Source: Candidatus Liptonbacteria bacterium (GTDB lineage Bacteria; Patescibacteriota; Minisyncoccia; UBA6257; JACOXY01). From it: 64,000 nucleotides of DNA. The translations under genes and the position numbers were made by a program. This document shows, piece by piece, positions 1 through 64,000 of the stretch. The stretch spans positions 25,864 to 89,863 of the forward strand of contig JACOXY010000012.1 of the NCBI GenBank assembly GCA_016182095.1, read 5' to 3'. The notes below the pieces were generated by a model that worked only from the letters and a program-made list of their open reading frames with translations, was not told the origin of the DNA and searched no databases. The stretch's first letter is position 1. Each line of letters starts with the position of its first letter.

Positions 1-117
1 AGTGGTCGTGGTCAGACGTAAACAGTCTGGAAGCAGGAGTCATGCTATGGAATAAACAGGGGTCTGGCAGCGCGCTTGTTTCAGAATTATATTTGGAGGT
101 AGATTATTAACAATAAT

Positions 118-146
118 TTGACTTTTTACAAAATATATGCTATAAT
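118..146 (+). promoter_or_regulatory. sigma70-like promoter (TTGACT-17-TATAAT)
   Basis: TTGACT at 118-123, 17-bp spacer, TATAAT at 141-146; about 40 nt upstream of the ORF at 189. Confidence 0.5.
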
Positions 147-188
147 GAAGCTTGTTAAAGGTCGCCCAAATAACAATAAATATGAAAT

Positions 189-626
189 ATGACAAAAACA
201 AGATTTTTAGTTATAACGATTATTTTCACTGTTTTAGTTGGGGGATCGTTTATCGCGAAAGCTGATACGCTCACTGAAGATTACAAAGCCCGATTAATCG
301 GCCATGGAACTTGGCCACTGGGCGATATGGTTATTGCGGCCGTGCGAACAAAAAATGGCGGGGTCCAGGGAGTGTCGGTAACTCCGCAAAATTGGAATGC
401 GGCCGTAACTGAAATTGTGCCGCCAACAAGCTCTGGTTATTGGTGTGTAAATGTGGCTATATCCGAAACTCACGACCTTATTTGGTTTGTAAAAGATGTG
501 GTCAATGGAGTAGATGAAGTAGCATATACTGAAAACACCGAGCTAACCTGCGCCACCGCCCCCACACCAGCGTTTTTCACTCAGCTTACAGACGGCGATT
601 TCAAGACAGAGTTGAAAACTTTCTAA
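189..626 (+). CDS. small secreted hypothetical protein (signal peptide)
   Basis: 145-aa ORF with a hydrophobic N-terminal signal-like segment; promoter upstream and terminator downstream. Confidence 0.55.
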   Translation: MTKTRFLVITIIFTVLVGGSFIAKADTLTEDYKARLIGHGTWPLGDMVIAAVRTKNGGVQGVSVTPQNWNAAVTEIVPPTSSGYWCVNVAISETHDLIWFVKDVVNGVDEVAYTENTELTCATAPTPAFFTQLTDGDFKTELKTF

Positions 627-646
627 AAACAGTAACTATACCAAGA

Positions 647-668
647 AGGCCCCATCCGGGGCTTTTTT
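647..668 (+). terminator. rho-independent terminator
   Basis: GC hairpin gcccc-atcc-ggggc followed by a T run. Confidence 0.6.
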
Positions 669-794
669 GGTTTGTAAAAATGTCTTATACTTAATTGATT
701 ATCAGTAATTGGTGGATATTTTTTTGTAATAGTTTTGAGTTTGAAATTTGAAGTCGGTTTAGAATTTAAATTATAGTTTAGGCTTTAAAAAGCT

Positions 795-1571
795 ATGTCA
801 CTTTGGGATTATAAAGACGAAAAAGAGTTTCGCGAGAAATGCGGATATGAAATTGATGGCGCCTGGTACCCTCGCGTAACAAAAATTCTTGAAATAAAAT
901 CCAAGCCGGCCCTCTACCGGTATTACGGCGAGGCGGCAAGTTATGCCGCGGCGCAGGAATCAACCAAGAAATCGGCAGAGGAGGGCACCATGGTGCACGA
1001 GGCGGCCGAGAAGATTTTATTGGGCGAAAGTCCAGATATTCCCGAGCAGATCAAGCCCGCCATATCGGCATTTACGGACTTCTTGGAGCGCAATAACATC
1101 CAGACTTCACCGGAACTTGTGGAGCGGAGAATTTGTAGCAAGGACCACCGCTACGCCGGCACGATTGACGCCATGGCTTTGATGGACGGCAAGTTCGGCG
1201 TCTTGGATATTAAAACTTCGCAAGGCATCTACCGCGATTACAACCTGCAAACCTCCGCCTATATGGACGCGCTCACCCCAGAGTTTAAAAATCTCCAAAC
1301 GCGGTGGATTTTGCGCATTGACCAGGTTCATACTTGTCTTAAATGCGCCGCTACTATGCGCCCCAAGGGCAACCGAAATAAAATCAGGCGTCCTTGGCCC
1401 CGTCGCGGCCCAGTTTGCGTGGACGACGCGCACGAATGGGGCGAGCTAAAGGGCTTCGTAGAAGTTCAGGAATTCCCGCATTGGAAAGACGATTTCCTGG
1501 CATTTTTAGGGGCAAAGACTTTATGGCAATGGGAAAATGAAATATGGCTAAAAAAGATTGGCTATATTTAA
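795..1571 (+). CDS. PD-(D/E)xK nuclease, Cas4/RecB-like (standalone)
   Basis: Motifs GTIDAMALMDG..VLDIKTS..QTSAYMDAL (D..D.K then QxxxY) typical of the Cas4/RecB nuclease fold. One N-proximal Cys (ICSKD) plus a C-terminal CLKC...C, reminiscent of a Cas4 Fe-S cluster. Confidence 0.55.
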   Translation: MSLWDYKDEKEFREKCGYEIDGAWYPRVTKILEIKSKPALYRYYGEAASYAAAQESTKKSAEEGTMVHEAAEKILLGESPDIPEQIKPAISAFTDFLERNNIQTSPELVERRICSKDHRYAGTIDAMALMDGKFGVLDIKTSQGIYRDYNLQTSAYMDALTPEFKNLQTRWILRIDQVHTCLKCAATMRPKGNRNKIRRPWPRRGPVCVDDAHEWGELKGFVEVQEFPHWKDDFLAFLGAKTLWQWENEIWLKKIGYI

Positions 1572-1610
1572 AATATGACCGTATTAAGATGCGCGTAATC
1601 TTACTAACAT

Positions 1611-1668
1611 CACCCTTACATTCTCAAGTTTGTCAGTATGTTTTATCTATTGTGTAATAAAATAAATT
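1611..1668. repeat. about 55-bp direct repeat, copy 1, flanking the ArsR-like gene
   Basis: cacccttacattctcaagtttgt...atgtt...tgtgtaataaaa, near-identical to 1973-2032. Confidence 0.6.
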
Positions 1669-1670
1669 AT

Positions 1671-1973
1671 TTAGAGAGTCCGTAAAAACTTTAAAAAACG
1701 AACAAATTCTTTGCCGTAGGGCGAGAGAGTGTGCTCTACAAATTTATCACGATATTTTTTATTAATGAGTCCGGCTTGAAAGAGTCGCCGCGTGTGTTCC
1801 CCTATTGTTTTCTCGTTGGCTTTAAGAGTTTTTACAATATCTTCCAAAGTTATTTTTTCACGTTCAGCAATGAGAAGCAGTATTTGAATACGATAATGAT
1901 TTGATACTCCTTTCAGATGTCGCTCCATTTGTTTTGCGGTTTTTATTTTTGCCATGTTCACATTATACACCAC
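1671..1973 (-). CDS. ArsR/SmtB-family winged-helix transcriptional regulator
   Basis: HYRIQILLLI...HTRRLFQAGLI HTH signature; paralog of 42739..43005; the true start may be the internal ATG at 1956 (MAKIK). Confidence 0.65.
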   Translation of the reverse strand: MVYNVNMAKIKTAKQMERHLKGVSNHYRIQILLLIAEREKITLEDIVKTLKANEKTIGEHTRRLFQAGLINKKYRDKFVEHTLSPYGKEFVRFLKFLRTL

Positions 1974-2032
1974 ACCCTTACATTCTCAAGTTTGTAAGGA
2001 TGTTAATGTTGTGGTGTAATAAAAAAGCCACC
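1973..2032. repeat. about 55-bp direct repeat, copy 2 (operator/promoter-like), immediately upstream of the ArsR-like gene
   Basis: Same sequence as 1611-1668 with a few substitutions. Confidence 0.6.
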
Positions 2033-2178
2033 CGAAATGGATCGGGGGCTTGTCGCCTTTCGTGCTATGCTCTAGAAATCAGTAAAGTCATGGTGGTTGC
2101 AACACGCCTAGTCACGATCCTCGTAGGCATAAATAGCGTTTCCTCTGTCGCACGAGGGGCAGGCACAGTGCTCACGGA

Positions 2179-2259
2179 TTACGCACTCACACCTAGCTTC
2201 CACAATAAAAATGAGCTAATTAGAAAGAGCAGAGAAGCAACCATAAGCACAGCAAGCAT
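2179..2259 (-). CDS. possible 26-aa hydrophobic peptide (MLAVLMVASLLFLISSFLLWKLGVSA)
   Basis: Strong RBS aggaggtg 6 nt upstream of the ATG; small hairpin + T run downstream; not in the supplied ORF track (too short). Confidence 0.2.
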   Translation of the reverse strand: MLAVLMVASLLFLISSFLLWKLGVSA

Positions 2260-2588
2260 ATACACCTCCTAAAGTACGCTAAGGCAGAGAATAACATCAA
2301 TTTATTAGATTGTCAAACAACAAAAGCCCTAACAGCGGCCATCTTTTCTTTTACCAGCAATTAAATCTTCGGCAATTTTGACACTTTCTCTAAATCCTGG
2401 CCTTTTCTTTAGCAAGCTTTCCATTTCACGAAGAAATGGTTCTGGTGGAAATCCACGATCTCTTTCCCACTCTGCTTGCGTGCGAATGCGACTAACGGGA
2501 TAATTTCTTTTTCTTCCCTGCATCACCACACTTATCTTTCTTTTGCCTTGGTCTGCTTTTCGTATTTTCGCTCTTATTTCGTATTTCG

Positions 2589-3626
2589 TCAAACAAAAGT
2601 AGCGTCCTCTATCATTAAATCCAAAAGTTTCGTAAAACTTATTCCGCACGCCTTGGACGCCTGTGGCAACAAGCTTTGCTCCGTCATCCCGGGAATAGTA
2701 TTCACCTCAAGCACATAAATCTGTCCACCCGAACCGATTATCATATCGGTGCGGCTCACACCCCTTAGCCCAAGCGCTTTGTGCGCCCTAATCGCGGTAT
2801 CCTCAATTTTTTTGATTAAACGCAGCGGCATATTTTCCGGAGGCGTAACCTCCCTTGATTTACCGCTGTATTTTGCTTCAAAATCAAAAAAGTTTTTATT
2901 CAGTGGAATTATTTCTGTTGGCAAAAGAGCTTCAGCACATCCTTTTATATCCAATACTCCGCAAGTTACCTCCCTGCCTTTTATTGCCTTTTGCGCCAGA
3001 ACAGAACGGCTAACGCTGAAAGCTCCCTGAATCGCATTTTCAAGCGGAGCCAAATCGTTATTTTTGATTTCCAAAACAGAAACTCCCATGCTGGAGCCGC
3101 GATTAACCGGCTTTATTACGATGTGCTTTCCGAAAGTATTATAAATTGACTTTGAGACTTCTATCGGCTTTTTTATCCAATCTTTCCTTCTAATCTCTAA
3201 AAAATCCGGTGTCCCTAGCCCGGCCTCATCAAATTCCCGAGCCGCCAAAATTTTATTCATAGCGAGAGCCGATTGGAGAGAGCCGGAGCCGGTAAAAAAA
3301 ATACCGGCATTTTGAAGCACATGCTGGACAAAGCCATCCTCTCCATATTCTCCGTGCAAAGCCAAAAAGGCGGTATCCACTCCCCTTTTGCACAAAGTAA
3401 GGAGCGCTTCAGGCTCGGATAGAGGCGCTTCCCCTGGCCCATGGATAAGCCAAAAGCCCTTTCTATCTATCAAAATTGGCACCGCGTCATATTTTTTATA
3501 ATCCAAATGCTTTAAAACATTCAAGCCGCTTTGCACAGAAACTTCGTGTTCCGAAGAGGGGCCGCCCATCAAAACGGCGATTTTTTTTCGCGGAGCTAAC
3601 TGTTTTTTTGCCTCTCGTTTCCTCAT
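2589..3626 (-). CDS. ddl: D-alanine--D-alanine ligase
   Basis: ATP-grasp Ddl signatures (VLMGGPSSEHEVS..., EVNTIPGMT). Confidence 0.85.
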   Translation of the reverse strand: MRKREAKKQLAPRKKIAVLMGGPSSEHEVSVQSGLNVLKHLDYKKYDAVPILIDRKGFWLIHGPGEAPLSEPEALLTLCKRGVDTAFLALHGEYGEDGFVQHVLQNAGIFFTGSGSLQSALAMNKILAAREFDEAGLGTPDFLEIRRKDWIKKPIEVSKSIYNTFGKHIVIKPVNRGSSMGVSVLEIKNNDLAPLENAIQGAFSVSRSVLAQKAIKGREVTCGVLDIKGCAEALLPTEIIPLNKNFFDFEAKYSGKSREVTPPENMPLRLIKKIEDTAIRAHKALGLRGVSRTDMIIGSGGQIYVLEVNTIPGMTEQSLLPQASKACGISFTKLLDLMIEDATFV

Positions 3627-3718
3627 TATCGTTAATTATAAAACAATTTTTGACAAAGGTCTTTTTCGGGTTATACACAAAAAAGCACCGAAAAAAGCGG
3701 TGCTCATTTATAAATATT

Positions 3719-5152
3719 CTACCAGGCGTTCCAAATCGGATCTTTGTTTTCAAAACATCCAAAACAGAAATCATTTTCAGCTCCGCGGTTTCTTTTCAGC
3801 ACTCTAAGCGCCTCCTTCAGATCTTCAATAGTTGCGTAATACAGGCGATCCGCTTCAATATCTTGCCTTATCTTCTCAATATCCGGCTCCCCACCCACGG
3901 CATATTTCGCGGCTATCAGGTCATTGTCAAAATCAACGCCCTTCTTGCATGGCCCTATAATCGGCGGTGAAGCGGAAATCATCCTTACTTCTTTAGCTCC
4001 CATGGAGCGAAGCGCCCGGACAACCCGCCGCGAAGTTATTCCCCTTACAATAGAATCATCCAGGCACCAGACCACCCGGTCTTTTACCTTGTTTTTAGCA
4101 AAACTGTGCTTTGTGCGCGTGGTATATTCGCGCTTTACAGTTGTGTCCTGAGTAAAGCTTCTGCCGAAGTGACGCCGCACTATCACTCTTTCCAAAGGGA
4201 TCTCCAATGCTTTGGCAAAACCATCGGCAAAAGAGTTGGAAGAGTCGGGAACATTTGTAATCACATGTTCCAGCTTTACTTCGTGGCCGAGGCGATTCGC
4301 CACTATCCCGCCAAGTTCTTCGCGAAATTCACACACAGGGATACCAAAAATTGTTGAGTTTGGAAACGAAAAATAAATCAGTTCAAACATGCAGGCGTAA
4401 AGCCGCGGAGGTACGCCATTAATAGAGCCAGCCGGTATTTTAGAGGAAGTAATGCCGCCCTTGGATACCACAACCATTTCGCCGGGATTTATTTCTCTTA
4501 AAGTTTCACCGCCAACTGCTTCAAAAGCGGTATCCTCCGAAGCCACTAGATATCCGCCATTCATGGAACCAAGAACCAGCGGCCTGTTGCCGCTTGGGTC
4601 TCGCGCCGCCACAAGATAAGCTACTCCATTAACTTGTAAAAGCATGGTAAGCGCGTATGTTCCCCTATAACGCGAAAGACCCTGTGAAATAGCCGAGAAT
4701 GGATCACTGGATTTTGCTTCCCCGATAAACTTCAGGATTAATTCCGTATCGGATGTTGTCCCGAAAACCGTCCCCGAAACCAAAAGTCCTTGCTTCATTT
4801 GATCATAAAATGGCGTGTCGCCATTATGCGCGATATATATTGACCAATTCTCTTTATGGGCGGCAAGGGGCTGCGCATTCTCGCGCGACTGCCTGTCTCC
4901 AGAGGTGCCATAGCGCAAGTGCCCGATCCCAGCGAAAAAATCATCGCCCCTTTCTCTCTGCAAAGATTCAAAGCCAACCTTGCGGGCAAGATCGGTAACG
5001 CGATCAAGTTCTCGTTCATAAAAAATTTCATTGTTCTTGTCCGCCAAAACTACGCCCGCGCTCTGTTCCCCTCGGTATTGCATGGCATGCATCATCTGGA
5101 ATGTAACCTGGAGCGCGTTTTTTATCCCAAAAACTCCAGCCACCCCGCACAT
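3719..5152 (-). CDS. purF: amidophosphoribosyltransferase-like class-II glutamine amidotransferase
   Basis: N-terminal MCGVAGVFG (Ntn Cys). C-terminal PRTase motif VVWCLDDSIVRGITS. Start trimmed to the MCGV methionine. Confidence 0.75.
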   Translation of the reverse strand: MCGVAGVFGIKNALQVTFQMMHAMQYRGEQSAGVVLADKNNEIFYERELDRVTDLARKVGFESLQRERGDDFFAGIGHLRYGTSGDRQSRENAQPLAAHKENWSIYIAHNGDTPFYDQMKQGLLVSGTVFGTTSDTELILKFIGEAKSSDPFSAISQGLSRYRGTYALTMLLQVNGVAYLVAARDPSGNRPLVLGSMNGGYLVASEDTAFEAVGGETLREINPGEMVVVSKGGITSSKIPAGSINGVPPRLYACMFELIYFSFPNSTIFGIPVCEFREELGGIVANRLGHEVKLEHVITNVPDSSNSFADGFAKALEIPLERVIVRRHFGRSFTQDTTVKREYTTRTKHSFAKNKVKDRVVWCLDDSIVRGITSRRVVRALRSMGAKEVRMISASPPIIGPCKKGVDFDNDLIAAKYAVGGEPDIEKIRQDIEADRLYYATIEDLKEALRVLKRNRGAENDFCFGCFENKDPIWNAW

Positions 5153-5423
5153 GAATTTGTCCTTCTGTATAAAAACTATATATAAAGTAACCTTAATCCC
5201 ACACCAATTCAACTAGCACCCAAATCATTTATGCACAGGCGTAAGAAGCTTTCATTTATCCCGTCATATATAATATGAAAATACGGCAAAGTGCTTTAAA
5301 TTTAAGCTTTTGCTTGTTTTTCTTTAGGAACACCACGAAGAAAGGTCGGGTTAGGGACAATTTTCAAACAATTTTGAGATAAGTCAATTAAAGATAATTA
5401 ATAATTAAATCAATTTTTTAAAT

Positions 5424-6713
5424 ATGCAAAAAATCATATCAAGTTTTATGGCTGTGGCGGTTGTGGGAAGTATGCTCACTCCTGTCGCGAGTTTCGCGCA
5501 AGGAACGGGAACCAGCTCTACAGACACCCTGCTACAGCAGATAGCGGCTCTTCTGAAGCAGTTAAATACCCTGCAAGCACAGGTTGACGCTTTGAAAAGC
5601 GAGCAAAAAGAAGTGGCGGGCGACATAAAAGACGCCATTAAAGAATTAAGGTCTGAAATGGAGCCTGGTTCAAAAGGAGAAATGGTTGAAGTTCTGCAGG
5701 CAATGCTTGCGGCTGATCCGGAAATTTATCCGGAAGGATTAATCACCGGTTATTTTGGAATGCTTACCAAAAAAGCCGTACAAAAATTCCAGAAGAAGCA
5801 CGGTTTGGCCCAGCCAGGAAGGGTTGGTCCATTAACCCTTAAGAAGTTAAATGAACTTTTAAAGAAAAATCCTGTTGCCTTTGAAACTGCAACGTCAACC
5901 GACGGCAACCATGATAATGGCGACGATAATTCAGGGAAGGCTATCGGCAAGAAAAACCGGCTTTGCGCCGTAGTGCCTCCGGGACATTTAATAGCCCCCG
6001 GTTGGCTTAAAAAAAATGGTGAAAACCGACCGGTTATACTCGCCTGCCAGGTTTTGCCGAGAGGAATAGAAAAGAAACTAAATGCGACTTCAACTGCCAC
6101 ATCTACGCCTGATGTTACGGCACCGGTAATTTCCGGAATCAGCGCTTCAGCTTCAACGACTTCGGCAACGGTTAGCTGGACTACCAATGAAGTTGCCACA
6201 GGAAAAGTTTACTGGAGCGCCGCTTCACCGGTTGATGTAAGCGCCACAAGCACGGCTAGCACAGCGCATTTCGGAACCGGCACAAGCCACAGCGTGAATG
6301 TTGCGGGTTTAACAGCGAGCACAGTTTACTACTATGTTGTGGAATCATCTGACGCGTCCGGCAATAAAGCAAATTCAACCCAGGCTACTTTCACGACCGC
6401 GAGTTTACCGCCAGCAGATACGACCGCTCCGGTAATTTCTGGGGCATCTGTAACTGCTTCAAGCACAAACGCCGCCGCAGCCTTTACTACTAACGAAGCC
6501 GCCACCGGAAAGATTTATTATGGTACCGCAACCCCGCTTAGCTTAACGGCAACCAGCACTCTTTCTGTTACCGGCTCATCTGGAGTTACGAGCCATTCAA
6601 TCCCATTTAGCGGCTTAACCGCGAGCACAACTTACTATTATGTAATAGAAGCGAAAGATGCGGCGAGTAACACCGCAGTCTTGACTGAAAGTTCGTTTGT
6701 AACGACACAGTAA
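5424..6713 (+). CDS. secreted protein with coiled coil, peptidoglycan-binding-like domain and two FN3-like repeats
   Basis: Signal peptide; PG_binding-like segment (GYFGMLTKKAVQKFQKKHGL); two tandem ~100-aa repeats (TAPVISG...TVYYYV). Confidence 0.6.
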   Translation: MQKIISSFMAVAVVGSMLTPVASFAQGTGTSSTDTLLQQIAALLKQLNTLQAQVDALKSEQKEVAGDIKDAIKELRSEMEPGSKGEMVEVLQAMLAADPEIYPEGLITGYFGMLTKKAVQKFQKKHGLAQPGRVGPLTLKKLNELLKKNPVAFETATSTDGNHDNGDDNSGKAIGKKNRLCAVVPPGHLIAPGWLKKNGENRPVILACQVLPRGIEKKLNATSTATSTPDVTAPVISGISASASTTSATVSWTTNEVATGKVYWSAASPVDVSATSTASTAHFGTGTSHSVNVAGLTASTVYYYVVESSDASGNKANSTQATFTTASLPPADTTAPVISGASVTASSTNAAAAFTTNEAATGKIYYGTATPLSLTATSTLSVTGSSGVTSHSIPFSGLTASTTYYYVIEAKDAASNTAVLTESSFVTTQ

Positions 6714-6766
6714 ATTTTCAGAAACTAGAAGCTAGAAAGTAGAGTCTAGAATACGAGAACCAAAAA

Positions 6767-6786
6767 ACGCCGAAAGGCGTTTTTTG
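6767..6786 (+). terminator. rho-independent terminator
   Basis: acgcc-gaaa-ggcgt followed by ttttt. Confidence 0.6.
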
Positions 6787-6856
6787 GTTGCTATTTTTGA
6801 CTGTCTAAATTCAAACTAAAATCCGCCCAGAATTTTTCAAAGGGCGGAATTTTCTA

Positions 6857-7489
6857 TTATTTCTTATTTTGGCCCAAGATCTTGTGGGCAGCCGGGAAAA
6901 GGTAATTCGCGCAAAGTTCTTTGCGTTCTTTGGATCCACGCCACTCGGGAACGGTTTGGGGGGCCTTAAGTACTATCTGATAAAGCTCTTTAAATCTTGC
7001 AAGGTATTTTATACTGTCGCCATCCGTAACAAGTGATGCCAACCAATCTTCCTCGTCCAGCATGTCTTCAAGCAACTCTACAAAGCGCTTATGCTTTGTC
7101 TTCATCCTCATTAAAGCCATGAGCTTATCGTCAAAGGGATGTTCTGGCTCGTGCAGTTCGTGTTCTTCAGCCTCTGCCGAATCCATATCATCAACCAGGT
7201 CAAAATCATCTTTCATGACCTTCGCTATTAGGTGGGCATTTTTATGATCTTCGCCATCAGGAAAATTGAATTTCTGAAGAATATCCTTAAGGTCAAGCAC
7301 GGCCAAATCAAAATCATTTTGGAGCTTGGACATTATATTTTGAGCGGTTTTTTGCTCTCTTAAATATCCGCTCACAATATCAACCAAAACCTGTTTCAAT
7401 AAATCCGGGAAGTCCGAGCTCTCTCCAGAAAGTTTGTCTTTATTGGCATCTACAAATTCGGAGACTAGTTTTTGGTCGTCCACTGACAC
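6857..7489 (-). CDS. acidic hypothetical protein
   Basis: 210-aa ORF, D/E-rich; no recognisable domain. Confidence 0.45.
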   Translation of the reverse strand: MSVDDQKLVSEFVDANKDKLSGESSDFPDLLKQVLVDIVSGYLREQKTAQNIMSKLQNDFDLAVLDLKDILQKFNFPDGEDHKNAHLIAKVMKDDFDLVDDMDSAEAEEHELHEPEHPFDDKLMALMRMKTKHKRFVELLEDMLDEEDWLASLVTDGDSIKYLARFKELYQIVLKAPQTVPEWRGSKERKELCANYLFPAAHKILGQNKK

Positions 7490-7565
7490 TTCGGCCTCCC
7501 CTTTCTCACCATATGTTTTAACATATTATAGCAAAAATACAAGAAACAAGCATACATACAGGCAC

Positions 7566-7594
7566 TTGACTAACACCTACAAAGCTCCTATAAT
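7566..7594 (+). promoter_or_regulatory. sigma70-like promoter (TTGACT-17-TATAAT)
   Basis: Consensus hexamers; ggaggt SD before the ATG at 7624. Confidence 0.5.
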
Positions 7595-7623
7595 GCACTT
7601 AGATGCTTTGGTAGGAGGTAAGT

Positions 7624-7881
7624 ATGAGAAAGATTGTTATGCTTTTAGTTATTGGCATTGTAGCCGCTGTCTTTGGCACAGCGAACGCCTATCATGACCC
7701 CGAGTGCTACTACCGCTACGACTCGTATTATCGTGAATATTACCTGTATTGTCCACCTCCTTATGTTTATGTACCCCCGCCACGATATTACCGGTATGAG
7801 TATAGATCGCCATTAGACGAATTACTACATGGACTCACGCGCCATCATCACGGTCATCCCCGTCACCACCGCCACCATTAA
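7624..7881 (+). CDS. small secreted Tyr/Pro-rich peptide with His-rich C-terminus
   Basis: Signal peptide, YY/PP-rich core, C-terminal HHHGHPRHHRHH. Confidence 0.5.
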   Translation: MRKIVMLLVIGIVAAVFGTANAYHDPECYYRYDSYYREYYLYCPPPYVYVPPPRYYRYEYRSPLDELLHGLTRHHHGHPRHHRHH

Positions 7882-7930
7882 CACTAAAAATTAGGTGGAC
7901 AAAAGCGAGATATTATCTCGCTTTTTTCAT

Positions 7931-7960
7931 TTGACAAAATGGTGCTTTTTGTGCTATAAT
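7931..7960 (+). promoter_or_regulatory. sigma70-like promoter (TTGACA-18-TATAAT) driving a long structured leader
   Basis: Consensus hexamers. About 175-nt leader with nested hairpins (gtagctt...aagctac; ccacc...ggtgg) before the strong SD at 8126. Confidence 0.5.
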
Positions 7961-8091
7961 ATACTTAGCAAGCTGTGAGAGGTTCCCCTCTAGCCAGCTT
8001 ATAGAGTAGCAAAAAACGCGCAAAAAGGACCCTGCGTAGCTTCCACCTTCGTTAAAACTTCGGTGGACAAGAAAGCTACGGAGGAACAAGG

Positions 8092-8125
8092 GTCGCCTAC
8101 GCTCTACAGAGCTATGGCGGACCAA
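8092..8125. repeat. 34-bp perfect direct repeat, copy 1 (left flank of high-GC cassette 1)
   Basis: gtcgcctacgctctacagagctatggcggaccaa; identical copy at 8600-8633. Confidence 0.8.
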
Positions 8126-8136
8126 GGGAGGAAAGC

Positions 8137-8523
8137 ATGCGAACGAAGGGGATGTTGATGTTGATCGCGGTTTTGACGGTGCTCCTCTGCCTTACGGCAG
8201 TGGAGACGGTATCGGCCGGCTCGCCGGGCTGGAGCAACAGGAGCGGGGGGTTCGGCATTTCCGGCGGCGTAAGCGGTAGGAGCGTGGCGCCGTACGATGT
8301 CTATCAGCGCGGCAACTACTGCGACAACCCCAACCGCTGCCTACGGTGGCGGAGGGCGGGGAGCTACGTCGGATGCGACGGCTGGTCCGGCTCGCAGTCA
8401 GAGAATGCATACTGGCTGGACTTCGACGTCTGGCGCCAGAGATCAAGCCGCAACAGTACCGGTGCGTTGGTCATGGGTGGCGGAAGAGGGCGCGGCGGCA
8501 GAGCGACCGGCTGGCGTAGGTAG
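8137..8523 (+). CDS. high-GC small secreted Gly/Arg-rich protein (likely foreign)
   Basis: Strong SD gggaggaaagc; signal peptide; GC3-rich codon usage that contrasts with its neighbours. Confidence 0.5.
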   Translation: MRTKGMLMLIAVLTVLLCLTAVETVSAGSPGWSNRSGGFGISGGVSGRSVAPYDVYQRGNYCDNPNRCLRWRRAGSYVGCDGWSGSQSENAYWLDFDVWRQRSSRNSTGALVMGGGRGRGGRATGWRR

Positions 8524-8529
8524 AACGGC

Positions 8530-8576
8530 ATCCAGCCGCAGTTTCCCGGAAACTGCGGCTGGATCCCAACTTTTTA
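8530..8576 (+). terminator. terminator (perfect 15-bp stem)
   Basis: atccagccgcagttt-cccgg-aaactgcggctggat followed by a T run. Confidence 0.6.
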
Positions 8577-8599
8577 TATTTCTAAGTGGCTCGTTCCAA

Positions 8600-8633
8600 G
8601 TCGCCTACGCTCTACAGAGCTATGGCGGACCAA
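8600..8633. repeat. 34-bp perfect direct repeat, copy 2 (right flank of cassette 1)
   Basis: Identical to 8092-8125. Confidence 0.8.
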
Positions 8634-8721
8634 AGGTAGTGGGTCATTTAGAAATGTAAATGTATAGAGAAAGTTGTCATGAAAACTTGCGCAAAAGGGC
8701 AATAGGTGGTATTAAACTTGT

Positions 8722-10908
8722 ATGACAAATTTAATAACAATGGTAAATAGAAAAAATTATAAACTAATAGTTGTGGAGGTTTTTGCTTTGCCTTTATTGT
8801 TAACTGGTTTCGCGGTATTTGCGTCGGGCAATGATCCATCTGTTGATTTGAGTACCAATAGGTCCATAGTTAATCAGGGCGAGTCCTTCACTCTTTCCTG
8901 GACTTCATACAACACTAATTCTTGTATTGCTTCTGGCGGCTGGTCGGGCTCCAAATCTTTGTCTGGTTCGCAAATTATAACACCAGCTTTCAATAGAACT
9001 TATACCATTACCTGCTCTCATTTCGGAGTCAAACAAGCATCGGATAGCGTAACCGTAACCGTACAAACCGAACCACCGCTTTCAGTTGATCTAACCATAT
9101 CAAGCGGCGTTATCCAGCAAGGCAATTCTGCGGTGTTAAGCTGGGCCTCAACCAATGCTGATTTTTGTACGGCTTCTGACGGTTGGTCCGGCAATAAATC
9201 AATTTCCGGCTCCGAAACTGTATCACCATCACGTAATACCGGTTACACCCTAACCTGCTACAATTCACGCGGACAAGTATATGATCATGTTTCCCTTTCG
9301 GTTGTGCAGCAATCACTGCCAACAGTATCTTTGATGGCAAACCCGGAAAATGTCACGAATGGTAATTCATCTTCATTAATCTGGAATACTTCAAACGCCG
9401 ACACCTGTACGGCTTCCGGCGGATGGTCAGGCAATAAATCAACTGCCGGATCACAAACAGTTTTTCTTTCAAATAATACGACTTACACGCTTACCTGCTC
9501 TAATCCCATAGGGCAAGCGTCTGACAGTGTTACTGTATTGGTAAATCAATCGCAAGGAGTTTCTGTTTCTTTAAGCGCAAGTCCATTGAGCATAACCCAT
9601 GGTAACTCTTCAATCTTGAGCTGGAGCTCATCCAACGCAAATACTTGCACCGCTTATAGTGGATGGTCTGGCAGTAAATCTCTTTCTGGTTCACAAACAG
9701 TATTCCCGTCGGTTAATACTACTTACACTTTGACTTGCCAAAATTCTATGGAGCAGACGGATACCGAAAGCGTTACAGTGCTTGTAGATCAGGTTCAAAA
9801 TTTTCCATCGGTGTTTTTAACAGCCAACCCGACGAGTATTAACCAAGGAAATTCGTCATTTTTGGGCTGGAACGCGTCTAATGCCGATTATTGTACCGCC
9901 TCCGGCGGATGGTCCGGCAGTAAATCAATTTCCGGATCGCAGACTATAACGCCATATTTAAACACAACCTATACCCTAACCTGCTACAATTCACGCGGAC
10001 AGACATCTGACAGTGTTACCGTGTTTGTAAATCAATCGCAAGCGACCCCAACGTTAGTTTTTAGCGCTGCGCCAACGGTAATAAATAGAGGTGATACGAG
10101 CTATTTGACTTGGACTTCAAATAATACCACTTCATGCATAGCGGGTGGCGGTTGGTCAGGAACTAAAACGGTTTCCGGATCACAGGCCATAAATCCCTTG
10201 ACACAAACAAATTACGCGCTTACGTGCTTTGGGTCTCAAGGATCAGTAACTGCCGAAGCCCTGGTTGCGGTTCTCTCCCCAAGCTTAGAGCAGTCATCTC
10301 TTGGGGCTTCGTGCGGAATAAGCGATGCCAATGTTTTAACCGGCGAGGACGTTGTTTTCAGCGCTTTCCAGTCGGGCGGGAGAGCTCCTTATACCTATAC
10401 TTGGAGCGGAGCCGCGCAGGGCAGTGGAATTTCAAGAACGATGAGTTTCGGCACGGTTGGCACAAAAACAGCCACCGTGACAATAACTGACGCGGACGGT
10501 AGAATTGCTTCCGGCAGTTGTATTACCAATGTTTCAGAAAGAGCAGTAACTAAACCGGCACAACCTACCGAGGAGGTATTGGGCGAGCAAGCGCCCACCT
10601 GTGAAGTAAAAAAGGTTTTTGCTTGTTCTGATGGGGAAAACTACAATATAGATGAAAATGGAGATGCTTATGATAAGGATGGCAAGCTGATCTATAGCGG
10701 CGCCGACAACAACACCGCCACTACCACACCAGATGACACCGCCGAAAATGAGAGAAATGGCAGGGTGGCATCTCTATTCTTTAATGAAGCAGGCGGTTTA
10801 TCGGGATTGGGCTTTCTGTTAGTGTGGTACTTCTTAATACTTTTAACGATTGGATTTGCTGTTACAATGTATCGGCTAGTCAAGGGTAAATCCAGGGTTA
10901 ACTACTAG
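8722..10908 (+). CDS. large surface protein with six tandem ~88-aa repeats, a PKD-like domain and a C-terminal TM anchor
   Basis: N-terminal TM/signal; repeat unit SxLxWxSxNAxxCTASGGWSGxKSxSGSQTxxPxxNTTYTLTCxN...SDSVTV repeated six times; C-terminal hydrophobic segment plus basic tail. Confidence 0.65.
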   Translation: MTNLITMVNRKNYKLIVVEVFALPLLLTGFAVFASGNDPSVDLSTNRSIVNQGESFTLSWTSYNTNSCIASGGWSGSKSLSGSQIITPAFNRTYTITCSHFGVKQASDSVTVTVQTEPPLSVDLTISSGVIQQGNSAVLSWASTNADFCTASDGWSGNKSISGSETVSPSRNTGYTLTCYNSRGQVYDHVSLSVVQQSLPTVSLMANPENVTNGNSSSLIWNTSNADTCTASGGWSGNKSTAGSQTVFLSNNTTYTLTCSNPIGQASDSVTVLVNQSQGVSVSLSASPLSITHGNSSILSWSSSNANTCTAYSGWSGSKSLSGSQTVFPSVNTTYTLTCQNSMEQTDTESVTVLVDQVQNFPSVFLTANPTSINQGNSSFLGWNASNADYCTASGGWSGSKSISGSQTITPYLNTTYTLTCYNSRGQTSDSVTVFVNQSQATPTLVFSAAPTVINRGDTSYLTWTSNNTTSCIAGGGWSGTKTVSGSQAINPLTQTNYALTCFGSQGSVTAEALVAVLSPSLEQSSLGASCGISDANVLTGEDVVFSAFQSGGRAPYTYTWSGAAQGSGISRTMSFGTVGTKTATVTITDADGRIASGSCITNVSERAVTKPAQPTEEVLGEQAPTCEVKKVFACSDGENYNIDENGDAYDKDGKLIYSGADNNTATTTPDDTAENERNGRVASLFFNEAGGLSGLGFLLVWYFLILLTIGFAVTMYRLVKGKSRVNY

Positions 10909-10912
10909 AAAT

Positions 10913-10932
10913 CCCCCGACTTGGTCGGGGGT
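10913..10932 (+). terminator. putative terminator hairpin
   Basis: cccccgac-ttgg-tcggggg immediately after the stop codon. Confidence 0.4.
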
Positions 10933-11198
10933 TACAATGCGCAGTATATATTTAGGAACAAGCGCAGTGGCTCATGCATTTCCTGCATTTCGGACAGCGA
11001 TGTACATAACAGAAGAAGTATTCCTTTCTGCCGGCCGCTTTGCATGCAAAACACGGCTCGGAGTTGCCGGTGCATTTTTCCAAACGCACTATGCACGCAG
11101 TGGAAGTGATTATCTTTTTTATTATTCCGGCCATTCTAACGCCTCCCTTTTATGAAAACTTGAGCCGTCTGGCTTATTTATACACCTTTTTATTGCTA

Positions 11199-11227
11199 TT
11201 GTCAAGTACAGAATAGCGTGGTATACT
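11199..11227 (+). promoter_or_regulatory. promoter for RNase P RNA (TTGTCA-17-TATACT)
   Basis: Hexamers sit 7 nt upstream of the inferred P1 5' strand. Confidence 0.45.
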
Positions 11228-11234
11228 TTCATCA

Positions 11235-11886
11235 GATTGGTTGTTTAGATAGCTACTGGCCGTCCTACAGACGGCAACAAATGTTATTTGTTAAATGTTG
11301 ATTGTTGCCGCCCGCAGGGCGGCTAGAGGAAAGTCCGAGCACTTAGCCTTGTGTTTCGCTCAAGGGAATTCGAAACTCTAATTTCTAAATTCTAAACAAT
11401 ATTTAAAATTCAAATTTCTAAAACTCTAAGCGAGAGCATTCTTTTATAGATTCTCCCGTTTGGAATTTTGAGTTTGTGCTTTGGAATTTGTTTAGGATTT
11501 CGAATTTAGGATTTAGGATTTTCTCGCGCGGAGCGCGAGGCATGAGTAGCGGGTAACGCCCGTCTGGAGTAATCCTAGAGGTGCGAACAGTGACGTCTCG
11601 CCCGAAAGGCGCGGGAAGGCCCAATCCTAAGCTAGTTGGCCTAATTCCGCATAAGGATAAAAAGGCGGAAGTGAAACGGCTAAATCCTTACTTGAGTGCA
11701 AGACCGTACTCTGGATTCTGGGGGCTGGATGCTGGATGTCGGAGTTGATCCGATTTCTAGCTTCCAGTTTCTGGACTCCGGTTTGTGTCGCTTGAGCCCG
11801 AGAGTAATCGAGGGCCCAGATAAATTGCTATTGCCCCTAAACCCGCGAGGGTCGGGGAACAGAACTCGGCTTATTAACAACCAATC
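11235..11886 (+). ncRNA. rnpB: RNase P RNA (bacterial type A-like) with a large AT-rich insertion
   Basis: P4 strands GAGGAAAGTCCGAGC and ACAGAACTCGGCTTA with compensatory changes. P1 pairs gattggttgtt (11235-11245) with aacaaccaatc (11876-11886). About 150-nt low-complexity insertion at roughly 11370-11520. Confidence 0.8.
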
Positions 11887-12025
11887 TATCCGCCAGAGCT
11901 TGACGCAAAGGTGGACACAAAATCGCCCCCCAAAAAAAGGGCGATTTTGTTTTTTAGTTCCTACCGCGCATACCCTCCACCTTCGCCAAGGCTTCGGAGG
12001 GCAAGCAAACCCTAAACCACATGCC

Positions 12026-12484
12026 CTATTTATTATCCAGCGCCTTATTTACCATTCCGTCAGCTTCTTTATTTTGTTCTCTTCTTACATGAATAAACTT
12101 AACGCTTTTGAAATCAAGCCGCAGGTTCCAAATATCAATAAATAACTCCCGCAGGGCCGGCTCCTCGATTTTGTAGATTCCGTTCATTTGTTTTACCAAA
12201 AGTTCGCTATCGGCGCGAATTTCTATCTCCATTTCTTTAGCTTTCTCTTTGCCGAAAAGCTGCTTGATTTTTTTTAAGGCAAAAATAACCGCAGAGTATT
12301 CAGCGACATTATTAGTTGTATCATGAATACGCTCTCCATATTTCCTCTTTGAACCGCCGAGATTTATTACAACTCCAATAGCGGCAGGCCCGGGATTCCC
12401 GCGAGCACCACCATCAGTATGCACCACTATTTTAGTGTTTGGTGTGCCAAATAGCGCTTCTGGTTGTTTTTTATTTTTTGTCAA
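12026..12484 (-). CDS. rnhA: ribonuclease HI
   Basis: HTDGGARGNPGPAAIG and NNVAEY RNase H motifs. Confidence 0.8.
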   Translation of the reverse strand: MTKNKKQPEALFGTPNTKIVVHTDGGARGNPGPAAIGVVINLGGSKRKYGERIHDTTNNVAEYSAVIFALKKIKQLFGKEKAKEMEIEIRADSELLVKQMNGIYKIEEPALRELFIDIWNLRLDFKSVKFIHVRREQNKEADGMVNKALDNK

Positions 12485-12552
12485 TTTTTATAGAGGGTTT
12501 AGGGCATAGTGTTTAGCTTGCGCACTATACCCTATCAGCTATACCCTACACC

Positions 12553-13380
12553 CTAATTTAGGCGTTTCCAAGGCAATTTTGCGCCCGCTTTAATTTTAAA
12601 CGCCGATGCCCGCCTATGCCCTCCACCGCCAAAATGCTCGGCAAGTTTTGAGACATCGACGGAACCATCTGATCGCAGCGATATTTTTTTAGAATTCTTT
12701 TTTTGGTGCCAGATAATCGCCACGGGCTCCTTGGCGTATATAATGCTCGCAAGCTCATCTGTAAAAACTGGTGAGTTTACCGCGAGCGCCCGCTTGCCGC
12801 GAAAAATAACCAATTCCTTGTTCCGAAGTATTTCATAAATCAGGGCTTTCTGGTACTTTAAGAGAAGCTTGCCATCGGCAAAAAACTTTTTCCTGAAATT
12901 TGCTTTTTCAAATCTTTTTATGAAGGAATCTAAAATCTTTAGGTTATTGGGTAAAAGCGGCCTCGAGACCACAAATGCTTTTGCGTGCGGCATTTTTAGT
13001 TTCCACAAATCGATATCTTCCACATAGCGCAAATAGTGCGGCATGGTTTTACCGGGGTGAAAATATTCCCAGGCCAGCACAGAACCAGAGTGGTGGAGTG
13101 CGTATAGCGGCTTATGCGTTAGGGAAACCGCTTCTTTGTTTGAAATATGGTGGTCAATAGCCGTTACCCGCTTATTCATCGCTATCAACTTTTTAGTGAT
13201 GGCTTTGGGGAAGCAGTAGTCAACCAGGTAAATTTCTTTATTTTTAAGACCCGGGGGTGAGGGCGCTTGATTCACAACTGGAATATAGGTCGCGCTTGCT
13301 CCGAATTTTTTCCATGCCGCCCAAGCCGCGCCCGCTCCATCGCTACAGTCTGCGTGGTACAAAATTACAATGTTTTTCAT
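12553..13380 (-). CDS. DHH/DHHA1 phosphoesterase (NrnA-like nanoRNase/pAp phosphatase)
   Basis: DCSDGAGAA, AIDHH and C-terminal GGGH motifs; start trimmed to MKNIV. Confidence 0.7.
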   Translation of the reverse strand: MKNIVILYHADCSDGAGAAWAAWKKFGASATYIPVVNQAPSPPGLKNKEIYLVDYCFPKAITKKLIAMNKRVTAIDHHISNKEAVSLTHKPLYALHHSGSVLAWEYFHPGKTMPHYLRYVEDIDLWKLKMPHAKAFVVSRPLLPNNLKILDSFIKRFEKANFRKKFFADGKLLLKYQKALIYEILRNKELVIFRGKRALAVNSPVFTDELASIIYAKEPVAIIWHQKKNSKKISLRSDGSVDVSKLAEHFGGGGHRRASAFKIKAGAKLPWKRLN

Positions 13381-13522
13381 GGGGTTTGGGCAAAAGTAAA
13401 AAGTAAATATCAAAAATTAAAATTCTGGTTGTTTTAAAAATTAAATAATTTTTCAAACTTCATCAATTTTGCTTTTTACATTTTGATTTTTAATATTATG
13501 CTACAATCCTATCGACTATACC

Positions 13523-14611
13523 CTACTTCATAAGCGCTTCAATGCCGGGTAATTTTTTTCCGGCCAAAAATTCCAGCATTGCTCCCCCGCCAGTTGAAAC
13601 AAAGCTGATTTTTTCGTACCCCCCTGTTTGTTTTAGCGCAGTTACGGTTTCTCCTCCGCCCACAAGACTGAAAGCATTTTTGTTGGCTGCTATAGCTCTT
13701 GCTATCGCGTAAGTCCCTTTGGCGAACTCTTCTTTTTCAAATAATCCCATAGGCCCGTTCCAAACTATTGTTTTGGCGGTTTTTATGCGCTCCGCAAAAA
13801 TATTTTCTGTTTTATTCCCAATATCCAAAATTTTGTTATCACCCCACCTATAGTCTGCGGGCATCACCAGATTTTTATATTGCAGGAGTTTATCTGTCCC
13901 AGGCGGAGGATTTTTTTCAAAAACAGAATCTTTGACGTCCAGACCCTGAATTGCCGCTAAAGTATTCGCCAACGCGCCGCCAATTAAAAATTTATCGGCC
14001 CTCTTTTTAAAAAACGCGGCGATGGGAAGTTTGTCAGCCATTTTTGCGCCCCCAAGTATCATGATGAGCGGCCTTGCGGCGCTCTTCATGATTTTTGAAA
14101 GATTTTTAATTTCCGCTTCAAGTTCCAGGCCAGCGTATGATGGCAGGAATTTAGTAATAGCCGAAACCGAAGCATCAGCCCTGTGGCAAACAGCGAAAGC
14201 ATCGTTCACATAATAATCACCCAAAGAAGCCAAGTTTTTAGCGAAGGAAATGTTATTTTCTTTTTCCATTGACACAAATCTCAAGTTTTCCATCACGAAT
14301 ATTGACTTCGTATGCGCGTCTTGTATGGCTCTTTTAGCTTCAGAAAAGTTAAAATCTTGAATAAAGTTAACAGGCTTTCCCAATAAATCGCCCAAATTGT
14401 CCGAGTCTTTTTTTAGACTGAACTGCTTCTGAAATCCCAATGGGCGTCCCTTGTGGCTTAGAACAACAAGCTTGCTCGCGTGTTTTAATAAGAATTGAAG
14501 AGTGGGCAGGGCCGCCTTTATTCTCCAGTCGTCCTCGGTATTAAAATCAAGCCGGACTACAGCTGTGCCGCTTAATTTTTTTGGACTTACCTTGCTTAAA
14601 TAGGCAATCAT
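13523..14611 (-). CDS. pgk: phosphoglycerate kinase
   Basis: RLDFN, SHKGRP and C-terminal VSTGGGAMLEF signatures. Confidence 0.85.
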   Translation of the reverse strand: MIAYLSKVSPKKLSGTAVVRLDFNTEDDWRIKAALPTLQFLLKHASKLVVLSHKGRPLGFQKQFSLKKDSDNLGDLLGKPVNFIQDFNFSEAKRAIQDAHTKSIFVMENLRFVSMEKENNISFAKNLASLGDYYVNDAFAVCHRADASVSAITKFLPSYAGLELEAEIKNLSKIMKSAARPLIMILGGAKMADKLPIAAFFKKRADKFLIGGALANTLAAIQGLDVKDSVFEKNPPPGTDKLLQYKNLVMPADYRWGDNKILDIGNKTENIFAERIKTAKTIVWNGPMGLFEKEEFAKGTYAIARAIAANKNAFSLVGGGETVTALKQTGGYEKISFVSTGGGAMLEFLAGKKLPGIEALMK

Positions 14612-14717
14612 GGAGATAATTATAGCATATAAAATTATTGTTATAAACGTTGTATTCGTTAACCGTTCTATGCGTATGCGATTAGAACGTTAGAACGACT
14701 AAAGCGATAGAACTGCT

Positions 14718-16013
14718 TTGAAAAACATAGTTATCCTTGGCGCCGGCTTCGGCGGCTTAAGAGTTGCGCGAGTACTCGCGAAGAAACTCACGAAGGCCGG
14801 GCTAAATGATAAATACCGGCTAATTTTGGTTGACAGAAACCATTACCATACCTTTACGCCGCTTTTGTATGAAGCCGCAACCACCTCAAAAGAAATAGCG
14901 GATATGGTGGAGCTGCGCACTATAACAACTTTTCAGATAAAACAAATTTTAAGCGGTCTCAAAGTTGATTTTATTAACGCCGAAGTAGAGAAAATTGATA
15001 TTATTACGGGAAAAATAAATTTAAAATCCAATAAAGGACAAGAGGTATTGGCTTTTGACCATCTAGTTATAGCTCTTGGCGCCGAAGTCAATACATTTAA
15101 CATTAAAGGCGTGACAGAGCATGCTTTTTATTTAAAAACCTTCTGGGATGCGATGCGGCTAAGAGATAAGATTATTGAAAACGTTGACGATGGCAAAAAG
15201 AATTTAAAAATAATTATCGGGGGGGGCGGTTCAACCGGAGTTGAATTAGCTGCCGAAATTCAGGGCTGGATTTGCGAGCTTAAAGAGGAGTACCCCAAAG
15301 TCAGGGAGTGTGAGGCACAAGTTTCTATTGTTGAGGGCGCGGGAAGTATTTTGAGTTCGCTCCATCAAAAAATCATAAAAAGGGTTGGGGAGCGGCTCGC
15401 GCACCTTGGGGTCAACACTATAACTAACGAATTCATCTCCGAGGTAGATGCAGACAAAATTTATCTGAAAAGCGAGCGAATTTTGCCTTGCGATATCTTT
15501 ATCTGGGCTGGCGGAATTAAAGCCCCAGCAATTTTAAATCAAGCCGAGCTGCAAAAATCAAAGAATAATGCCCTGCTGGTACAGAACAAAATGCAATGCC
15601 TGTCTGCCGCGCCAGATTTAAAGTTAGGCTCTGCAATTTATGGCCTGGGCGACAGTGTCTGCTTTATAAATCCCAAAAACGGAAAACCTATCCCCTGTGT
15701 CGCGCGACCAGCCATAATTCAGGGGGGAATTATAGCGCACAATATTTTTGAAGATATCATGGTACGGGAGGGTTTAAGCGTGAAAGCTTATCACAAAACT
15801 TTTGTGCCAAGGGAGTACCCGTATATAGTCCCTGCGGGCGGCAAATGGGCGGCGGCAAAAATAGGCCCATTTATTTTTTCCGGAATCTTAGGTTGGGTAT
15901 TAAAGGGATTAGTGGAACTTAACTATTTCTTATCAATATTGCCGGTTTGGTACGCGTTTAAAATATGGTTCAAGGGATTTTATATATTCATAAAAAACGA
16001 CCGGCTTGGCTAA
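14718..16013 (+). CDS. FAD-dependent pyridine nucleotide-disulfide oxidoreductase (NDH-2-like)
   Basis: N-terminal IVILGAGFGG Rossmann motif, second GGGSTGVE motif, C-terminal hydrophobic tail. Confidence 0.65.
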   Translation: MKNIVILGAGFGGLRVARVLAKKLTKAGLNDKYRLILVDRNHYHTFTPLLYEAATTSKEIADMVELRTITTFQIKQILSGLKVDFINAEVEKIDIITGKINLKSNKGQEVLAFDHLVIALGAEVNTFNIKGVTEHAFYLKTFWDAMRLRDKIIENVDDGKKNLKIIIGGGGSTGVELAAEIQGWICELKEEYPKVRECEAQVSIVEGAGSILSSLHQKIIKRVGERLAHLGVNTITNEFISEVDADKIYLKSERILPCDIFIWAGGIKAPAILNQAELQKSKNNALLVQNKMQCLSAAPDLKLGSAIYGLGDSVCFINPKNGKPIPCVARPAIIQGGIIAHNIFEDIMVREGLSVKAYHKTFVPREYPYIVPAGGKWAAAKIGPFIFSGILGWVLKGLVELNYFLSILPVWYAFKIWFKGFYIFIKNDRLG

Positions 16014-16047
16014 AGTACAATGCGAAAACCTTTCAAAAACCCTTATT

Positions 16048-16076
16048 TTGCAAGGGGGAGGTTTTTGTGAGCTTGC
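16048..16076. repeat. imperfect direct repeat, copy 1, flanking high-GC cassette 2
   Basis: ttgcaagggggaggtttttgtgagcttgc versus ttgcaaggcaagaaggtttttgagcttg at 16713-16740. Confidence 0.55.
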
Positions 16077-16101
16077 TTTTTTTATGATTCCGTGTTATAA
16101 T
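16074..16101 (+). promoter_or_regulatory. sigma70-like promoter (TTGCTT-16/17-TATAAT) with a ~180-nt leader
   Basis: Hexamers present; leader contains the hairpin cagtttga-gtttt-caaactg before the SD ggaaggagag. Confidence 0.4.
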
Positions 16102-16279
16102 TAAGAAAGTAAATTAAATGTGAATCTCGGCAGCCATTTGGCCAGATAAAATTTAATCGCCCGAACCTTTTGTCTTACAAAAAGTTTTAGGATGAATTTT
16201 ATATCCGGCTAAACTGCTGCTGAGACGGCGGCCAGTTTGAGTTTTCAAACTGCATTCCCGAGACGGGAAGGAGAGAAAG

Positions 16280-16624
16280 ATGAGAATTGCGATCAGCAGA
16301 TCAGTAAGTTCCGCAGAAGAGATGGTGCGCGCAGCTCTTCAACATACCCCACCAGATATGAATCTGGACGGGACGTGGATGGAGAGGAACTATTGGTCCA
16401 AACCTCTGGATTTAGACGGTGACAATGACCGTGGTGTGCGCCTCACCATCTTCGTTTACCCCGGCATTCTGATCAAGGCCGAATGCGCCGTGTATTCGGA
16501 GGGTGGAAAGTATCAGACTGGAGACATAGAGATCGAGCATCGCGCAAGCGGAAAGAGATGGAAGTTCCATTGCTGGCTGAAGAATCGGAACGACAAAAAA
16601 TTCACCGTTTGCGAAATCGAGTAA
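16280..16624 (+). CDS. hypothetical protein, GC-elevated cassette gene
   Basis: 114-aa ORF with a strong SD; GC noticeably above its surroundings; terminator immediately downstream. Confidence 0.5.
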   Translation: MRIAISRSVSSAEEMVRAALQHTPPDMNLDGTWMERNYWSKPLDLDGDNDRGVRLTIFVYPGILIKAECAVYSEGGKYQTGDIEIEHRASGKRWKFHCWLKNRNDKKFTVCEIE

Positions 16625-16641
16625 AGCGGCTTCTCTAAGCC

Positions 16642-16677
16642 ATCCGGGAACGACACCACCGTTCCCGGATCTTTTTA
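16642..16677 (+). terminator. rho-independent terminator
   Basis: atccgggaac-gacaccacc-gttcccggat followed by ttttt. Confidence 0.65.
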
Positions 16678-16712
16678 TCCCCTCAATCTCTCATTATTAA
16701 AAAATCTTTATC

Positions 16713-16740
16713 TTGCAAGGCAAGAAGGTTTTTGAGCTTG
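16713..16740. repeat. imperfect direct repeat, copy 2, flanking cassette 2
   Basis: See 16048-16076. Confidence 0.55.
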
Positions 16741-16787
16741 TAATTTTATTAAAATCGTATTTTTAAATAAATACCTCTATTATTTTT

Positions 16788-16823
16788 TGTACACATTAAC
16801 TGCTATCGCTTTTATTATGTACA
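16788..16823. terminator. bidirectional terminator-like near-palindrome
   Basis: tgtacacattaactgctatcgc...ttattatgtaca, related to the perfect palindrome at 17667-17702; A/T runs on both sides. Confidence 0.5.
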
Positions 16824-16876
16824 AAAATAAAATGCGTCATTACACAAGATAATGCGGTAATTATACAAACACAACA

Positions 16877-17590
16877 CTAAACAAGATTAAAATACCGCTT
16901 AAGCTCTTGGTCGTTGTTTATATTTTTGGCAGTGATTAGATGCACATATGGCTCAATATTATAAAATCCGCAAAGAAAGTCTACTTCTTTCTTACAGTTA
17001 GTTGGAACAACAAAAACGCTTTTTTGAAGTTTATACGCGCCCATAAGGCATAATTTTTCTCTAAATGACTCTCTAACCTGCTTATGCTCTTCTGGAATAT
17101 CAAAAATTATTAGACGCCAAAAACCGTCCTTCATCCCCGGCGAAAAGCGCATTTTTCCAAAATGCTCTTGAAGTATCTTTGAAAGGCCTCGCTCGGTTAT
17201 TTTCACTTCATATGTTTTTGGAGCTTTCTTCTTTACATCAATATACCCAAGACGCTTGTAATGGCGCCGCGTGACATTAAAATCGTTTTTATTATAAAAC
17301 TGCCTGTGCCGCGTCAGCTTCCCGTAAGCGCCGAGTACATTTGGCGCTACCACCGCAACAGTAACCATCCCGCCGATGGCCAAGAGACCAAGTAGGGCGC
17401 TCCCGATAAAAATTCCACCTTCTTTAGCATAACGCACAACCATTTCTTTTTTGGCTGCCTTTTGAGTCGCTTCCCAGTCAGATTTCATATCTTCAAGTAA
17501 AACATTTTTATATTTTAATAGCGACTTTTCAAGTCGTCTCTTTCGTTTCTTTTCATTATTATTTTTAGATTCATTTTGGATAGTTTTCAT
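16877..17590 (-). CDS. membrane-anchored PaaX-like protein (winged helix + PaaX_C-like domain)
   Basis: N-terminal basic region plus one TM helix. WRLIIFDIPEEHKQVRESFREKLCLMGAYKLQKSVFVVP resembles the PaaX segment WDGKWLLLLSEG...KKQLIWQGFGALAPSLMASP. It is also Cas2-like by eye. Confidence 0.5.
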   Translation of the reverse strand: MKTIQNESKNNNEKKRKRRLEKSLLKYKNVLLEDMKSDWEATQKAAKKEMVVRYAKEGGIFIGSALLGLLAIGGMVTVAVVAPNVLGAYGKLTRHRQFYNKNDFNVTRRHYKRLGYIDVKKKAPKTYEVKITERGLSKILQEHFGKMRFSPGMKDGFWRLIIFDIPEEHKQVRESFREKLCLMGAYKLQKSVFVVPTNCKKEVDFLCGFYNIEPYVHLITAKNINNDQELKRYFNLV

Positions 17591-17666
17591 TGTGGTTTTT
17601 GTTTAAAGCCTGGAGACATTAGATAAATGTTGGATATTACATTGTGACAACAATAAAAGTAAAAAC

Positions 17667-17702
17667 TGTACATATTAACTGCTATAGCAGTTAATATGTA
17701 CA
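17667..17702. terminator. perfect 36-bp palindrome (bidirectional terminator)
   Basis: tgtacatattaactgctatagcagttaatatgtaca, flanked by T runs on both strands; lies between two minus-strand genes. Confidence 0.6.
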
Positions 17703-17812
17703 AAATATTTTTTGCTTCTTGCATAACAAGAACTCAAAGGTTCTGAAAAATTGTGCCGATAATTGTTTCAATATAGTTAGCTCTTATCATGCGCTGATTA
17801 TTACCTCGCTAA

Positions 17813-20173
17813 TTAGTCTCTCAATCTATCATAAACCCTTTGCTCTACCTCCTCTCTTGGGCGACCATATTTTAAGGAGTTCATTTCTTTGAGCTTAGCG
17901 GCATACTCCGGATTATGGATATACGTCAAAGGAATTTTTATGTTAAACGGCCTTGAAGTCCCACCGCTTATTAAAAGCCGCGTGTAGGCGTTTAAGTTAT
18001 CAATGTTTATCAAATCATTCTGGTTAAAAGTGGGCTCAAAAAGCTTGAGCAATGTTTCGGCGTCAGGCGGACCAACGCGGAAAGCAATAGATGTCCCAAC
18101 GTTGCCGAAAACGGCATCACGAATTTTCTCCGTAAGCTGGGCGACATATTGATGCGCCACAATTAAGTTTAGGCGGTATTTTCGCGCCTCGGCTAAGATA
18201 GTCGCGATTGAATCCGTCGTAAAATTCTGAAATTCGTCTATATACATGTAAAAATCGCGGCGCGCGTTCTCACCAGTCGTGTCGGCGCGTGAAAAAGCCG
18301 CCATCTGCAATTTGCCGGTTATTATCATGCCCAAAAGATTTGAGCCCAACTCCCCAATTTTCCCTTTAGAAAGATTCACTAGCAATATCTTCCCTTCATC
18401 CATCACGTCCCTAAACTTAAACACTGATTTCGGTTGGGCTATAATGGGCCGCATATAATCATTGGCGATAAAACTGTTGAACTTTGAAGTAAAGTATGGC
18501 GCCGTGTTTTCTAATGAGTACTCCCCTTTTACTTTAGACGCTTCTTTTTCCCAAAAATCTTTCACTAATGGATTTTTGCATTTCGCGACTAGGCGATTTC
18601 TAAAATCGCTATCGGTAAACACTCGCGGCACATCAACTAAGGTTGCGCCTTCCTCCGGGTCGTCCATTAAAAGAAAGAGGGCGTTTGAAGCGTAGCGCAA
18701 AAACATCGGACCACCGACTAATTTCATGTCAAAAAGCCGATCAAAAATAAGCATGAGTTCGTCCACTATAAAAGATCTTTGCTCCGGTTTTGCGGGATCA
18801 TATTCCAGCATATTCAGCCCCAATGGCCTTGCTAAATCTCCGGGATCAAAAATAATCAGGTCGTCCACGCGCTTTTCCGGAATTGCCTGGAGAAGATTTT
18901 CTATTAAATCGCCATTGGGGTCCAAGACCGCCACGCCTTTTCCGTCCTTAATATCCTTCATCGCCATATTGTAAATTATTGTGGATTTTCCGGTGCCAGT
19001 CTGGCCAACAATATAAACATGGCGGCGGCGATCCTCGTCTAATATAAAAACCGGCTTTGATTCCCCGCGAAAACTCGTCTCGCCTATAAATATGCCGCTG
19101 GTTGGAAGGTTAGTGGGCGGCGCCGCTTCTTTGGCCTTGAGCCATTTAATGCGGGGTATATTGGTGCTTCCGGTCGGCAGATGGAAAAAGCTCGCCATCT
19201 CTTCGCTATTCACGATGATTGCCTGACTGTCGTGAAATTCCCTAAAGGCAAATTGATAGGCAAGCTTGTCCACATTTCTTGGTTTAACAATTTTAAAATT
19301 ATTCCTGAAAGGCGCGCTAAATTGCGAAAATCCGGTCATGAGTCCGTCAACAATCGCATCAGCGTGCATTTTATTAGGACTTGAAGCTATAAGCCGCACA
19401 TTAACCAGGAAAAGCGGCTTGGCAATCTTCGCCTCAAAAGCTTTTACAGCGGATTCGTCTATGATTTTGGATTTTGGTTCTTTTTCATTCTTTTTCTGCG
19501 CGAATGATTTGGCTATGTCTCCAAAAGTTGGCACAGTTTTTAAAATATCTTTTAGCGGAGTTCCCTCCTTTAATCTGTTTAGGGCGTTTTGAATAGATTT
19601 TTTAGCGCTCTTCGGAGCCGGCTTAACCAATACTTGAATAGCGGCACCCTCGCCAATTTCATCCAACCTGGAAAGTCCGCCGACTATTTGGCTAAAAGAG
19701 TCCGCCTCCAGTTCCGCGTAAGTTCTAATGGGAAGAGCGTAGTTTTCCTTTTGGGCTACGTAAAGCGCGGCAACCGTGCCATGAGAATTAAAAATATTGT
19801 AATCGGAAGCTTTTTTAACTTGCGCGTCCGGCCAAATGCTCTGAATTTGCTTTGCCACCGACTCCGCTATATCTCTGTGAACTCCTATATAAAAGTGAAT
19901 ATCTTCGCCAATGTGATGCACCGCCGCCTCTAAAATAAATGGGGTTTTAAGGGAAGAGAGCGCGGAGTAAAGTTGTTCCGAGGCATTTATTTCTTCCTTG
20001 ATATTTTTTGGTTCGCCTTCTTTTTTAGAGCTTCGCGCAAGCTGTACTGAAAAAAGTTCCAGTTCCAAAGAGTGTATCAGCCGCTTATGGCGAGATTTTT
20101 TATATAGAAAATAGGCGCCCCATCCCAAAAGAGCCAAGCCAGCTATTATCAATACCAAGCGAATGTTGCCCAT
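17813..20173 (-). CDS. VirD4/TraG/TraD-like (or FtsK/HerA-like) P-loop ATPase with an N-terminal TM helix
   Basis: N-terminal TM helix; Walker A GQTGTGKST; Walker B-like IDEFQNF; large N-terminal extracytoplasmic-like domain. The family is common in CPR as T4SS-like coupling proteins. Confidence 0.6.
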   Translation of the reverse strand: MGNIRLVLIIAGLALLGWGAYFLYKKSRHKRLIHSLELELFSVQLARSSKKEGEPKNIKEEINASEQLYSALSSLKTPFILEAAVHHIGEDIHFYIGVHRDIAESVAKQIQSIWPDAQVKKASDYNIFNSHGTVAALYVAQKENYALPIRTYAELEADSFSQIVGGLSRLDEIGEGAAIQVLVKPAPKSAKKSIQNALNRLKEGTPLKDILKTVPTFGDIAKSFAQKKNEKEPKSKIIDESAVKAFEAKIAKPLFLVNVRLIASSPNKMHADAIVDGLMTGFSQFSAPFRNNFKIVKPRNVDKLAYQFAFREFHDSQAIIVNSEEMASFFHLPTGSTNIPRIKWLKAKEAAPPTNLPTSGIFIGETSFRGESKPVFILDEDRRRHVYIVGQTGTGKSTIIYNMAMKDIKDGKGVAVLDPNGDLIENLLQAIPEKRVDDLIIFDPGDLARPLGLNMLEYDPAKPEQRSFIVDELMLIFDRLFDMKLVGGPMFLRYASNALFLLMDDPEEGATLVDVPRVFTDSDFRNRLVAKCKNPLVKDFWEKEASKVKGEYSLENTAPYFTSKFNSFIANDYMRPIIAQPKSVFKFRDVMDEGKILLVNLSKGKIGELGSNLLGMIITGKLQMAAFSRADTTGENARRDFYMYIDEFQNFTTDSIATILAEARKYRLNLIVAHQYVAQLTEKIRDAVFGNVGTSIAFRVGPPDAETLLKLFEPTFNQNDLINIDNLNAYTRLLISGGTSRPFNIKIPLTYIHNPEYAAKLKEMNSLKYGRPREEVEQRVYDRLRD

Positions 20174-20286
20174 ATTCTGCCATGCGTTCTTCTGAATACA
20201 ATGAAGAATCTTTAGAGAAATTCTTCCCGTTATTCAGGATGACAACGCTATCGCCAATTTTTTATTTTTGAAATTTAATTTTAATT

Positions 20287-20703
20287 TCAACCTGAAGCGC
20301 CTTGCATCTCAAGTTGTGGCATTACCTTATCAGTAAGCGCGTCATGCAAAGCATCCACAACAAACGAACCATGCCGCCAAGCTTCGTGAACACTTTCATC
20401 TATACTTTTGGTAAGCGCCAGATGAATCAATTTTTCCACTTCTTCTTTAATCTCCTCCGGCTCCGTTTTCATGTATTCGGGGAGCATTTTATCTTCGTCA
20501 TGGTCGTTAATTGGACCCGCCTGAATCGTTGAAGCTGATTGCGAAGGCAGCCCAAACACCTGTTTTATTGACTCTTTTACAACATCACGTGGCGCGGCAT
20601 TCTCAAATTCAGCGGACTTTTTGAGTTGTTCGGCTTTTTCGCGAATGCGCTCTATATCTTCTTGGGGAAAACTTTCTGAATTTTGTGTATTGATTTCTGG
20701 CAT
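20287..20703 (-). CDS. acidic hypothetical protein
   Basis: 138-aa ORF, no recognisable motif. Confidence 0.4.
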   Translation of the reverse strand: MPEINTQNSESFPQEDIERIREKAEQLKKSAEFENAAPRDVVKESIKQVFGLPSQSASTIQAGPINDHDEDKMLPEYMKTEPEEIKEEVEKLIHLALTKSIDESVHEAWRHGSFVVDALHDALTDKVMPQLEMQGASG

Positions 20704-20802
20704 GATGATATAATTATATCATACATGAAGCTGAATTTTAAATTATCAATTTCAAATCAAATTTTAATTTAAACATTAAATTGAAACTGGAAATTTACAA
20801 AA

Positions 20803-22458
20803 ATGACTAGGTACATTTTCATTGTTGGCGGCGTAATGTCGGGCATAGGCAAGGGCGTCGCTACCGCTTCTATCGCGCGTATTTTGGAAGACCGCGGTTT
20901 CAAGTGCACCGCGGTTAAGATTGACCCCTACATCAACGTTGACGCAGGAACAATGAATCCGGTAGAGCACGGCGAGGTATATGTTACTGAAGACGGCGTG
21001 GAGACCGACCAAGATATCGGAAATTACGAACGTTTCTTGAATAAAAACATCTACCGTGATAACTACATGACAACCGGCCTAGTTTACCAAACGGTCATTA
21101 ACCGCGAGCGCAATCTGGAGTATGGCGGCAAGTGCGTGGAGGTGGTGCCGCACATTCCAGAAGAGGTGATTTCAAGAATTGAAAATGCGGGACAAAAAGC
21201 GAAAGCGGATTTTGTAATGATTGAAATCGGAGGCACCGTCGGAGAATATCAAAATCTTTTATTTTTGGAAGCCGGCAGAATGATGAAGCTTCGCCATCCG
21301 GAAGCGGTCATGTTTGTTTTAGTAAGCTATTTGCCGGTTCCAGACATGATTGGCGAAATGAAAACCAAGCCGACGCAATACGCCGTCCGCACTTTAAATG
21401 GAGCGGGCATCCAGCCGGATATCGTGCTCGCAAGAGCGGTGGTGCCGCTTGATAAGCCGCGCAAAGAGAAAATTTCAACTTTCTGCAATGTAATGCCGGA
21501 AGATATTATCTCCGCGCCGGATGTAAAAAATATTTATGAAATTCCAATTAATTTTGAAAAAGAGAATTTATCATGGCGTATTCTTAAAAAATTTGGCCTT
21601 AAACCTGGGCGAAATAATGGCAAAAAGTGGCGCTCATTTTATAATAAAACCATTTCCGCGAAAAAAATAGTCAAAATCGGAATTACCGGAAAATATTTTT
21701 CAAGCGGCAATTTTACTCTGGCAGATTCATATCTTTCGGTAATTGAGGCCATAAAGCACGCGTCAGCTCACATTGGAGTGAAGCCCGAAATTCACTGGCT
21801 CGACGCCGAGAGTTTTGAAAAAATGCCGTCACGATTAAAGAGTTTGGGCGAACATCACGGCATTATAGTTCCGGGCGGTTTTGGCTCGCGCGGAGTAGAG
21901 GGAAAAATCAAAGCCATAAAATACGCGCGCGAAAATAAAATACCTTTTCTGGGGCTCTGCTATGGCCTGCAACTTGCTATCGTTGAATTTGCAAGAAATA
22001 TGTGCGGCCTCACGGGAGCGCACACGACAGAAGTGAACCAAAGCACCAAACACCCCGTAATCCACGTCCTGCCGGAACAGGCGCAAAACGTAAAGTCACA
22101 AAAGAATTTGGGTGGGTCAATGCGCTTGGGTGCTTATCCATGTAAACTAGCCAAAGGAACTCTTGCCCATGCCGCCTATAAGCAAAATTTGATTACCGAA
22201 AGACACCGTCATAGATATGAGGTGAATAACGATTATAGGGACTCCCTAGAAGAGATGGGGCTCACAATATCAGGATTAAATCCAGAGAAAAATCTGGTAG
22301 AAATCATAGAGCTTCCGACCTCCTCCGCTAAGGGCTATGGCGGTCAAGCAAAAACACATCCGTTTTTCCTGGCGACGCAATTTCACCCGGAGTTTAAATC
22401 AAGACCACTTGATCCTCACCCATTGTTTGTACAATTTATCAAAGCGGCTATAAAATAA
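20803..22458 (+). CDS. pyrG: CTP synthase
   Basis: MTRYIFIVGGVMSGIGKG N-terminus; C-terminal GATase domain with GLCYGLQ. Confidence 0.9.
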   Translation: MTRYIFIVGGVMSGIGKGVATASIARILEDRGFKCTAVKIDPYINVDAGTMNPVEHGEVYVTEDGVETDQDIGNYERFLNKNIYRDNYMTTGLVYQTVINRERNLEYGGKCVEVVPHIPEEVISRIENAGQKAKADFVMIEIGGTVGEYQNLLFLEAGRMMKLRHPEAVMFVLVSYLPVPDMIGEMKTKPTQYAVRTLNGAGIQPDIVLARAVVPLDKPRKEKISTFCNVMPEDIISAPDVKNIYEIPINFEKENLSWRILKKFGLKPGRNNGKKWRSFYNKTISAKKIVKIGITGKYFSSGNFTLADSYLSVIEAIKHASAHIGVKPEIHWLDAESFEKMPSRLKSLGEHHGIIVPGGFGSRGVEGKIKAIKYARENKIPFLGLCYGLQLAIVEFARNMCGLTGAHTTEVNQSTKHPVIHVLPEQAQNVKSQKNLGGSMRLGAYPCKLAKGTLAHAAYKQNLITERHRHRYEVNNDYRDSLEEMGLTISGLNPEKNLVEIIELPTSSAKGYGGQAKTHPFFLATQFHPEFKSRPLDPHPLFVQFIKAAIK

Positions 22459-22505
22459 TCTACCTCATAGCGAGCTACGAGGCATTACGGACTAAAATAA
22501 ATATT

Positions 22506-22703
22506 ATGATTGAGAAATTATCAAAGGAAAAGCGGGGAAAGTATAAATATACCTATATAGATTATAAAACCAAGGAGATAGTTTTTGAGTGCGTAACTGA
22601 TAATATTCTTGAAGCCGACAAACAATATGAAGACGCGATTGGTAAAAACCCCGCAAAGCAATCTGGTGTCGGCTGTGCCATTGAACTAGCGACAGAAAAA
22701 TAA
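22506..22703 (+). CDS. small hypothetical protein
   Basis: 65-aa ORF downstream of pyrG. Confidence 0.3.
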   Translation: MIEKLSKEKRGKYKYTYIDYKTKEIVFECVTDNILEADKQYEDAIGKNPAKQSGVGCAIELATEK

Positions 22704-22730
22704 AAAATCGCTCCGGAGAAGTCGGAGCAT

Positions 22731-22919
22731 TTAAGGTTTCTTTTTTTCGCCAACTTTTTCTAAAAATTCTCTAATGGCTTTAGCGCGATCTTGGTCGCTC
22801 GGAGCAAGCCTCGTTCTTACCAGTGCATCGTAAATCAACCTGTCATTAACGCTAAAATTATTTTCCAGCAATTTTTTCATATCTTCGTTTGAGAAAAATC
22901 TATCGACTACCATCATCAC
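22731..22919 (-). CDS. small hypothetical protein
   Basis: 62-aa ORF. Confidence 0.3.
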   Translation of the reverse strand: MMMVVDRFFSNEDMKKLLENNFSVNDRLIYDALVRTRLAPSDQDRAKAIREFLEKVGEKKKP

Positions 22920-23265
22920 AAAAAACTCCTTTGTCTTTTCACTGGGGAATCCGCAGTTTTATGCTATTTCAAGTATAACACAGATTCCAAAATTTAATCC
23001 AGCAAGCCCTTTTCAATAATGATGGGTGGACTATTAAATTCTCCGGCCACCAAAAACCCTAGCGCAAAACTAGTAGTACTGACAATAAATATAATCGCAA
23101 ACCAGACAATCTCTTTTTTCAATTTTCTCTTTTTTTCTATTGTATCTTCGAAAAACATCTAACAATCCAAAATTCAAAAGGCAAAAGTCAAAATTTAAAG
23201 TAAAAAGTCTTTAAGTTTTAAAACTTTTGGATTTTGAATTATAATTTTGAATTTTGATTTTTGAC

Positions 23266-23985
23266 TTAAAATGACAAATATTTCTCCCACTTCTCATAAA
23301 GCTCCGCGGTGGCTTTGATATCTCGGATATTATATTCAACAATTTCCTTGATTTTGCCTTCGGAATAAAGTCTCTTTACGTCATCACCCGAAACCCCCTC
23401 TTCCTTTGGACTTGTAATCCCAAACGCCCTGGTCCAAAAATGGAGCGAGAACGGTTTTCTCATCGCTCCGTAAAATGTAAGCTGATCCTGCAAGTCAACA
23501 TGCATCGCGTCATAATCCTGATAAGAATTGTACCGGTTTTTTAAAAGATTCTTACTGGGGCGGATGCCGTGGATTGCCGAACGTATCATAAGGAAAGGCG
23601 CGTCCATCCCCCTCCCGTTAAATGTGATGAAGGTATTGTATTTTTTAGCAACTTCCCAGAATTTTCCTAAAATTTCTTTTTCGCCTCCCAACTCAATCTG
23701 GATTTCATCTCCCAACGCTTCCTGCATTTTTTGCTTGTTTTTGTTATCGTTGCTCCCGCTATTATTAGCAAACACCACGCCCTTTTTTGTGTCGGGATTG
23801 AAACATCCAATCACAATAACCTCTCCGGTTAGTGGCCAAAAGCCGAGCTTATCTTTCCTTTCCTCTGCCTCCGCATCATCCTTACTTACACGCGCGAAAT
23901 ACGTCTCGAGCTGCTTTCTGGAAGTCTCGTCCAGTAAGTCAAAATCCACGCCTACGGTTTCAATGTCTAAGACTAGTTTACTCAT
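23266..23985 (-). CDS. DEDDy-type 3'-5' exonuclease (RNase H-like fold, PolB-exo/YprB-like)
   Basis: LVLDIETVG (Exo I), FNGRGMDAPFL and YNIRDI (Exo III, YxxxD) motifs. Confidence 0.6.
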   Translation of the reverse strand: MSKLVLDIETVGVDFDLLDETSRKQLETYFARVSKDDAEAEERKDKLGFWPLTGEVIVIGCFNPDTKKGVVFANNSGSNDNKNKQKMQEALGDEIQIELGGEKEILGKFWEVAKKYNTFITFNGRGMDAPFLMIRSAIHGIRPSKNLLKNRYNSYQDYDAMHVDLQDQLTFYGAMRKPFSLHFWTRAFGITSPKEEGVSGDDVKRLYSEGKIKEIVEYNIRDIKATAELYEKWEKYLSF

Positions 23986-24438
23986 ACCCAGTATCAACTT
24001 CCAGCATGATTTATTTTTTATAAAAATAAATCATTATACCAGAAATTAATTTAATGTTTATTGATAGTTAATCACTATCCCATGAACTATTTTTTGCCCA
24101 CAACACTGGAAGTTGTATTACTGGGCATGAGCAAAGTATAGGCCACAAACATGATATTGCGCAAATTGCGGTTATATATTATACTTTTTAGCGTTAAGTA
24201 CTGGGGTGAAGGATGCGCTCGTTGGTCATTAATGCCCCTCGGACATGGCATCCCATCACTAAATTTCGAAAACTATAGAAATGACTCCCAGCACTATTTG
24301 TTGGCAACACTATTGCTAAAATATTGTTTTACCATAGAAGCGCCTGCGGCTTCGATATTGGTGAAATAATGTTCTACAACAAATAGGGCTGGATGCTCAT
24401 TTTTGTAGTTAAATTTTACAAGTAAAATTTAAACAAAA

Positions 24439-24717
24439 ATGGCACATACTAAAGCCGGCGGATCTACAAAGTTAGGCAGGGACTCCGCTTCAAAAAGACT
24501 GGGGGTAAAAATCAATCATGGCCAAAATGTAAAAGTTGGCCAAGTTATAGTCCGCCAAAGAGGCACCCATTACGTTCCTGGCGTGAATGTTAAACGCGCC
24601 GGAGATGATACGCTAGTAGCCCTAAAAAGTGGCGTTGTACAGTTTTATAAGAAAGTCAAAATCCACTTTGATGGCAATAAGAAAAAAATGACTTTCGTGA
24701 AAGTACTCACCAAATAA
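24439..24717 (+). CDS. rpmA: 50S ribosomal protein L27
   Basis: [24 protein letters not shown] signature. Confidence 0.9.
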
Positions 24718-24735
24718 CTTGAAAACTTGAAATAA

Positions 24736-24758
24736 AATCGCCGCCCATGGCGATTTTT
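24736..24758 (+). terminator. rho-independent terminator of rpmA
   Basis: atcgccgcc-catgg-cgat followed by ttttt. Confidence 0.6.
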
Positions 24759-24851
24759 AATTATATTAATAACAGAAATTTAACAAATAAGCACAAGTAT
24801 CCTGCGAGTTAATTCTCAAATTCTTAAGAATTTGAGAATAGATAAGACAGA

Positions 24852-24882
24852 AAAACAGCGCCCGCGTGGGCGCTTTTGAATT
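24852..24882. terminator. bidirectional terminator hairpin
   Basis: gcgccc-gcgt-gggcgc with a T run on the minus strand; just downstream of the minus-strand gene 24882..25268. Confidence 0.55.
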
Positions 24883-25268
24883 TAGTCGCATTCTTCTTCT
24901 TTGAAACCAGCCGGAACGGTTTTTTCTTGCATCACTAGACGAACGCTTCGGGTTTTCTTTAATACAATTTCCGCTCCGCAAAATGGGCAAAAGCGCATCT
25001 CTGCTTCCGCCGTGGATAATCCACTTGCTTGCGATGGCGAGAGAATGACCTTCAGCTCTCCGCGCACAATCAGATTTATTCCTGGCTTTGAGTTGTAAGC
25101 ATCGCTCTCACAATTAAAGTCACTTACCTTGTGATTGCCTGTATACCGAAAAGTTTCTTCGAAACTCTCACAGCATGGCTCCAAATTATCAAATCTTTCC
25201 CCGTAACCATAGCCACCCTGAATAGTTGCCGATTTATAACCAACAACACACTGCCGCTCGCCAGACAT
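24882..25268 (-). CDS. hypothetical protein with a C-terminal zinc ribbon
   Basis: CPFCGAEI plus upstream CC motifs. Confidence 0.45.
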   Translation of the reverse strand: MSGERQCVVGYKSATIQGGYGYGERFDNLEPCCESFEETFRYTGNHKVSDFNCESDAYNSKPGINLIVRGELKVILSPSQASGLSTAEAEMRFCPFCGAEIVLKKTRSVRLVMQEKTVPAGFKEEECD

Positions 25269-25430
25269 TTGATCTCTCTACCACCCTTCAAAAATTCTGA
25301 AGTAATAGTAGCATATTACAAGTTGATTTGCAATACTTCTGCATATACCCTACACATATTCAAAATATCTCCAAAAATCCTTATCAATAACATTGTGACA
25401 TTCGCCATAATGTCATAATGTTATTTTGCG

Positions 25431-25874
25431 TCATTTATTCTCCTCGGCGATAACGCACACCCAGATTTTTGTCTTTATGCCAAATCCTAGATCTATTTCA
25501 ACCTGGTGTTCGCCTAATGCTTTGAGCGGCTTCTCCATATCAACTTTGGAGTCTATGCCCTTTTTCTTTAGCTCTGCTTCAATTTCTTTGGCGCCAATCG
25601 CAGCAAATAACTCCCCCTTCTTGCCGGTTTTTACTTTGAATTCTAACGGCTTCTCCCCTAATTCTTTCGCAAGCGCCGCTAATTTTTCTTTTTGCTCCTT
25701 TCTTTCTTCTTCTACTTTCTGTTTTCTATTTTCTAAATTCTTAATTTCCTCCGTCGTCGCCGGTTTTGCAAGCCCGCGCGCAATCAAAAAATTCTTCGCG
25801 TAGCCGTCCGACACGTCTTTTATCTCGTTTTTCTTCCCTACTTTACGAACATCTTGCAGAAGGATTATTTTCAT
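25431..25874 (-). CDS. rplI: 50S ribosomal protein L9
   Basis: MKIILLQDVRKVGKKNEIKDVSDGYAKNFL signature. Confidence 0.85.
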   Translation of the reverse strand: MKIILLQDVRKVGKKNEIKDVSDGYAKNFLIARGLAKPATTEEIKNLENRKQKVEEERKEQKEKLAALAKELGEKPLEFKVKTGKKGELFAAIGAKEIEAELKKKGIDSKVDMEKPLKALGEHQVEIDLGFGIKTKIWVCVIAEENK

Positions 25875-27499
25875 TGCGTATTTTTTTGAAAATATGATTT
25901 AGTGTCTACCCCCTCCGTGTACTCTACCTTAAAGGAAAGCTTGTTGTCGGCTGATTTTTTTACCCATATGTTGCCTATGTTGGATGGCATGTCAGGAGCT
26001 ATGACATTAAAGCCGAATACTTTTGATAATTTTTCCGCAATACCTGTCGGTTGTCCCGTATTACACGACACTAAAATAAGCGTTGCGTCATCCTCAAAAA
26101 ACTTTTTACTTCTTTTGACTCCCCTGCCCCGTAGATCATCACTGAATAAATATGAGCGTTTAGAACCATCGCCGAATTTGATACTGTTAATCGTGCCGTG
26201 ACCGCCAATAATTGCAAAGGAGATCTTGTGTCTTTTGCCATATCTTCTGTCAAGCTCAATAAGCCGGCGCCCAATTTCTATCTTGCTCCCCGCCTCAACA
26301 GTCCTTAGGGAGTGCGTGTCTTTTAGCGCGGAATATAAATTAGCGAAAACACGCCGACCTCCATAGAAAGCACCGGTGTTATCGTCCTGCGGATATAGAA
26401 TAATGCCGTATGGCTTTTCAATGTCGTCTCGTTCTTCGTATTGCGACAGCAACATTTCTTCGGGATAGCGGCCAAAGTCTTTTATTCCGAATTCTTTCTG
26501 TAAAGCCCGCGCTGCGCCAGGACTACTTTTTTCAATTGATCTGATTGCCCAAAGATTGGCAAGGAGATAGTTGTGCAGAAATAGCCGACTATCTTCCTCC
26601 GAATAAGCCGTTTGTAGCCAGATTTTTAACAGAGAATCGGGATCGTCCAACCCGTAAAACTCCACGATCTTTTTGATCACCTTTTGAGTTGACCCTATCG
26701 GAACGCCGTCCGCTTGCCGCTTATTTATAAGCATCCGCAATGCATAACTTGCTGAGGGCAATTCCTTTGAAAAAGCTCGCACCAATAACTCCAGGGCCCC
26801 GCGTACCACCTCCTTCCCATACGAATAATCTATAAAGCGTGCAAGCAGGGATACACTGCGATCTGACAGCAAATCAACGACATTTTCGTGGTAATCCAAT
26901 GCCTGCGTGGCGCGCTCAATTTTAGCGATTTGCCCCTCCATCAACGATTTAATCAATGATTCAATTGCGGGGAAATTTTCAATAATAAAATTATCCCCAA
27001 AATCAATCCACCTTAAAATATCATCTATATCGCTCCCGTTTTCATGAGCTACCTCCTCGCGGGAAATAGCTATCATTTCCTGAATTGCTTCAAGCGCGGC
27101 TATTTTATTATGCTCCCTGCCATCAGAGTTTATTAGCTTCTCAAAAGTTGGCATGCTATCCGCAATGATGCCGCAAAAAAATTTCCGCGCCTCATGCCGA
27201 GCCACACTGGGTATCCATGCAAGAAAGCTAAGGTTCCAGAGCATCTTCTCGAACGACTCTTCTGATTGAAGACCTTCGCGAATGATCGCTTTCTCGCGCG
27301 TGATTTTTAAAAGATACTTTTCTGCTTCTTGCCGCAATGTCTGGCTACCAGCTTTTGATACTTTATTTTCAGGCGAAAGATTCTCGATACTAAAAAAATC
27401 AAAAATATCTTTATATATGTGTTCATATTTCTCCGGATCTGATTTCTGCTCTTTACGCTCTGCTGGGGTGATATTTTTTTCTAATTTCTCTCCCTCCAT
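25871..27499 (-). CDS. large helical-repeat protein with a C-terminal caspase-fold (CHAT/gingipain-like) His-Cys domain
   Basis: C-terminal ~230 aa carry AIIGGHG (His) and TLILVSCNTGQ (Cys) in the order and spacing typical of CHAT/C11/C25 peptidases; stop codon overlaps the rplI start. Confidence 0.45.
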   Translation of the reverse strand: MEGEKLEKNITPAERKEQKSDPEKYEHIYKDIFDFFSIENLSPENKVSKAGSQTLRQEAEKYLLKITREKAIIREGLQSEESFEKMLWNLSFLAWIPSVARHEARKFFCGIIADSMPTFEKLINSDGREHNKIAALEAIQEMIAISREEVAHENGSDIDDILRWIDFGDNFIIENFPAIESLIKSLMEGQIAKIERATQALDYHENVVDLLSDRSVSLLARFIDYSYGKEVVRGALELLVRAFSKELPSASYALRMLINKRQADGVPIGSTQKVIKKIVEFYGLDDPDSLLKIWLQTAYSEEDSRLFLHNYLLANLWAIRSIEKSSPGAARALQKEFGIKDFGRYPEEMLLSQYEERDDIEKPYGIILYPQDDNTGAFYGGRRVFANLYSALKDTHSLRTVEAGSKIEIGRRLIELDRRYGKRHKISFAIIGGHGTINSIKFGDGSKRSYLFSDDLRGRGVKRSKKFFEDDATLILVSCNTGQPTGIAEKLSKVFGFNVIAPDMPSNIGNIWVKKSADNKLSFKVEYTEGVDTKSYFQKNTQ

Positions 27500-27521
27500 A
27501 TCTTTTTATGGTTAGCTTTGG

Positions 27522-28775
27522 CTACATGGCACCTACAGTCGCGAGCGCCTTTTCTAACTGCGGATCTTTTCCCGCTTCTATATCTTTATCGGTTATTTTA
27601 ATCTCAATGTCCGGCGCAAGACCATTCCCCTCAATTACAACGCCGCTCGGCAACACCCAGCTTGCCACCGTGATTTTTATATTTGAGCCGTCGGTTAATT
27701 CTCTTAACGTCTGCACGGTGCCCTTGCCAAACGATTTCTCGCCAATAAGTTTTAACCCGAGTTGATCGCGCAGGGCGCCCGCCAAAATCTCCGAAGCCGA
27801 AGCCGAACCGCCATTTATTAAGACCACGGTGGGCCATTTTTTAATAACGGCGTTCCCTGGAGATTTAAAATCTTCGCCATTCTCGCCATCCCTAAACTTC
27901 TCACTAACCACAAGCGTTCCTTTATCTAACCACCAGCCGGCGATATTAACGGCCACCTCCAAGTAGCCGCCGGGGTTATTTCTCAAGTCAAGGATGATGC
28001 CGCTCGCCCCCTTTTCTTCCGCCTCAACCAGAGCTCCGTAGAATAACTCTGGCGCTTTTTCATTAAAATTATAGAGAGAGATGTGAGCAATACCGCCACT
28101 TTCTTGAGACGCACCCGTAAGACCAAGCATCTCTAATTCAATAGTTGGAATCACTATGTCGCCCCTCACAATTTTAAACTCCTTCGCCTCTCGTAAGCCT
28201 TCGCGAGCTATTAAAAGCTTAACCTCCGTACCCTTCGGCCCCCTTATTAAATTAACAGCTTCATCAACATCCAAGACGTCGGTAAAAGTATCGCCAATTT
28301 TCATAATGTAATCGTTTGGCTGAAGACCGGCCTTCTCCGCAGGAGTATTTTTAAGCGGAGCTATGACCACCAGCTCGCCATTTCTTTTGCCTATTTCCAT
28401 GCCGACACCGCCAAAACTGCCACTGATGTCTTCGCTAAATTTTTTGGCTTCCTGCGGCGGCAAATAAACAGAATGCGGATCCTTTAATGAGTTTACAAGC
28501 CCGCGTATCGCGCCATATAGAAGATCTTGGTCGGTAAGTTTCTCGCCGTGAAGGGCGTCTTTCTTCACAATCTGCCACGCCTGCCAAAAAGTGTTAAAGT
28601 CGCCCGATGTGGAAGTCGCGTTAACATTTTTAAGGTCAAGGACAACTTCCCTTGGCTCCCTTGCTCCATATCTGAATCCGTAATAAAATCCCCCGCCCGC
28701 TACCGCGGTTATTATAACCATACCCAAAATTACACCACCAATTACTCGCCAATTGATATTTAAACTTAACTTCAT
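27522..28775 (-). CDS. ctpA: carboxyl-terminal processing protease (S41, PDZ)
   Basis: PDZ segment (GLQPNDYIMKIGD); S41 motifs ILDLRNNPGGYL and GGSASASEIL. Confidence 0.8.
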   Translation of the reverse strand: MKLSLNINWRVIGGVILGMVIITAVAGGGFYYGFRYGAREPREVVLDLKNVNATSTSGDFNTFWQAWQIVKKDALHGEKLTDQDLLYGAIRGLVNSLKDPHSVYLPPQEAKKFSEDISGSFGGVGMEIGKRNGELVVIAPLKNTPAEKAGLQPNDYIMKIGDTFTDVLDVDEAVNLIRGPKGTEVKLLIAREGLREAKEFKIVRGDIVIPTIELEMLGLTGASQESGGIAHISLYNFNEKAPELFYGALVEAEEKGASGIILDLRNNPGGYLEVAVNIAGWWLDKGTLVVSEKFRDGENGEDFKSPGNAVIKKWPTVVLINGGSASASEILAGALRDQLGLKLIGEKSFGKGTVQTLRELTDGSNIKITVASWVLPSGVVIEGNGLAPDIEIKITDKDIEAGKDPQLEKALATVGAM

Positions 28776-28857
28776 ATCAAATATTAAATATTAAAAATAA
28801 AATACACATATCAAAAATTAAAATAGAAAATGGTCGCGGAGCGACACCATATTTTTT

Positions 28858-28905
28858 ATTTTTGCCTATAGCCTGTCGGCTCGGCCGTTTAAGGATATTT
28901 GATTT
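28858..28905. repeat. 48-bp intergenic repeat family, copy 1
   Basis: tttttatttttgcctatagcctgtcggctcggccgtttaaggatattt; reverse complement of 49003-49050 with 3 mismatches. Confidence 0.7.
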
Positions 28906-28951
28906 TTTATTTAATTCTAACAAAATTTACCGCAAAAATACAGATACAATT

Positions 28952-30331
28952 TTATTGTGTCGTCTCTAAAGCGCCACGTGTATAGATGTTGGAGGGCGCC
29001 CAGATCATCCAGCCATCATAGAGAAGAGTATTTTTTACCATTTCATCGACAGCTTTGATCTGGGCTTTGACTTCTTCAATATCATAGTTAGCTCCTAAAT
29101 CAAAGTCCTGCAGCCAAGGCCTTAATTTTGTATTGGCATATGAAACCTTTGTCTCGCACTGAAGCGTTGTGGAAACTGTGGCGCTACTTGTGATTTCCGC
29201 GCAAACTTTTTCCTTGGTGGTAAGTTTATCCACTGCCTTTTCCATTGAATATCTGACAACTTCATAGGGATGCGCCCCTGGATTTTCATATCCAATAAAC
29301 CCTTTGGCATAATGGGACGGATACACCATAGGCGCGATGGCGTCAAAATAGGGAGCTGCGCTTTCTAAATTTTGCCCAATGCCAAGATCGTCGTTATTCA
29401 CTGTTACAAGGCCGAATAAATCGGCAGAAATTTTTATGCCCGCGGTGCGCTCTCTTAAATATGCAAAAAATCTCGTAATCTGCGTCTGTTTAAGAACAGT
29501 TTGGCTATCGTAGTAGTTAAACTTCATGGCATTTATTATTCCATCGGAAGGAAATCTGATGTAATCAAAATTCACTTCATCAAAACCACGCTCCGCGGCG
29601 TCTTTGGCAATCTCAATATTATAATCCCACGCCTCCTTGGCCCCGGGATCAATCCAGCTTAGGCCCTTATTATCAAGCCATAAAACCCGTTTGGTAGTTG
29701 TGGCCGTTATAACCGATGTAGACGTTCCGTTTGTTTCTACAACAGCCGGAGCGGTCATGACATCTCTTTGGATCGCGAGATCCGGACGCGCTGTTGCAAG
29801 CACCGGGTCTTGGAAAACTGTTTGTCTTGCTATAACATAAATTCCCTCATCATGAAGGCGCTTGATGACGGAATTTATGGCCGGGATTCTAACTTCCTTC
29901 GCGCCATATTTTATTACATCCGGATTTTGAATATCGTAAAGAACAGCCCCTGAAAAATCCTTGATATCTATTACTATGGCGTTTAGTTCGGTTTCCTTTA
30001 TGAGCTTGATAAAATACTCCAGTTTTTTTGAAGAGCCGGCCGACCAACTGGTAGAGTAAATCGCTTTGATAACTTCCGGCGGATTTGGCAATGGCTTTTG
30101 CCGCTCAATGTCTTTATAGGCCGAGGTTCGTCCGGTTGCGCCTGCATTAGTTGTTCCAGCCGCAACAAAATCAGCCGTAGAACTCGCAAGCTGATTTTGT
30201 GTACTGAAAGCGTTTCCGGCGACAATTCCCATGGGACTCGCACGCAAATCAATCTCCTCGCCGGGAGTCAAATATAAGAACGAAACAATCCCAAAAATAG
30301 TGAGGACAGCGGCCAAGATTACCAATTTCAT
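28952..30331 (-). CDS. putative TIM-barrel glycoside-hydrolase-like protein (DUF4015/GHL-like), secreted
   Basis: N-terminal TM/signal; ELNAIVIDIKD and WLDNKGLSWIDP motifs recall the uncharacterised GH-like TIM-barrel family. Confidence 0.45.
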   Translation of the reverse strand: MKLVILAAVLTIFGIVSFLYLTPGEEIDLRASPMGIVAGNAFSTQNQLASSTADFVAAGTTNAGATGRTSAYKDIERQKPLPNPPEVIKAIYSTSWSAGSSKKLEYFIKLIKETELNAIVIDIKDFSGAVLYDIQNPDVIKYGAKEVRIPAINSVIKRLHDEGIYVIARQTVFQDPVLATARPDLAIQRDVMTAPAVVETNGTSTSVITATTTKRVLWLDNKGLSWIDPGAKEAWDYNIEIAKDAAERGFDEVNFDYIRFPSDGIINAMKFNYYDSQTVLKQTQITRFFAYLRERTAGIKISADLFGLVTVNNDDLGIGQNLESAAPYFDAIAPMVYPSHYAKGFIGYENPGAHPYEVVRYSMEKAVDKLTTKEKVCAEITSSATVSTTLQCETKVSYANTKLRPWLQDFDLGANYDIEEVKAQIKAVDEMVKNTLLYDGWMIWAPSNIYTRGALETTQ

Positions 30332-30489
30332 TATTATAATTATTACCCACTAATTGATTAAAGGAAAGAGATTGGTTAACATTAGTTTATAAGTTACGCT
30401 ATCACTTTAGTTTATAGGTTGATAAGTTTCTAACTTACAAACTTAAAGCTTTTTGCGTGGCAAAAGCGTAACTTACAAACTTAGAAACT

Positions 30490-31602
30490 ATGACCTTAGC
30501 TCTCTACCGCAAATATCGCCCTAAAATTTTAGCCGACCTCCTTGGCCAGGAGATGACCGTCCAAATTCTGCGGAACGCGGCGCGAGAAAACAGTCTGGCG
30601 CATGCTTATCTTTTTTACGGTCCACGCGGCACGGGTAAAACAACCGCCGCCCGTCTGGTTTCTAAGATAGTAAATTGCGAAACCAGAATCTTAAATAAAG
30701 AATTCCAAAAGGGCGGTGAACCGTGCAACCAGTGCCGAGTCTGCTCGGAAATAGACAGTGGCAACGGCCTGGATGTGATAGAAATTGATGCCGCCTCAAA
30801 CCGCGGCATAGACGAGATTAGAAACCTGAAGGAAGTCGCGCGCACCGCTCCCATCTCTTATCCGCGCAAAGTTTTTATAGTGGACGAGGCGCATATGCTA
30901 ACCGGTCCCGCCTTTAATGCGCTCTTAAAAACCTTGGAAGAGCCGCCGCCGCATGTAATGTTTATTTTGGCAACAACGGAATATGAAAAACTGCCGGCCA
31001 CCATTACTTCGCGCGCGCAGCGCTTTGCCTTCAAAAAACTTGATAAAGAGACGATCATGAAGAAGATCGCGGCAATCTGCAAAGCCGAGGGATTAAAATA
31101 TGAGGCGGATGCGCTGGAGTTAATCGCCGTTGCCGCCGATGGCGGCCTGCGCGATGCCGAGTCTTTATTGGATCAAGTACACTCATCCGCCCCGACAATC
31201 ACCATAAAAACGGTTGAGGAGGTCATTGGCAGAATCGGTTTCAAAAAATTGCATGAATTCGCTGAACTTCTGGTAACCAAAAATCTGCCGCTGGCAATAA
31301 AATATTTAGGTGAGCTAAACGAATCCGGAATTAATATCGTGCAGTTTGCAAAAGATCTGATTCACTATCTGCGGCGCATACTTTCCCTTAAAATGAATCC
31401 CGAACTGGAAGAGATGTTTAATAAAGAGCTGACCCGAGAAGATATCACGGACCTTAGAGAATTGGGGGCAATGGCGGAAGCGGAATTTTTTATAAAGCTT
31501 ATTAAAGCGCTAATTAGTGCCTATTCCGATATGCGCTATTCACCATTTGCGATTGTGCCATTGGAGGTTACCATTATAGAATGTCTGCAATCGCGATCAT
31601 AA
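30490..31602 (+). CDS. dnaX: DNA polymerase III subunit gamma/tau (short form)
   Basis: YRPKILADLLGQE, GPRGTGKTT, Zn module CNQCRVC, VFIVDEAHML; only 370 aa, so no tau C-terminal domains. Confidence 0.85.
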   Translation: MTLALYRKYRPKILADLLGQEMTVQILRNAARENSLAHAYLFYGPRGTGKTTAARLVSKIVNCETRILNKEFQKGGEPCNQCRVCSEIDSGNGLDVIEIDAASNRGIDEIRNLKEVARTAPISYPRKVFIVDEAHMLTGPAFNALLKTLEEPPPHVMFILATTEYEKLPATITSRAQRFAFKKLDKETIMKKIAAICKAEGLKYEADALELIAVAADGGLRDAESLLDQVHSSAPTITIKTVEEVIGRIGFKKLHEFAELLVTKNLPLAIKYLGELNESGINIVQFAKDLIHYLRRILSLKMNPELEEMFNKELTREDITDLRELGAMAEAEFFIKLIKALISAYSDMRYSPFAIVPLEVTIIECLQSRS

Positions 31603-31610
31603 AATAAAGT

Positions 31611-31874
31611 ATGTCCACACTTTCAATAATTTTTGGTTGGGTCGGCGTAGTGGCTATTTTGGGCGCTTATTACCTTGTTTCAACCGATAAAATTTCCAGC
31701 CAGTCCACCAGGTACCAAGCTATTAATTTTTTTGGCGCCATAGGAATAGCATGGAATAGCTTTAATCAGGGGGCGTGGCCCTCTGTGGCTGTTAACATTA
31801 TTTGGTCAGTTATAGCTATTGTAGCTTTGTATACAATAATAAAAGGCAACAAATCATCTCCTTCGCAAAAATAA
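31611..31874 (+). CDS. small membrane protein
   Basis: Two predicted TM helices. Confidence 0.4.
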   Translation: MSTLSIIFGWVGVVAILGAYYLVSTDKISSQSTRYQAINFFGAIGIAWNSFNQGAWPSVAVNIIWSVIAIVALYTIIKGNKSSPSQK

Positions 31875-31878
31875 ATTT

Positions 31879-32595
31879 ATGAGCATAAATAATCGCACTT
31901 CTACTACCCGGCAGGCGGTGATACTCGCGGCTGGCAAGGGCACAAGAATGCTTCCCTTTACGCAAAGTGTTCCTAAGCCGCTTATGGAACTGAAGGGCAG
32001 GCCGCTTCTGGAATACACCATGCTCGCGTTGCCGAGAGAAGTAAGCGAAATAATTTTGGTTGTGGGATACATGGGAGACCAGATTAAGAATCGCTTCGGC
32101 CGTCGTTTTCAAAATTACAATATTTTTTACGCCGAACAGAAAGAGCCGAAGGGAACTTTTAACGCTCTCGTGGCCGCATCATCAATGCTTCGCGACAACT
32201 TCTTGCTTTTGATGGCCGACGATATCTATTATCGTGACGATATAGAGAATATGGCAAGATACGAAAACGCGATTCTCGTCAAAAAATTAACCGGCAACTC
32301 CGAAAAGTTCGGGCACTGTATAGAAAAAAGCGGCCTTTTACGCGATTTGCTTGAGAAACCAAAAGGCATCCCCAATCCACTGGCCTGTTGCGGCGCCTAT
32401 AAGTTATCAAGAGAAATTTTAAATGAACCGATAATTTACGGCCCAAACGGCGAAGAAGTGCTCTCTCCAATGATTGGTACTTTCGCTAAAAAAATGCCCA
32501 TACATGTAGTAGAGGCAAAATTCTGGCATCCAATCGCGACCCCCGAAGACCTAAAAACCGCAGAACAACATTCTAACATTCGCAATAATGTTTGA
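31879..32595 (+). CDS. sugar-phosphate nucleotidyltransferase
   Basis: AVILAAGKGTRMLP NTP-transferase motif. Confidence 0.7.
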   Translation: MSINNRTSTTRQAVILAAGKGTRMLPFTQSVPKPLMELKGRPLLEYTMLALPREVSEIILVVGYMGDQIKNRFGRRFQNYNIFYAEQKEPKGTFNALVAASSMLRDNFLLLMADDIYYRDDIENMARYENAILVKKLTGNSEKFGHCIEKSGLLRDLLEKPKGIPNPLACCGAYKLSREILNEPIIYGPNGEEVLSPMIGTFAKKMPIHVVEAKFWHPIATPEDLKTAEQHSNIRNNV

Positions 32596-32710
32596 ATGTT
32601 GTAGTTAAGAATTCTAACTTTGGGCTTGTGCTCACACCGACTCATTCCGTCCAAATGAGACGGTTAAACTTGGAATTTGGCTTTTTTGTGGTTATAATGA
32701 GGTGAATTAT

Positions 32711-32781
32711 TCCGGGATCGTCTAGCGGCAGGACGTCAGGTTTTGGACCTGAAGACCGGGGTTCGAATCCCTGTCCCGGAA
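32711..32781 (+). tRNA. tRNA-Gln (anticodon UUG)
   Basis: Cloverleaf folds by hand. Acceptor TCCGGGA/TCCCGGA; anticodon stem TCAGG/CCTGA with loop TTTTGGA, hence UUG; T arm CGGGG-TTCGAAT-CCCTG. Confidence 0.7.
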
Positions 32782-32835
32782 CTGGTCTAAAATAACTACT
32801 GTGTTTAAAGAAAAATTGTCGCAATAAAAAATGAT

Positions 32836-33288
32836 ATGAGAATAATAGTTATTGCGGTGATTTTTATGATTACTCCGGCTTCTTTAACATTCGCGCAAAC
32901 GGATGATGGTATTGCTACGCCCACATTATCCGGCACGGCAAGAAATGACGCCTCATCTTTTGCGACGAGTTCCGATAACACCATAGAAAATGGCGGCACG
33001 GCTACAACTCCACGCGCGACAACATCTGAAGCGCCCATCAAGCCAATTGAAACAATTGAAAAACCAACCTCTTCGTCGCCGCCTACGCCCCCGGTTATTG
33101 TAAATCAGACGCCCACAGAAATCATTAGCCTGGCACAAAATACTAATCCAGTTGAAAGCGAAAGTATAAATCCCTTGCTTTGGGCGATGCTCGCGTCCCT
33201 CACCATACTCCCCTTCGGATATCTGGTAACACAATCATTAAAAAATAAAAAACTAAAAAAGACAAAAAAGGTGAGCGGGGGTGCTTGA
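32836..33288 (+). CDS. secreted Thr/Pro-rich protein with a C-terminal TM anchor and basic tail
   Basis: Signal peptide; low-complexity T/P/S-rich region; C-terminal LTILPFGYLV hydrophobic stretch followed by KNKKLKKTKK. Confidence 0.5.
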   Translation: MRIIVIAVIFMITPASLTFAQTDDGIATPTLSGTARNDASSFATSSDNTIENGGTATTPRATTSEAPIKPIETIEKPTSSSPPTPPVIVNQTPTEIISLAQNTNPVESESINPLLWAMLASLTILPFGYLVTQSLKNKKLKKTKKVSGGA

Positions 33289-34070
33289 ATATCAAAAAAT
33301 TAATGGATGAAAAACTAAATGAATTAACTGACTTAAAAGGAAAACTTCAAGAAATGGTGAAGGGAATGGTCAGAGAAAAAATAAGAGAATCGGCGCGAGA
33401 AACATCCGCAGGAAAAATTCTTGCCTTGATTGAAACCGCGGAAAAAGAATATGGGCGGCTAAAAAAACTCTTTGAAAAGTGCGTGCTGGAGCCAAAGACA
33501 AGCAAACAAGTAATAATAGTTCATGGATGCACCGGAGCCGACGAAAAATCAATGAACCCGCGAACAAGAACCTACAACAGGCATTGGATGCCATGGCTCA
33601 AGAAGGAACTCACGACAAAAGGCATAGATGCGGAAACTCCCCTAATGCCAAATCCCTGGGCGCCGGTTTATGAAAAATATAAAGAAGAACTTGAGAAGTA
33701 TGCGGTTGGAGAAAACACTATTTTAGTCGGGCATAGTTGCGGCTGCGCCTTTTTAGTTCGCTGGCTCGGAGAATCAAAAACAAAAATTAATAAGCTTATA
33801 TTGGTAGCTCCCTGGAAAATTCCGTACGGAAGCAATCCTGTTATAAGCAGATTTTATGAATACCCGATAGATGAGAAAATCAAGTTTAGAGTAAAGGAAG
33901 TAGTGATGTTTACGTCAGACGACGAGGAAGAAGACGGCAAAAAAAGTTTAAAAATTTTTCACGATGCGCTTGGGGGCAAGATTTTAGACCTCAAAGGACA
34001 TGGACATTATACATTTGGCGATATGGGGACCGAAGAATTTCCGGAATTACTGGAAGTGATAATGAGATAA
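33285..34070 (+). CDS. alpha/beta hydrolase (RBBP9/YdeN-like serine hydrolase)
   Basis: GHSCG nucleophile elbow; C-terminal GHGHY. Confidence 0.55.
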   Translation: MNIKKLMDEKLNELTDLKGKLQEMVKGMVREKIRESARETSAGKILALIETAEKEYGRLKKLFEKCVLEPKTSKQVIIVHGCTGADEKSMNPRTRTYNRHWMPWLKKELTTKGIDAETPLMPNPWAPVYEKYKEELEKYAVGENTILVGHSCGCAFLVRWLGESKTKINKLILVAPWKIPYGSNPVISRFYEYPIDEKIKFRVKEVVMFTSDDEEEDGKKSLKIFHDALGGKILDLKGHGHYTFGDMGTEEFPELLEVIMR

Positions 34071-34140
34071 GACAACCGCCAAAAATTGTGTGGCTCCTAA
34101 TTACTTATCTCCGCGACCGAAAATCTAAAAAGGTGTAATT

Positions 34141-34881
34141 TTAAGGCAAAAAGTATTTCCTTCCCTCGGCAAGAGTTCGGGGATATAATTTTTTTCGCTT
34201 GTTTGTGAGCGCCGTATTGAATCCTTCGTTTTCAAACGTGATGACCTCATCCATCAACTCTTTCCAAATCTCTTCCCCTTGCTTGCCCATGTCGGAGAGC
34301 GCGTCCAACACGATTTTCCGATATACATATATTTCTTTCCCCAACGAAAGTAAAAATAGCGGCGTGAGCATTTCCACATATCCGGTTTCTGCCCACATTT
34401 GTACATCTTCTTTCCTTAAAAAGCGCATAGCGATATTGCAGAGTTGGTCCGGCTTAAGGCCTTGCTCCACAATAAGCGGCACTCTAATGAGCGAACGGTA
34501 ATAAATAGTTGCCAGTTTTTTTAAAGTTTCTCCAAAATTAGGATCATTTATGGCCGGTACCGGGGTGTCCGAATAATCAAAAATTTCGTAGACTCGTCCG
34601 TTATTTATAATCTTATCAATATCAATAACAAGATACGCGTCAATATCAGATTCTCTTGCCGCGTAGCCTTTGGTAAGCGAACCAAAAATATTCAGTGAGA
34701 TTATTTCGGGGTGTTTCTCCTGCGCGCGATAAAAAATTTCCTGCAAGGCGCGCAAACGCTCTTTTATTTCGGGATTGGAGGAGAGCAAAAACCGCTTAAT
34801 TTCAAGCGAACCCCCTTGCTCCGCGGTGATCTTTCTTTCTTCTTTTGATTTGCCGATATAATTCTCGTAATTAGATTTCAT
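34141..34881 (-). CDS. Pol-beta-superfamily nucleotidyltransferase (KNTase/ANT-like size)
   Basis: IFGSLTKGYAARESDIDAYLVID (GS...DxD) motif plus a C-terminal helical domain. Confidence 0.55.
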   Translation of the reverse strand: MKSNYENYIGKSKEERKITAEQGGSLEIKRFLLSSNPEIKERLRALQEIFYRAQEKHPEIISLNIFGSLTKGYAARESDIDAYLVIDIDKIINNGRVYEIFDYSDTPVPAINDPNFGETLKKLATIYYRSLIRVPLIVEQGLKPDQLCNIAMRFLRKEDVQMWAETGYVEMLTPLFLLSLGKEIYVYRKIVLDALSDMGKQGEEIWKELMDEVITFENEGFNTALTNKRKKLYPRTLAEGRKYFLP

Positions 34882-34990
34882 TATTTTATCATTCTATATC
34901 ACTCTATAATTTTGATCAAAGCCAAATATGATCGCCAAGGTGCCCAGCTTAAAAGGTAATTTGTTATACTTAAATAAAATGTTGATGGGT

Positions 34991-36628
34991 ATGAAAAAGG
35001 CTTCTAGAAAAAATCGGGGTTTTACTCTTTTAGAATTGCTGCTTGCGTTTGCTGTTATAAGCGCATTATTTGTTATTATTGCGATTAGTTTGACATTTGC
35101 TAATGCAAAAGCAAGAAACGCGCGCCGGCTAAGCGACGCCAATCAAATTACAAGCGCCATTCAACTTTATCGCCATGAACATTCCGGGGATCCTCCCGGA
35201 GAAGATGGCGTAGAATATACAAACGGCGATCCAAATTGGATCCCCAATCTCGTCCCACAGTATATGAGAGTCGTGCCTTCCGACCCCATAGATAAAGATC
35301 AATATAAATATCACTATATTCGCAACGGCGTCAATTATGAAGTCTCGGCATTCATGGAGGCGCGCGGCAATGATGCTTCTTGCGGTGATGGCGGTCCTGG
35401 CGGTTGCGATTATTATGAAAATACTTCCGGAGAATTTTTAACTATTTATAATCCCGGCGCTTCGGGCTGGAATTTTACCTCCGGTTCAACAACCCCGCCG
35501 TTAGCAAGTAATACCTGCGCTACATTCACAGAATCGCAAAAATATTACTTTGATTTATGCGCAACAGAGGGTTATGACAATGTTTGCCTCGATAAAGCCA
35601 CAGGCGAGCATCAGGGGTGCACAAGAAATACCTACAACGACTGTACGCTATATAACACTAATAAAGACAATAACTTGCTTTGTGCAGTTTCCGGTATTTC
35701 AACTACCACTTCGGCCTTGAGCGTTCTTGCTCCATCAAACAACATAATCTGGGTTCGGGGCATGAAAGGACAAGTATTCTGGAACGAGAATACCACGCAT
35801 CCCGTCACGATCAATCTGTTAAAAGCTGGCTCGTTTTACCGCACGCTCGCCTCCAATGCGCCGGCAGTTAAATTTTCCGGATACAACTTCCAAAATCTTT
35901 ATCCAGATGCGTATTATGCGGCAGTTTCTCTCCCTGTTGATGTTTCTTTGGGCGGTGATTATCAGATAGAAGTTCTTGATTCATCCGATTCATCCATAAA
36001 AGGCATCAGTAACGGAATGTTTGCTGTTGTTCCGTTCTATGATCCGGTGACCGTACAGGGCAAATTTATTGACGCTTTTACTTTACAGCCGATAGCAGAC
36101 ACTCAAATTGTTAGCGGTTCATCGTCAGTTTATACAAATTCAGATGGCGCATTTTCTCTGTCCGCTACAACTAATGATATTTCAGAGAATGCATCGAAGT
36201 CATTGTTCTCAAGTTGGCCAGCATGCCATATTTCTCAAGGGGCGGGGTTCTTCAATTATTACACTGCGATTTACGCCTCGTTTAATCCATTTGATTTAAT
36301 GCGCAACGGAACCAATGTGCCAATCTACAGCTCAAGTATAGATTTGGGGGACATTAGGTTATGGCCAGCCGCCAATCTCATCATACATTCTGATATTCCC
36401 GTGCAATATAAGATAGGATTCCCTGATGAGCAGACATCGTTTGGCAACACAAGCTTCAATACTACGCAGAGCGGATCTAATGTATTGCCCTTAGATTATG
36501 ATATCCAAGTAAAACTTACGGATCAGTTAGGAAATGTTTATGCCGCACCAACAATCAGATTGCCGGATAATTGGGGCTGTAATTCAAAAACCTTGAATTT
36601 TTCCGTAGGAAATTTTGTGTGGCGGTAA
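34991..36628 (+). CDS. type IV pilin-like protein with a large C-terminal domain
   Basis: Prepilin N-terminal cleavage/methylation motif GFTLLELLLAFAVISALFVI after a short basic leader; start trimmed to MKKASRK. Confidence 0.7.
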   Translation: MKKASRKNRGFTLLELLLAFAVISALFVIIAISLTFANAKARNARRLSDANQITSAIQLYRHEHSGDPPGEDGVEYTNGDPNWIPNLVPQYMRVVPSDPIDKDQYKYHYIRNGVNYEVSAFMEARGNDASCGDGGPGGCDYYENTSGEFLTIYNPGASGWNFTSGSTTPPLASNTCATFTESQKYYFDLCATEGYDNVCLDKATGEHQGCTRNTYNDCTLYNTNKDNNLLCAVSGISTTTSALSVLAPSNNIIWVRGMKGQVFWNENTTHPVTINLLKAGSFYRTLASNAPAVKFSGYNFQNLYPDAYYAAVSLPVDVSLGGDYQIEVLDSSDSSIKGISNGMFAVVPFYDPVTVQGKFIDAFTLQPIADTQIVSGSSSVYTNSDGAFSLSATTNDISENASKSLFSSWPACHISQGAGFFNYYTAIYASFNPFDLMRNGTNVPIYSSSIDLGDIRLWPAANLIIHSDIPVQYKIGFPDEQTSFGNTSFNTTQSGSNVLPLDYDIQVKLTDQLGNVYAAPTIRLPDNWGCNSKTLNFSVGNFVWR

Positions 36629-36640
36629 TTTGTACACAAT

Positions 36641-37508
36641 ATGCCAAAATTTAAATATATTGTAATTGTTTTAGCCATTTTGCTCGCAACTGCTTTGATC
36701 GCGGTTGTTTTGCCAAAACTATCTTTGCGCAATCAATATGGGTCAATGAATCAAGCCGATGAAGCCGTGAGAAATTTAAAAGTAATGCTTAACCGGGGCG
36801 TCACGCAAGTTCAGTATTTGATTAACGAAACCAATTTTTTATTGGCCAATCTTGCTCGTTCAAAAATTATAGCTGGCAAAGACGCTAAGGCCTGCGGTAG
36901 TCTTTTGGCGTCATATCTAAAGCGAGACGAAAAAAAATTCACAAATTTTGTGGTTGCGGATTTATGGGGTGACATTTGGTGTTCCAGTTCTCCCATAAAT
37001 CCGCTTGAAGACCGAATCAATGTCGCGGACAGGGCATATTTTCAAAGAGTAATGAGAGAAGGGGGGGGGGGGGCGATTTTCTGCCGGCGATTCTCAAGTT
37101 GGAAGAATTAGCGGCAAAGTTATTATTGTCTTCGCCCATCCCCTCATGAATCCAGAAAATAATAAAATAGATGGTTTGGTTGCCGTAGGCCTTGATTTAA
37201 GCTGGCTTGGAAAGTGGGTTCAGAATCTTAACATGTCAAGAGATTACACGTTTACTTTGTTGGATTCGGAGGGTTTTGTTTTGGCTCGCTATCCAAACGA
37301 CGGATTCGCTGCTGAAAAAATAAACGAGTCTGAAATTTATGAAAACATCATGATGGCAAAAAGCGCGAATAAAAACGAGGCGATTTTTGAAGCCAGTGGG
37401 CTTAATGGCCAAAAGCGCCTATTTGCATTCGCCGACATTCCCAATCCCCAAGCCCCACGAACACTTTTAGATTTATATTTAGTGGTTGGCCAAGCAATAG
37501 AGGAGTAA
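36641..37508 (+). pseudogene. Cache-like extracytoplasmic sensor domain protein, split by a frameshift at a G13 homopolymer
   Basis: ORFs 36641..37111 and 37146..37508 are contiguous Cache-like sequence (ADRAYFQRVMREGG | RFSAGDSQVGRISGKVIIVFAHPLMNPENNKIDGLVAVGLDLSWL). G12 instead of G13 at 37061-37073 would fuse them. Confidence 0.55.
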
Positions 37509-37612
37509 GAAAAGTATCTAGCCTAACCAAGACCTTAATCGCTGATATCTCGCGCATATTGACAGATTGGAACACCAACTAGAAGAGAACTGCCGATAAG
37601 CGCAAGCCCCTA

Positions 37613-38368
37613 TTATTTAGTGCTGTATCTGACTTTATGATAAGCCCGATGCAAAAAGTAAAATCCAAAAACCAAAAATAATATACTCATTGTTTGTGTG
37701 ACAAAAAAGAACTTTGAGCCGGCAATAACCGTGTACCAAGCTTGCGGCGGATACTTTAAAACATTTACAATAATGAAAACATTGCGCGCGAGCCCTAAAA
37801 CAGATTCTCCGATAATCCCCAAAGATCCAAAAAACAGAAGGGTCTTTTTAATGTCTTTTTGAAAGAACAAACGAAAAACTGTTAAGACAATCAAAATGCG
37901 CATGGGAATATAAAATACGATATTACCGCCAAGCGGGAGTATATAGGTCTGGATGATACCCTTATGCCATATAAACTGATACGCAAAAAATGCCGTCGCG
38001 GCCACAAACCAAATAGCAAGAACAGTTTTTTTGCTCTTGCTTATTTTAAATCCGGACATTCTAACAACGCCCAGATAAATAAACATTAGCGCAAGAAATG
38101 TTATCGGGAATGTAAGAGCAAAAAACAAATTAAAATCAGTAACGATAATAGCTCTGCCAAGACCGATTAAAATGGCCGGCACCTGAAACCAATAGAACAG
38201 AAAGAGCGACAGCGACCAATGTATATAAGCTCGGGCATGGCGCTCGTGTCTATGTCGCCACCACCAAACCAAAAAATAAATACTGCTAATAACCCCTAAA
38301 GCAAGCGCGAGAAACGGCAGTAGAATGAAAACAATTTCCATGTAATGAAAAAAGGCGTCGCCCATCAA
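37613..38368 (-). CDS. polytopic membrane protein (about 7 TM), hypothetical
   Basis: Multiple hydrophobic helices. Confidence 0.45.
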   Translation of the reverse strand: MMGDAFFHYMEIVFILLPFLALALGVISSIYFLVWWWRHRHERHARAYIHWSLSLFLFYWFQVPAILIGLGRAIIVTDFNLFFALTFPITFLALMFIYLGVVRMSGFKISKSKKTVLAIWFVAATAFFAYQFIWHKGIIQTYILPLGGNIVFYIPMRILIVLTVFRLFFQKDIKKTLLFFGSLGIIGESVLGLARNVFIIVNVLKYPPQAWYTVIAGSKFFFVTQTMSILFLVFGFYFLHRAYHKVRYSTK

Positions 38369-38388
38369 CCAAGCACCCCATATGTTAA

Positions 38389-40794
38389 TTATAACACTTT
38401 AACCGGGTCCCATCCCTTTTTCTTTAGCAAAAGAGAATTCAACACAACCGAAACGGAACTTGTCGCCATGGCGACGGACGCGTAAATTGGATTTAAAAGC
38501 AGACCAAAAAACGGATAGAGCGCCCCCATCGCTACCGGAATTAAAATCACATTATAGGCAAATGCCCAGAAAAGATTCTGCCTGATTGTCCTCATGGTTT
38601 TTTTAGAGAGAATTATGGCGGAAACTACCGACCGCAAGTCTTTATTTATAAGAGTAATGTCCGCCGCCTCTATTGCCACGTCAGTGCCAGTGCCCATAGC
38701 AATACCCACGTCAGCGGCAGCCAAGGCCGGCGCGTCATTTATGCCGTCGCCAACCATAGCCACGACCTTACCATCTAATTGAATTTTTCTCACCTCCGCC
38801 TCTTTTTGGTCAGGAAGGACTTCGGCGAGGACTCTTTGTATGCCGGCTTTTTTTGCGATTGCTTTGGCTGTGCGCTCATTGTCGCCAGTAATCATTACCG
38901 TTTCTACTCCAAGATTCGTGAGCGCTTGAACAGCCAAACCAGCGGTATCTTTAATTGTGTCCGCGACAGCAATAGCGCCGATCACTTCTTTGCTCAGCGC
39001 CAAAAGCATTGCCGTTTTCCCCTCGCCCTGTAGTTCGTGAATTTTGTCGCGCGCTTCATTAGTTACCGCCACTTCGTGAGACTCCATAAGCCGAAAATTT
39101 CCCAAAAGCACAAGGTGCTCGGTTACTTTCCCGCTCAAACCGAACCCTGGTTCAGCTTTAAATTCTTTAATTTCCGGCTTTTCCGCATTCAACTCTCCCG
39201 CTTCTTTCTGAATTGCCGCATCAATTGGATGCGAGGACTGCCTACCCAAGAGAGCCGCGAGCCCCACCATAAATCCCTTGACGCCATGTCCTGCGATAGC
39301 TTCAAATTTTGAAACATTAAGAAGCGGGACTTTGTCTTGGGATGCCTTCTCCACAATGGTTTTGGCAAGCGGATGCTCGGAGAGATTTTCAATTGAGGCG
39401 GCAATTTGCAAGATATCCGCCTGCACCTCCGGCTCTTTGCTCTCAATAAAAGAGATTACATCGGTAACTTCCGGCTCACCGCGGGTCAAGGTCCCGGTCT
39501 TATCAAAAATCACCACGTTCACTTTATGGGCTGTTTCCAAACTTTCGGCATCCTTGATTAAAATGCCGTGCTCCGCGCCTTTGCCGGTGCCAACCATTAT
39601 TGCCGTTGGAGTCGCAAGCCCCATGGCGCAAGGACAGGCAATTATAAGCACGGCGACAGTATTCAACATCGCGAAAAGAAATGCCGGCTCCGGACCAAAA
39701 TCATACCAAACGGCAAATGTGATAAAGCCAAGCATTATTACAACCGGCACAAAATATGAAGACACCAAATCCGCGAGCCGTTGAATCGGCGCCTTGCTCC
39801 CCTGCGCTTCCTGAACTAATTTTATAATTTGAGCGAGCATGGTGTCCGAGCCAACTTTCTCTGCCCTAAAAATAAAGGTTCCGGTTTTATTAATAGTCGC
39901 CCCGATTACCGTATCCCCGCTTGCCTTAAGAACCGGAATGCTTTCTCCGGTAACCATGGATTCGTCAACCGCGGAACTGCCGTCAATAATTACTCCGTCA
40001 ACGGGAATTTTCTCTCCGGGGCGGACGCGGACAATGTCGCCAATTTCTACCTCGCTTATGGAAATATCAATTTCTTTCCCGTCACGCACAACTCGCGCTG
40101 TTTTTGCCTGCAAGCCAATAAGCTTTTTAATTGCTTCCGAGGTTCCGGCTTTGGCTTTCGCCTCAAAATACCGCCCCAAAAGGATAAGACCTATGATAAT
40201 AGTCGCGACATCAAAATAAGGGGCCGCCTCCACTCCAATTCGCTCTATTATACCCGGAAACACTGTCACAAAAGCCGAGTAACCGAAAGCAACCGTGGTG
40301 CCAATAGCAACTAACGTATCCATATTGGCGGTCCTATGCTTTAGCGCGGAGATTGACGCCTTATAAAAACCGAGGCCAGCCCAAAATTGGACGGGCGCGG
40401 CCAAGATAAGTTCCGTCCAAAAGTTTTTAAGTAATTCCGGAGCAGAATTCATTAGCCCAGGGAAACTGCCCCACAAAATAAGACCGCCTAAAAATAAACT
40501 GGCCACAACCTTGACTCTAAGAGCTTTGAGCTCTCTGTGTTTTTCTTTTTGCTCCTCATCTTCGGTTTGAATTTCTTCGCTTATCAGGGCCGCATAACCG
40601 ACATTAGCGACCGCGGAAAGCAAGTGCTCGTCCTTAACTTGCTCCGGATCATAAGTTATCGTCGCCGTTTCATTGGCCAAATTCACGCCGGCGCCCTCTA
40701 TCCCCTGAACTTTTTTAAGCGCTTGCTCGATAGTCAAAACACACGAGGCGCAATGCATGCCTTTAATTCTGAATTGTTTAGTTGTGGTAGCCAT
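38389..40794 (-). CDS. copA: copper-translocating P1B-type ATPase
   Basis: HMA GMHCASC; CPC motif; DKTGTLT; GDGINDAP. Confidence 0.9.
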
Positions 40795-40901
40795 TATAAA
40801 AAAATAAAAATTAAAAAAATTATGGCATTACTGCGCAGTAATTTATAAATTGTGAGCGAAGCGAACTCCTAAATTTTGATTTTTGCATTTTTATTTTTGA
40901 T

Positions 40902-41273
40902 TTACTTCACTACTATTTTCCCGTGAAACATATTCATGCCACAGGAAAATTTAAACTCGCCGGCTTTTTCGGGTTTTAACTCAATCGCAACTTTCTGGTT
41001 CAGGGGCAGATACTTCCTAACTCTAAAATCAGGAATTATTACCTCTTCCAGGCAGCTATTCTCGTCTCGCCGCGTAAAATTCAATGTGGTTGTTTTGCCT
41101 TTTTGAATTGAAACTGCCTGCGGAGAATATCCGCCGCTCACGACGATATCTATGCTTGAACCGCTGAAATCAGATTTAGCAACGGCCACCGCCGCCTCCT
41201 TCTTCATCAAAAAAAACCAGTAAGTTAAGGCCATCCCCAATAGAGCCGATGCGGTAACTATGATTTTGTCCAT
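40902..41273 (-). CDS. cupredoxin-like copper-binding protein
   Basis: N-terminal TM; C-terminal FSCGMNMFHGKIVV resembles a cupredoxin_1 ligand loop; adjacent to copA. Confidence 0.55.
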   Translation of the reverse strand: MDKIIVTASALLGMALTYWFFLMKKEAAVAVAKSDFSGSSIDIVVSGGYSPQAVSIQKGKTTTLNFTRRDENSCLEEVIIPDFRVRKYLPLNQKVAIELKPEKAGEFKFSCGMNMFHGKIVVK

Positions 41274-41363
41274 GTTTGTATTAACTATTTTTAATCAACG
41301 ACCCCACAAACAACGCTTGCGGTGAATCCGTAAAAAATAACCTTTAAAACACGGCGGAACATT

Positions 41364-41618
41364 CTATTTTATTATTGCCCGGTTGTGTAGCCAAGCAAAT
41401 ACGTAGGCGCTTATATAAGTGAGGATTATAACCTCAAAGAATCCGTAAATAGCTTCTGGGAAACTTATTCCGGCTTCCAGATTAACCAAATGTACCATCC
41501 AGCTAAAAAGTTGAAGCGCTAACCCGGGCACTAACGCCACCAAAAGAGCGCAGACCACATACCAAGCTCCCATAACTTCAGCGGCCGCTAAGGAAAATTT
41601 GCTTTTGTTTAATTCCAT
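41364..41618 (-). CDS. small membrane protein in the copper operon
   Basis: 84-aa ORF with two hydrophobic helices. Confidence 0.35.
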   Translation of the reverse strand: MELNKSKFSLAAAEVMGAWYVVCALLVALVPGLALQLFSWMVHLVNLEAGISFPEAIYGFFEVIILTYISAYVFAWLHNRAIIK

Positions 41619-41627
41619 AAATTTAAA

Positions 41628-41900
41628 CTATCTATTTGATAAGTTAAACACCTTAATGAGTTCCTTAATAGCCCTCTCATTTTCTTTCCTATTTTGCATC
41701 TGCTCTATAACATGAGTCCGCAGGTGATTTTCTAAAAGAAACGCGTCAAGGCTTTTAATCGACCTTTGGATTGATAGGGATTGCTCCAAAATGTCAGGGC
41801 AGTACGTCTCTTTCTCAATAGCTCTAATAAGGCCATCTAATTGACCGCGAATGATTTTTGCTCGATGAATCGCTCTTTTCTTAAGTTTTCGATCTACCAT
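41628..41900 (-). CDS. csoR: CsoR/RcnR-family metal-sensing transcriptional repressor
   Basis: IIRGQLDGLIRAIEKETYCPDILEQ...HLRTH, the W-X-Y-Z Cys/His pattern of DUF156. Confidence 0.7.
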   Translation of the reverse strand: MVDRKLKKRAIHRAKIIRGQLDGLIRAIEKETYCPDILEQSLSIQRSIKSLDAFLLENHLRTHVIEQMQNRKENERAIKELIKVFNLSNR

Positions 41901-41986
41901 ACCAATATCCTATACCCCTATATCCTATTTGTCAAATGTGTGGATAAATTTTCACTGCGGCATTTTGGCCGCATTTATAGCAAGGT

Positions 41987-42670
41987 TTATGCCTTCAAAC
42001 TTTCAACCTCTTTTTTGGCAAGCATCCTATATTTGCCAACGCCGATCCCCTTTAAGTTTATACTGCCGATTCTGACACGCCTAAGATTTTCAATGGTTAG
42101 GCGCAAGGCATCTGCCATCCGCCTTATTTGATGTTTCCTCCCCTCCTTTAATACCAGAGAAAATTTGTTTTTGCCTATTAGTTTCGCTTTAGCCGGTAAA
42201 GTGACGCCATCTTCTAATTTAATGCCCTCTTCCAGCTTTTTTGTATGCCACGGGCGAATATTTTCTCTGACTTGAACTTCGTATTCTTTTTCGATTTTGT
42301 GGTCATACCCAGTTACGGCGCGCGTAACGACGCCATCATTCGAAAGCAAAATTAATCCCTCGCTTTCCTTATCCAAACGTCCCACTGTATTTAGATTTTT
42401 AAATTCCGGTAAAAGTTCAAAAATTGTCTTGCTATCGTCATGATTTTTATCACAAACAATTCCGCGCGGCTTATTCACGGCAATGGTAATTTTTTTATTG
42501 ATTTCGTTTTTTAGAGCTTCGGCAATTTCAATCTTGTCCTTCTCCGGATCAATCTGGCGCCCTAAATCGCGCACAACCTCGCCATTCAGCTTAACAAGCC
42601 CAGCTTTCATATATTTTTCTGCCTCCCTCCGCGACAGAACTCCCTTTTGTGATAAGTATTTTTGAATCCG
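41987..42670 (-). CDS. rRNA pseudouridine synthase (RsuA/RluB family)
   Basis: S4 domain (RIQKYLSQKGVLSRREAE); catalytic GRLDKESEGLILL; start trimmed to MRIQKY. Confidence 0.75.
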   Translation of the reverse strand, partial: RIQKYLSQKGVLSRREAEKYMKAGLVKLNGEVVRDLGRQIDPEKDKIEIAEALKNEINKKITIAVNKPRGIVCDKNHDDSKTIFELLPEFKNLNTVGRLDKESEGLILLSNDGVVTRAVTGYDHKIEKEYEVQVRENIRPWHTKKLEEGIKLEDGVTLPAKAKLIGKNKFSLVLKEGRKHQIRRMADALRLTIENLRRVRIGSINLKGIGVGKYRMLAKKEVESLKA

Positions 42671-42693
42671 CATTGAGCTTATTATGCAGTTTA

Positions 42694-42727
42694 AACATTC
42701 TAACATTCTTGAGAATGTTAGAATGTT
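42694..42727. promoter_or_regulatory. 34-bp palindrome (15-bp perfect arms, 4-bp spacer) downstream of the ArsR-like gene
   Basis: aacattctaacattc-ttga-gaatgttagaatgtt. Confidence 0.6.
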
Positions 42728-42738
42728 TATTGATGAAA

Positions 42739-43005
42739 TCAAAAAGTTTTGGCGAACTTAACCATCATTTTGCCAAAAGGTGACAATGAATGCTCAACTT
42801 CCCTGCCATGATATTTCTTATAAAGAAGGCCAGCGCCAACCAAACGTCTCGTATGCTCTGATGCTGTTTTTATGTTGCAATCAAGTTCTTTAGAAATTGC
42901 CTCTAGGGTCATGCCTTCGTTGCTGGAAATTAAAAATAAAATATCAAGCCGCCTGTGATTTGCCATACCCTTGAAATATCTCTCTAACTGTTTTGATGTT
43001 TTCAT
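42739..43005 (-). CDS. ArsR/SmtB-family transcriptional regulator (paralog of 1671..1973)
   Basis: HRRLDILFLI...HTRRLVGAGLL; shares a C-terminal VEHxLSPxGK motif with the first paralog. Confidence 0.65.
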   Translation of the reverse strand: MKTSKQLERYFKGMANHRRLDILFLISSNEGMTLEAISKELDCNIKTASEHTRRLVGAGLLYKKYHGREVEHSLSPFGKMMVKFAKTF

Positions 43006-43024
43006 AACCTAAGAACTGTATCAT

Positions 43025-43058
43025 AGTTTTCCAAAACATTCTAACATTCTCAAGAATG
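43025..43058. promoter_or_regulatory. 34-bp palindrome upstream of the ArsR-like gene (putative operator)
   Basis: aacattctaacattc-tcaa-gaatgttagaatgtt; same arms as 42694-42727 with the spacer inverted. Confidence 0.6.
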
Positions 43059-43186
43059 TTAGAATGTTTTGGAATGGGTAATGAGTGGATAAGAAACCTT
43101 TTGCATTAAACTATGTCAGTAAATGGTTAATACAAGAATGTCGTAATGTTGTGGGCAAGATTTTAAGGTAAAAATCGCTCCGATGT

Positions 43187-44185
43187 CTATCCGTGTCTAA
43201 TGACTACGACATCTCCATCCTGAAATACATAATCTTTGCCTTCTAGGCGCAAAAGGCCTTTTTGTTTTGCCGCCTGCCATCCGCCGCTCGCGTGAAGCGC
43301 CTCATAGGACACCACCTCCGCGCGAATAAATTTATTTTCAAAATCGGTGTGGATTACTCCCGCGGCTTGCGGCGCGAGCGTGCCGCGTTTTATAGTCCAG
43401 GCGCGCGTTTCATCTTCGCCGGTCGTAAAGAAACTTATCAAATCTAGAATTTCATATGCCTTCTTTATAAGCGGGTTGAGATTAAAGTTGTGATCGCTTA
43501 AATCAGCGACTAAATATGAATAGCCCAATGCTTTTATCATATTTTTTAACTCGTCCGGCACATCATCCTCCTTGCCATTCAGTAAAAATAGAATTTCTTT
43601 AGCAGTTAATAGCTGAAGTTCTTTAATTTCCGGCTCATCCCTTAGATCGCGCAACATCTCACCTTTTTCAAGTTTCACCTTAGCTTTTTTCAAAATTTCT
43701 ACCGTTGCGATTGCATCCTTTTTACCGGTTTTTGCCTCTCCTTCAGCGCTTTTTAATCTTTTTTCTACCACTTCTAAGTCTTTGAGCATCAATTCTGTAT
43801 TTATGGTTTCAATGTCGCGCAAAGGGTTCACATTAGATTCAACATGAATAATCTCCCCTCCGCCAAAACATCGCACTACCTGCACTATTGCCTGCGTTTC
43901 GCGAATATGAGATAAGAATTGATTACCAAGACCTTCGCCCTTGTTCGCCCCCTTAACCAACCCGGCAATATCATAAAATTCCACAATAGCCGGAATTTTC
44001 TTTTTGGATTTTGAAAGTTCGACAAGTTTATCCACTCTCTCGTCCGGAACAGTCACTATGCCAACATTCGGATCAATAGTTGCAAACGGATAATTGGCGA
44101 TAGTGATATCAATTTTCGTAAGCGCCTTAAAAAGCGTGGATTTACCGACATTTGGGAGACCGACAATGCCAAGAGAGAGTTTCAT
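43187..44185 (-). CDS. ychF: ribosome-binding ATPase YchF
   Basis: GIVGLPNVGKSTLF; NYPFATIDPNVG; C-terminal TGS-like domain. Confidence 0.85.
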   Translation of the reverse strand: MKLSLGIVGLPNVGKSTLFKALTKIDITIANYPFATIDPNVGIVTVPDERVDKLVELSKSKKKIPAIVEFYDIAGLVKGANKGEGLGNQFLSHIRETQAIVQVVRCFGGGEIIHVESNVNPLRDIETINTELMLKDLEVVEKRLKSAEGEAKTGKKDAIATVEILKKAKVKLEKGEMLRDLRDEPEIKELQLLTAKEILFLLNGKEDDVPDELKNMIKALGYSYLVADLSDHNFNLNPLIKKAYEILDLISFFTTGEDETRAWTIKRGTLAPQAAGVIHTDFENKFIRAEVVSYEALHASGGWQAAKQKGLLRLEGKDYVFQDGDVVVIRHG

Positions 44186-44263
44186 AATGGATAAATAATA
44201 GCACAACTAAAAGAAAATTCGCCAGTGAAGGCGAATTTTCTTTTTATAGACTTTTCCAACTAA

Positions 44264-45067
44264 TCAGCTTGAGGTCGCCGTAGAAGTGCCAGTGCCGCCA
44301 TCTCCCCTAGCCGCCTTGAAGTCAGCTTTGGCTTTTTCAAAGGCCGCCTTGAAATCGGCTTGCGCTTTTTCAAAGGCCGCTTTCTTAGCTTCAATAAGCG
44401 GCTTTACTCCGTCTCTAATTTTATCTGCCGCTTTGCGATCAGCTTGGAACTTTTCCCGCGCGGCCTTAAGCGCCGCTTGCAAATTAGTCCTCACAGTAGC
44501 AGGCTTTACGCCGCCTGCGCAATCGGCCCTTGCCTTATCAAGCGCCGCTTTTACAGAGGCCTTAAAAGCACCAACAGCGCTCTTTACAGCGTCGCGTCGC
44601 GCCACTACCGCATTATCTATCCCATCTCTAAACGCATCGAGCGCCGTATTGATTGCCGCTCGGCGGGCTTCTATCGCCACCTTAAGGGCGGAGTGATAGG
44701 CATTTAGCGCCGCGCGCTCGGCTTCGCTTAAGGCTTTTTCCTGAAGCTTCACAAAGTGTTGAGCTAATCGCTCATCATGATTTTTTAGGCGTTCATCGTG
44801 ACGGGCATCGCGCTCATCACGCCTTGTGTCTAACTTAGTTTCTCGCTCATTTTTCCTTTCCGAAATAAGCGCATCTTGGCGAGAGAGATCTTCCTCTATT
44901 TTTTGGAGGCGCGCCTCCAGCGTCTCGCAAAAATTCGCGCCATCTCTTCCGCGATCAGAGGTGGTCGCATTTCTAGTTTGCGCGAAGGAAACAGCAGGTG
45001 TTACTAAACTCAACACGAGAATTGAGTTAATAACTGCCTCCGTTGATTTTTTAAAGATTTTTTTCAT
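44264..45067 (-). CDS. secreted Ala/Lys-rich coiled-coil repeat protein
   Basis: Signal peptide after MKKIFKK; repeated KAAFEKAQADFKAAFEKAKADFKAA-type heptads. Confidence 0.5.
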   Translation of the reverse strand: MKKIFKKSTEAVINSILVLSLVTPAVSFAQTRNATTSDRGRDGANFCETLEARLQKIEEDLSRQDALISERKNERETKLDTRRDERDARHDERLKNHDERLAQHFVKLQEKALSEAERAALNAYHSALKVAIEARRAAINTALDAFRDGIDNAVVARRDAVKSAVGAFKASVKAALDKARADCAGGVKPATVRTNLQAALKAAREKFQADRKAADKIRDGVKPLIEAKKAAFEKAQADFKAAFEKAKADFKAARGDGGTGTSTATSS

Positions 45068-45347
45068 CGTATGTTTTTCCCATGCCATCCAGAGCATCAC
45101 TGTCAGATTGAATAAGATCGGCATCACCATCTTCGCTTGCATACCCTTCCGCCTCAAGAACCGCGTTTTCCAAAACAACCGCGTCTAAATCATCAGCCGA
45201 ATCTACTAATAATTGAGAGGGCTGTCCGGGCGCCTGGCCCTCTTCGGGGGCGATAACCGGAGATTGCTTGAAGTAGAAAAACACCGCGAGAAGAAGCGCT
45301 ATAAGCGCGATTGATAACAAAATTTTCCAGCCAGAATTTGATTCCAT
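45051..45347 (-). CDS. small TM protein with an acidic tail
   Basis: 98-aa ORF with one TM helix and a D/E-rich C-terminus. Confidence 0.4.
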   Translation of the reverse strand: MESNSGWKILLSIALIALLLAVFFYFKQSPVIAPEEGQAPGQPSQLLVDSADDLDAVVLENAVLEAEGYASEDGDADLIQSDSDALDGMGKTYDEKNL

Positions 45348-45441
45348 GGGTTTGTAATTTTTTGCGACCTTTGGGTGTTTATTTATGATAGCATACTGTG
45401 TCAGGCAGTACAGTTATTAAAAAACGGCATATTGCCGCTTG

Positions 45442-45795
45442 TTAAAATTCTTTAACTAATTTAAACCTTGGGCCCTGGTAATCGCCTCTATTAACCCACT
45501 CGGTAAATTCCGATTCTCTTTGCCAAAATACCGCAAAGTCATCATAAAGCTTCCTATAAACAACTATTTTAGTGCCGTTATCTTTGTGCCTTGCGACACA
45601 AATAACTTCATATAATTTCCCCTTAAAATGCTCATAAATGCCGGGGCTAGCTTTTATTTCTTCAACCCAATAGGTTTGCTTATGGTCCCGCATTTCCAAT
45701 TTTGTCTGTAAAGCGGCAAGCGGTCCGGCGCTTTCCGCTGTTTTTACCAAAAACTGATTTCCGTTATCATCCTGCCGCATCAAGCGATATTTCAT
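45442..45795 (-). CDS. DUF1653-like domain protein
   Basis: YEHFKGKLYEVICVARHKDNGTKIVVYRKLYDD motif. Confidence 0.45.
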   Translation of the reverse strand: MKYRLMRQDDNGNQFLVKTAESAGPLAALQTKLEMRDHKQTYWVEEIKASPGIYEHFKGKLYEVICVARHKDNGTKIVVYRKLYDDFAVFWQRESEFTEWVNRGDYQGPRFKLVKEF

Positions 45796-45847
45796 TGTTG
45801 CCTCGTTTGGCCACGAACTGAACTAATGATAATATAATTGCAGTATT

Positions 45848-47023
45848 TTGAAAATAGGACGCGCATTGAGACAGGTAAAGATAGTTTTAACCGGAGGACC
45901 TGCGGGCGGAAAAAGCAAGGGGCTAAAACGCATAAAAGAGTGCCAGGAAATTTTAGAATTGGGGTGGGATGTGGTAACAACCCCAGAATCAGCGACCATC
46001 ATTATTCCATGCGGATTTTCTCCGCCAAAATTTCTAAAACTTCCTGATAGAAAAAAGTATTTGGAAATGCAAAAATTGATCTTTAACACTCATTTATTTT
46101 TAGAAGACTCAATAAAAGACACAGCCAAAGAAGTATTTGGAGAACTTGTTTTAATGACACACGACAGAGGAATTCCTGATATAAAATGCTACAACACGGA
46201 AGAAGAGTATCAAAATTTTTTGCATAGCCGTAAAATGTTTGAAATTGAAGCGCGAGACGGGAGATATGACGCGGTTTTTCATCTTGCGACTATCGCGGAT
46301 ACCGACCCGGAATTATACATGAAAATATATGGGGAGAATGAGGCGCGTTATGAGGACACCCCAGAAAAAGCAATCGCGGCTGATCTAAAAACACGAGCCG
46401 CCTGGCTCGGACACCCGCACTTCAGAGTAATCCCAAACAGAACCTTAGACGGAAAAATTTTGAGCTTTGAGGAAAAAATGCGATTGCTTACACTGTATGT
46501 GAAGCAAATCCTGGCAGAAAATCCTTTAGAAGTTGAGAAGAAGTTTTTTCTTCACAACCCCGTGGAACTTGCGACATTCCCCGTGCCTTTTGTAAAAATT
46601 GAAATTGAGCAGATTTATCTAAGTGGAGCGGCTCATAAAGACAGAATCAGGCGTCGCACGCAAAACGGACATTCCCTTTACTATAGAACGCGGAAAAAAT
46701 CTACAAAAACAGCAGGCGTCAAAACGGAGAAAGAACGTAAGATTGGCCATGAAGAATACGAGGGCTTAAAAGAACTGGCTGATAGACATCGCCGTCCGAT
46801 TTTGAAAGACAGGATTCACTTCTTGTGGAAAAACCAATCTTTTGAACTGGATATATATAGAAGCCCCGAGCAAATTGCCGGAATGGCAATCCTGGAAAAT
46901 GAACTGCTAAGTGAAGAGGGGTTGGCGTCGCAAAATGCGGTAGAAGTCCCCGAATGGCTTGGGAAATATGATGATGTTACCGGTAAAAAAGAATATTCAA
47001 ACAGAAGTTTGGCGAGAAAATGA
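45848..47023 (+). CDS. P-loop NTPase fused to a CYTH (triphosphate tunnel) domain
   Basis: Walker A GGPAGGKSKG at the N-terminus; C-terminal EKKFFLH...IEIEQIYL...RIRRR...YYRTRK...EKERKI matches the CYTH beta-strand signature. Confidence 0.5.
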   Translation: MKIGRALRQVKIVLTGGPAGGKSKGLKRIKECQEILELGWDVVTTPESATIIIPCGFSPPKFLKLPDRKKYLEMQKLIFNTHLFLEDSIKDTAKEVFGELVLMTHDRGIPDIKCYNTEEEYQNFLHSRKMFEIEARDGRYDAVFHLATIADTDPELYMKIYGENEARYEDTPEKAIAADLKTRAAWLGHPHFRVIPNRTLDGKILSFEEKMRLLTLYVKQILAENPLEVEKKFFLHNPVELATFPVPFVKIEIEQIYLSGAAHKDRIRRRTQNGHSLYYRTRKKSTKTAGVKTEKERKIGHEEYEGLKELADRHRRPILKDRIHFLWKNQSFELDIYRSPEQIAGMAILENELLSEEGLASQNAVEVPEWLGKYDDVTGKKEYSNRSLARK

Positions 47024-47087
47024 TTTGCTTTTTGAGTAATAATTTAGTACATTAGTTCCAGCGAGCCAGAGCTTAAGGGAGAAGAGA

Positions 47088-47462
47088 ATGGCCGTAATAG
47101 AGCGAAAAGTTACTTACATTGTGCAATACAGTTACCCCGCATGCCGTGATGACGGCGATCCCGACGGTTTTCACGATATATTCTGGCTCAAAAGTTCTAT
47201 AAAAGTAGATGCTCTTAACGATCAAGAGGCGCAACTGGCCTCTATGGGAAATGAATCTCATAGAGAGGAGGTTTGCTATCATGGAAGACGCGCAAATCCA
47301 TCGGCAATAATAAAAATAGTAGAGGAATTGACGAAGGATGGATGGGAGCGACGCACTGAATCAGAAGTTCCGCTTCCTCGTCTTGAGCAATGTCCTTGTG
47401 GCAAGAAATATTGGCCAATAAAAGGCGAGAGAAAATGCCATGAGTTGGTTCCTGTGTGCTAA
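47088..47462 (+). CDS. hypothetical Cys-rich protein
   Basis: 124-aa ORF; C-terminal CPCG...C..C pattern. Confidence 0.4.
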   Translation: MAVIERKVTYIVQYSYPACRDDGDPDGFHDIFWLKSSIKVDALNDQEAQLASMGNESHREEVCYHGRRANPSAIIKIVEELTKDGWERRTESEVPLPRLEQCPCGKKYWPIKGERKCHELVPVC

Positions 47463-47475
47463 ATCCGTTTAATAT

Positions 47476-47612
47476 AAACCCGCAATGCTTCCTACTCCAA
47501 ATAGGCCCCGCGTAGTCTGCCACGATTCGCGGGCTTTTTTATATCTAAATAAAACCTGTAATGTTTTTTACTCCAAACCGGCCCCGCGTAATCAACGCCG
47601 ATTCGCGGGGAT
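47476..47612. repeat. tandem duplication (two ~77-bp units) of the mpg 3' coding end plus its terminator
   Basis: Both units carry ..tactccaaa..ggccccgcgta.tc..c..cgattcgcggg + T run. They encode VDYAGPVWSKKHYRF and ADYAGPIWSRKHCGF respectively. Confidence 0.65.
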
Positions 47613-48268
47613 TTTTGAATTTTAAACTTTGCCCGAAGTACATCCTGCGTAGTTCGACTGCGCTCACCATAAACTTTGCCGAAGGATTTCCTTTCTTCCA
47701 CCCACAGCTCGCTTTTTTTATCTGCCTTTTTTCCATTAAACCTTTTGTCAATTTTAAAAAATTTGGTAAGTTTCCCCGGGCCCGACATCCGAAGTCCCAA
47801 ATATTGAGGTTCCCTGCTTTTTGACTTCGGATGTCGCCAAGTTGAGCTTTGCTGGCCAATTTTAGGAGATCCGACCTCTGAAACACACCCATTGGGGAAG
47901 ACTGGGGGCGGGTGGTTTCGGGTTTCCGAGGTCGGATCTCGTGGGCGATCAGATATCAAGACGCCACGGATTAAAACCGCCGCCGGATAATCTTTGGGGC
48001 CCGTCACCACATTTAGCATCCAGTGCATGCCATAGGTTAAATAAACATACCACACTCCCGCCTCGCCAAACATCACCGCGTTCCGCGCCGTTTTCCCGCG
48101 ATGCGCGTGAGACGCCTTGTCCTTAAACCCGTCGTATGCTTCAACTTCAGTTATCATCGCCGCAATTTCCTTACCCTTTATCCTGCGCACCAAAAACTTG
48201 CCTAAAAGATTTCTGGCAACAACAACGGTGGACTTTTGAAAATATGGCTTTTTAAGAATTTTTTTCAT
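47492..48268 (-). CDS. mpg: DNA-3-methyladenine glycosylase (Mpg/AAG family) with an in-frame ~60-aa GC-rich insertion
   Basis: N-terminal ARNLLGKFLV...EVEAYDG...VWYVYLTYGMHWMLNVV and C-terminal GPGKL...PRIGVDYAGPVWS. The insert between them corresponds to the hairpin-rich DNA at about 47760-47945. Confidence 0.65.
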   Translation of the reverse strand: MKKILKKPYFQKSTVVVARNLLGKFLVRRIKGKEIAAMITEVEAYDGFKDKASHAHRGKTARNAVMFGEAGVWYVYLTYGMHWMLNVVTGPKDYPAAVLIRGVLISDRPRDPTSETRNHPPPVFPNGCVSEVGSPKIGQQSSTWRHPKSKSREPQYLGLRMSGPGKLTKFFKIDKRFNGKKADKKSELWVEERKSFGKVYGERSRTTQDVLRAKFKIQKSPRIGVDYAGPVWSKKHYRFYLDIKKPANRGRLRGAYLE

Positions 48269-48668
48269 TTGACAGTTTTGGTTACTTATTTTAGCATAAC
48301 ACCAGATATCAGCAAAAAATGGCGGGTGGATGGATTTCGAAAAAGAGGCTGAAAAGATTTTTGCAATTTATGACGAAATCGCAAACGCAAGAAAAGCGCT
48401 CCATTTTCTTACAAATCCCATTATGAATTCTGCCCGCGCAGAGCTGGGGATAGTTATAACAGCCCTTCGGACTGTTTTGCTGATACTTATCAGAGATTTT
48501 CTACTCGCCTATGGTGAACCGAACACGGTATTTTTTTAAGAACCATCAAGTGCCGCAGTGTGCACGCCGAAAATTGCTACAAGGAAATAGTGGAACTTCT
48601 CACCATGGAGAATGGCGTTGAATATTGTAAACGACTGGGGCTTGTGTAATCACAAGCTCTTTTTTATT

Positions 48669-48998
48669 TTATATGGCCTCCGCAATTTCTTCCATAATCG
48701 CTTGCGGCAAAGGACTCCCCGGCTTGGTCACTCCGGGATACCGCCACGCGGAAATAATTTTCATTTTCCTTATTACTTGTTTCTTGTTACTTGTTACCTT
48801 TTCTGTCATTACCCATATCTCATGAGGCCTTGTCTTGCTCCCCGCCTGCTTCATATATGCAATCGTATCAGGCGCTATCCCCTCCTCAATACGCTTGGGC
48901 CGTGAAATCACACCACGCACCATCTGCTCGGATAATCTGTAAAAACGCATTTTATATTTGGCGTGATTGGTCCAGAAGTATTGTTGCATATAAATCAA
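48669..48998 (-). CDS. hypothetical protein (possible toxin-like small protein)
   Basis: 109-aa ORF; no confident family assignment. Confidence 0.35.
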   Translation of the reverse strand: MIYMQQYFWTNHAKYKMRFYRLSEQMVRGVISRPKRIEEGIAPDTIAYMKQAGSKTRPHEIWVMTEKVTSNKKQVIRKMKIISAWRYPGVTKPGSPLPQAIMEEIAEAI

Positions 48999-49002
48999 AA
49001 AT

Positions 49003-49050
49003 TAAATATCCTTATACGGCCGAGCCGTCAGGCTTTAGGCAAAAATAAAA
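49003..49050. repeat. 48-bp intergenic repeat family, copy 2 (inverted relative to copy 1)
   Basis: Reverse complement of 28858-28905. Confidence 0.7.
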
Positions 49051-49115
49051 ATTACGGTAGTCCTTCGACAAGCTCAGGAACTATATTCACAACCACCCAG
49101 GATTTGCACTATACC

Positions 49116-49940
49116 CTATACCCCATTGGCTATACCCTCTGTTGCAATCTTAATTATTTTTCCAAATTCCTCCGCACTTAAACTCGCGCCACCAACAAGG
49201 GCTCCATCAATATCCTTCTCGCTTAAAAACAATTCGGCATTGGAAGCTGTCACGGAGCCACCATATAGAATAAGAGGGTTTAGGCTAAAGTCCGATGGGC
49301 TCGCCCGTTTAGGGGTATGGGGTTTAGCCATTAGCAGTTCTTTGATGAAGCGAGCCATATTCGCGGAGTCCTGCGGTTTGTCGGGGACGCCGGTGCCAAT
49401 TGCCCAGATGGGCTCATAAGCAACTATAATAGGGTCTGGGGTTTGGGGTATGGGGTATAGGGTTTGAATATTTTTTAGATCCGCTTCGAGTTGGGATTTA
49501 ACATAATCTTTCGCGGCATTAAGACCTTTATCGCGAACCTCCCTGGGCTCACCAACACACAATATCACTTTTAATCCCGCAGCTTCGCAGGCGATAATTT
49601 TCTTATTTATCATCTCATCTGTCTCATGAAGTATCATCCTCCGTTCCGAATGTCCGATTATAGCGTAAGATACGCCAAGATTTCTTAGCATCTTTGGCGA
49701 TATTTCCCCCGTAAAGGCGCCAGCATCTTCCCAAAAAGCATCCTGCGCTCCAAAATGAATGCCCTCATATTCTTTTTTCAGAGCCCGGTTAATTAATTCT
49801 TCCAGGTGCGTAAAGGGCGGGGCTACCACCACGCGAGCTCCGTATTTTTCAGCAAATTTTTCCGTTGCGTCAAAAAGATCGCGGGCTTCGTCCAAAGTAA
49901 CGGGGTTCATCTTCCAATTGGCAATTAGCAGTTTCTTCAT
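49116..49940 (-). CDS. tpiA: triosephosphate isomerase
   Basis: IANWKMN; AIIGHSERR; GGASL. Confidence 0.85.
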   Translation of the reverse strand: MKKLLIANWKMNPVTLDEARDLFDATEKFAEKYGARVVVAPPFTHLEELINRALKKEYEGIHFGAQDAFWEDAGAFTGEISPKMLRNLGVSYAIIGHSERRMILHETDEMINKKIIACEAAGLKVILCVGEPREVRDKGLNAAKDYVKSQLEADLKNIQTLYPIPQTPDPIIVAYEPIWAIGTGVPDKPQDSANMARFIKELLMAKPHTPKRASPSDFSLNPLILYGGSVTASNAELFLSEKDIDGALVGGASLSAEEFGKIIKIATEGIANGV

Positions 49941-50047
49941 ATTATTTGTAAGGAGTGTGAAATATGAACAAAACTTGATTTATGTTCGCGTTTCACACTC
50001 CAATCATAACAAAAAGCCGCCTCTCTTGCGAGGCGGCGCATTGCAAC

Positions 50048-51268
50048 CTAAATCTTGCTCAAACCATACTCAACGGCCCCGATAATATCTCTGTAACTTT
50101 CGCGCCCGGGCGACACTCTAATCAACTCTTCCGGAATGCCCATTTCAGACCTCTCCTCGGGAGTAAGCGCTCCATGAGTAGTTTTTGCCGGTCGGCACAT
50201 GATAGTCTGCGGAGACCCAAGGCTGACTGCTAATTTTATAAACGTTTCCTTGGCTATAATATTCATAAAATCTTTAGTTTTAGAGCTTTCATGAAGCTCA
50301 AAAGACAGCATGCCGCCAAAACCAAAATCACCATTTGGCGTTCGCATTTGATTCCTAACAACTTCCCGATCAGGGCCACTGGCAAGACCAGGAAAGTAAA
50401 CCATTCTTATCTTGGAATGTTTATATAGAAAATTCGCCAAAATAAACGCATTGGCATTATGCACCTCCATGCGAGCCGCGAAATCGGTTACCCTGCCAGA
50501 AACCAAGCTTGAATCATGAGCCGAAGGAATGGGGCCAAAATTTTTATAAATACGAAGAAGATTTTGGAAATGCTTTGTTTTGGTAAAATCCTCCGAACAA
50601 GTTGCGCACCCCATTAAAACATCGCCCATCCCATTGATATACTTAGTAAGACTATGTACCACAATATCAACTCCGAATTCAAGGGGGCGGAGATTATAAG
50701 GCGTAGCAAAAGTATTATCAACAATCACAATGGAATTATTTAAATTTTCTTTTCTGAAATCGCGGAGATCAATAACGTCGAGGGTTGGATTTGCAACCGG
50801 TTCAATATAAACCGTGGAAGTGTTATTGCTTAGATTTTCCATCGCATCGGCCACCGACTTAATTTTCACGCATCTTGCGCTTCGTCCATACAAAGGCCAC
50901 ATATCACGGTTTAAAAGTTCATATGTACAGCCGTATAAAGTTTTGGAAGAAAGAATTTCTCTAAGAGGCGGCGTCGTCGCCAATAAACAAGAAGCAATTG
51001 CCGCCATCCCAGAAGAAAAAACCAAAGTTTCCTTGCCGCCCTCCATAACCGTTAACTGCTTTTCAAGAGTATCGTGATTGGGATTGTGATGCGGCAAGCG
51101 AGCATAAACTCCGCTTGTGCCATTATGCATTGCATCTTCAAACTCTTCGACGTCATCAAATTCGCTTGTGACAGCGCGAAAATCTGGAAGCTGGTGAGCA
51201 TTGGGCCTGTAGTTCATATCTCGCGCCGCATGATTGGCGCGCGTTGCAAAATCCTTCATTTCGTACAT
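50048..51268 (-). CDS. Cys/Met-metabolism PLP-dependent enzyme (cystathionine gamma-synthase/beta-lyase/methionine gamma-lyase family)
   Basis: VVHSLTKYINGMGD (PLP lysine) and TLVFSSGMAAIA; start trimmed to MYEMKDF, because the upstream extension is hydrophobic and probably untranslated. Confidence 0.7.
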   Translation of the reverse strand: MYEMKDFATRANHAARDMNYRPNAHQLPDFRAVTSEFDDVEEFEDAMHNGTSGVYARLPHHNPNHDTLEKQLTVMEGGKETLVFSSGMAAIASCLLATTPPLREILSSKTLYGCTYELLNRDMWPLYGRSARCVKIKSVADAMENLSNNTSTVYIEPVANPTLDVIDLRDFRKENLNNSIVIVDNTFATPYNLRPLEFGVDIVVHSLTKYINGMGDVLMGCATCSEDFTKTKHFQNLLRIYKNFGPIPSAHDSSLVSGRVTDFAARMEVHNANAFILANFLYKHSKIRMVYFPGLASGPDREVVRNQMRTPNGDFGFGGMLSFELHESSKTKDFMNIIAKETFIKLAVSLGSPQTIMCRPAKTTHGALTPEERSEMGIPEELIRVSPGRESYRDIIGAVEYGLSKI

Positions 51269-51365
51269 AAAACCACGCCTTTTCTGTGAAGTTTCTGAAG
51301 CTATTATATAAACAATTGAGCGAAATATCAAATCAGGCGCGCTATGTGATAAAATTAAAACAATT

Positions 51366-52007
51366 ATGAATACAGCCGACAGAATTAAACTTAAAAAACG
51401 AGCGTTAAATATTGTAAGGAGACTAAAAAGTCTTTTCCCGCATGCCAAAATGACGCTAAAGTACGGCAATAATTGGGAACTTTTGGTCGCGGTTATTTTA
51501 TCGGCTCAATGCACCGATAAAAAAGTGAACGAGGTAACTGCGAAACTTTTCAGCAAATATAGGTCACTGAATGATTATGCAAAAGCCAACCCACAAGAAT
51601 TTGAGCGCGACATTTACTCAACCGGATTTTACCGCGTAAAGGCAAAAAACATACTGGCTGCGGCAAAAATCGTAAAAAATAAATTCGGCGGCAAATTACC
51701 TAGCACAATGGAAGAAATGCTAACGATTCCCGGAGTCGCGCGGAAAACCGCGAATGTCGTATTGGGTAATGCCTATGGTGTAGTTCAAGGAATTGCCGTT
51801 GATACGCACGTCCGACGCCTCACCCGCCTTTGGGGCTTAACGAAACATAGTGATCCTATTAAAATTGAAAGCGATTTAATGAAAATTATTTCTAAAAAAG
51901 ATTGGTTTAAATTTACTTATTTGGTTATTGATTATGGGAGAAAATACTGTACGGCGAGAGTGAAGGATCATGGCAATTGTCCACTCGCAAAGTTTGAGAC
52001 TAAATAA
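51366..52007 (+). CDS. nth: endonuclease III family DNA glycosylase (HhH-GPD)
   Basis: HhH LTIPGVARKTANVVL and catalytic region; only two C-terminal Cys (CTARVKDHGNC), so possibly no full 4Fe-4S loop. Confidence 0.7.
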   Translation: MNTADRIKLKKRALNIVRRLKSLFPHAKMTLKYGNNWELLVAVILSAQCTDKKVNEVTAKLFSKYRSLNDYAKANPQEFERDIYSTGFYRVKAKNILAAAKIVKNKFGGKLPSTMEEMLTIPGVARKTANVVLGNAYGVVQGIAVDTHVRRLTRLWGLTKHSDPIKIESDLMKIISKKDWFKFTYLVIDYGRKYCTARVKDHGNCPLAKFETK

Positions 52008-52051
52008 AACAAAACCCCAAGGCGTACTGGCTTTGGGGTTCACTGGGCTCA

Positions 52052-52324
52052 CTAATTACAAATTCCGCAATCTCTGTGCACTTCCAGACCGATAGCTTCA
52101 TAATCAATCGGAGCAAATCCTCGCAATTTACGGTGCCAATCATTCAAAACCACATATGTGGCAACCAGAAAGAGCAGTGGATTTACGATAAAGCTAACCC
52201 AAATAAAGGTGACGCAGAAAAGTATTTCTGAATTTACAACATCGCTCCAGAACACAGCCAAAAGGCCATAAGTTAGTAAGGAAAGAACAATGAAGCCCTC
52301 GAAGAACCGATCCCGATGTATCAT
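52052..52324 (-). CDS. small membrane protein
   Basis: Three hydrophobic helices; start trimmed to MIHRDRFF. Confidence 0.35.
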   Translation of the reverse strand: MIHRDRFFEGFIVLSLLTYGLLAVFWSDVVNSEILFCVTFIWVSFIVNPLLFLVATYVVLNDWHRKLRGFAPIDYEAIGLEVHRDCGICN

Positions 52325-52447
52325 TTTTCTTATTCCATTCTCTGGTTGCAAACTACGGTAAGTGTAGCACTTAGAAATTATTGCTGTCAATATAGAAAGG
52401 GCCCGAGGAAAATTCCCCGGGCCTCGAGTTCTGACGGCCTGCTGATT

Positions 52448-52768
52448 TCAGACAGCAGGCAGGTTCACGAGCTTCGCGCGGAGAGCGCGCAGACGTCTCC
52501 GGCCAAGCCAGAGAGCGTCCGAAACGCTCTTCAGCAGATCCCGCAGTCCGTCCGGAGTCTCGGGACACACTGCCCCAGCATCGTACCCGGCCTCCGCGGC
52601 CAGGCGATCGAAGAGCTCGCGCGCCTTGATGTTGCCAACCACCAAGGGATTGAACCGTGGATCCCGCTCGGCCTGCACCAGAAACCCGTACAGAGCCGCC
52701 GCCGGATCGCGCATCTGGCTCCCGATCTCCGTCTGGATGTCCAGACGCCTCTTCTCGTTATACTTCAT
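52448..52768 (-). CDS. high-GC hypothetical protein (cassette 3, likely foreign)
   Basis: Strong SD gaggaggaaagg before the ATG; GC3-rich codons; its own TTGACA-17-TATAAT promoter and a ~110-nt hairpin-containing leader. Confidence 0.5.
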   Translation of the reverse strand: MKYNEKRRLDIQTEIGSQMRDPAAALYGFLVQAERDPRFNPLVVGNIKARELFDRLAAEAGYDAGAVCPETPDGLRDLLKSVSDALWLGRRRLRALRAKLVNLPAV

Positions 52769-52875
52769 GCCTTTCCTCCTCGCCCGTCCTAAACCAGTTT
52801 TACTGGTTGGATTAGGGCTGTTTTTTGGCTAAGTAGCACCATGCTACCTAGCATCCCAACCAGCATCCTAATTGT

Positions 52876-52904
52876 CATTATATTATAAAATTTTCATTTT
52901 GTCA
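52876..52904 (-). promoter_or_regulatory. sigma70-like promoter (TTGACA-17-TATAAT) for the high-GC gene 52448..52768
   Basis: Reverse complement reads ttgaca-aaatgaaaattttataa-tataat. Confidence 0.5.
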
Positions 52905-52907
52905 AGC

Positions 52908-52935
52908 GCAAAAAAACCAGGCTATTTCCTGGTTT
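52908..52935 (-). terminator. rho-independent terminator after the higA-like gene
   Basis: Minus strand: aaaaccagg-aaatag-cctggttttttt. Confidence 0.55.
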
Positions 52936-53203
52936 TATCGTAGTCTTTTTGCAAATTAAGCCAAAATTCGGGACTCATATTGAAGAAGTGCCCAAGACAA
53001 AGAGAGGTTTCGGAATTAACGCTCGCGTCCCCAGCGATCAAGCCATTAAGATAGGCCTCGTTTAGCCCCGTACCTTTTGCCACCGCTTCTACATCCAGAT
53101 TATTCGGCTTCATAAATTCTTCCAATAATACCTCTCCTGGATGAACCTCCAGCTTTGCGAGCTTCTTCTTGTGCCTAATTTCCTGCCGAATCCTTGGCGT
53201 CAT
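52922..53203 (-). CDS. higA: HigA-family (Xre HTH) antitoxin-like protein, orphan
   Basis: HPGEVLLEEFMKP...GLNEAYLNGLIAG...SPEFWLNLQKDYD is the HigA/VapI signature; no HigB/RelE-like partner found. Confidence 0.65.
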   Translation of the reverse strand: MTPRIRQEIRHKKKLAKLEVHPGEVLLEEFMKPNNLDVEAVAKGTGLNEAYLNGLIAGDASVNSETSLCLGHFFNMSPEFWLNLQKDYDKTRK

Positions 53204-53234
53204 TATTGCCCCCATGCGCAAACGATCTGGAGAG

Positions 53235-53264
53235 ATTATAACAAAGGGACGCCTTCTTTGTCAA
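53235..53264 (-). promoter_or_regulatory. sigma70-like promoter (TTGACA-18-TATAAT) for the higA-like gene, abutting repeat element A
   Basis: Reverse complement reads ttgaca-aagaaggcgtccctttgt-tataat. Confidence 0.5.
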
Positions 53265-53458
53265 CCAGGTAGTAGAAATGCGAGTGAAGTTTTTGAAAAA
53301 TATGGTAACACCATCGATCAAATCCACAGAGATATTATCGGTCAGTATTTATACCCGATCGATAACAATCGATAACCTCGTCAATTGAACGATCGTTTGT
53401 TATACGAGGTCTTGGAGTTGGTAGAAAGAAATGCTCGTATTTTCACTACCTGGTCAAG
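53263..53458. mobile_element. ~196-bp MITE-like element A with terminal inverted repeats
   Basis: The ends ccaggtagtagaaatgcgag / ctcgtattttcactacctgg are inverted copies. The core (~130 bp) is 95%+ identical to the reverse complement of 62259-62390. Confidence 0.6.
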
Positions 53459-53478
53459 CACACACCCAACTGCAAGCA

Positions 53479-54387
53479 CTAAACTTTCAAATACTTTCTC
53501 ATCGCCATATAGCTGGAAACTACTCCCAGTACTACTCCAAAGGCAATTTGATACAAAAGAAGCAGGAGGAGATTAGTTATAAAATATCCCCGTAAGTCAA
53601 TTTCGGGTATAAAAACGTTTATATAAGGCGACCCAAAGAAAATCGCCGGAGCGGCTATCACCAAACTTAAAACCGCGGCCAAAGCTCCATACAAAATCCC
53701 CGTGACCACATAGGGACCTCTTATAAAAGAGTTGGACGCGCCAACAAGCCGCATAATACCTATTTCTTCGCGGTCGGAAAAAATGGCAAGGCGAACAGTA
53801 TTAAAAATAACAAGGCCGGCTATTAGAGAAAGGAACAGTGTAAGGAGCGTTCCGGCTTTTTCCACGGTATCAATTACCTGCGCCAGCCGCTCTATTACGG
53901 TTTGGTTTTGGAAAAAGCTTACCTTCTCAACTATCGGCTCCAGAGTTTTGGTATTTAAATACTCGGATATAGTGGCATATTGGCTCGGATCGTGCGCTTT
54001 TATATTTAAGGCGGCGGAAAGCGGGTTTTCGCCCAATTCGGCAATGGCCTGGGTAATCGTTTCGTCTTCGGCATGATTCCCCTTAAATATTTCCAACGCC
54101 TTATCGCGCGATATGTATTCAACGCTTTTTACCTCCGACAATCCCTCTAAAGAGCGTTTTATGCGGAGAATTTCGTCCTCCGGAGCCGATGTCTTAAAGT
54201 AAACACTAATGTCAATCTTATCTTTCAAAACGGTAAGCGCGCTTGTTGTGAGATAACTAAAAACATTAACGCCTAAAAATACGATAAGTGCGATTATCAT
54301 AACCGCAACAGTCGCAACCGAAAGCAAACTGTTCCTCTTAAACTGCTGAAGGCCGTGCTTGATGATCCTGAAAATTATAGTAATCAT
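53479..54387 (-). CDS. ftsX: cell division ABC transporter permease FtsX
   Basis: Four-TM FtsX-like topology with a large loop; paired with ftsE. Confidence 0.75.
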   Translation of the reverse strand: MITIIFRIIKHGLQQFKRNSLLSVATVAVMIIALIVFLGVNVFSYLTTSALTVLKDKIDISVYFKTSAPEDEILRIKRSLEGLSEVKSVEYISRDKALEIFKGNHAEDETITQAIAELGENPLSAALNIKAHDPSQYATISEYLNTKTLEPIVEKVSFFQNQTVIERLAQVIDTVEKAGTLLTLFLSLIAGLVIFNTVRLAIFSDREEIGIMRLVGASNSFIRGPYVVTGILYGALAAVLSLVIAAPAIFFGSPYINVFIPEIDLRGYFITNLLLLLLYQIAFGVVLGVVSSYMAMRKYLKV

Positions 54388-54393
54388 ATGAAT

Positions 54394-55110
54394 TTACACT
54401 AACACAAACTTGCCCCTCTCCTCATCCCTTATAATTCTGCCGCCGTCTAATGTGATCACGCGGCGCCCTAAGTTATTCACAATTTCCTTGTCATGAGTCG
54501 CGAGAATTACCGTTGTCCCCAGTTCATTGATTTTGTGAAGCAATTTGATAATTTCCCACTTGTTGAATGGATCAAGATTGCCGGTCGGCTCATCAGCCAT
54601 TATCACCTCCGGATGGTGTATCATGGCGCGGGCTATGGCTACTCGCTGTTTTTCGCCGCCAGAAAGCTCTCTTGGGAAATTCGTCATCTTATCTTTTAAT
54701 CCTACCATCTCCAGGGCTTGCGGCGTAAGTTCTTCAATATCGGCCTGCGGATAACCTGATGCCTCAAGAGCGAAAGCGACATTTTCAAAAGCGTTGCGAT
54801 TTTGGAGCAGTCTAAAGTCCTGAAAAATTACGCCGATATGCCTTCGGAGCCCAGGCAGGGAAGACGGGGGCAGTTTATTAACTTCATAAGAACCGAAAAT
54901 AACCCTGCCTTTTGAGGGAGTTTCCTCGCCTATCAAGAGCTTCAGAACCGTAGATTTGCCGGCTCCGGACCGCCCCACTAAAGAAACAAACTCGTTTGGT
55001 TCAATCTTGAAAGTTACGTCCTGTAGGGCGTGAGACTCGCTATTTACACTGCCATTGCCGTTGTAATATTTTGAAACGTTTTGAAATGCTATCATGCCGT
55101 TTTTGCCCAA
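54394..55110 (-). CDS. ftsE: cell division ABC transporter ATP-binding protein FtsE
   Basis: GRSGAGKST; [15 protein letters not shown]; [11 protein letters not shown]. Confidence 0.8.
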
Positions 55111-55381
55111 GAGCTGGAGCGATTGGCTGCAAAACCGAGCACCCCGCCCTCTATGCTTAAAATTAAGTAACTATTTTATATTACACCATCGGACGCAGTT
55201 TAGCAATACACAAAATTAACACCCGCAGAGGGCGGGATACAGCTTTTATAGAAGCTTATAAAATTCGCTTATAAAAGCTGTAACTCGCTTTCAATAAAGA
55301 TGTCCAATGTCCGATTTCCACACAAAAAAACCAACCCGGAAAAGGTTGGCTGATGCCGTGTTAATTCAGTTTTCCGATTTT

Positions 55382-55663
55382 TCAGCTATAAGAAATCCTA
55401 TAGTGACGCTCAAATGCGCTGGCAAACACAACCACCAAGAAAGCAACACAACCCGTAATAAGAAATCCCAGGATCCAAAAGAGAATCCAAAATACAGACG
55501 AAATGGCAGGAACAACTGGAACCCAGAAAAGTGCGCCTACATCATGAAAGGTTATATAACAACGCTCGCAAGTGTCAAAAACATACCAAACCAAAACAGC
55601 AGTAAGCGCAAAAAACATCAATACACACAACGCCATAAAGCTCCAATGGAAGATATGAGCCAA
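55382..55663 (-). CDS. small membrane protein
   Basis: 93-aa hydrophobic ORF on the operon strand; preferred over the low-complexity plus-strand ORF 55307..55783. Confidence 0.35.
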   Translation of the reverse strand: MAHIFHWSFMALCVLMFFALTAVLVWYVFDTCERCYITFHDVGALFWVPVVPAISSVFWILFWILGFLITGCVAFLVVVFASAFERHYRISYS

Positions 55664-55686
55664 CTACCCAAAAGATACTCACGGTA

Positions 55687-56767
55687 TTATTTCTTGTCAA
55701 ATCTTAATTCCGCTTCTATAAATTGGTCTATATCTCCGCTTAAAACCTTCTCCGCCTGCGAGGTTTCCGCCTCCGTCCGATGATCTTTTACCATTTTATA
55801 GGGATGCAGGACATATGAGCGAATCTGACTCCCCCACTCCGGCTTTACTTTGACGCGGAGGTCGCTTAATTCTTTCGCTTCGCGCTCTTGCATTAGGGTG
55901 AATAATTTTGCCCGCAAAAGTTTCATGGCATTCTCTCTGTTTTGCGCTTGTGAGCGCTCCACTTGGCTTGCGACAGAAATGCCGGTTGGAATATGCGTAA
56001 TGCGCACCGCCGTTTCCACTTTATTTACATTCTGCCCGCCAGGTCCGCCCGCGCGAAAAAGATCAATTTTTAAGTCCTCCTGCGGAATTTGAATAGCCGC
56101 TTCCTCAACTTCCGGGAGTTCGGGTAACACCTCAACGAGCGCGAAAGAAGTATGACGTAGTTTTTTTGGCGAAAAAGGAGAAATACGCACCAGCCGATGC
56201 ACCCCTGCCTCTTTTTTTAGATAGCCGTAGGCGTGGTCGCCCTTAATTTCGAGCGTCGCGTTCCGCAGAGGGTGGCGCCCTGTTTTTGATTGAAAATCGT
56301 GGATAGCCTCGTGCACCAGGCGCGTCTTCCACCCGCGAAGAGCGCAGTATTTTTGATACATTTCGAGTAGCATCGCGGTCCAGTCCGCGGCGTCTTCCCC
56401 ACCCGCGCCAGAATAGACCGAGAGCACTGCCGATTGCGCGTCATACTTCGCTCTAAAAAGCCGCTCTATTTCCAACGCCTGAAACAGCTTTTTTGCGGCA
56501 GAATAATCCTCCTCGTTCGGGTTTTCTTTAAGTCCAGCCGCGCGCCCTTGAACATCATAAAACCTGTCCAGCAAGTTTTTTAACTGGCCATATTCTTTTG
56601 TTTTATTTTCCGCTCGCCCGCGATCTTTCCAGAGATCCGGGTCGGAAATCGCGAACTCAAGCTCTTTAAGTTTTGTGCGTTTAGTTTCTACGTCAAAGCC
56701 ACCCACCTACGCGGTGGGTATTTTCAATTAGTTCTTCTATCGCCTTTTTTAGTTCATCGTGGGTCAT
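55687..56767 (-). CDS. prfB: peptide chain release factor 2 with a programmed +1 frameshift
   Basis: Frame-0 [27 protein letters not shown] ends at CTT TGA C (56692-56698) and is preceded by the SD-like AGGTGGG. The +1 frame continues as DVETKRT...; SPF and GGQ motifs present. Confidence 0.85.
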
Positions 56768-57175
56768 AAGAATAGGTTATAGTGGATAGTTTGTAGTTTA
56801 TAGAAAAAGCTTAATACAAAAAATAAAATAAATCAAAATCTGCCTTGAGGCAGATTTTGATTTATAAATTTGCGCAAAGTTGTAAGTTACTCGTCGTCTG
56901 GGTCAGAAATTTTACGATCGCCCACAAACAAACTGCTACCCGTTGAACCGCCACCCCTCAATCCCTCCATGCCATCATTTAGATTCCCACCGCCACCCTT
57001 TGGCCAATAATACAATGATTTTCCTTTCATAATTATTGATAAAAGTTGTTATAAAACTAACGACCTTTATGTATTAATAATACTGCAAAAGCTGGACAAG
57101 CGCAACAACAACATATTGAAATTATGTGCAGGTATGATAAACTCTCACAAGTACTGCGAATAGGGAAATGGTAAG

Positions 57176-57457
57176 ATGGATCCGGTCAGTGGACTTGAGA
57201 ACAAATCGGTAGTTGCCTCTAAAGATTATCCTGATTATTTCTGGTCCGGAGAAGATTTTGAAACCACCGATGGTGAAAATCTCGAAAAGTCGCTCGTTCC
57301 TGAAGTCGCGCGGCAGACAGCAGATTCTCCAAACGGAGCCACGCCAACCACAGAAAAAAAGGACCGCCCAAGACGAAACAAACGCGCGGAAATGTTAGAA
57401 AAATTTAGGATATTAAAGGCAAGAAAAAAGAAAAGGCAAAATACGCCCGCCCAATAA
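57176..57457 (+). CDS. hypothetical protein
   Basis: 93-aa ORF. Confidence 0.35.
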   Translation: MDPVSGLENKSVVASKDYPDYFWSGEDFETTDGENLEKSLVPEVARQTADSPNGATPTTEKKDRPRRNKRAEMLEKFRILKARKKKRQNTPAQ

Positions 57458-57480
57458 GCGGGATTTTGTATTAGATTAAG

Positions 57481-58161
57481 CTATTTTTTTGCTTTCTCCT
57501 TTTTCTCTTCCTTAAACAGCACGAGGAGTCTTTCTAAATATTCATTGGCCGTTCTTCTTCCCCGCTCATCAGCCATGCTCTGAATAGCTGACTTTAATTT
57601 TTCTTCTTCAAAGCCAAGAAAGGCAACCTCGTCCGAATAAACTGTCCAGGGGCGAAACGTCTCAAGATAATAAACATTGCCATCCTTTCCTCTAGAAAAG
57701 TTAGCCACAAAAGAATCTATACAGTCGCCCAAACCAAAACCTTCAAGGCGTTTTTCCAAATCACGTGCTCCTTCTTTAAGCTCCTTGTTCAGCATGCGGT
57801 ATCCCCTATCCCAGTATTCGTCGCCTTTTTTTTGTTCTCTTCTATCAGAAGCATTAGAAAATTCCACTCCTTCCTGCAAAACACTTTGTCCCTCTGTGTG
57901 CGCGATTCGATCTGTATCTGCGGTTTGAATCTTGTCCGCAGATTCTGTTACTTGATGTATATCGGGAATATTATCGGGAAATAGCAAGTGAGCAATTTTC
58001 GTTAAATAAAACCTGCCTTTCATCTGGCGTAAAGTTTCATTTAGTCCCGGGCGCATTTCCGCGATAATTCTGCCTTCATTTTTGGGGTCCACAAAAACTC
58101 TTTTTTCACCTCCTTGCCCAAGCGGCACCAATCCTTCTGATTCAAATTTCCTGGTTCGCAT
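57481..58161 (-). CDS. hypothetical protein
   Basis: 226-aa ORF, no confident family assignment. Confidence 0.45.
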   Translation of the reverse strand: MRTRKFESEGLVPLGQGGEKRVFVDPKNEGRIIAEMRPGLNETLRQMKGRFYLTKIAHLLFPDNIPDIHQVTESADKIQTADTDRIAHTEGQSVLQEGVEFSNASDRREQKKGDEYWDRGYRMLNKELKEGARDLEKRLEGFGLGDCIDSFVANFSRGKDGNVYYLETFRPWTVYSDEVAFLGFEEEKLKSAIQSMADERGRRTANEYLERLLVLFKEEKKEKAKK

Positions 58162-58188
58162 ATTTGAATTTAATTCTAAAAAAAATTA

Positions 58189-58262
58189 TGGAGCCGAAGG
58201 CGAGAATCGAACTCGCGTCTTTCGCTTACGAAGCGATTGCTCTGCCACTGAGCTACATCGGC
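58189..58262 (-). tRNA. tRNA-Thr (anticodon CGU)
   Basis: Reverse complement gccgatgtagctcagtggcagagcaatcgcttcgtaagcgaaagacgcgagttcgattctcgccttcggctcca; T arm gcgag-ttcgatt-ctcgc; anticodon loop ttCGTaa; CCA encoded. Confidence 0.7.
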
Positions 58263-58340
58263 AAACGGCAATTTTACTTATAACCCCGGCTGACCTGTCT
58301 GCCGGCAGGCAGAGCTAAGGTGGTAATGAAATGCAATTTT

Positions 58341-58802
58341 TTAGTCTCCGGCCAAAATCCGCATTTTTTCATAAATTTCTTTTACAATTTCCGACGGATG
58401 AACTTTTTCTGGATTATACCAAATCTCCCAGGCTGTAAATCCCGTTGGGTCTTTTTCGTCCGGCCAGGGGCCGACCTGGTGGAATCCCTGATATTGTTTC
58501 ATTACAATACCAGCCACCCTGTTAAATAATCGAAACAGTTTCGGATCTTTGGTGTCTAAACCTACCATGTCGCGCTTATCCCCTTGGGCTGGCCAAACAA
58601 AAATTTTTTCCTTTGGCCGATCGTTTGGATTCTTTTCGGCATTATATGCGTTATTTTTTTCATTTTCTACAAGATGTTCAGCAATTTGATAATCTTCTGA
58701 CGTAGCCACCTCTCCCGCAACTGCTCTTAGTTTTTCAGCTTCAATTTCAGCTTCTTCTTTTGTATATCTATTTTTCTCAAAAAAGTCGTGGAATCTCCAC
58801 AT
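58341..58802 (-). CDS. hypothetical protein
   Basis: 153-aa ORF. Confidence 0.4.
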   Translation of the reverse strand: MWRFHDFFEKNRYTKEEAEIEAEKLRAVAGEVATSEDYQIAEHLVENEKNNAYNAEKNPNDRPKEKIFVWPAQGDKRDMVGLDTKDPKLFRLFNRVAGIVMKQYQGFHQVGPWPDEKDPTGFTAWEIWYNPEKVHPSEIVKEIYEKMRILAGD

Positions 58803-58816
58803 AAGTAATATTGGGG

Positions 58817-59236
58817 CTAGTTTTGAATATTCTCGCGTGGTTTGGTGAGCGTTCTAAAAAACAAAGCAAGCGCTCCAAAAGACAGACCAATATCCCTAAA
58901 TGTCACATCATCAACTCCGGAGAGTACTAATATAGAGGTTAAATTGAAAAACGTCAAAATGCTGACAACAGGCAGAAACCAGCCCAAAAGAAGCCCGGCG
59001 CCCAAAAATAAATCAAAAAATGCGTGGAGTATTAGAGCGCTCTCGCGCGGATAAAAATTCTCCACAAATTGCGGCACAAAGCCGATCCAGGCGACAGGAT
59101 TTGCAATAATACTAAAACCTGCGTAAAGCAAAACCACGCCCAAGCCTAAGCGCAAAGCCAGCATATCCCACTTGTCCAACCCCCACGTATTTAATTTATT
59201 GACGACTGGACTTAAAAGCCGAGTTAGGTGGTGCAT
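58817..59236 (-). CDS. DoxX-family membrane protein
   Basis: Four-TM DoxX-like pattern (LRLGLGVVLLYAG...). Confidence 0.5.
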   Translation of the reverse strand: MHHLTRLLSPVVNKLNTWGLDKWDMLALRLGLGVVLLYAGFSIIANPVAWIGFVPQFVENFYPRESALILHAFFDLFLGAGLLLGWFLPVVSILTFFNLTSILVLSGVDDVTFRDIGLSFGALALFFRTLTKPRENIQN

Positions 59237-59355
59237 GTTATTACAATATTAAAAATTAAATATCGAAAATAAAAATACTGGCTGTTTGAAATTTCGGAAG
59301 TGAAATTTCAAACTTCATAAATTTTGATTTTTAGTTTTTGATTTTTTATTTTGCT

Positions 59356-60105
59356 TTAAGCAATAATACCACTTATTAAACTCCCGATAAAGTACGCGAT
59401 AACTGCCGCGAGGCCACCCACAAAGAGCATTTCCAGTCCCGACCAAAACCAGTTTCTTCTTGTAATTATAGTCCTCATGGCCCCAACAGAGAAAAGCGCG
59501 ATCCCGGTCGCAATCGTGGAAATCATAAGCAAGTCGCTTAACACGAAATTCAAGACAATAAATGGCATAATAGGAAGACTGCCGGCCGCGATAAAGGAAA
59601 TAAGGGTGAGCAATGACGCCTTGATGTCACTACCATTGCCGCGAGAAAGGCGAAGTTCATACTTCATCATAAAATCAACCCAGAATTTCTCATTTTTGCT
59701 TATGAGCCGAGTCATGGCCTCCGCGTCTTCCCTGGCATATCCCCTTTCCACAAGGATACTTTTCACCTCCTCTGTTTCATATTTAGGTTTGCGCAGAATC
59801 TCGTCCTCCTCTCGTCTTTCTTCCGTTTTTATCAATGCCCGCTCCGATCGTGACCCCAAATAATTGGAAACGGCCATGGAAAACCCGTCGGCCAAGAGAT
59901 TGGCGAACCCCAAAATAATAATCGTGGCTATGGGCAGTGACGCGCCTACGACTCCGGCCACAACAGCAAAGGTCGTGATAATACCGTCATTCGCCGCGTA
60001 AATAATGTCTTTGATATAGCCAGCTATGCCCTCCGAATGATATTCGTAATGTTTGGATTTATTTATATGCATCTCTAGGTTATAATTATTATAATAATTC
60101 TCCAT
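59356..60105 (-). CDS. VIT1/CCC1-family iron/manganese transporter
   Basis: ANDGIITTFAVVAGV motif and C-terminal TM bundle; start trimmed to MENYYNN so that it does not overlap the divergent znuC-like gene. Confidence 0.6.
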   Translation of the reverse strand: MENYYNNYNLEMHINKSKHYEYHSEGIAGYIKDIIYAANDGIITTFAVVAGVVGASLPIATIIILGFANLLADGFSMAVSNYLGSRSERALIKTEERREEDEILRKPKYETEEVKSILVERGYAREDAEAMTRLISKNEKFWVDFMMKYELRLSRGNGSDIKASLLTLISFIAAGSLPIMPFIVLNFVLSDLLMISTIATGIALFSVGAMRTIITRRNWFWSGLEMLFVGGLAAVIAYFIGSLISGIIA

Positions 60106-60826
60106 GGATAAATCCAGCAATAAAAAAGTTTTGGAAGTAAAAAATCTCTTTGTGCGGTTTGGCGATGATTTGATTATTGATAATTTGAGTTTTGACGTCG
60201 CCAAAGGAGAACACCTTACCATAATCGGACCCAATGGATCGGGTAAGACCACTTTATTTAGGGCTTTAATAGACACCATTCCGCATCAAGGAGAAGTGAT
60301 TTGGGCGCTGGATACCATAATCGGTTATATACCACAGAAATTGGACATAGAAAGAAATGTGCCGCTCTCTCTTTACGATTTTCTGCAGTCAAAAAATAGT
60401 GGCCTTAAAGGGATAGGAGATGGTGAAATAAAAGATTGCTTGAAACTCGTTAATCTTCCAGAGGATATTTTGGGAAAGCCATTGGGGGCTCTGTCGGGCG
60501 GGCAATTTCAAAGAGCGCTCGTCACATTCGCCCTTATCGGAAGCCCAACAGTGCTTCTTTTTGACGAACCAACGGCAGGCATAGACCAACCAAGTGAAGA
60601 GCAGATTTATGACACATTGCACCGCCTGCAGGATGAAAGGGGCGTAACCATCATAACCATTTCACATGATTTAAGTTTGGTGCACCGCCACGCGCACAAA
60701 GTACTATGCCTGAACCGCCGGAAAATTTGCTACGGCCTGCCGGAGGAAGTTCTTGATAAACAAACCCTGTCGCGGCTTTATGGGACCGAGCATCATAAAT
60801 TCTTCCACCATATACATGACAAATAA
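60104..60826 (+). CDS. metal ABC transporter ATP-binding protein (ZnuC/MntB-like)
   Basis: GPNGSGKTT; LSGGQFQRALV; LLFDEPTAGID. Confidence 0.75.
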   Translation: MDKSSNKKVLEVKNLFVRFGDDLIIDNLSFDVAKGEHLTIIGPNGSGKTTLFRALIDTIPHQGEVIWALDTIIGYIPQKLDIERNVPLSLYDFLQSKNSGLKGIGDGEIKDCLKLVNLPEDILGKPLGALSGGQFQRALVTFALIGSPTVLLFDEPTAGIDQPSEEQIYDTLHRLQDERGVTIITISHDLSLVHRHAHKVLCLNRRKICYGLPEEVLDKQTLSRLYGTEHHKFFHHIHDK

Positions 60827-61586
60827 CGAGTTGCTAAGCATAATATTGGCTGCCATAACCGCTCTAGTCTCCGGCGTAGTCGGCTCATTCGCTCTAATGC
60901 GTAAAATGGCGCTTGCCGGAGATGCCTTGTCGCACGTAGCGCTCCCCGGAATCGGCGTGGCCCTTATTTATTCCTTGAACCCCGCGATAGGAGGAGGGTT
61001 GGCGCTTTTAGTGGGAGCTATTTTAATATGGAAAATTGAGAGGGTCACAAACTTAAATACCGAAGCAATAATAGGAGTGCTTTTTGCTGTAAGCTTGGCC
61101 GCGGGAGGACTTCTTATAGAAAGCGAGCATGAGTTGGAAGAAGCACTGTTTGGTGGAGTGGCCACCGTTACGGTAAACGAATTTATCGCGGGAGTAGCCG
61201 TGGCCGTTTTATCGCTTTGGTTTTTGCTTAGAAACCGCCACGCTTTGGTCTTGAGTCTGATATCCAAGGATTTAGCCAAAACGGCTGGAGTAAAAACAGA
61301 AACACAGCAACTTTATTTTCTTTTGATTTTTTCCATAACAGTAATTTTAGGATTGAAATTCTTGGGCGTTCTTTTAATGGGATCGCTCATCATTATCCCC
61401 GCCGCGACAGCGAGAAATGTCACTCAAACCCTAAGCGGGATGCTCGCGACCGCATCATGCACGGCTCTTATCGCAGTTCTTGGCGGATTTGCGGCTCGCG
61501 CGCTCGTGGAAACGGCTCTGGGGCCATCCATCATCAGCATTGCCGGATTAATGTTTTTCATATCGCTTTTGGCAAGGCGAGCTTAA
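60816..61586 (+). CDS. metal ABC transporter permease (ABC-3 family, ZnuB/MntC-like)
   Basis: ABC-3 TM pattern; start trimmed to MTNNELLS. Confidence 0.7.
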   Translation: MTNNELLSIILAAITALVSGVVGSFALMRKMALAGDALSHVALPGIGVALIYSLNPAIGGGLALLVGAILIWKIERVTNLNTEAIIGVLFAVSLAAGGLLIESEHELEEALFGGVATVTVNEFIAGVAVAVLSLWFLLRNRHALVLSLISKDLAKTAGVKTETQQLYFLLIFSITVILGLKFLGVLLMGSLIIIPAATARNVTQTLSGMLATASCTALIAVLGGFAARALVETALGPSIISIAGLMFFISLLARRA

Positions 61587-61650
61587 TAAAGGTGGGGTAA
61601 AAGAAGTTTTGAGCATACATAAATAAAAACCGCCCGAAGGCGGTTTTTAT

Positions 61651-62196
61651 TTATGCCTTATTTTTCAAATATTTTATCATTGTATTTACATCGCTGACCT
61701 CAAACGGGTCATCCGGACAATTATCCGAAAACCCGGGTTCAATAAAAACTTTTTCAATATTGCCGTCCACAACATACATGCTGTAACGCCACGATCTCTC
61801 ACCAAAACCAAGATTATCTTTCTTAACCATCATGCCCATCGCCCTCGTAAAATCGCCGGAGCCATCCGGTACGAGCTTTACCTTGCTGACACTTTGGTTT
61901 TTCCCCCACTGAAACATCACAAAGGCGTCATTCACCGAAAAGCAGTAAACCTCATCCACGCCCAAAGCTTTTAGCTCACCATATCCTTTTTCATAGCCGG
62001 GCAAATGGGTTGACGAGCAGGTTGGCGTAAAAGCTCCGGGAAGTGAAAACACCACCACCTTTTTACCCTTAAATAAAGCGGCGCTTTGAACATCCTGCCA
62101 TCTGAAAGGATTTTCTCCTTGAACACTTTCGTCTCTGACGCGGGTTTTTAAAGTAACATTCGGCACTTTAGCCGGCACATTTGGCATATAATCCAT
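61651..62196 (-). CDS. peroxiredoxin (Prx5-like)
   Basis: VVVFSLPGAFTPTCS peroxidatic-Cys motif; start trimmed to MDYMPNVP, because the upstream MNDRLLYEV... extension is an artifact of reading into repeat element B. Confidence 0.75.
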   Translation of the reverse strand: MDYMPNVPAKVPNVTLKTRVRDESVQGENPFRWQDVQSAALFKGKKVVVFSLPGAFTPTCSSTHLPGYEKGYGELKALGVDEVYCFSVNDAFVMFQWGKNQSVSKVKLVPDGSGDFTRAMGMMVKKDNLGFGERSWRYSMYVVDGNIEKVFIEPGFSDNCPDDPFEVSDVNTMIKYLKNKA

Positions 62197-62258
62197 AAGA
62201 TTGGCTATTTTTATTAATTCTAATAGATAGATTATAAAAAAATATTCACAAAAAATCA

Positions 62259-62445
62259 ACCAGGTAGTGAAAATGCGAGCATTTCTTTCTACCAACTCCA
62301 AGACCTCGTATAACAAACGATCGTTCAATTGACGAGGTTGACGAGGTTATTGATTGTTATTGATCGGGTATAAATACTGAACGAGAAGCAGAAATCGAAC
62401 CCGCGTCTCAACCTTGCCGGGTAGTAGAAGTGCGATTACATTTTT
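62259..62445. mobile_element. MITE-like element B, inverted copy of element A, abutting tRNA-Gly
   Basis: 62259-62390 is about 95% identical to the reverse complement of 53330-53458. A second 20-bp motif copy (ccgggtagtagaagtgcga) lies at 62417. A tRNA-3'-half-like remnant (gcgggttcgatttctgc) lies between them. Confidence 0.55.
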
Positions 62446-62518
62446 GGAGCAGGATACCGGAATCGAACCGGCACTCCAACCTTGGGAAGGTTGTGTACTG
62501 CCACTATACTAATCCTGC
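62445..62518 (-). tRNA. tRNA-Gly (anticodon CCC)
   Basis: Reverse complement gcaggattagtatagtggcagtacacaaccttcccaaggttggagtgccggttcgattccggtatcctgctcca; anticodon loop ttCCCaa; CCA encoded. Confidence 0.75.
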
Positions 62519-62582
62519 ATGAAATCACACCTTCACTAACCGGCCTGGAAAGATCGTATTCTGCCATTCCTACCACGTGAGC

Positions 62583-63044
62583 TTAACAAATATTTTTTGA
62601 GCCGCAATCCGCGATAACCTTGCCGTTTTGCCAAGAAAAATCGGACACTAAAATAATAACCCTTGCGTTACTTCTCGCAAGATGAAGCCAGTCGTCAAAG
62701 ATAACTTTTTCGGCCCGCAGATTATCGGCAAGCATTGCCCTCACTCTGCCGGGCTCTTCTATTTTTCTTATATTTTCCCCAAGCCGACCCACGGCCTCAC
62801 TATAAATTAACTCATCCTCAATCATCTGCTGAAGCGATAATTTTTTGATTTCGTTGTGGCCCACTTCTGCGTCGCCACTCAAACTGCGCAGGTTCGCCTC
62901 CAGCACTCTATTGTATCGATTTTCAGAGAGGAATTTGGAGTTCACAATAACCACAGGAAAATACCCAAACCGTATAAAGGCGAAGCCTGCGAGACCAAGA
63001 AAGATAAGCAATATAAAAGTTATAATATAGAATCGTTTGGACAA
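62583..63044 (-). CDS. membrane-anchored hypothetical protein
   Basis: N-terminal TM helix, 153 aa. Confidence 0.4.
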   Translation of the reverse strand: MSKRFYIITFILLIFLGLAGFAFIRFGYFPVVIVNSKFLSENRYNRVLEANLRSLSGDAEVGHNEIKKLSLQQMIEDELIYSEAVGRLGENIRKIEEPGRVRAMLADNLRAEKVIFDDWLHLARSNARVIILVSDFSWQNGKVIADCGSKNIC

Positions 63045-63059
63045 GGGTTTAATTCGTTA

Positions 63060-63329
63060 TTATTCCTTTGGGACAACAATTATAAGTTTTTCTCCGGGAT
63101 CTTTATAGTTCAATTGCGACCTGGCTTCTTTCTCTAAATTATCTTCGTTCTCATAATATCTTACGTCTTCCTCAATTTTTGAATTTGACAACTTTAGATC
63201 ATCAAACTGGGACTTTAGTTCAGAAAATTCTTTCTTGACAGTTCGATAATCGCGAAAAAAATTAAAGTTTTGGTATGACATTAAAACTATAAGCAGAACA
63301 AGTACCATGATAATAGCGAGACGAGCCAT
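63060..63329 (-). CDS. ftsB: septum formation initiator (FtsB/DivIC family)
   Basis: N-terminal TM, coiled coil, C-terminal ARSQLNYKDPGEKLIIV signature. Confidence 0.6.
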   Translation of the reverse strand: MARLAIIMVLVLLIVLMSYQNFNFFRDYRTVKKEFSELKSQFDDLKLSNSKIEEDVRYYENEDNLEKEARSQLNYKDPGEKLIIVVPKE

Positions 63330-63364
63330 ATTGATATGTTAGCATAAAAATCAAAAATCTAGGA

Positions 63365-64000
63365 TTACCTTTTCAGCAGTTCCTTAAATACACTCGGCTC
63401 TATTTCAACTCTGCCGGTTACCTTAAGACGTTTTTTGCCTCTTTGTTGTTTCTTCCAAAGCTTCATTTTTCTGGTTCTATCCCCGCCATAAAGATAACCG
63501 GTAACATCTTTTTTCATAGCTGGTATATCTTCTCTCGCAAGTATTCTCCCGAAAGACTGCGCCTGCAAACTTTGCGCAAATTGTTGTTTGGGAAGCAAGT
63601 CTTTTAGTCTTGTAAGCATTTGCCTTCCTTCGCGCTCGGCCTCATCTCGCCTTACTATTCTCGTTAATCCCGGCACAACTTCTCCGGCAACCAAAATTTC
63701 AAGCTTTGTCAGATCCGCCCTTTCTTCTCCGGAGAGCTCATAACTAAAAGAGGCGTATCCGGAAGAAACCGATTTTAACTTGTCGTCAAAATCACTTATT
63801 AGGTCGCTAAGCGGCAGCTTGGCAGTTACAATATTGTAATCCTGAAATGACTCGGTGCTGAAATTCTTAAGATGAAAAGTGTTTTGAAGCTGCATAATGC
63901 TCCCTAAATAAGCTACCGGTGTTACAATCTCTATTTTTACAATTGGCTCCATCGCATCATCATAATCACTGGGGAAATCTTTTGGAGTTTTTACTTCTTG
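63365..64000 (-). CDS. lepA: elongation factor 4 (LepA), C-terminal part; gene continues beyond the window edge
   Basis: LepA C-terminal domain signature ...SGYASFSYELSGEERADLTKLEILVAGEVV...KDVTGYLYGGDRTRKMKLWKKQQRGKKRLK; ORF open to the window end. Confidence 0.8.
   Translation of the reverse strand, partial: QEVKTPKDFPSDYDDAMEPIVKIEIVTPVAYLGSIMQLQNTFHLKNFSTESFQDYNIVTAKLPLSDLISDFDDKLKSVSSGYASFSYELSGEERADLTKLEILVAGEVVPGLTRIVRRDEAEREGRQMLTRLKDLLPKQQFAQSLQAQSFGRILAREDIPAMKKDVTGYLYGGDRTRKMKLWKKQQRGKKRLKVTGRVEIEPSVFKELLKR

Follow-up and report, generated by a model that had tools for sequence, protein, structure and literature searches.

A predicted caspase-like fold and an invariant His/Cys pair point to a CPR branch of DUF4347/C80-like cysteine peptidases

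The hypothetical protein HYT12_02745 of Candidatus Liptonbacteria, a CPR lineage, appears to represent a CPR branch of the DUF4347/C80-like clan CD peptidases that has not previously been characterized. This placement is built on the predicted structure and on DUF4347 and C80 matches in relatives, most of them sub-threshold, the protein itself matching no profile. The overall reading that we favor, at somewhat better than even confidence, is that the protein is a soluble, two-domain cysteine endopeptidase, DUF4347/C80-like in its catalytic part and member of a CPR family, and that its linkage to the ribosomal protein gene rplI is incidental.

Much of bacterial diversity belongs to the ultra-small CPR bacteria (Patescibacteria), and for most proteins specific to these lineages no function has been assigned. 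For one such family, of ~1,500 clusters labeled "hypothetical" in databases, the present analysis provides a fold, a predicted catalytic dyad and a nearest characterized relative.

Results

The target gene and its product

The gene lies on the minus strand of the window (the whole 64,000-nucleotide stretch of DNA that was analyzed), and its parts and immediate neighbors are as follows.

25431–25874, minus strand: rplI, ribosomal protein L9 (PF01281, PF03948 and TIGR00158, the last at 112 bits)
25871–27499, minus strand: whole target gene, an ATG-started ORF of the ORF list, encoding a two-domain protein of 542 aa plus stop
25871–26434, minus strand: residues 356–542 plus stop, predicted caspase-fold catalytic core (clan CD, DUF4347/C80-like; AF2 and Foldseek)
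26063–26065, minus strand: codon of Cys479, predicted catalytic nucleophile, in LVSCNTG (codon verified; conservation)
26198–26200, minus strand: codon of His434, predicted catalytic histidine, in GGHG (codon verified; conservation)
26381–26383, minus strand: codon of Asp373, acidic residue of loop L1 after β1 (99% conserved)
26435–26620, minus strand: residues 294–355, conserved helical preface (homolog conservation and helices in the AF2 model)
26621–27499, minus strand: residues 1–293, fast-diverging all-alpha N-terminal region (DSSP of the AF2 model)
27522–28775, minus strand: S41 C-terminal processing protease with PDZ domain (PF03572 at 2e-45)

The original prediction was made from this ORF, with GGHG followed by LVSCNTG near the C-terminus, and both the ORF list and a check of the codons confirm that the 542-aa frame and the motifs are real (GGHG, residues 432–435; LVSCNTG, residues 476–482). 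The order of the motifs was also correct, the distance of about 55 aa given between them being slightly too large: 40 residues separate the two motifs, and His434 and Cys479 are 45 positions apart. The product is 100% identical to database protein P0001, the NCBI entry HYT12_02745. It has no sequence-model match in Pfam (at E ≤ 1), NCBIfam or the PDB. Sequence searches of the PDB returned nothing relevant with the single sequence or a domain-only profile, and the full-length profile retrieved only spurious helical and designed proteins through the N-terminal region. Scans for Rfam families and tRNAs gave no matches close to the target locus.

Genomic context and the overlap with rplI

The ATG of rplI overlaps the TGA of the target gene by 4 nt (ATGA, 25871–25874), and a scan of the minus strand found no terminator between the two genes. 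The S41 gene is located upstream on the same strand, 22 nt before the target start, and the two are probably co-transcribed. The promoter scan gave no usable signal, with fewer promoter-like sites than in shuffles. A gene for a DUF4015 glycosyl-hydrolase-like protein adjoins the locus in this genome, the L27 gene is also close by, and the flanking genes in the window are of the housekeeping kind.

The translational coupling to rplI noted in the original prediction is thus present as a 4-nt overlap, and the significance attached to it did not hold up: within ~4–5 kb of the homologs, no rplI was found in ~39 other loci, which represent at least 10 CPR lineages, so the operon with rplI is not conserved in any of them. 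None of the other loci covered shares the linkage, and the overlap looks like a chance local outcome of genome compactness. The same loci revealed neither S41 nor any other recurrent neighbor; homologs sit within housekeeping operons, for instance between pheS and pheT, or before murD.

A ribosome-linked role, in which the protease would process or regulate L9 or other ribosomal components, would explain the overlap and the proximity of the L27 gene. We reject it as very improbable, since the rplI linkage is not conserved, which by itself largely refutes the idea; in genomes of ~1 Mb, moreover, ribosomal genes commonly neighbor anything. Under the reading that we favor, the overlap would reflect gene packing in a compact genome, bringing local co-expression and no functional tie to the ribosome. 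A misleading lead of no conserved meaning is thereby removed.

Predicted fold of the catalytic core

AF2 models were obtained for the full-length protein (pLDDT 86, pTM 0.84) and for the C-terminal module as a separate domain (pLDDT 92.3). The core comprises strands β1 (364–370), β2 (397–403), β3 (426–432), β4 (468–477) and β5 (498–502), with His434 placed two residues past β3 and Cys479 two residues past β4 (AF2, DSSP). A catalytic His followed by a catalytic Cys at the C-terminal ends of β3 and β4 is the defining arrangement of clan CD (PMC4357240). Beyond β5 there are only further strands (508–515, 521–527 and 533–537), with no helix of 4 or more residues and no α4/α5, as read from the secondary-structure order of the AF2 models rather than from a 3D superposition. 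Within clan CD, the absence of α4/α5 and the presence instead of a β-hairpin, the "β-flap", after β5 are unique to C80 (PMC4357240).

With the predicted model as query, Foldseek returned 19 PDB matches at E ≤ 1e-3 (probability 0.95–1.0), consisting solely of Tce1 and caspases. The top match was the C-terminal domain of Tce1 (PDB 9qpe chain G; E 7e-5, TM 0.61 normalized to the target), the only solved DUF4347 structure. Caspase-7, -3, -11 and -4 followed at probability 0.95–1.0 (E 2e-4 to 2e-3), and the SAVED-CHAT structure 8tl0 was matched at E 2e-3 with an rmsd of 4.2 Å over 153 columns. In BFVD the matches were generic viral caspase-domain proteins, plus spurious DnaB matches. On these predictions the C-terminal domain is a caspase-like (clan CD) fold, as originally proposed. 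An α/β-hydrolase-type Cys enzyme was considered and rejected, the His-before-Cys order and the Foldseek matches both pointing to clan CD.

The caspases proper (C14A; caspase-7, -3, -4 and -11) share the core fold and the placement of the dyad and account for most of the top 50 Foldseek matches. They nevertheless differ considerably from the target: TM is only 0.37–0.43, sequence identity is 12–18% and no Pfam C14 match is seen, and the target lacks α4/α5, the p20/p10 linker and the basic S1 residues for Asp.

Conservation of the dyad and of its surroundings

His434 and Cys479 show no substitution in any of 152 homologous domains, nor in any of 29 full-length homologs (100% conserved in both sets). 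The pair is therefore not a chance motif, and both points on which the original prediction was staked, a caspase-like fold and the conservation of the His and the Cys, came out as anticipated. The modal His-Cys spacing in the CPR family is 45, and the homolog alignments show further positions under strong constraint, G365 and E402 being conserved at 100% and D373 and R344 at 99%. In clan CD, the S1 determinants lie on L1 or at the start of α1 (PMC4357240), and Asp373, located in L1, is a candidate S1-pocket or dyad-supporting residue. Across the 152 domains the near-invariant basic residues are R344, R399 and K425 only, with no conserved Lys/Arg cluster seen in the C-terminal strands.

Extent and placement of the family

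The family comprises 1508 representatives at E ≤ 1e-3, corresponding to ~1,500 clusters at 50% identity, and is apparently restricted to CPR/Patescibacteria; the protease domain is always C-terminal. Some members come from bins that carry the labels Gammaproteobacteria and Bdellovibrionales. When a set of 5.8 billion proteins was searched with a profile of the domain alignment, only further CPR members were recovered and no Pfam-annotated bridging proteins.

Among 40 family members, 6 matched Pfam DUF4347 (PF14252), all in one register covering the His and the Cys. One of these, the P0046 domain, scored above the gathering threshold (26.8 versus 24.6 bits), and the other five were sub-threshold (E 0.05–0.15). 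Peptidase_C80 (PF11713) was matched by 2 of the 40, both below threshold; the better match (17.1 versus 23.8 bits, E 0.0067; residues 127–223 against profile positions 50–145) likewise covered the His and the Cys. A guess that the most divergent members, the GC/SCK variants, would be those with DUF4347 matches was discarded, as 0 of 10 had one. Collectively, these matches indicate for the target a remote homology to DUF4347 proteins, short of formal membership, and an indirect link to C80, running through Tce1, two weak Pfam matches and topology.

Assignment to CHAT, C11 or C25, as first suggested, found no support: the CHAT, C11, C13, C14 and C25 Pfam models matched none of the 40 members even at E ≤ 10, no C25 or C11 structure occurs among the top 50 Foldseek PDB matches, and the best solved structure is that of a DUF4347 protein. 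Members of the CHAT group (PF12770; SAVED-CHAT and TPR-CHAT/Csx29) and separase (C50) do resemble the target in having a helical N-terminus followed by a C-terminal caspase-like protease. This architecture, together with the caspase-like fold, the SAVED-CHAT match and a fast-evolving putative sensor domain of the kind typical of immune proteins, would suit a CHAT-type or other defense or signaling effector, in which the protease is switched on once a helical sensor has picked up phage or stress (compare TPR-CHAT/Csx29 and SAVED-CHAT). We regard such a role as improbable. Besides the lack of any Pfam CHAT signal, the SAVED-CHAT structural match is weaker than the Tce1 match, and α4/α5 are absent, unlike in CHAT proteins and caspases. 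CRISPR, CBASS, SAVED or other signaling partner genes and recurrent neighbors were absent from the ~39 loci, the genes lying instead inside housekeeping operons. The sole PADLOC match, to Cas13a in the helical region (E 0.02), was judged spurious, and a scan of viral contigs found no relatives of the family. The defense role hinted at in the original prediction is hence not borne out.

Non-hydrolytic or non-peptidase chemistry, that is, transpeptidation, ligation (cf. GPI transamidase) or deacylation in a CPR-specific envelope or protein maturation, is a shade more improbable still. Clan CD does include transamidases, the target adjoins the S41 processing protease and the DUF4015 gene in this genome, and the family has a wide vertical distribution across CPR, as would be expected of a housekeeping function. 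However, the linkage to S41 and DUF4015 is not conserved, the target carries no export signal, and its closest relatives are peptidases.

Comparison with Tce1, Tce2 and the C80 peptidases

Tce1 (PA0256) is a DUF4347-carrying type VI effector of Pseudomonas aeruginosa that resembles the TcdB protease domain (PMC8262886, PMC13323088). In Tce1 (H186/C240) and in Tce2 (PA2372; H65/C115), a His-then-Cys dyad is set on the central sheet (PMC13323088). The target shares with both the order of the dyad. With Tce1 it shares, through 6 of 40 CPR members, the DUF4347 profile, as well as a C-terminal protease domain preceded by an N-terminal extension. There are also differences. Tce1 and Tce2 are small cargo loaded on Hcp3, an Hcp/T6SS association that describes these two proteins and not necessarily all DUF4347 proteins, whereas the CPR genes have no T6SS or other secretion genes within ~4–5 kb in the ~39 loci. 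The target itself fails to match the DUF4347 model, its His-Cys spacing is 45 compared with 54 in Tce1 and 50 in Tce2, and the CPR family has in addition the conserved preface (294–355), along with an N-terminal helical region that is variable and far larger.

The C80 peptidases include the self-cleaving cysteine protease domains (CPDs) of Vibrio MARTX and of Clostridioides difficile TcdA and TcdB, as well as the Shigella effector OspB. Likeness to the target extends to the clan CD fold, the dyad at the ends of β3 and β4 and the strands that replace α4/α5 past β5 (PMC4357240), to the spacing of 45 in the TcdB CPD (His110/Cys155 in the numbering of PMC13323088), and to a variable cargo N-terminal to the protease. 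On the other hand, PF11713 scores below threshold in the family and is not matched by the target itself, and the C80 CPD structures (3PEE, 3HO6, 3EEB) are not among the top 50 Foldseek PDB matches. The CPR proteins do not belong to any giant toxin that is secreted, activation by InsP6 is implausible for them, and their L1 has an invariant Asp where C80 has a hydrophobic S1 residue. Owing to this replacement, a P1 Leu specificity seems doubtful for the CPR family.

The N-terminal region, the preface and possible self-processing

Residues 1–355 are predicted to be all-alpha (~75% helix, no strand), which agrees with the helical part of the originally proposed "helical repeats"; the repeats did not materialize, as no known repeat family was matched in this region (Pfam, 0 at E ≤ 1). 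The N-terminal region is fast-diverging and hardly alignable across the family: among 189 family proteins, an N-terminus like that of the target was found in 1 by phmmer and in 30 by jackhmmer. It has no signal peptide and no transmembrane segment (maximum KD19 hydropathy 0.76). The preface is conserved, with invariant or near-invariant W294, L333 and the motif EFGIxDFGRYPxExLxxQ, including F342, R344, Y345, L350 and Q353. It forms three helices in the AF2 model (305–325, 329–337 and 347–355) and is not covered by the matches to the DUF4347 and C80 profiles.

These features bear on a different function, namely that the domain is a CPD-like releasing module that makes a single cis-cleavage upstream of its own β1 on the cue of a small molecule or protein. 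The hypervariable helical N-terminal domain so freed would then be the real cargo, for example a host-directed effector of episymbiotic bacteria. This is unlikely in our estimate, though worth weighing: the nearest relatives are DUF4347/C80-type domains, the succession of a variable N-terminal part and a protease recalls cargo and CPD in TcdB and MARTX, and very fast N-terminal divergence is expected for effectors. In addition, C80 cuts at a Leu ~30 residues before β1 (PMC4357240), and the near-invariant L333 and L350 stand 31 and 14 residues before β1, respectively. Both leucines, however, are inside predicted helices, and the invariant Asp of L1 would argue against a hydrophobic S1 pocket. 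The target has no signal peptide, transmembrane segment or translocation domain, and the ~39 neighborhoods contain no secretion-system genes. InsP6, which activates C80 allosterically from a basic pocket, is eukaryotic and cytosolic, and hosts that are bacteria or archaea would not be expected to contain it. Finally, the pTM of 0.84 suggests a fixed inter-domain arrangement, as in a stable two-domain unit.

A bolder version, which we consider more doubtful again, is a "cargo plus CPD" system that spans the CPR and defines the lineage. In it, a C80-like protease, responding to a prokaryotic cue and not to InsP6, would cut itself loose from a hypervariable helical domain, whose target would be the host cell in episymbiosis. 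If true, it would give the CPR lifestyle its first associated family of self-processing, toxin-like effectors, and C80-type domains their first bacterial-target activator.

Discussion

The two-domain endopeptidase that we favor would be soluble and probably cytoplasmic. Its C-terminal ~180 residues would adopt the caspase-haemoglobinase fold of clan CD in a DUF4347/C80-like version, in which His434 and Cys479, acting as the catalytic dyad, would cleave a peptide bond via a thioacyl intermediate. The preface (294–355) and the helical region (1–293) are predicted to pack onto this core, and these N-terminal parts would most likely serve to recognize substrates or partners, or hold the enzyme in a latent state. 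To our knowledge, every characterized clan CD enzyme is latent until activated; here, latency may be relieved by a ligand, by a partner or by cis-cleavage. As for specificity, Asp373 in loop L1 suggests a preference for a basic P1 residue, not the Leu preference of C80.

An enzyme of this kind may act in regulated proteolysis or in the host interaction of episymbionts. Its placement would extend the DUF4347/C80 branch of clan CD beyond the secreted toxins of proteobacteria and clostridia, and the result offers a concrete handle on the family that experiments can test. The extreme divergence of the N-terminal region also fits an arms-race role, as effector or in immunity, for which the housekeeping context leaves room.

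The dyad and its predicted fold

The original prediction was of a caspase-like protease domain of the CHAT/C11/C25 type, translationally coupled to the gene for ribosomal protein L9, with its His and Cys motifs about 55 residues apart. The pair is real: both motifs were located in the translation and both codons were checked in the sequence. The spacing, however, is shorter, with 45 residues from His434 to Cys479, which is also the modal spacing of the family, and 40 residues between the motifs.

25871-27499, minus strand: target gene, 542 aa, ATG start (ORF list)
26198-26200, minus strand: codon of His434, in GGHG (residues 432-435)
26063-26065, minus strand: codon of Cys479, in LVSCNTG (residues 476-482)
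25431-25874, minus strand: ribosomal protein L9 gene (rplI), next on the same strand (PF01281, PF03948, TIGR00158 at 112 bits)
27522-30331, minus strand: S41/PDZ C-terminal processing protease gene, 22 nt upstream of the target, and the DUF4015 glycosyl-hydrolase-like gene before it (Pfam, junction sequence)

By sequence, the target has no match in Pfam, NCBIfam or the PDB. The full-length AlphaFold2 model (29-sequence alignment as input) reached a pLDDT of 86 and a pTM of 0.84, the latter suggesting a fixed two-domain arrangement, and residues 262-542 modelled alone reached a pLDDT of 92.3. Residues 12-355 are modelled as helix throughout and residues 364-542 as an alpha/beta domain with the following strands.

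Residues 364-370: b1
Residues 397-403: b2
Residues 426-432: b3, then His434
Residues 468-477: b4, then Cys479
Residues 498-502: b5
Residues 508-515, 521-527 and 533-537: three strands after b5, with no intervening helix

With His at the C-terminal end of b3 and Cys at that of b4, the model shows the arrangement that defines clan CD (PMC4357240). A Foldseek search with the domain model returned 19 PDB matches at E ≤ 1e-3, led by Tce1 of P. aeruginosa (9qpe_G; E 7e-5, TM 0.61), the others being caspase-7, -3, -11 and -4 (probability 0.95-1.0); SAVED-CHAT followed at E 2e-3, and viral caspase-domain proteins were among the BFVD matches. The caspase-like fold was thus borne out at the level of the model.

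Conservation and family placement

A word-indexed protein search yielded 29 homologs. HMMER, run exhaustively over 1.84 billion cluster representatives, yielded 1508 at E ≤ 1e-3, including 494 at E ≤ 1e-30, nearly all covering only query residues ~210-320 to ~540. His434 and Cys479 are invariant among the 29 homologs, as had been proposed as a check, and, together with G365 and E402, are 100% conserved across 152 domain sequences, in which D373, R344, L333 and L350 reach 99%. Such conservation goes far beyond what a chance motif would show.

The assignment to CHAT/gingipain-like peptidases did not hold: when 40 diverse domain sequences were scanned singly against Pfam at E ≤ 10, none matched the CHAT, C11, C13, C14 or C25 models. 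PADLOC likewise returned no defence relationship for the target, and a defence role of the CHAT kind is a less likely reading. In the Pfam scan, DUF4347 was matched by 6 sequences and Peptidase_C80 by 2. One domain (from family protein P0046) exceeds the DUF4347 threshold (26.8 vs 24.6 bits, E 5e-6; residues 95-238 vs profile 13-149), and the five others (E 0.05-0.15) share its register, in which His falls at about profile position 55-60 and Cys at about 98-101. Of the two C80 matches, the one that was located, in the P0007 domain, also spans both residues (127-223 vs profile 50-145), at 17.1 bits against a threshold of 23.8. C80 is the one clan CD family in which helices a4/a5 are missing and b5 is followed by a beta-hairpin flap (PMC4357240); this pattern of the MARTX/TcdA/TcdB CPD type is present in the target model. 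The link to C80 is indirect, since the 50 best Foldseek PDB matches include no C80 crystal structure, and the target itself formally belongs to neither Pfam family. Structure, weak sequence signals and topology concur on a divergent DUF4347/C80-like branch of clan CD.

Architecture and spread

The protease module is C-terminal in every one of the 46 loci fetched (about 39 distinct), with 130-975 residues ahead of it. The longest such part belongs to a 1234-aa Peribacteria protein (L036, 1091-4795); other large members have 866 (P0016) and 773 aa (L025), with N-terminal parts variable in size and sequence. Against 189 family proteins, phmmer with residues 1-285 found one relative (P0011) and an iterated search 30; negatives of the word-indexed search with this region should not be over-read, as it missed even the identical database protein P0001, which is deposited as hypothetical from a Candidatus Liptonbacteria MAG and so places the window in a CPR/Patescibacteria genome. 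The N-terminal region, by these comparisons, is diverging extremely fast. A helical preface that is conserved (W294-Q353, motif EFGIxDFGRYPxExLxxQ) separates it from the core and falls outside the DUF4347 and C80 profile matches.

A single strict peptide pattern recovered 35 loci in GTDB species genomes, from lineages including Saccharibacteria, Doudna-, Levy-, Davies-, Kaiser-, Magasanik-, Morani-, Pacei- and Peribacteria, and WS2. Full-length members also occur in four bins labelled outside CPR, namely uncultured Gammaproteobacteria (L018, L025, L042) and Bdellovibrionales (L037). L018 and L037 have their nearest full-length relatives among the copies from Saccharibacteria and Parcubacteria (36-41% identity), and we suspect mislabelled CPR bins, transfer outside CPR being less likely. 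No relatives were found on the viral contigs scanned. At two GTDB loci (L044, 3572-4664; L046, 693-2191), two neighbouring ORFs stand in place of one intact gene, which could reflect a frameshift, pseudogene or assembly error.

Our literature search found no published description of this family. Pfam-invisible and CPR-wide, it is most aptly viewed as a branch of the DUF4347/C80-like clan CD peptidases that has an N-terminal architecture of its own. For CPR biology it offers a good experimental lead, though as it stands the system is not a surprising one.

Proposed mechanism

A stand-alone gene combines a conserved His-Cys pair at the clan CD position, within a confidently predicted caspase-type fold of C80-like sub-type, with a preface that is conserved and a helical N-terminal region that varies. 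Cys479 would act as nucleophile and His434 as general base in an endopeptidase, a transamidase-like role being less likely. All clan CD enzymes are latent before activation (PMC4357240, Table 2), and the target probably is too; its N-terminal region and preface would serve in recognition or autoinhibition. The main rival is a single CPD-style cis-cleavage freeing the N-terminal region, which would suit the order of the domains and the near-invariant L350 and L333, which lie 14 and 31 residues ahead of b1; however, export or translocation features and a plausible InsP6-like cue are absent, and almost no member among the 189 carries a TM-like or signal-like hydrophobic stretch. As for the specificity of the proposed endopeptidase, the invariant D373 sits in loop L1, the site of clan CD S1 determinants (caspase-7 Arg87, MALT1 Asp365, MARTX Ala47; PMC4357240). 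This Asp hints at a preference for basic P1 residues rather than the Leu characteristic of C80.

Gene neighbourhoods

The L9 ATG and the target TGA share ATGA, and there is no minus-strand terminator between the genes. In the window genome, the overlap probably leads to co-transcription and may also couple translation; the S41/PDZ, DUF4015, target and rplI genes probably form one transcription unit there only. The significance attached to the overlap was not upheld. Six homologs on long contigs occupy six different neighbourhoods: one follows pth, one lies between hypothetical genes in the vicinity of secA, one separates pheS from pheT, one comes after femAB and ahead of hydrogenase genes, one sits between murD and an amidohydrolase gene, and one precedes a Na/H exchanger gene. 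With the window L9, S41 and DUF4015 proteins as queries, no counterpart was found within about 4-5 kb of homologs at any locus, and all-against-all clustering of neighbours revealed no recurrent partner. The overlap belongs to this compact genome and is no trait of the protease family, and a ribosome-linked role is less likely.

Family genes are typically packed tightly and co-directionally among housekeeping genes. The pheS-pheT insertion, seen in one lineage (L005, 5001-6950; L006, 3275-5224), splits an otherwise near-universal pair with gaps of 5-6 nt on either side. The wider surroundings of the target in the window are also housekeeping (CTP synthase, L27, the clamp-loader subunit DnaX and a PolB-exo-like exonuclease). 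A 128-aa ORF lying between the genes for L27 and L9 (24882-25268, minus strand) carries a C-terminal zinc-ribbon-like motif, CPFCGAEIV, and has no Pfam match; it may be spurious or may encode a small protein specific to CPR. A stand-alone 243-aa protein (23266-23997, minus strand), adjoining ribosomal protein genes, matches PF10108 (PolB-exonuclease-like predicted 3'-5' exonuclease) at 3e-22, as well as the RNase H superfamily.

Follow-up and report, generated by a model that had tools for sequence, protein, structure and literature searches.

A poly-G tract in a Cache-domain gene of a groundwater CPR bacterium as a candidate slipped-strand contingency locus

Typical phase-variable genes encode surface proteins and lie beside pilus genes. 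In Campylobacter jejuni, in which functional mismatch repair is absent, tracts of G8-11 undergo 1e-4 to 1.6e-3 switches per division and settle at a G9-G10 equilibrium (PMC8355987). A variable G run also controls the expression of a ligand-sensing receptor in Helicobacter pylori, which resembles the locus described below, whereas at tlpB, the chemoreceptor gene concerned, the repeat resides in the mRNA leader, is paired with by the small RNA RepG and confers graded expression rather than a frameshift within a coding sequence (PMC8295292). Outside the classical mucosal pathogens, reversible frameshifts at coding homopolymers have likewise been recognised from population sequence data in glpK and other genes of Mycobacterium tuberculosis; these tracts, however, are reported to be short (about C7), and both ON and OFF states were observed and experimentally tested (PMC10334774; bioRxiv 10.1101/717272).

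The tract described here lies in a Candidatus Liptonbacteria genome and thus in a member of the CPR/Patescibacteria. A lifestyle of attachment to host cells is assumed for this group. Full-text searches for phase variation in CPR, Patescibacteria, Saccharibacteria or Parcubacteria found no report, and the literature on the mismatch-repair status of CPR yielded nothing usable. The metagenome-assembled genome (MAG) carrying the locus was most likely recovered in a study of groundwater (He et al. 2021, PMC7906910; BioProject PRJNA640378), in which HiSeq 4000 or NovaSeq 6000 reads were assembled with MEGAHIT (PMC7906910). A stretch of 64 kb from this genome is referred to as the window.

A homopolymer that sets the reading frame of a Cache gene

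The longest homopolymer of the window is a run of 13 G at 37061..37073 (forward strand), exactly where a previous reading of the sequence alone had placed it. The next longest homopolymer measures 8 nt, and the remaining G runs do not exceed 6 nt, except for a single G8; under an order-0 model, the expected number of G or C runs of at least 13 nt in the window is 3e-4. The tract is flanked by …GTAATGAGAGAA on the left and ATTTTCTGCCGG on the right, and it is frame-setting. The two ORFs reported earlier are present with the same limits, ORF1 at 36641..37111 (forward strand, 156 aa) and ORF2 at 37146..37508 (forward strand, 120 aa), and shortening the run to G12 in silico merges them into one ORF of 288 aa, as had been proposed. 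The whole Cache gene occupies 868 bp (36641..37508, forward strand) and encodes 288 aa with G12, the run then spanning codons 141-144 and encoding Gly141-144. Across the break the repaired frame reads ...ADRAYFQRVMREGGGGRFSAGDSQVGRISGKVIIVFAHPLMNPENNKIDGLVAVGLDL..., which bears out the continuity of the motif claimed before, and the product-spanning junction of the full-length form is ...REGGGGRFSAGD....

The effect of tract length on the product can be read directly from the sequence. In silico, G9, G12 and G15 give a single ORF of 287, 288 and 289 aa, respectively; G10, G13 or G16 lead to a stop after 155-157 aa (156 aa in the case of G13), and G11 or G14 to a stop after 168-169 aa. Two features that define contingency loci are found at this level, namely a slippage-prone repeat inside an ORF and a length-dependent switch between full-length and truncated products.

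Both fragments are annotated as hypothetical protein in GenBank, ORF1 as MBI2035587.1 (HYT12_02800) and ORF2 as MBI2035588.1 (HYT12_02805), on a contig that measures 110,954 bp. ORF1, the OFF product, consists of a membrane anchor and the first half of the distal Cache module, followed by 12 out-of-frame residues, and ORF2 comprises the rest of the Cache domain from an internal ATG and lacks both a signal and an anchor. With Pfam dCache_1 (PF02743), the repaired protein aligns over positions 17-239 of the 240-position profile (E 5.5e-20, 72.4 bits, cut-off 45), and a gene call homologous to ORF2 on a contig of the same population (L001, see below) also matches dCache_1. In the AlphaFold2 model of the repaired protein, built with 24 homologues and reaching a pLDDT of 89.7, a long N-terminal helix that starts as the membrane anchor is predicted to be followed by two PAS-like modules. 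A Foldseek comparison of the model with solved dCache domains retrieved 3lif (E 2.7e-13, TM 0.84), with further matches to KinD (4jgo), DctB (3by9), TlpA (6e09) and PctA (5t65). Gly141-144 are placed by the model in a surface loop between helix 132-139 and strand 147-153.

The last strand of the model covers residues 278-285, and the protein ends three residues on, at residue 288; downstream of the gene, all frames are closed by stop codons, and a convergent gene follows (37613-38368, reverse strand). Since the repaired protein contains neither a second transmembrane helix nor a cytoplasmic output domain, it is described as a membrane-anchored Cache ectodomain and not as a complete signalling receptor. 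The sequence-only reading had spoken of a Cache-like extracytoplasmic sensor; one complete dCache_1 domain is indeed there, but the term sensor holds in part only, as the second membrane helix and the output domain are missing.

A long homopolymer raises the question of a sequencing or assembly miscall, by which the tract would be real but its length misread, the gene being constitutively intact (for instance as G12 + CG) and the differences described below amounting to homopolymer noise. The sequence-only reading had itself attached this caveat to its proposal. Among the 218 homopolymers of at least 6 nt in the window, however, the G13 tract is the only one that joins two halves of one recognised domain by a 1-nt change, and no other homopolymer of the window splits a recognised domain, which argues against a miscall. 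Nine other cases were flagged in this survey, and those that were checked sit where adjacent ORFs meet; across the window, homopolymers show no general tendency to go with frameshifts.

Besides the tract, the sole long G run is the G8 at 15219-15226, which encodes Gly residues in frame within the GxGxxG motif (IIIGGGGSTG) of a gene for an NDH-2-like oxidoreductase (14718-16013); this gene is unsplit. Three A6 runs are found at 33239-33288, where a 150-aa ORF (32836-33288) and a Ser_hydrolase gene (33285-34070) overlap by 4 nt. The latter is called as 255 or 261 aa by different gene callers on identical DNA, and the two ORFs could be fused by a 1-nt change, with no sign of their being one gene. 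No further simple-sequence repeats of the contingency type were found in the 64-kb window. Among repeats of other kinds, a 76-bp unit is present in 1.9 copies at 47471-47616, overlapping the end of a methylpurine glycosylase gene, and an identical 8+8 palindrome (AACATTCT..AGAATGTT) occurs at 42694-42727 and 43035-43068, the two copies being 340 bp apart.

States of the tract across assemblies of the same population

The MAG window was compared with per-run Logan assemblies (k=31) that share 99.6-100% identity with it over the locus. In the window, the site reads G13 + CG + ATTTTC, corresponding to a spacer of 15 nt. The contigs L001 (SRR12113384) and L002 (SRR12113385) span the site, and both read G13 + ATTTTC with a spacer of 13 nt; the CG dinucleotide at 37074..37075 (forward strand), which is present in the window as well as in contigs L007 and L008, is missing from them. 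Other contigs begin or end at the tract. In run SRR12113424, one contig ends within the tract after 19 G (L005) and another starts with 16 G + CG (L007), and in run SRR12113430 one contig ends after 14 G (L012) and another starts with G + CG (L008). Four runs reach the site, and in two of them the contigs fail to cross the tract. At least three states of the site are thereby observed among the assemblies, with sequencing noise being possible for the counts taken at contig ends.

With the CG dinucleotide, the in-frame lengths are G12 or G15, and without it they are G11 or G14. The consensus is OFF in each assembly that crosses the site: frame repair demands the loss of 1 nt from the window allele and the gain of 1 nt by the CG-less allele of L001 and L002, which runs into the other wrong frame and encodes a product of 168 aa (P0151). 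Contig breaks also occur elsewhere in these assemblies. Logan contigs end at 38574-38577 (three runs) and at 38758 (two runs), in the 3' part of a copper-ATPase gene where no homopolymer is found and where strain variation or sequence in common with other genomes may be the cause. As the contigs also break at such non-repeat sites, a contig break at the tract is by itself weak evidence.

The differing length and frame of the tract between public assemblies suggest an ON/OFF slippage switch. A comparison with related genomes had been recommended by the sequence-only reading; the differing states between assemblies of the same population favour instability of the tract, but an in-frame version did not emerge from this comparison. 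ON forms were absent from all assemblies and public proteins searched, and an exact look-up of 20 candidate proteins, comprising the in-frame ON form and alternative lengths, among ~15 billion public proteins found none of them.

Several circumstances would allow a miscall to account for these differences. All length data come from Illumina assemblies, and some runs of the source study are NovaSeq runs. On this platform, G is the no-signal base. The depth of the MAG is inferred to be probably ~15x, and the k=31 graph may have produced the contig ends with 14, 16 and 19 G as noisy dead ends. In addition, Illumina indel errors climb with homopolymer length, above all beyond 14 nt (PMC8808543). 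On the other hand, the identical G13-ATTTTC allele was assembled from two independent runs, and the spanning alleles are off-frame in opposite directions, so that a one-directional systematic length error cannot put both in frame; an in-frame truth would demand errors of opposite sign for the window and the CG-less alleles. The loss of CG is moreover linked to five SNPs, making six differences from the window in all, which marks the CG-less form as a real haplotype rather than noise. Weighing both sides, a miscall is considered quite unlikely.

Polymorphism, selection and the nearest homologues

The Cache gene stands out by its polymorphism. The 6.7 kb surveyed contain 14 SNPs, 12 of them within the 868-bp gene and 2 in the ~5.8 kb of flanks, an excess of ~40-fold over the flanks; the clustering has a P of 1.6e-9 per SNP and of 1.3e-3 if the SNPs are counted as five events. 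The window and L001 differ by six SNPs and the indel, all of which lie in 37073-37161, and the other ~6 kb are identical. This first patch extends 3' of the tract (37093..37161, forward strand), with sites at 37093, 37105, 37115, 37137, 37160 and 37161 that translate in the repaired frame, in this order, to S151Y, R155K, a synonymous change, H166Y, a synonymous change and N174D. Contigs L007 and L008 have just the 37093 change of this patch. A second patch of six sites in 81 bp (37430..37510, forward strand) is carried by another contig of SRR12113385 (L009) and consists of four synonymous changes, one R273Q and one change 3' of the stop codon; the contigs of this run break exactly at the patch. 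Contig L005 adds differences at 36874 and 35848.

At position 37093, the window has C (Ser151) and all Logan contigs covering the site have A (Tyr151). Residue 151 is aromatic in most aligned homologues (GDYQVGR motif), and at this site the MAG carries a minority variant or else a consensus error.

Seven of the 12 SNPs are synonymous when read in the repaired frame; the two alternative frames give 2 and 3. Under a null that keeps the mix of transitions and transversions, 3.7 synonymous changes are expected on average and P(>=7) is 0.04; dN/dS is ~0.2, with the synonymous bias resting on 12 linked SNPs. The five non-synonymous changes (S151Y, R155K, H166Y, N174D and R273Q) are conservative. Ten of the 12 SNPs in the gene lie 3' of the tract, where the OFF gene is untranslated, and all alleles are free of further stop codons and frameshifts. 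Since the tract is present in all alleles, selection acted while the tract was there, and judged from this pattern of substitutions the gene appears to be under selection as a full-length protein while tract-bearing. A gene that is otherwise intact and selected in its ON frame is what a contingency locus calls for.

These data bear on the possibility of a young pseudogene, in which a slip in an expanded G run inactivated the gene, which would now be decaying with a tract that is unstable but serves no switch. In favour of decay, all assemblies that cross the site are out of frame and the ON form is absent from public proteins; one allele lacks CG and has K at the nearly invariant R155; and length-changing poly-G tracts are known from C. 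jejuni pseudogenes such as cj0046 (PMC8355987). Decay is opposed by the synonymous bias of the repaired frame, which also holds 3' of the tract, by the lack of other stops or frameshifts, and by the polymorphism excess, which neutral decay leaves unexplained among near-identical strains. Moreover, a single slip would bring either spanning allele to an in-frame length. The pseudogene is thus regarded as unlikely, though it retains some weight.

The purifying-selection signal 3' of the tract also fits ongoing translation of the downstream part by expression-level rescue, in which the DNA would be stably off-frame and slippage of RNA polymerase or of the ribosome by +1/-1 would yield some full-length protein. 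Such rescue has precedents in the poly(A) tracts of insect endosymbionts, in dnaX and in IS elements. At the present locus, 13 identical bases allow perfect re-pairing of the transcript or of tRNA-Gly, and by the sequence the repaired frame is reached from the window allele with a +1 shift and from the CG-less allele with a -1 shift. However, the need for opposite shifts in the two alleles makes a directional programmed signal unlikely, and the known cases of transcriptional slippage in bacteria chiefly concern A/T runs. The length of the DNA itself, besides, varies between assemblies, which a switch at the DNA level already covers. Expression-level rescue is very improbable as the explanation of the locus, and it can coexist with a contingency locus. 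Programmed recoding in the strict sense, which presupposes fixed off-frame DNA and a single direction of shift, was rejected, as the spacer differs between the alleles and the shifts they need are of opposite sign.

The short divergent patches (~7% over 60-90 bp) look like recombination mosaics, also beyond the edge of the tract, when judged from their sequence. No paralogue that might serve as a donor for gene conversion was found within the window. A diversity-generating retroelement, raised by the position of a SNP patch beside a G/C-only stretch, was rejected: a template repeat is absent, there is no second copy of 37000-37299 in the window, no RVT_1-type reverse transcriptase occurs among the 32 ORFs scanned, the sole match resembling a reverse transcriptase being RNase H, and the substitutions near the tract are not adenine-specific.

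When 1.8 billion representative proteins were searched exhaustively with phmmer, the only close matches were the two GenBank fragments themselves, and a word-indexed protein search with the repaired protein gave no match. The next phmmer match is a protein from a Niyogibacteria MAG of the same sequencing project (261/267 aa, 40% identity); the remaining matches show ~35% identity or below and are mostly long kinases or cyclases. The Niyogibacteria homologue is intact and likewise comprises an anchor and a Cache domain only, which indicates that the short output-less form is a real gene type. At the position of the tract it reads CTT GGC GGT AAA TTC, and the homopolymer is absent. The loop from FQR to F-x-G comprises 9 residues (VMREGGGGR) in the repaired protein versus 5-6 in 24 of 24 aligned homologues. 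As it is three residues longer than in all of these, the tract is taken as a lineage-specific expansion that added three Gly residues, and going by the alignment it probably sits where insertions are tolerated.

An intact ortholog devoid of any homopolymer had been named by the sequence-only reading as the mark of a simple pseudogene. The nearest homologue is indeed intact and tract-free; at 40% identity, however, it is too distant to count as an ortholog. Scans of GTDB representative genomes revealed no relative, and scans of JGI metagenome contigs with the left flank plus Gs gave no match; among the collections searched, the population is seen only in the NCBI MAG and the Logan assemblies. 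On the Niyogibacteria contig (JACOYI010000014.1), a G7 at 2732-2738 is located 16 nt 5' of the start of the Cache homologue (2754-3557) and may serve in ribosome binding or form a short variable tract; the genes downstream of the homologue encode small proteins, secreted or membrane-bound, and a Laminin_G_3 protein of 945 aa.

The proposed switch and its known counterparts

Upstream of the Cache gene, at 34928..36628 on the same strand (forward), lies the gene of a type-IV-pilin-like protein of 566 aa with an N-terminal methylation motif and a weak T2SS-G match. Its stop is separated by 12 nt from the start of the Cache gene, the terminator scan found no convincing terminator between them, and the two genes are probably co-transcribed. 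Neither scan, for promoters or for terminators, was informative, counts of promoter-like sequences lying near the shuffled expectation. The genes around the Cache locus are ordinary chromosomal genes. Elsewhere in the window, a 786-aa VirD4/TrwB-like type IV coupling protein adjoins a 237-aa protein with a PaaX central Cas2-like domain (16877-20173, reverse strand), and both may belong to a type IV secretion or conjugation-like machinery of CPR.

In the mechanism proposed here, the G tract would act as a hypermutable simple-sequence repeat within the coding region for a dCache_1 protein that is anchored in the membrane and exposed on the surface, and replicative strand slippage would gain or lose G residues. 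A G run plus CG of 14 nt (or 11 or 17 nt) would then give rise to the full 288-aa protein, and other tract lengths would cause a stop at residue 156 or 168 with loss of the ectodomain. The population would accordingly represent a mix of cells with and without the surface protein, as in classical phase variation. The mechanism supposes that the length differences are biological, that ON cells exist and that switching is reversible and frequent; in addition, the Cache protein may work with its pilin-like neighbour in host or ligand contact or sensing.

The probability that the G13 tract is a slipped-strand contingency locus of a surface Cache protein, with the consensus being OFF, is put at about 0.5. 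Of the phase variation proposed by the sequence-only reading, the tract, its effect on the frame and the differing states between assemblies stand, but an in-frame version was not seen. Against a switch it also counts that there is a single long tract in 64 kb, that it is located in the middle of the gene and that at least 13 G exceed the Campylobacter equilibrium.

A more far-reaching version of the contingency locus is tentative and probably goes too far: the locus would be the first of its kind in CPR, with an ultra-small episymbiont stochastically switching a pilus-linked, output-less Cache receptor, the gene of which would also be diversified by mosaic patches (~7%, 60-90 bp) in the ligand-binding module, one patch bordering immediately on the tract. 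Host or ligand recognition would then be subject to phase variation together with allelic variation of the antigenic type, possibly brought about by mutagenesis associated with the tract or by gene conversion.

If the tract does function as a contingency locus, a strategy of animal pathogens would also be at work in free-living groundwater symbionts, and one surface protein would be singled out as being under fluctuating selection. In practical terms, two hypothetical proteins of GenBank are a single gene, and the locus is concrete and can be tested on existing reads.

The mechanism as such is well known, and what is new is the CPR/Patescibacteria lineage and the class of gene, an output-less Cache gene beside a pilin-like gene. 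In function, the tract most closely resembles the poly-G/C loci of C. jejuni, Helicobacter, Neisseria and Haemophilus, in that an intragenic G/C homopolymer sets the frame of an otherwise intact gene with a surface product, and in that tract length, going by the assemblies, appears to vary between closely related populations. It differs from them in its host, an uncultured groundwater CPR bacterium instead of an animal pathogen, in the length of the tract, which is typically G9-G10 in C. jejuni (PMC8355987) and ranges here from 13 to at least 19 G, and in the output-less Cache domain, which is an unusual gene class for such loci. With the dCache_1 sensors (PF02743), the protein shares the sequence profile and the predicted fold of a long N-terminal helix and two PAS-like modules; known members, however, serve as input modules of kinases, chemoreceptors or cyclases and continue into a second transmembrane helix and an output domain, whereas the present protein and its Niyogibacteria homologue end after the Cache domain.

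Follow-up and report, generated by a model that had tools for sequence, protein, structure and literature searches.

An 88-residue ArsR/SmtB-fold regulator bracketed by two putative operator palindromes: a conserved site-gene-site arrangement in Patescibacteria

The metal-sensing subgroups of the ArsR/SmtB family (α3/α3N and α5) carry either a CXC motif in α3 or the motif DxHx10Hx2E/H in α5. HrcA and CIRCE pair one conserved repressor with an inverted repeat that hardly varies even between distant phyla; CIRCE, whose spacer is 9 bp, serves a chaperone regulon and is reported to work at two levels, as an operator in DNA and as a hairpin in mRNA. The lac (O1-O2/O3), gal (OE-OI), and deo systems combine an operator at the promoter with a second operator some hundred base pairs downstream, and either the repressor is tetrameric or loop formation has been demonstrated. 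REP palindromes, which occur in tens to hundreds of copies per genome, are linked to RAYT, an IS200/IS605-type Y1 transposase. For the Patescibacteria (CPR), which are mostly uncultivated, we know of almost no experimental work on the control of transcription. SmtB/ArsR family operators consist of one or two 12-2-12 inverted repeats that overlap promoters (PMC8790569), and the family member HlyU binds palindromic intergenic DNA that is prone to cruciform formation (PMC10325908).

The locus described here lies in a 64-kb stretch of DNA, hereafter the window, and consists of a small regulator gene with a copy of a 34-bp palindrome on each side, followed by a pseudouridine synthase gene:

43035-43068, no strand: UP site, putative upstream operator, AACATTCTAACATTC-TCAA-GAATGTTAGAATGTT; a homologous site is present in orthologues.
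42739-43005, minus strand: paralog 2, an ArsR/SmtB-fold winged-helix regulator of 88 aa, recognized by Pfam, PDB profiles, AF2, and Foldseek.
42694-42727, no strand: DN site, putative downstream operator, AACATTCTAACATTC-TTGA-GAATGTTAGAATGTT; a homologous site is present in orthologues.
41987-42673, minus strand: pseudouridine synthase of the RsuA/RluB/RluF family (S4 + PseudoU_synth_2; TIGR00093 141 bits, above cut-off).

The arms of the UP and DN sites are identical, the 4-bp spacer is inverted between them (TCAA versus TTGA), and 36 nt are 100% reverse-complementary between the two copies (42693-42728 and 43034-43069). The UP copy is a perfect palindrome with 22-nt arms (43029-43074), and the DN copy is one with 18-nt arms (42692-42729). 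None of 100 dinucleotide-preserving shuffles yielded a match; the palindromes are exact and far exceed chance. A preliminary description of this DNA had placed the first copy at 42694-42727, which is exact, and the second at 43025-43058. The second copy exists with the identical arms and inverted spacer ascribed to it, yet its position is 43035-43068, so that the end coordinate of 43062 given earlier for the locus cuts through it. The gene context was as described: the DN site falls between the regulator and the synthase, 12 nt past the regulator stop codon (42739-42741) and 20 nt ahead of the synthase ATG (42673), and the UP site lies upstream of the regulator, ending 30 nt from its ATG (43005). 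Read on the minus (gene) strand, the UP centre is TTGAGA. The window holds three strong copies of the palindrome.

Paralog 2 is 100% identical to a protein of a Candidatus Liptonbacteria MAG. It passes the Pfam cut-offs for HTH_5 (24.5 bits, cut-off 22), HTH_20 (28.4 bits, cut-off 27), and MarR, and scores 36.6 bits, below the cut-off of 55, against the NCBIfam model HTH_metalloreg (ArsR/SmtB). A PDB profile search retrieved HlyU (E 2e-6), CadC (1.7e-4), and ArsR (1.2e-3). The AF2 single-chain model (pLDDT 92.5) displays the topology α1-α2-α3-α4-β1-β2-α5, with helices at residues 4-14, 17-28, 34-40, 45-58, and 76-87 and strands at 61-66 and 69-74, and Foldseek aligns it with CadC, HlyU, YgaV, PagR, CzrA, NolR, and SqrR at TM 0.80-0.90. 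As modeled, the protein has the full ArsR/SmtB fold, in which α4 is the recognition helix and β1-β2 the wing. The recognition helix, K46-L55, reads KTASEHTRRL and contains the predicted specificity residue, R54. The protein is an 88-aa DNA-binding domain alone, without a catalytic domain. The metal ligands CXC (α3) and DxHx10Hx2E/H (α5) are absent from its sequence, where α3 reads TLEAISKEL and α5 PFGKMMVKFAKTF; the conserved residues C43, H17, H51, and H72 match no site known to us.

Eighty orthologous loci were sampled from many Patescibacteria lineages, including Paceibacterota, Uhr-, Doudna-, Lloyd-, Giovannoni-, Moran-, and Liptonbacteria. Their sites share the 34-bp motif AACATTC-YN-ACATTCT-NN-AGAATGT-NR-GAATGTT, that is, four ACATTC hexamers (>> <<) around a 2-bp centre, forming a 16-2-16 palindrome whose inner hexamers lie 10 bp apart, centre to centre. 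Among loci with flanking sequence, a site is found upstream of the ArsR/SmtB-fold gene in 71 of 74 and at its 3′ end in 72 of 78; the site-gene-site arrangement is kept in most of the 80 Patescibacteria loci sampled. Across these lineages, the hexamer sequence is nearly invariant and the regulator protein is 61-75% identical. The motif flanks extend the palindrome (A...T), without direct target duplications. Conserved synteny around the 80 loci is absent, the commonest neighbour family occurring at five of them, and Pfam scans of 82 + 54 flanking genes (enolase x3, NYN x4, HAD, nitroreductase, MsrA/MsrB, TspO, glycosyltransferases, and others) found no dominant family that would give a regulon theme; a stress or detoxification flavour among these genes is an impression only. 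A literature search that included literal motif strings, with most subscription journals outside its scope, returned nothing on the motif or the protein family, and the arrangement is apparently undescribed.

A link between protein and palindrome comes from residue 54. Where the motif centre is TG, CA, or TA, this residue is Arg in 57 of 58 loci, and where the centre is GC, it is K, S, or A in 21 of 21, counts that are not independent events since the GC-centre class may comprise few clades. Residue 54 and the centre share 0.77 bit of mutual information, against 0.34 bit for the next column. An independent metagenome sample gave the same pairing, with Arg at 24 of 25 non-GC centres and K, S, A, V, or Y at 18 of 18 GC centres. 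Because a residue of the recognition helix co-varies with the centre in both samples, the regulator very likely reads the DNA of the palindrome.

The window also encodes a second regulator of this type, with its own flanking repeats:

1671-1955, minus strand: paralog 1, an ArsR-like regulator of 94 aa, 56% identical to paralog 2.
1972-2005, no strand: paralog-1 upstream site, on the gene strand AACATCCTTACAAAC-TTGA-GAATGTAAGGGTGTG.
1610-1643, no strand: paralog-1 downstream site, a sister motif, separating paralog 1 from a convergent plus-strand gene (795-1571).

The recognition helix of paralog 1 is KTIGEHTRRL, in which S49 is replaced by G; C43 is replaced by A. The upstream site is a hybrid of one ACAAAC half and one ACATTC half, and it is followed by TATAAT (1962-1967) with an ATG 6 nt later (leaderless). 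Both flanking repeats contain ACATTCTCAAG; the half-site that the two paralogs had been said to share is real. Orthologues of paralog 1 (L050:1369-1635, 87% identical; L063:3933-4211, 67%) carry the sister motif of ACAAAC hexamers, the same bracketing, and S49G in the recognition helix. The earlier suggestion of an operator family for these paralogous ArsR-like regulators is supported by the bracketing in most of the 80 genomes, the R54-centre co-variation, the sister motif, and the fold.

Our main reading, to which we assign a probability of roughly 0.65, is that the palindromes would be a pair of operators serving the 88-aa ArsR/SmtB-fold regulator whose gene they enclose, the whole forming a compact site-gene-site cassette. 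Motif conservation, co-location with the gene, co-variation, promoter geometry in orthologues, and fold are observed; we infer binding, the sign of regulation, stoichiometry, the role of the DN site, and the inducing signal. The promoter geometry concerns the upstream site: a −10-like box at offset 0-7 follows 43% of upstream sites facing the gene, compared with 4-9% in all other classes. Orthologues with the centre TTGAGA have the −10 at offset 4 in 11 of 14 cases, those with TCAAGA or TGCAGA at offset 1 in 10 of 11, and both offsets place the −35 hexamer at a spacing of 17 bp. In the orthologues, the centre of the palindrome supplies the −35 (TTGAGA or TTCTCA). A (TGn)TAnnAT −10 comes at a distance of 1-4 nt from the site and is itself often succeeded, 6-9 nt on, by the ATG (leaderless). 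A −35 within the palindrome and a −10 close behind it point to autorepression. In the window, the best candidate is the following:

43020-43025, minus strand: TATGAT, the best −10-like hexamer for the regulator, a putative element read from the sequence.

With 9 nt separating it from the UP site and 14 nt from the ATG, it is spaced atypically against the 1-4 nt of the orthologues and would give TTGAGA a spacer of 22 bp; the window's own promoter is thus not well defined. The upstream copy would serve as the promoter-operator of the regulator gene itself. Protein bound there should exclude RNA polymerase, giving negative autoregulation, as judged from the geometry. The inner hexamer pair has the spacing expected for one winged-helix dimer, and the outer pair probably recruits further subunits.

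The DN site was proposed to control the pseudouridine synthase, and an operator of the synthase promoter is an alternative for its primary function. The synthase scores nearer to RsuA/RluF than to RluB; its true start is the ATG at 42673, not the TTG at 42742, and the gene is co-directional with the regulator, only 66 nt from the regulator stop codon. A possible promoter element lies in between:

42681-42686, minus strand: CATAAT, a weak −10-like hexamer read from the sequence, possibly part of a locally co-opted promoter.

This hexamer, 7 nt from the DN site on one side and 7 nt from the synthase ATG on the other, has the leaderless geometry of the regulators' own promoters, and local control of the synthase is possible for that reason. 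The orthologues argue against a general role. The synthase is not a conserved neighbour, no neighbour family being common to more than 5 of the 80 loci, and unrelated genes follow the DN site in other genomes. The register of the site is fixed by the regulator's own stop codon, with the DN centre at +8 nt from it in 31 loci and at −1 in 20; the site usually overlaps the stop codon, so that AAA-ACA-TTC-TAA reads K-T-F-stop. It is kept in seven loci where the next gene is convergent, 39-139 bp away, and persists before the convergent gene of paralog 1 in the window. A −10-like box at offset 0-7 follows DN sites in 7% of loci, the background rate (controls 4-9%). Since the site is kept whatever gene follows, control of the synthase is not its conserved role, and we consider it doubtful as the primary role even in the window; the proposed positioning for synthase control does not hold in general, and the DN site is instead tied to the 3′ end of the regulator. 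Downstream and solitary sites as promoter modules of the upstream kind were likewise rejected as a general rule (7-9% versus 43%). A different question is whether the regulator might activate. A palindrome over the −35 occupies a class II activator position, where bound protein would recruit RNA polymerase instead of excluding it: relative to the inferred start, the site is centred at about −33 to −38, lineages with a GC or CA centre have a weak −35 (TTCTGC, TTCTCA) as at activator-dependent promoters, and HlyU, the closest solved relative, is named a transcriptional activator. However, a TG centre gives TTGAGA (5/6 consensus) together with an extended −10, which should need no activator; most ArsR/SmtB members characterised so far repress, binding over the promoter (PMC8790569), and HlyU relieves repression without contacting polymerase (PMC10325908). 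Activation is accordingly an improbable reading.

Within the paired-operator reading, the DN copy would be a second cognate site fixed to the 3′ end of the regulator, its outer hexamer ancestrally encoding the C-terminal T-F-stop. Most likely it acts with the UP site on the cassette itself; a cooperative loop of about 0.32 kb could achieve this, as could a stop to transcription at the cassette boundary, or the two together. Such a stop would combine a bound-protein roadblock with a stable 3′ RNA hairpin. In the window, the DN site may additionally overlap a leaderless promoter of the RsuA/RluB-like gene. The UP-DN distance is 304-455 bp across loci, with a weak 10.5-bp phasing (vector strength 0.28) for which the fixed gene length and the promoter geometry are confounders; we therefore do not take the helical phasing as evidence for looping.

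Further copies of the motif occur in the window, none of which appeared in the preliminary description:

32567-32600, no strand: related palindrome AACATTCTAACATTC-GCAA-TAATGTTTGAATGTT with 2 mismatches, overlapping the 3′ end of an NTP-transferase ORF.
25389-25422, no strand: degenerate relative AACATTGTGACATTC-GCCA-TAATGTCATAATGTT, between the stop codon of L9 and the beginning of an ORF of 128 aa.
43133-43150, plus strand: single-arm copy CAAGAATGTCGTAATGTT, consisting of half a centre and two hexamers, 82% identity over 22 nt.

The palindrome at 32567-32600, located 111 nt before tRNA-Gln, departs from the motif at two positions, both without variation among 188 canonical sites, and the relative at 25389-25422 carries the same inner variant. 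The single arm sits in the spacer that separates ychF from the regulator, 82 bp past the UP site; lone arms also occur at loci L004 and L038. Extra copies near the gene amount to about 0.5-1.7 per 10 kb, and in metagenomes about half of the strict motif copies do not adjoin a regulator gene. Among 63 intergenic solitary copies, 13 are flanked by convergent genes, and a −10 follows only a few. Such copies are not explained by a pure promoter-operator model. The two arms differ by 1.66 mismatches within a site and by 2.03 between sites of one locus, a difference reached in 0 of 2000 permutations, and some sites carry insertions of 32-41 nt exactly at the centre with both arms intact. The excess self-complementarity and the centre insertions hint at a structural (hairpin or cruciform) component.

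These observations bear on an alternative in which the palindromes act mainly through structure, as RNA hairpins that stabilise or terminate 3′ ends or as DNA cruciforms, the protein being secondary or binding and attenuating the extruded structure, as reported for HlyU, the closest solved relative, which attenuates a cruciform (PMC10325908). In addition to the convergent positions, the self-complementarity above the same-locus control, and the split palindromes, this alternative draws on the stability of the predicted RNA hairpins (−21.4 and −29.9 kcal/mol; z −6.8 and −9.6), on the transcription of the DN site with the gene, and on locus L055, where a GC-rich stem replaces the inner hexamers, the variant core is present in two copies, and one copy is followed by TTGTTTTT. 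Against it, the hexamers are nearly invariant, a constraint that pairing alone would not impose, and the centre co-varies with a recognition-helix residue; the UP and DN sites are equally palindromic, although the UP site precedes its −10 and would go untranscribed from it. The mirror positions 11/28 are unpaired in at least 26% of sites. Covariation between mirror positions far exceeds that in shuffles, but most of it vanishes once arms from different sites of one locus are set against each other, and it is for the most part lineage preference; given the residual excess of self-complementarity, RNA-hairpin covariation is rejected only in part. The possibility that the palindromes function only as terminators, raised at the outset, finds no support: the intrinsic terminator scan called nothing at either palindrome, neither has a T-run, and at least 6 T in the 9 nt after the stem occur at only 18-21% of downstream and other sites. 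With about 5 G/C in 16 pairs, the stems are not G+C-rich, and intrinsic termination was rejected. A search of the whole window against Rfam 15 at gathering score returned three tRNAs only; the palindromes match no known RNA family. We regard a mainly structural role as unlikely. Less likely still is a mobile, copy-paste palindromic element of MITE or REP type, with the gene analogous to RAYT and the sites dispersed rather than selected. The lack of synteny around a protein 61-75% identical across lineages would fit such an element, as would several paralogous cassettes per genome (L001/L006, L002/L012, L040/L052, L054/L060, and the window) and the sharing of lineage-specific details by copies within a genome; three copies at L053 have one 33-nt insert in common, two at L055 have one variant core, and L056 shows an 8-mer slippage expansion. 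The gene, however, is a winged-helix DNA-binding domain and not a Y1 transposase, the motif is conserved across the sampled lineages as REPs are not, strong copies number only three in 64 kb, and the flanks continue the palindrome in place of target duplications; on these grounds a REPtron was rejected. Viral contigs gave 0 matches, which argues against a phage or mobile-element origin. Flanking copies have no fixed orientation (20 direct versus 10 inverted among pairs with asymmetric centres), and the window neighbourhood, with ychF, the pseudouridine synthase, and a csoR-copA cluster, contains no recombinase; an invertible DNA switch was discarded on this evidence.

A tentative extension of the paired-operator reading, with the odds well against it, is that the cassette of regulator and palindromes would be portable and self-insulated, with the DN copy, wired into the stop codon, and the solitary copies at gene boundaries serving as protein-dependent boundary elements in these small genomes. 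Such elements could be roadblock terminators, or cruciforms or hairpins held or released by the protein. If true, this would account for the presence of copies where genes converge, for the excess of self-complementarity, for the split palindromes with their intact arms, and for the variant with a GC-rich, terminator-like inner core.

What is gained is a predicted factor-site pair conserved across many sampled Patescibacteria lineages. The pair offers a predicted specificity determinant (R54 versus the centre dinucleotide), a sister pair for the paralog, and a promoter architecture with the −35 inside the palindrome, an extended −10, and a leaderless start. Recombinant protein and synthetic DNA would suffice to test these predictions, with no need for cultures, and for CPR metagenomes the pair offers a way into the annotation of promoters and small regulons. 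It also raises the question of why an operator copy should be retained on the stop codon of the regulator itself.

Compared with known systems, the arrangement resembles REPtrons in that a gene is flanked by a palindromic repeat that is also dispersed intergenically, including between convergent genes, and differs in lacking a Y1 transposase, in its low copy number, in its cross-lineage conservation, and in having no fixed copy orientation. As in HrcA-CIRCE, a conserved inverted repeat is paired with one conserved regulator, but the protein family is another and the flanking genes share no functional theme. As in lac, gal, and deo, one site lies at the promoter and a second, similar site downstream, here at 304-455 bp and with weak, confounded phasing. 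Of the solved structures, the best match in sequence is 4k2e (E 2e-6; 29% identity across the structural alignment), which is HlyU of Vibrio, a non-metal member of the ArsR family of similar size (about 90-100 aa). HlyU counters H-NS and a cruciform at virulence loci; a bracketing of its gene by its sites is not known, and those sites lack the four-hexamer palindrome. With the autorepressors SmtB, CzrA, CadC, ZiaR, and AzuR, the regulator shares the fold and the form of a small, presumably dimeric winged-helix protein, and its sites share with ArsR/SmtB operators an inverted repeat, perfect or imperfect, with a 2-bp centre over the core promoter, here as judged from comparative evidence only. 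Unlike the 12-2-12 repeats of that family, the arms here are 16 nt long and made of two tandem 8-mers (four hexamers in all), and unlike its metal sensors, the regulator has no α3N or α5 metal site visible in its sequence. A further difference from ArsR/SmtB systems is that the second repeat lies at the stop codon, about 0.32 kb away and outside the control region, and that the pair of sites is conserved as a unit in most of the 80 loci.

The regulator gene of the window (paralog 2) lies between two exact occurrences of the 34-mer AACATTCTAACATTC-N4-GAATGTTAGAATGTT, located by a whole-window search; none of 100 dinucleotide-preserving shuffles produced a match.

Features of the cassette and related elements in the window
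42694-42727: palindrome copy 1 (downstream site), spacer TTGA, exact match
43035-43068: palindrome copy 2 (upstream site), spacer TCAA, exact match
42739-43005, minus strand: regulator ORF, between both copies, encoding 88 residues
42673, minus strand: start ATG of the pseudouridine synthase gene, next gene downstream; S4 domain from residue 1 of that start
41628-41900, minus strand: CsoR-type repressor, in the copper cluster (38389-41900) directly 3' of the synthase
41364-41618, minus strand: DUF5676 2TM protein, same cluster
40902-41273, minus strand: cupredoxin-like protein, same cluster
38389-40794, minus strand: CopA-type P-type ATPase, same cluster
43133-43150: lone palindrome arm (window search)
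32567-32600: 2-mismatch relative of the palindrome (window search)
25389-25422: degenerate relative of the palindrome (window search)

Over 36 nt, each copy is the perfect reverse complement of the other; each is also a perfect palindrome in its own right around a 2-bp centre, with arms of 18 nt in copy 1 (42692-42729) and 22 nt in copy 2 (43029-43074). Each arm is built by two tandem 8-mers, AACATTCT. The preliminary description had reported both palindromes, with identical arms and an inverted spacer, and the observation is genuine, one coordinate error aside: copy 1 lies where it was placed, but copy 2 had been set 10 bp too low, at 43025-43058, and the end coordinate of 43062 truncates it. 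Since only two of 66 orthologous pairs of sites are identical at 34/34 positions, the window pair stands at the extreme of perfection.

The entire cassette of site, gene and site is conserved over many sampled Patescibacteria lineages while its genomic context keeps changing, which is unusual. A search across GTDB species, each represented by a single genome, yielded 80 loci with orthologues 61-75% identical, in which sites were called by anchoring on the core ATTCT-NN-AGAAT and then scoring four hexamers. The resulting 188 sites follow the consensus aAnAACATTC-YN-ACATTCT-NN-AGAATGT-NR-GAATGTTnT. Among loci with flanking sequence, an upstream site lies within 150 bp of the gene in 71 of 74, a site marks the 3' end in 72 of 78, and both ends carry one in 64 of 72.

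Pfam matches of the regulator to HTH_5, HTH_20 and MarR are weak yet above threshold, and the NCBIfam ArsR/SmtB model scores 36.6 bits, under its cut-off of 55. A profile of 26 homologues matched the solved structures of HlyU (E 2e-6), Lmo1102, CadC and ArsR; the AlphaFold2 model, with a pLDDT of 92.5, shows every element of the a1-a2-a3-a4-b1-b2-a5 topology and superposes with TM 0.8-0.9 on CadC, HlyU, YgaV, PagR, CzrA, NolR and SqrR. These results together identify the regulator, as modeled, as a divergent, minimal member of the ArsR/SmtB fold. The family is compact, with 92 clusters (50% identity, E <= 1e-10) among 1.84 billion representatives; an identical protein occurs in a Candidatus Liptonbacteria MAG, and Uhr-, Kaiser-, Pace- and Doudnabacteria are among the lineages with 88-residue homologues, which are 65-77% identical. 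The regulator sequence shows none of the canonical metal ligands of a3 or a5. C43, H17, H51 and H72 are fully or nearly invariant across the family and, to our knowledge, correspond to no ArsR/SmtB metal site; Ala replaces C43 in the QHTRSL subfamily and in paralog 1, the second ArsR-like regulator of the window. Among the genes neighboring regulator loci are those for MsrA/MsrB, nitroreductase, rhodanese and TspO, which hints at redox or sulfur sensing.

The 2-bp site centre is TG/CA, TA or GC, rarely CG/AT, and is uniform inside each locus. In the protein alignment, its class is associated most strongly by far with R54, the recognition-helix residue that forms the second Arg of EHTRRL (0.77 bit, the next column reaching 0.34). 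This position is Arg in 57 of 58 loci with TG/CA/TA centres and K, S or A in all 21 with GC centres; an independent metagenome sample replicates the pattern, pairing, among the matches listed, Arg with a non-GC centre at 24 of 25 sites and K/S/A/V/Y with a GC centre at 18 of 18. Although these counts are phylogenetically non-independent, a residue that tracks an operator base pair looks like a specificity determinant.

The upstream copy is, from its geometry, the predicted promoter-operator of the regulator's own gene. A hexamer resembling a -10 box (5/6 matches or more, A2 and T6 present) follows 43% of upstream sites at offset 0-7 on the gene-facing side, versus 4-9% on their far side and at downstream, solitary and metagenome sites (the last among the matches listed). 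The offset is tied to the reading of the centre: TTGAGA goes with offset 4 (11/14), and TCAAGA or TGCAGA with offset 1 (10/11, TTGAGA never); both offsets leave 17 bp between a -35-like hexamer (TTGAGA, 5/6; or TTCTCA, 4/6) and the -10. Boxes of the extended type (TGnTAnnAT) are common, and the ATG lies 6-9 nt past the -10 in many loci, indicating probable leaderless mRNAs. Bound protein on the upstream palindrome would mask the -35 hexamer and spacer, from which we infer negative autoregulation, as in ArsR/SmtB members with promoter-overlapping 12-2-12 repeats (PMC8790569). The window's best -10 (TATGAT, 43025-43020, minus strand) lies 9 nt past the upstream site and breaks the orthologue rule, so the assignment of this promoter stays tentative; a consensus scan also returned TAGACA-18-TAAAAT farther upstream. 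Separately, -10 boxes 6-9 nt ahead of start codons occur at 1962-1967 of the window and in many loci, and the -10-to-start gap peaks at 6 nt among 411 genes, which points to frequent use of leaderless mRNAs in these genomes. Bracket conservation, R54-centre co-variation and promoter geometry together lend strong comparative support to the operator role first proposed for the palindromes.

The register of the downstream site is fixed, its centre lying 8 nt beyond the stop codon in 31 loci and 1 nt short of the stop codon's end in 20. In the +8 class, AAA-ACA-TTC-TAA spells a conserved C-terminal K-T-F-stop, so that the outer hexamer codes for the protein's end; in the -1 class, CAA takes the place of TAA and the ORF gains QHS before it ends at a TGA in the middle of the palindrome. 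The window site is displaced, 12 nt past the stop codon. Control of the synthase, proposed for this site in the preliminary description, is not supported by the comparative evidence. Genes beyond the downstream site are unrelated across genomes (59 singletons out of 89 site-adjacent genes, each family confined to at most 5 of 80 loci), and in seven loci the next gene is convergent, its stop codon 39-139 bp away with the downstream site within the gap, as is likewise the arrangement beside paralog 1. No excess of -10 boxes follows downstream sites, and no T-run was seen at them, which agrees with the original remark that none is evident. A CATAAT lies in the window 7 nt after the downstream site and 7 nt ahead of the synthase ATG; it would form a promoter of the leaderless type, but a single match of this sort lies within the background rate. 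Varied or convergent neighbors and the lack of -10 excess or T-run argue that the downstream copy is not primarily the next gene's operator and that its role most likely belongs to the cassette itself. This role could be cooperative binding with the upstream site through a loop of 304-455 bp (phasing of the distance is weak and indecisive), a roadblock formed by bound protein where the cassette ends, or a 3' RNA hairpin (-21 kcal/mol).

The last option touches on a reading in which the palindromes also work by structure, as hairpin or cruciform, in a secondary function. Arms are more alike within one site than between different sites of the same locus (1.66 versus 2.03 mismatches; 34% versus 18% perfect matches), a likeness reached in none of 2000 permutations. 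Several sites are split by insertions of 32-41 nt placed precisely at the centre, each arm staying intact (L053:2301-2363, L053:2660-2722 and L053 near 880-950; L022:212; L038:3259, all orthologous loci), and in L053 the upstream and downstream sites of the regulator have one 33-nt insert in common with a third copy. At L055:2060-2100 and L055:3290-3330 a GC-rich palindrome, CCCCGCCATGGCGGGG, stands in place of the inner hexamers, the outer ones being retained; with TTGTTTTT, a T-run, after it, one copy resembles an intrinsic terminator. HlyU, the closest solved relative, is reported to act through cruciform attenuation (PMC10325908). The within-site likeness, split palindromes and L055 variants keep this secondary function alive, but a purely structural element is difficult to reconcile with near-invariant hexamers, a protein residue that co-varies with the site centre, pairing that often fails at positions 11/28, and palindromicity equal in upstream and downstream sites; recognition by protein stays the preferred account. 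At L056:3260-3370, the left-arm 8-mer AACATTCT of the downstream site is expanded to ~10 tandem copies, looking like slippage.

Sites also occur away from a regulator gene. A strict scan of metagenome contigs (at least 120) gave at least 166 sites; among the matches listed, 50 of 166 adjoin a regulator homologue, 25 on its upstream and 25 on its downstream side; 81 clearly lack such a neighbor, and 35 lie too near contig ends for assignment. The 81 regulator-free sites, among the matches listed, are mostly intergenic, in tandem-gene (36), divergent (14) and convergent (13) gaps, with 17 within crude ORF calls and one without a gene call on one side; no common function was found among the genes beside them. 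Extra sites are enriched around the regulator: their density is 1-1.7 per 10 kb up to 1.5 kb away and 0.5-0.8 per 10 kb at distances of 2-3 kb. A search of viral contigs returned no copy of the motif. In the window, the relatives at 25389-25422 and 32567-32600 have a common inner variant, ACATTC-G-NN-A-TAATGT, in like orientation, which alters T18 and G22, both invariant in the 188 canonical sites; they could be sites of a third, unseen paralog or reflect decay. An NTP-transferase ORF (31879-32595) reads through the 32567 copy. A perfect 28-bp palindrome of motif-like architecture with AAATTC hexamers, ATTCTCAAATTCTT/AAGAATTTGAGAAT, lies at 24812-24839, flanked by the L27 gene (24439-24717, plus) and, convergent with it, a 128-residue ORF (24882-25268, minus), and is unique among all loci fetched. 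Elsewhere, 33-nt tandem or dispersed repeats at 44310-44459 fall within an A/K/E/R-rich ORF of 304 residues (44264-45178, minus), probably a repetitive coiled-coil or secreted protein.

Paralog 1 (1671-1955, 94 residues) is 56% identical to the regulator, and its orthologues in L050 (87%) and L063 (67%) both have a canonical cassette close by. A sister motif, AACAT[AC]C-NN-ACAAAC-T-NN-A-G[AT][AT]TGT-NN-G[GT]ATGTT, brackets all three complete paralog-1 loci; its upstream copy leads directly into (TGn)TATAAT, with a leaderless ATG after it. The sister sites of the window and L050 are hybrids that join an ACAAAC half to a canonical ACATTC half, which explains why ACATTC had correctly been noticed at both paralogs. 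S49 in the regulator's recognition helix is Gly in paralog 1; from this difference and the sister motif, the paralogs look like a diverged factor-operator pair, and we speculate that hybrid sites leave scope for cross-talk.

We found no description of this motif-regulator cassette in the searchable literature. The regulator and its palindromes are alike in kind to ArsR/SmtB autoregulators with inverted-repeat operators; the cassette is unusual among them in that a four-hexamer 16-2-16 site doubles as the -35 region, and a second copy of the site is embedded in the gene's own stop codon.
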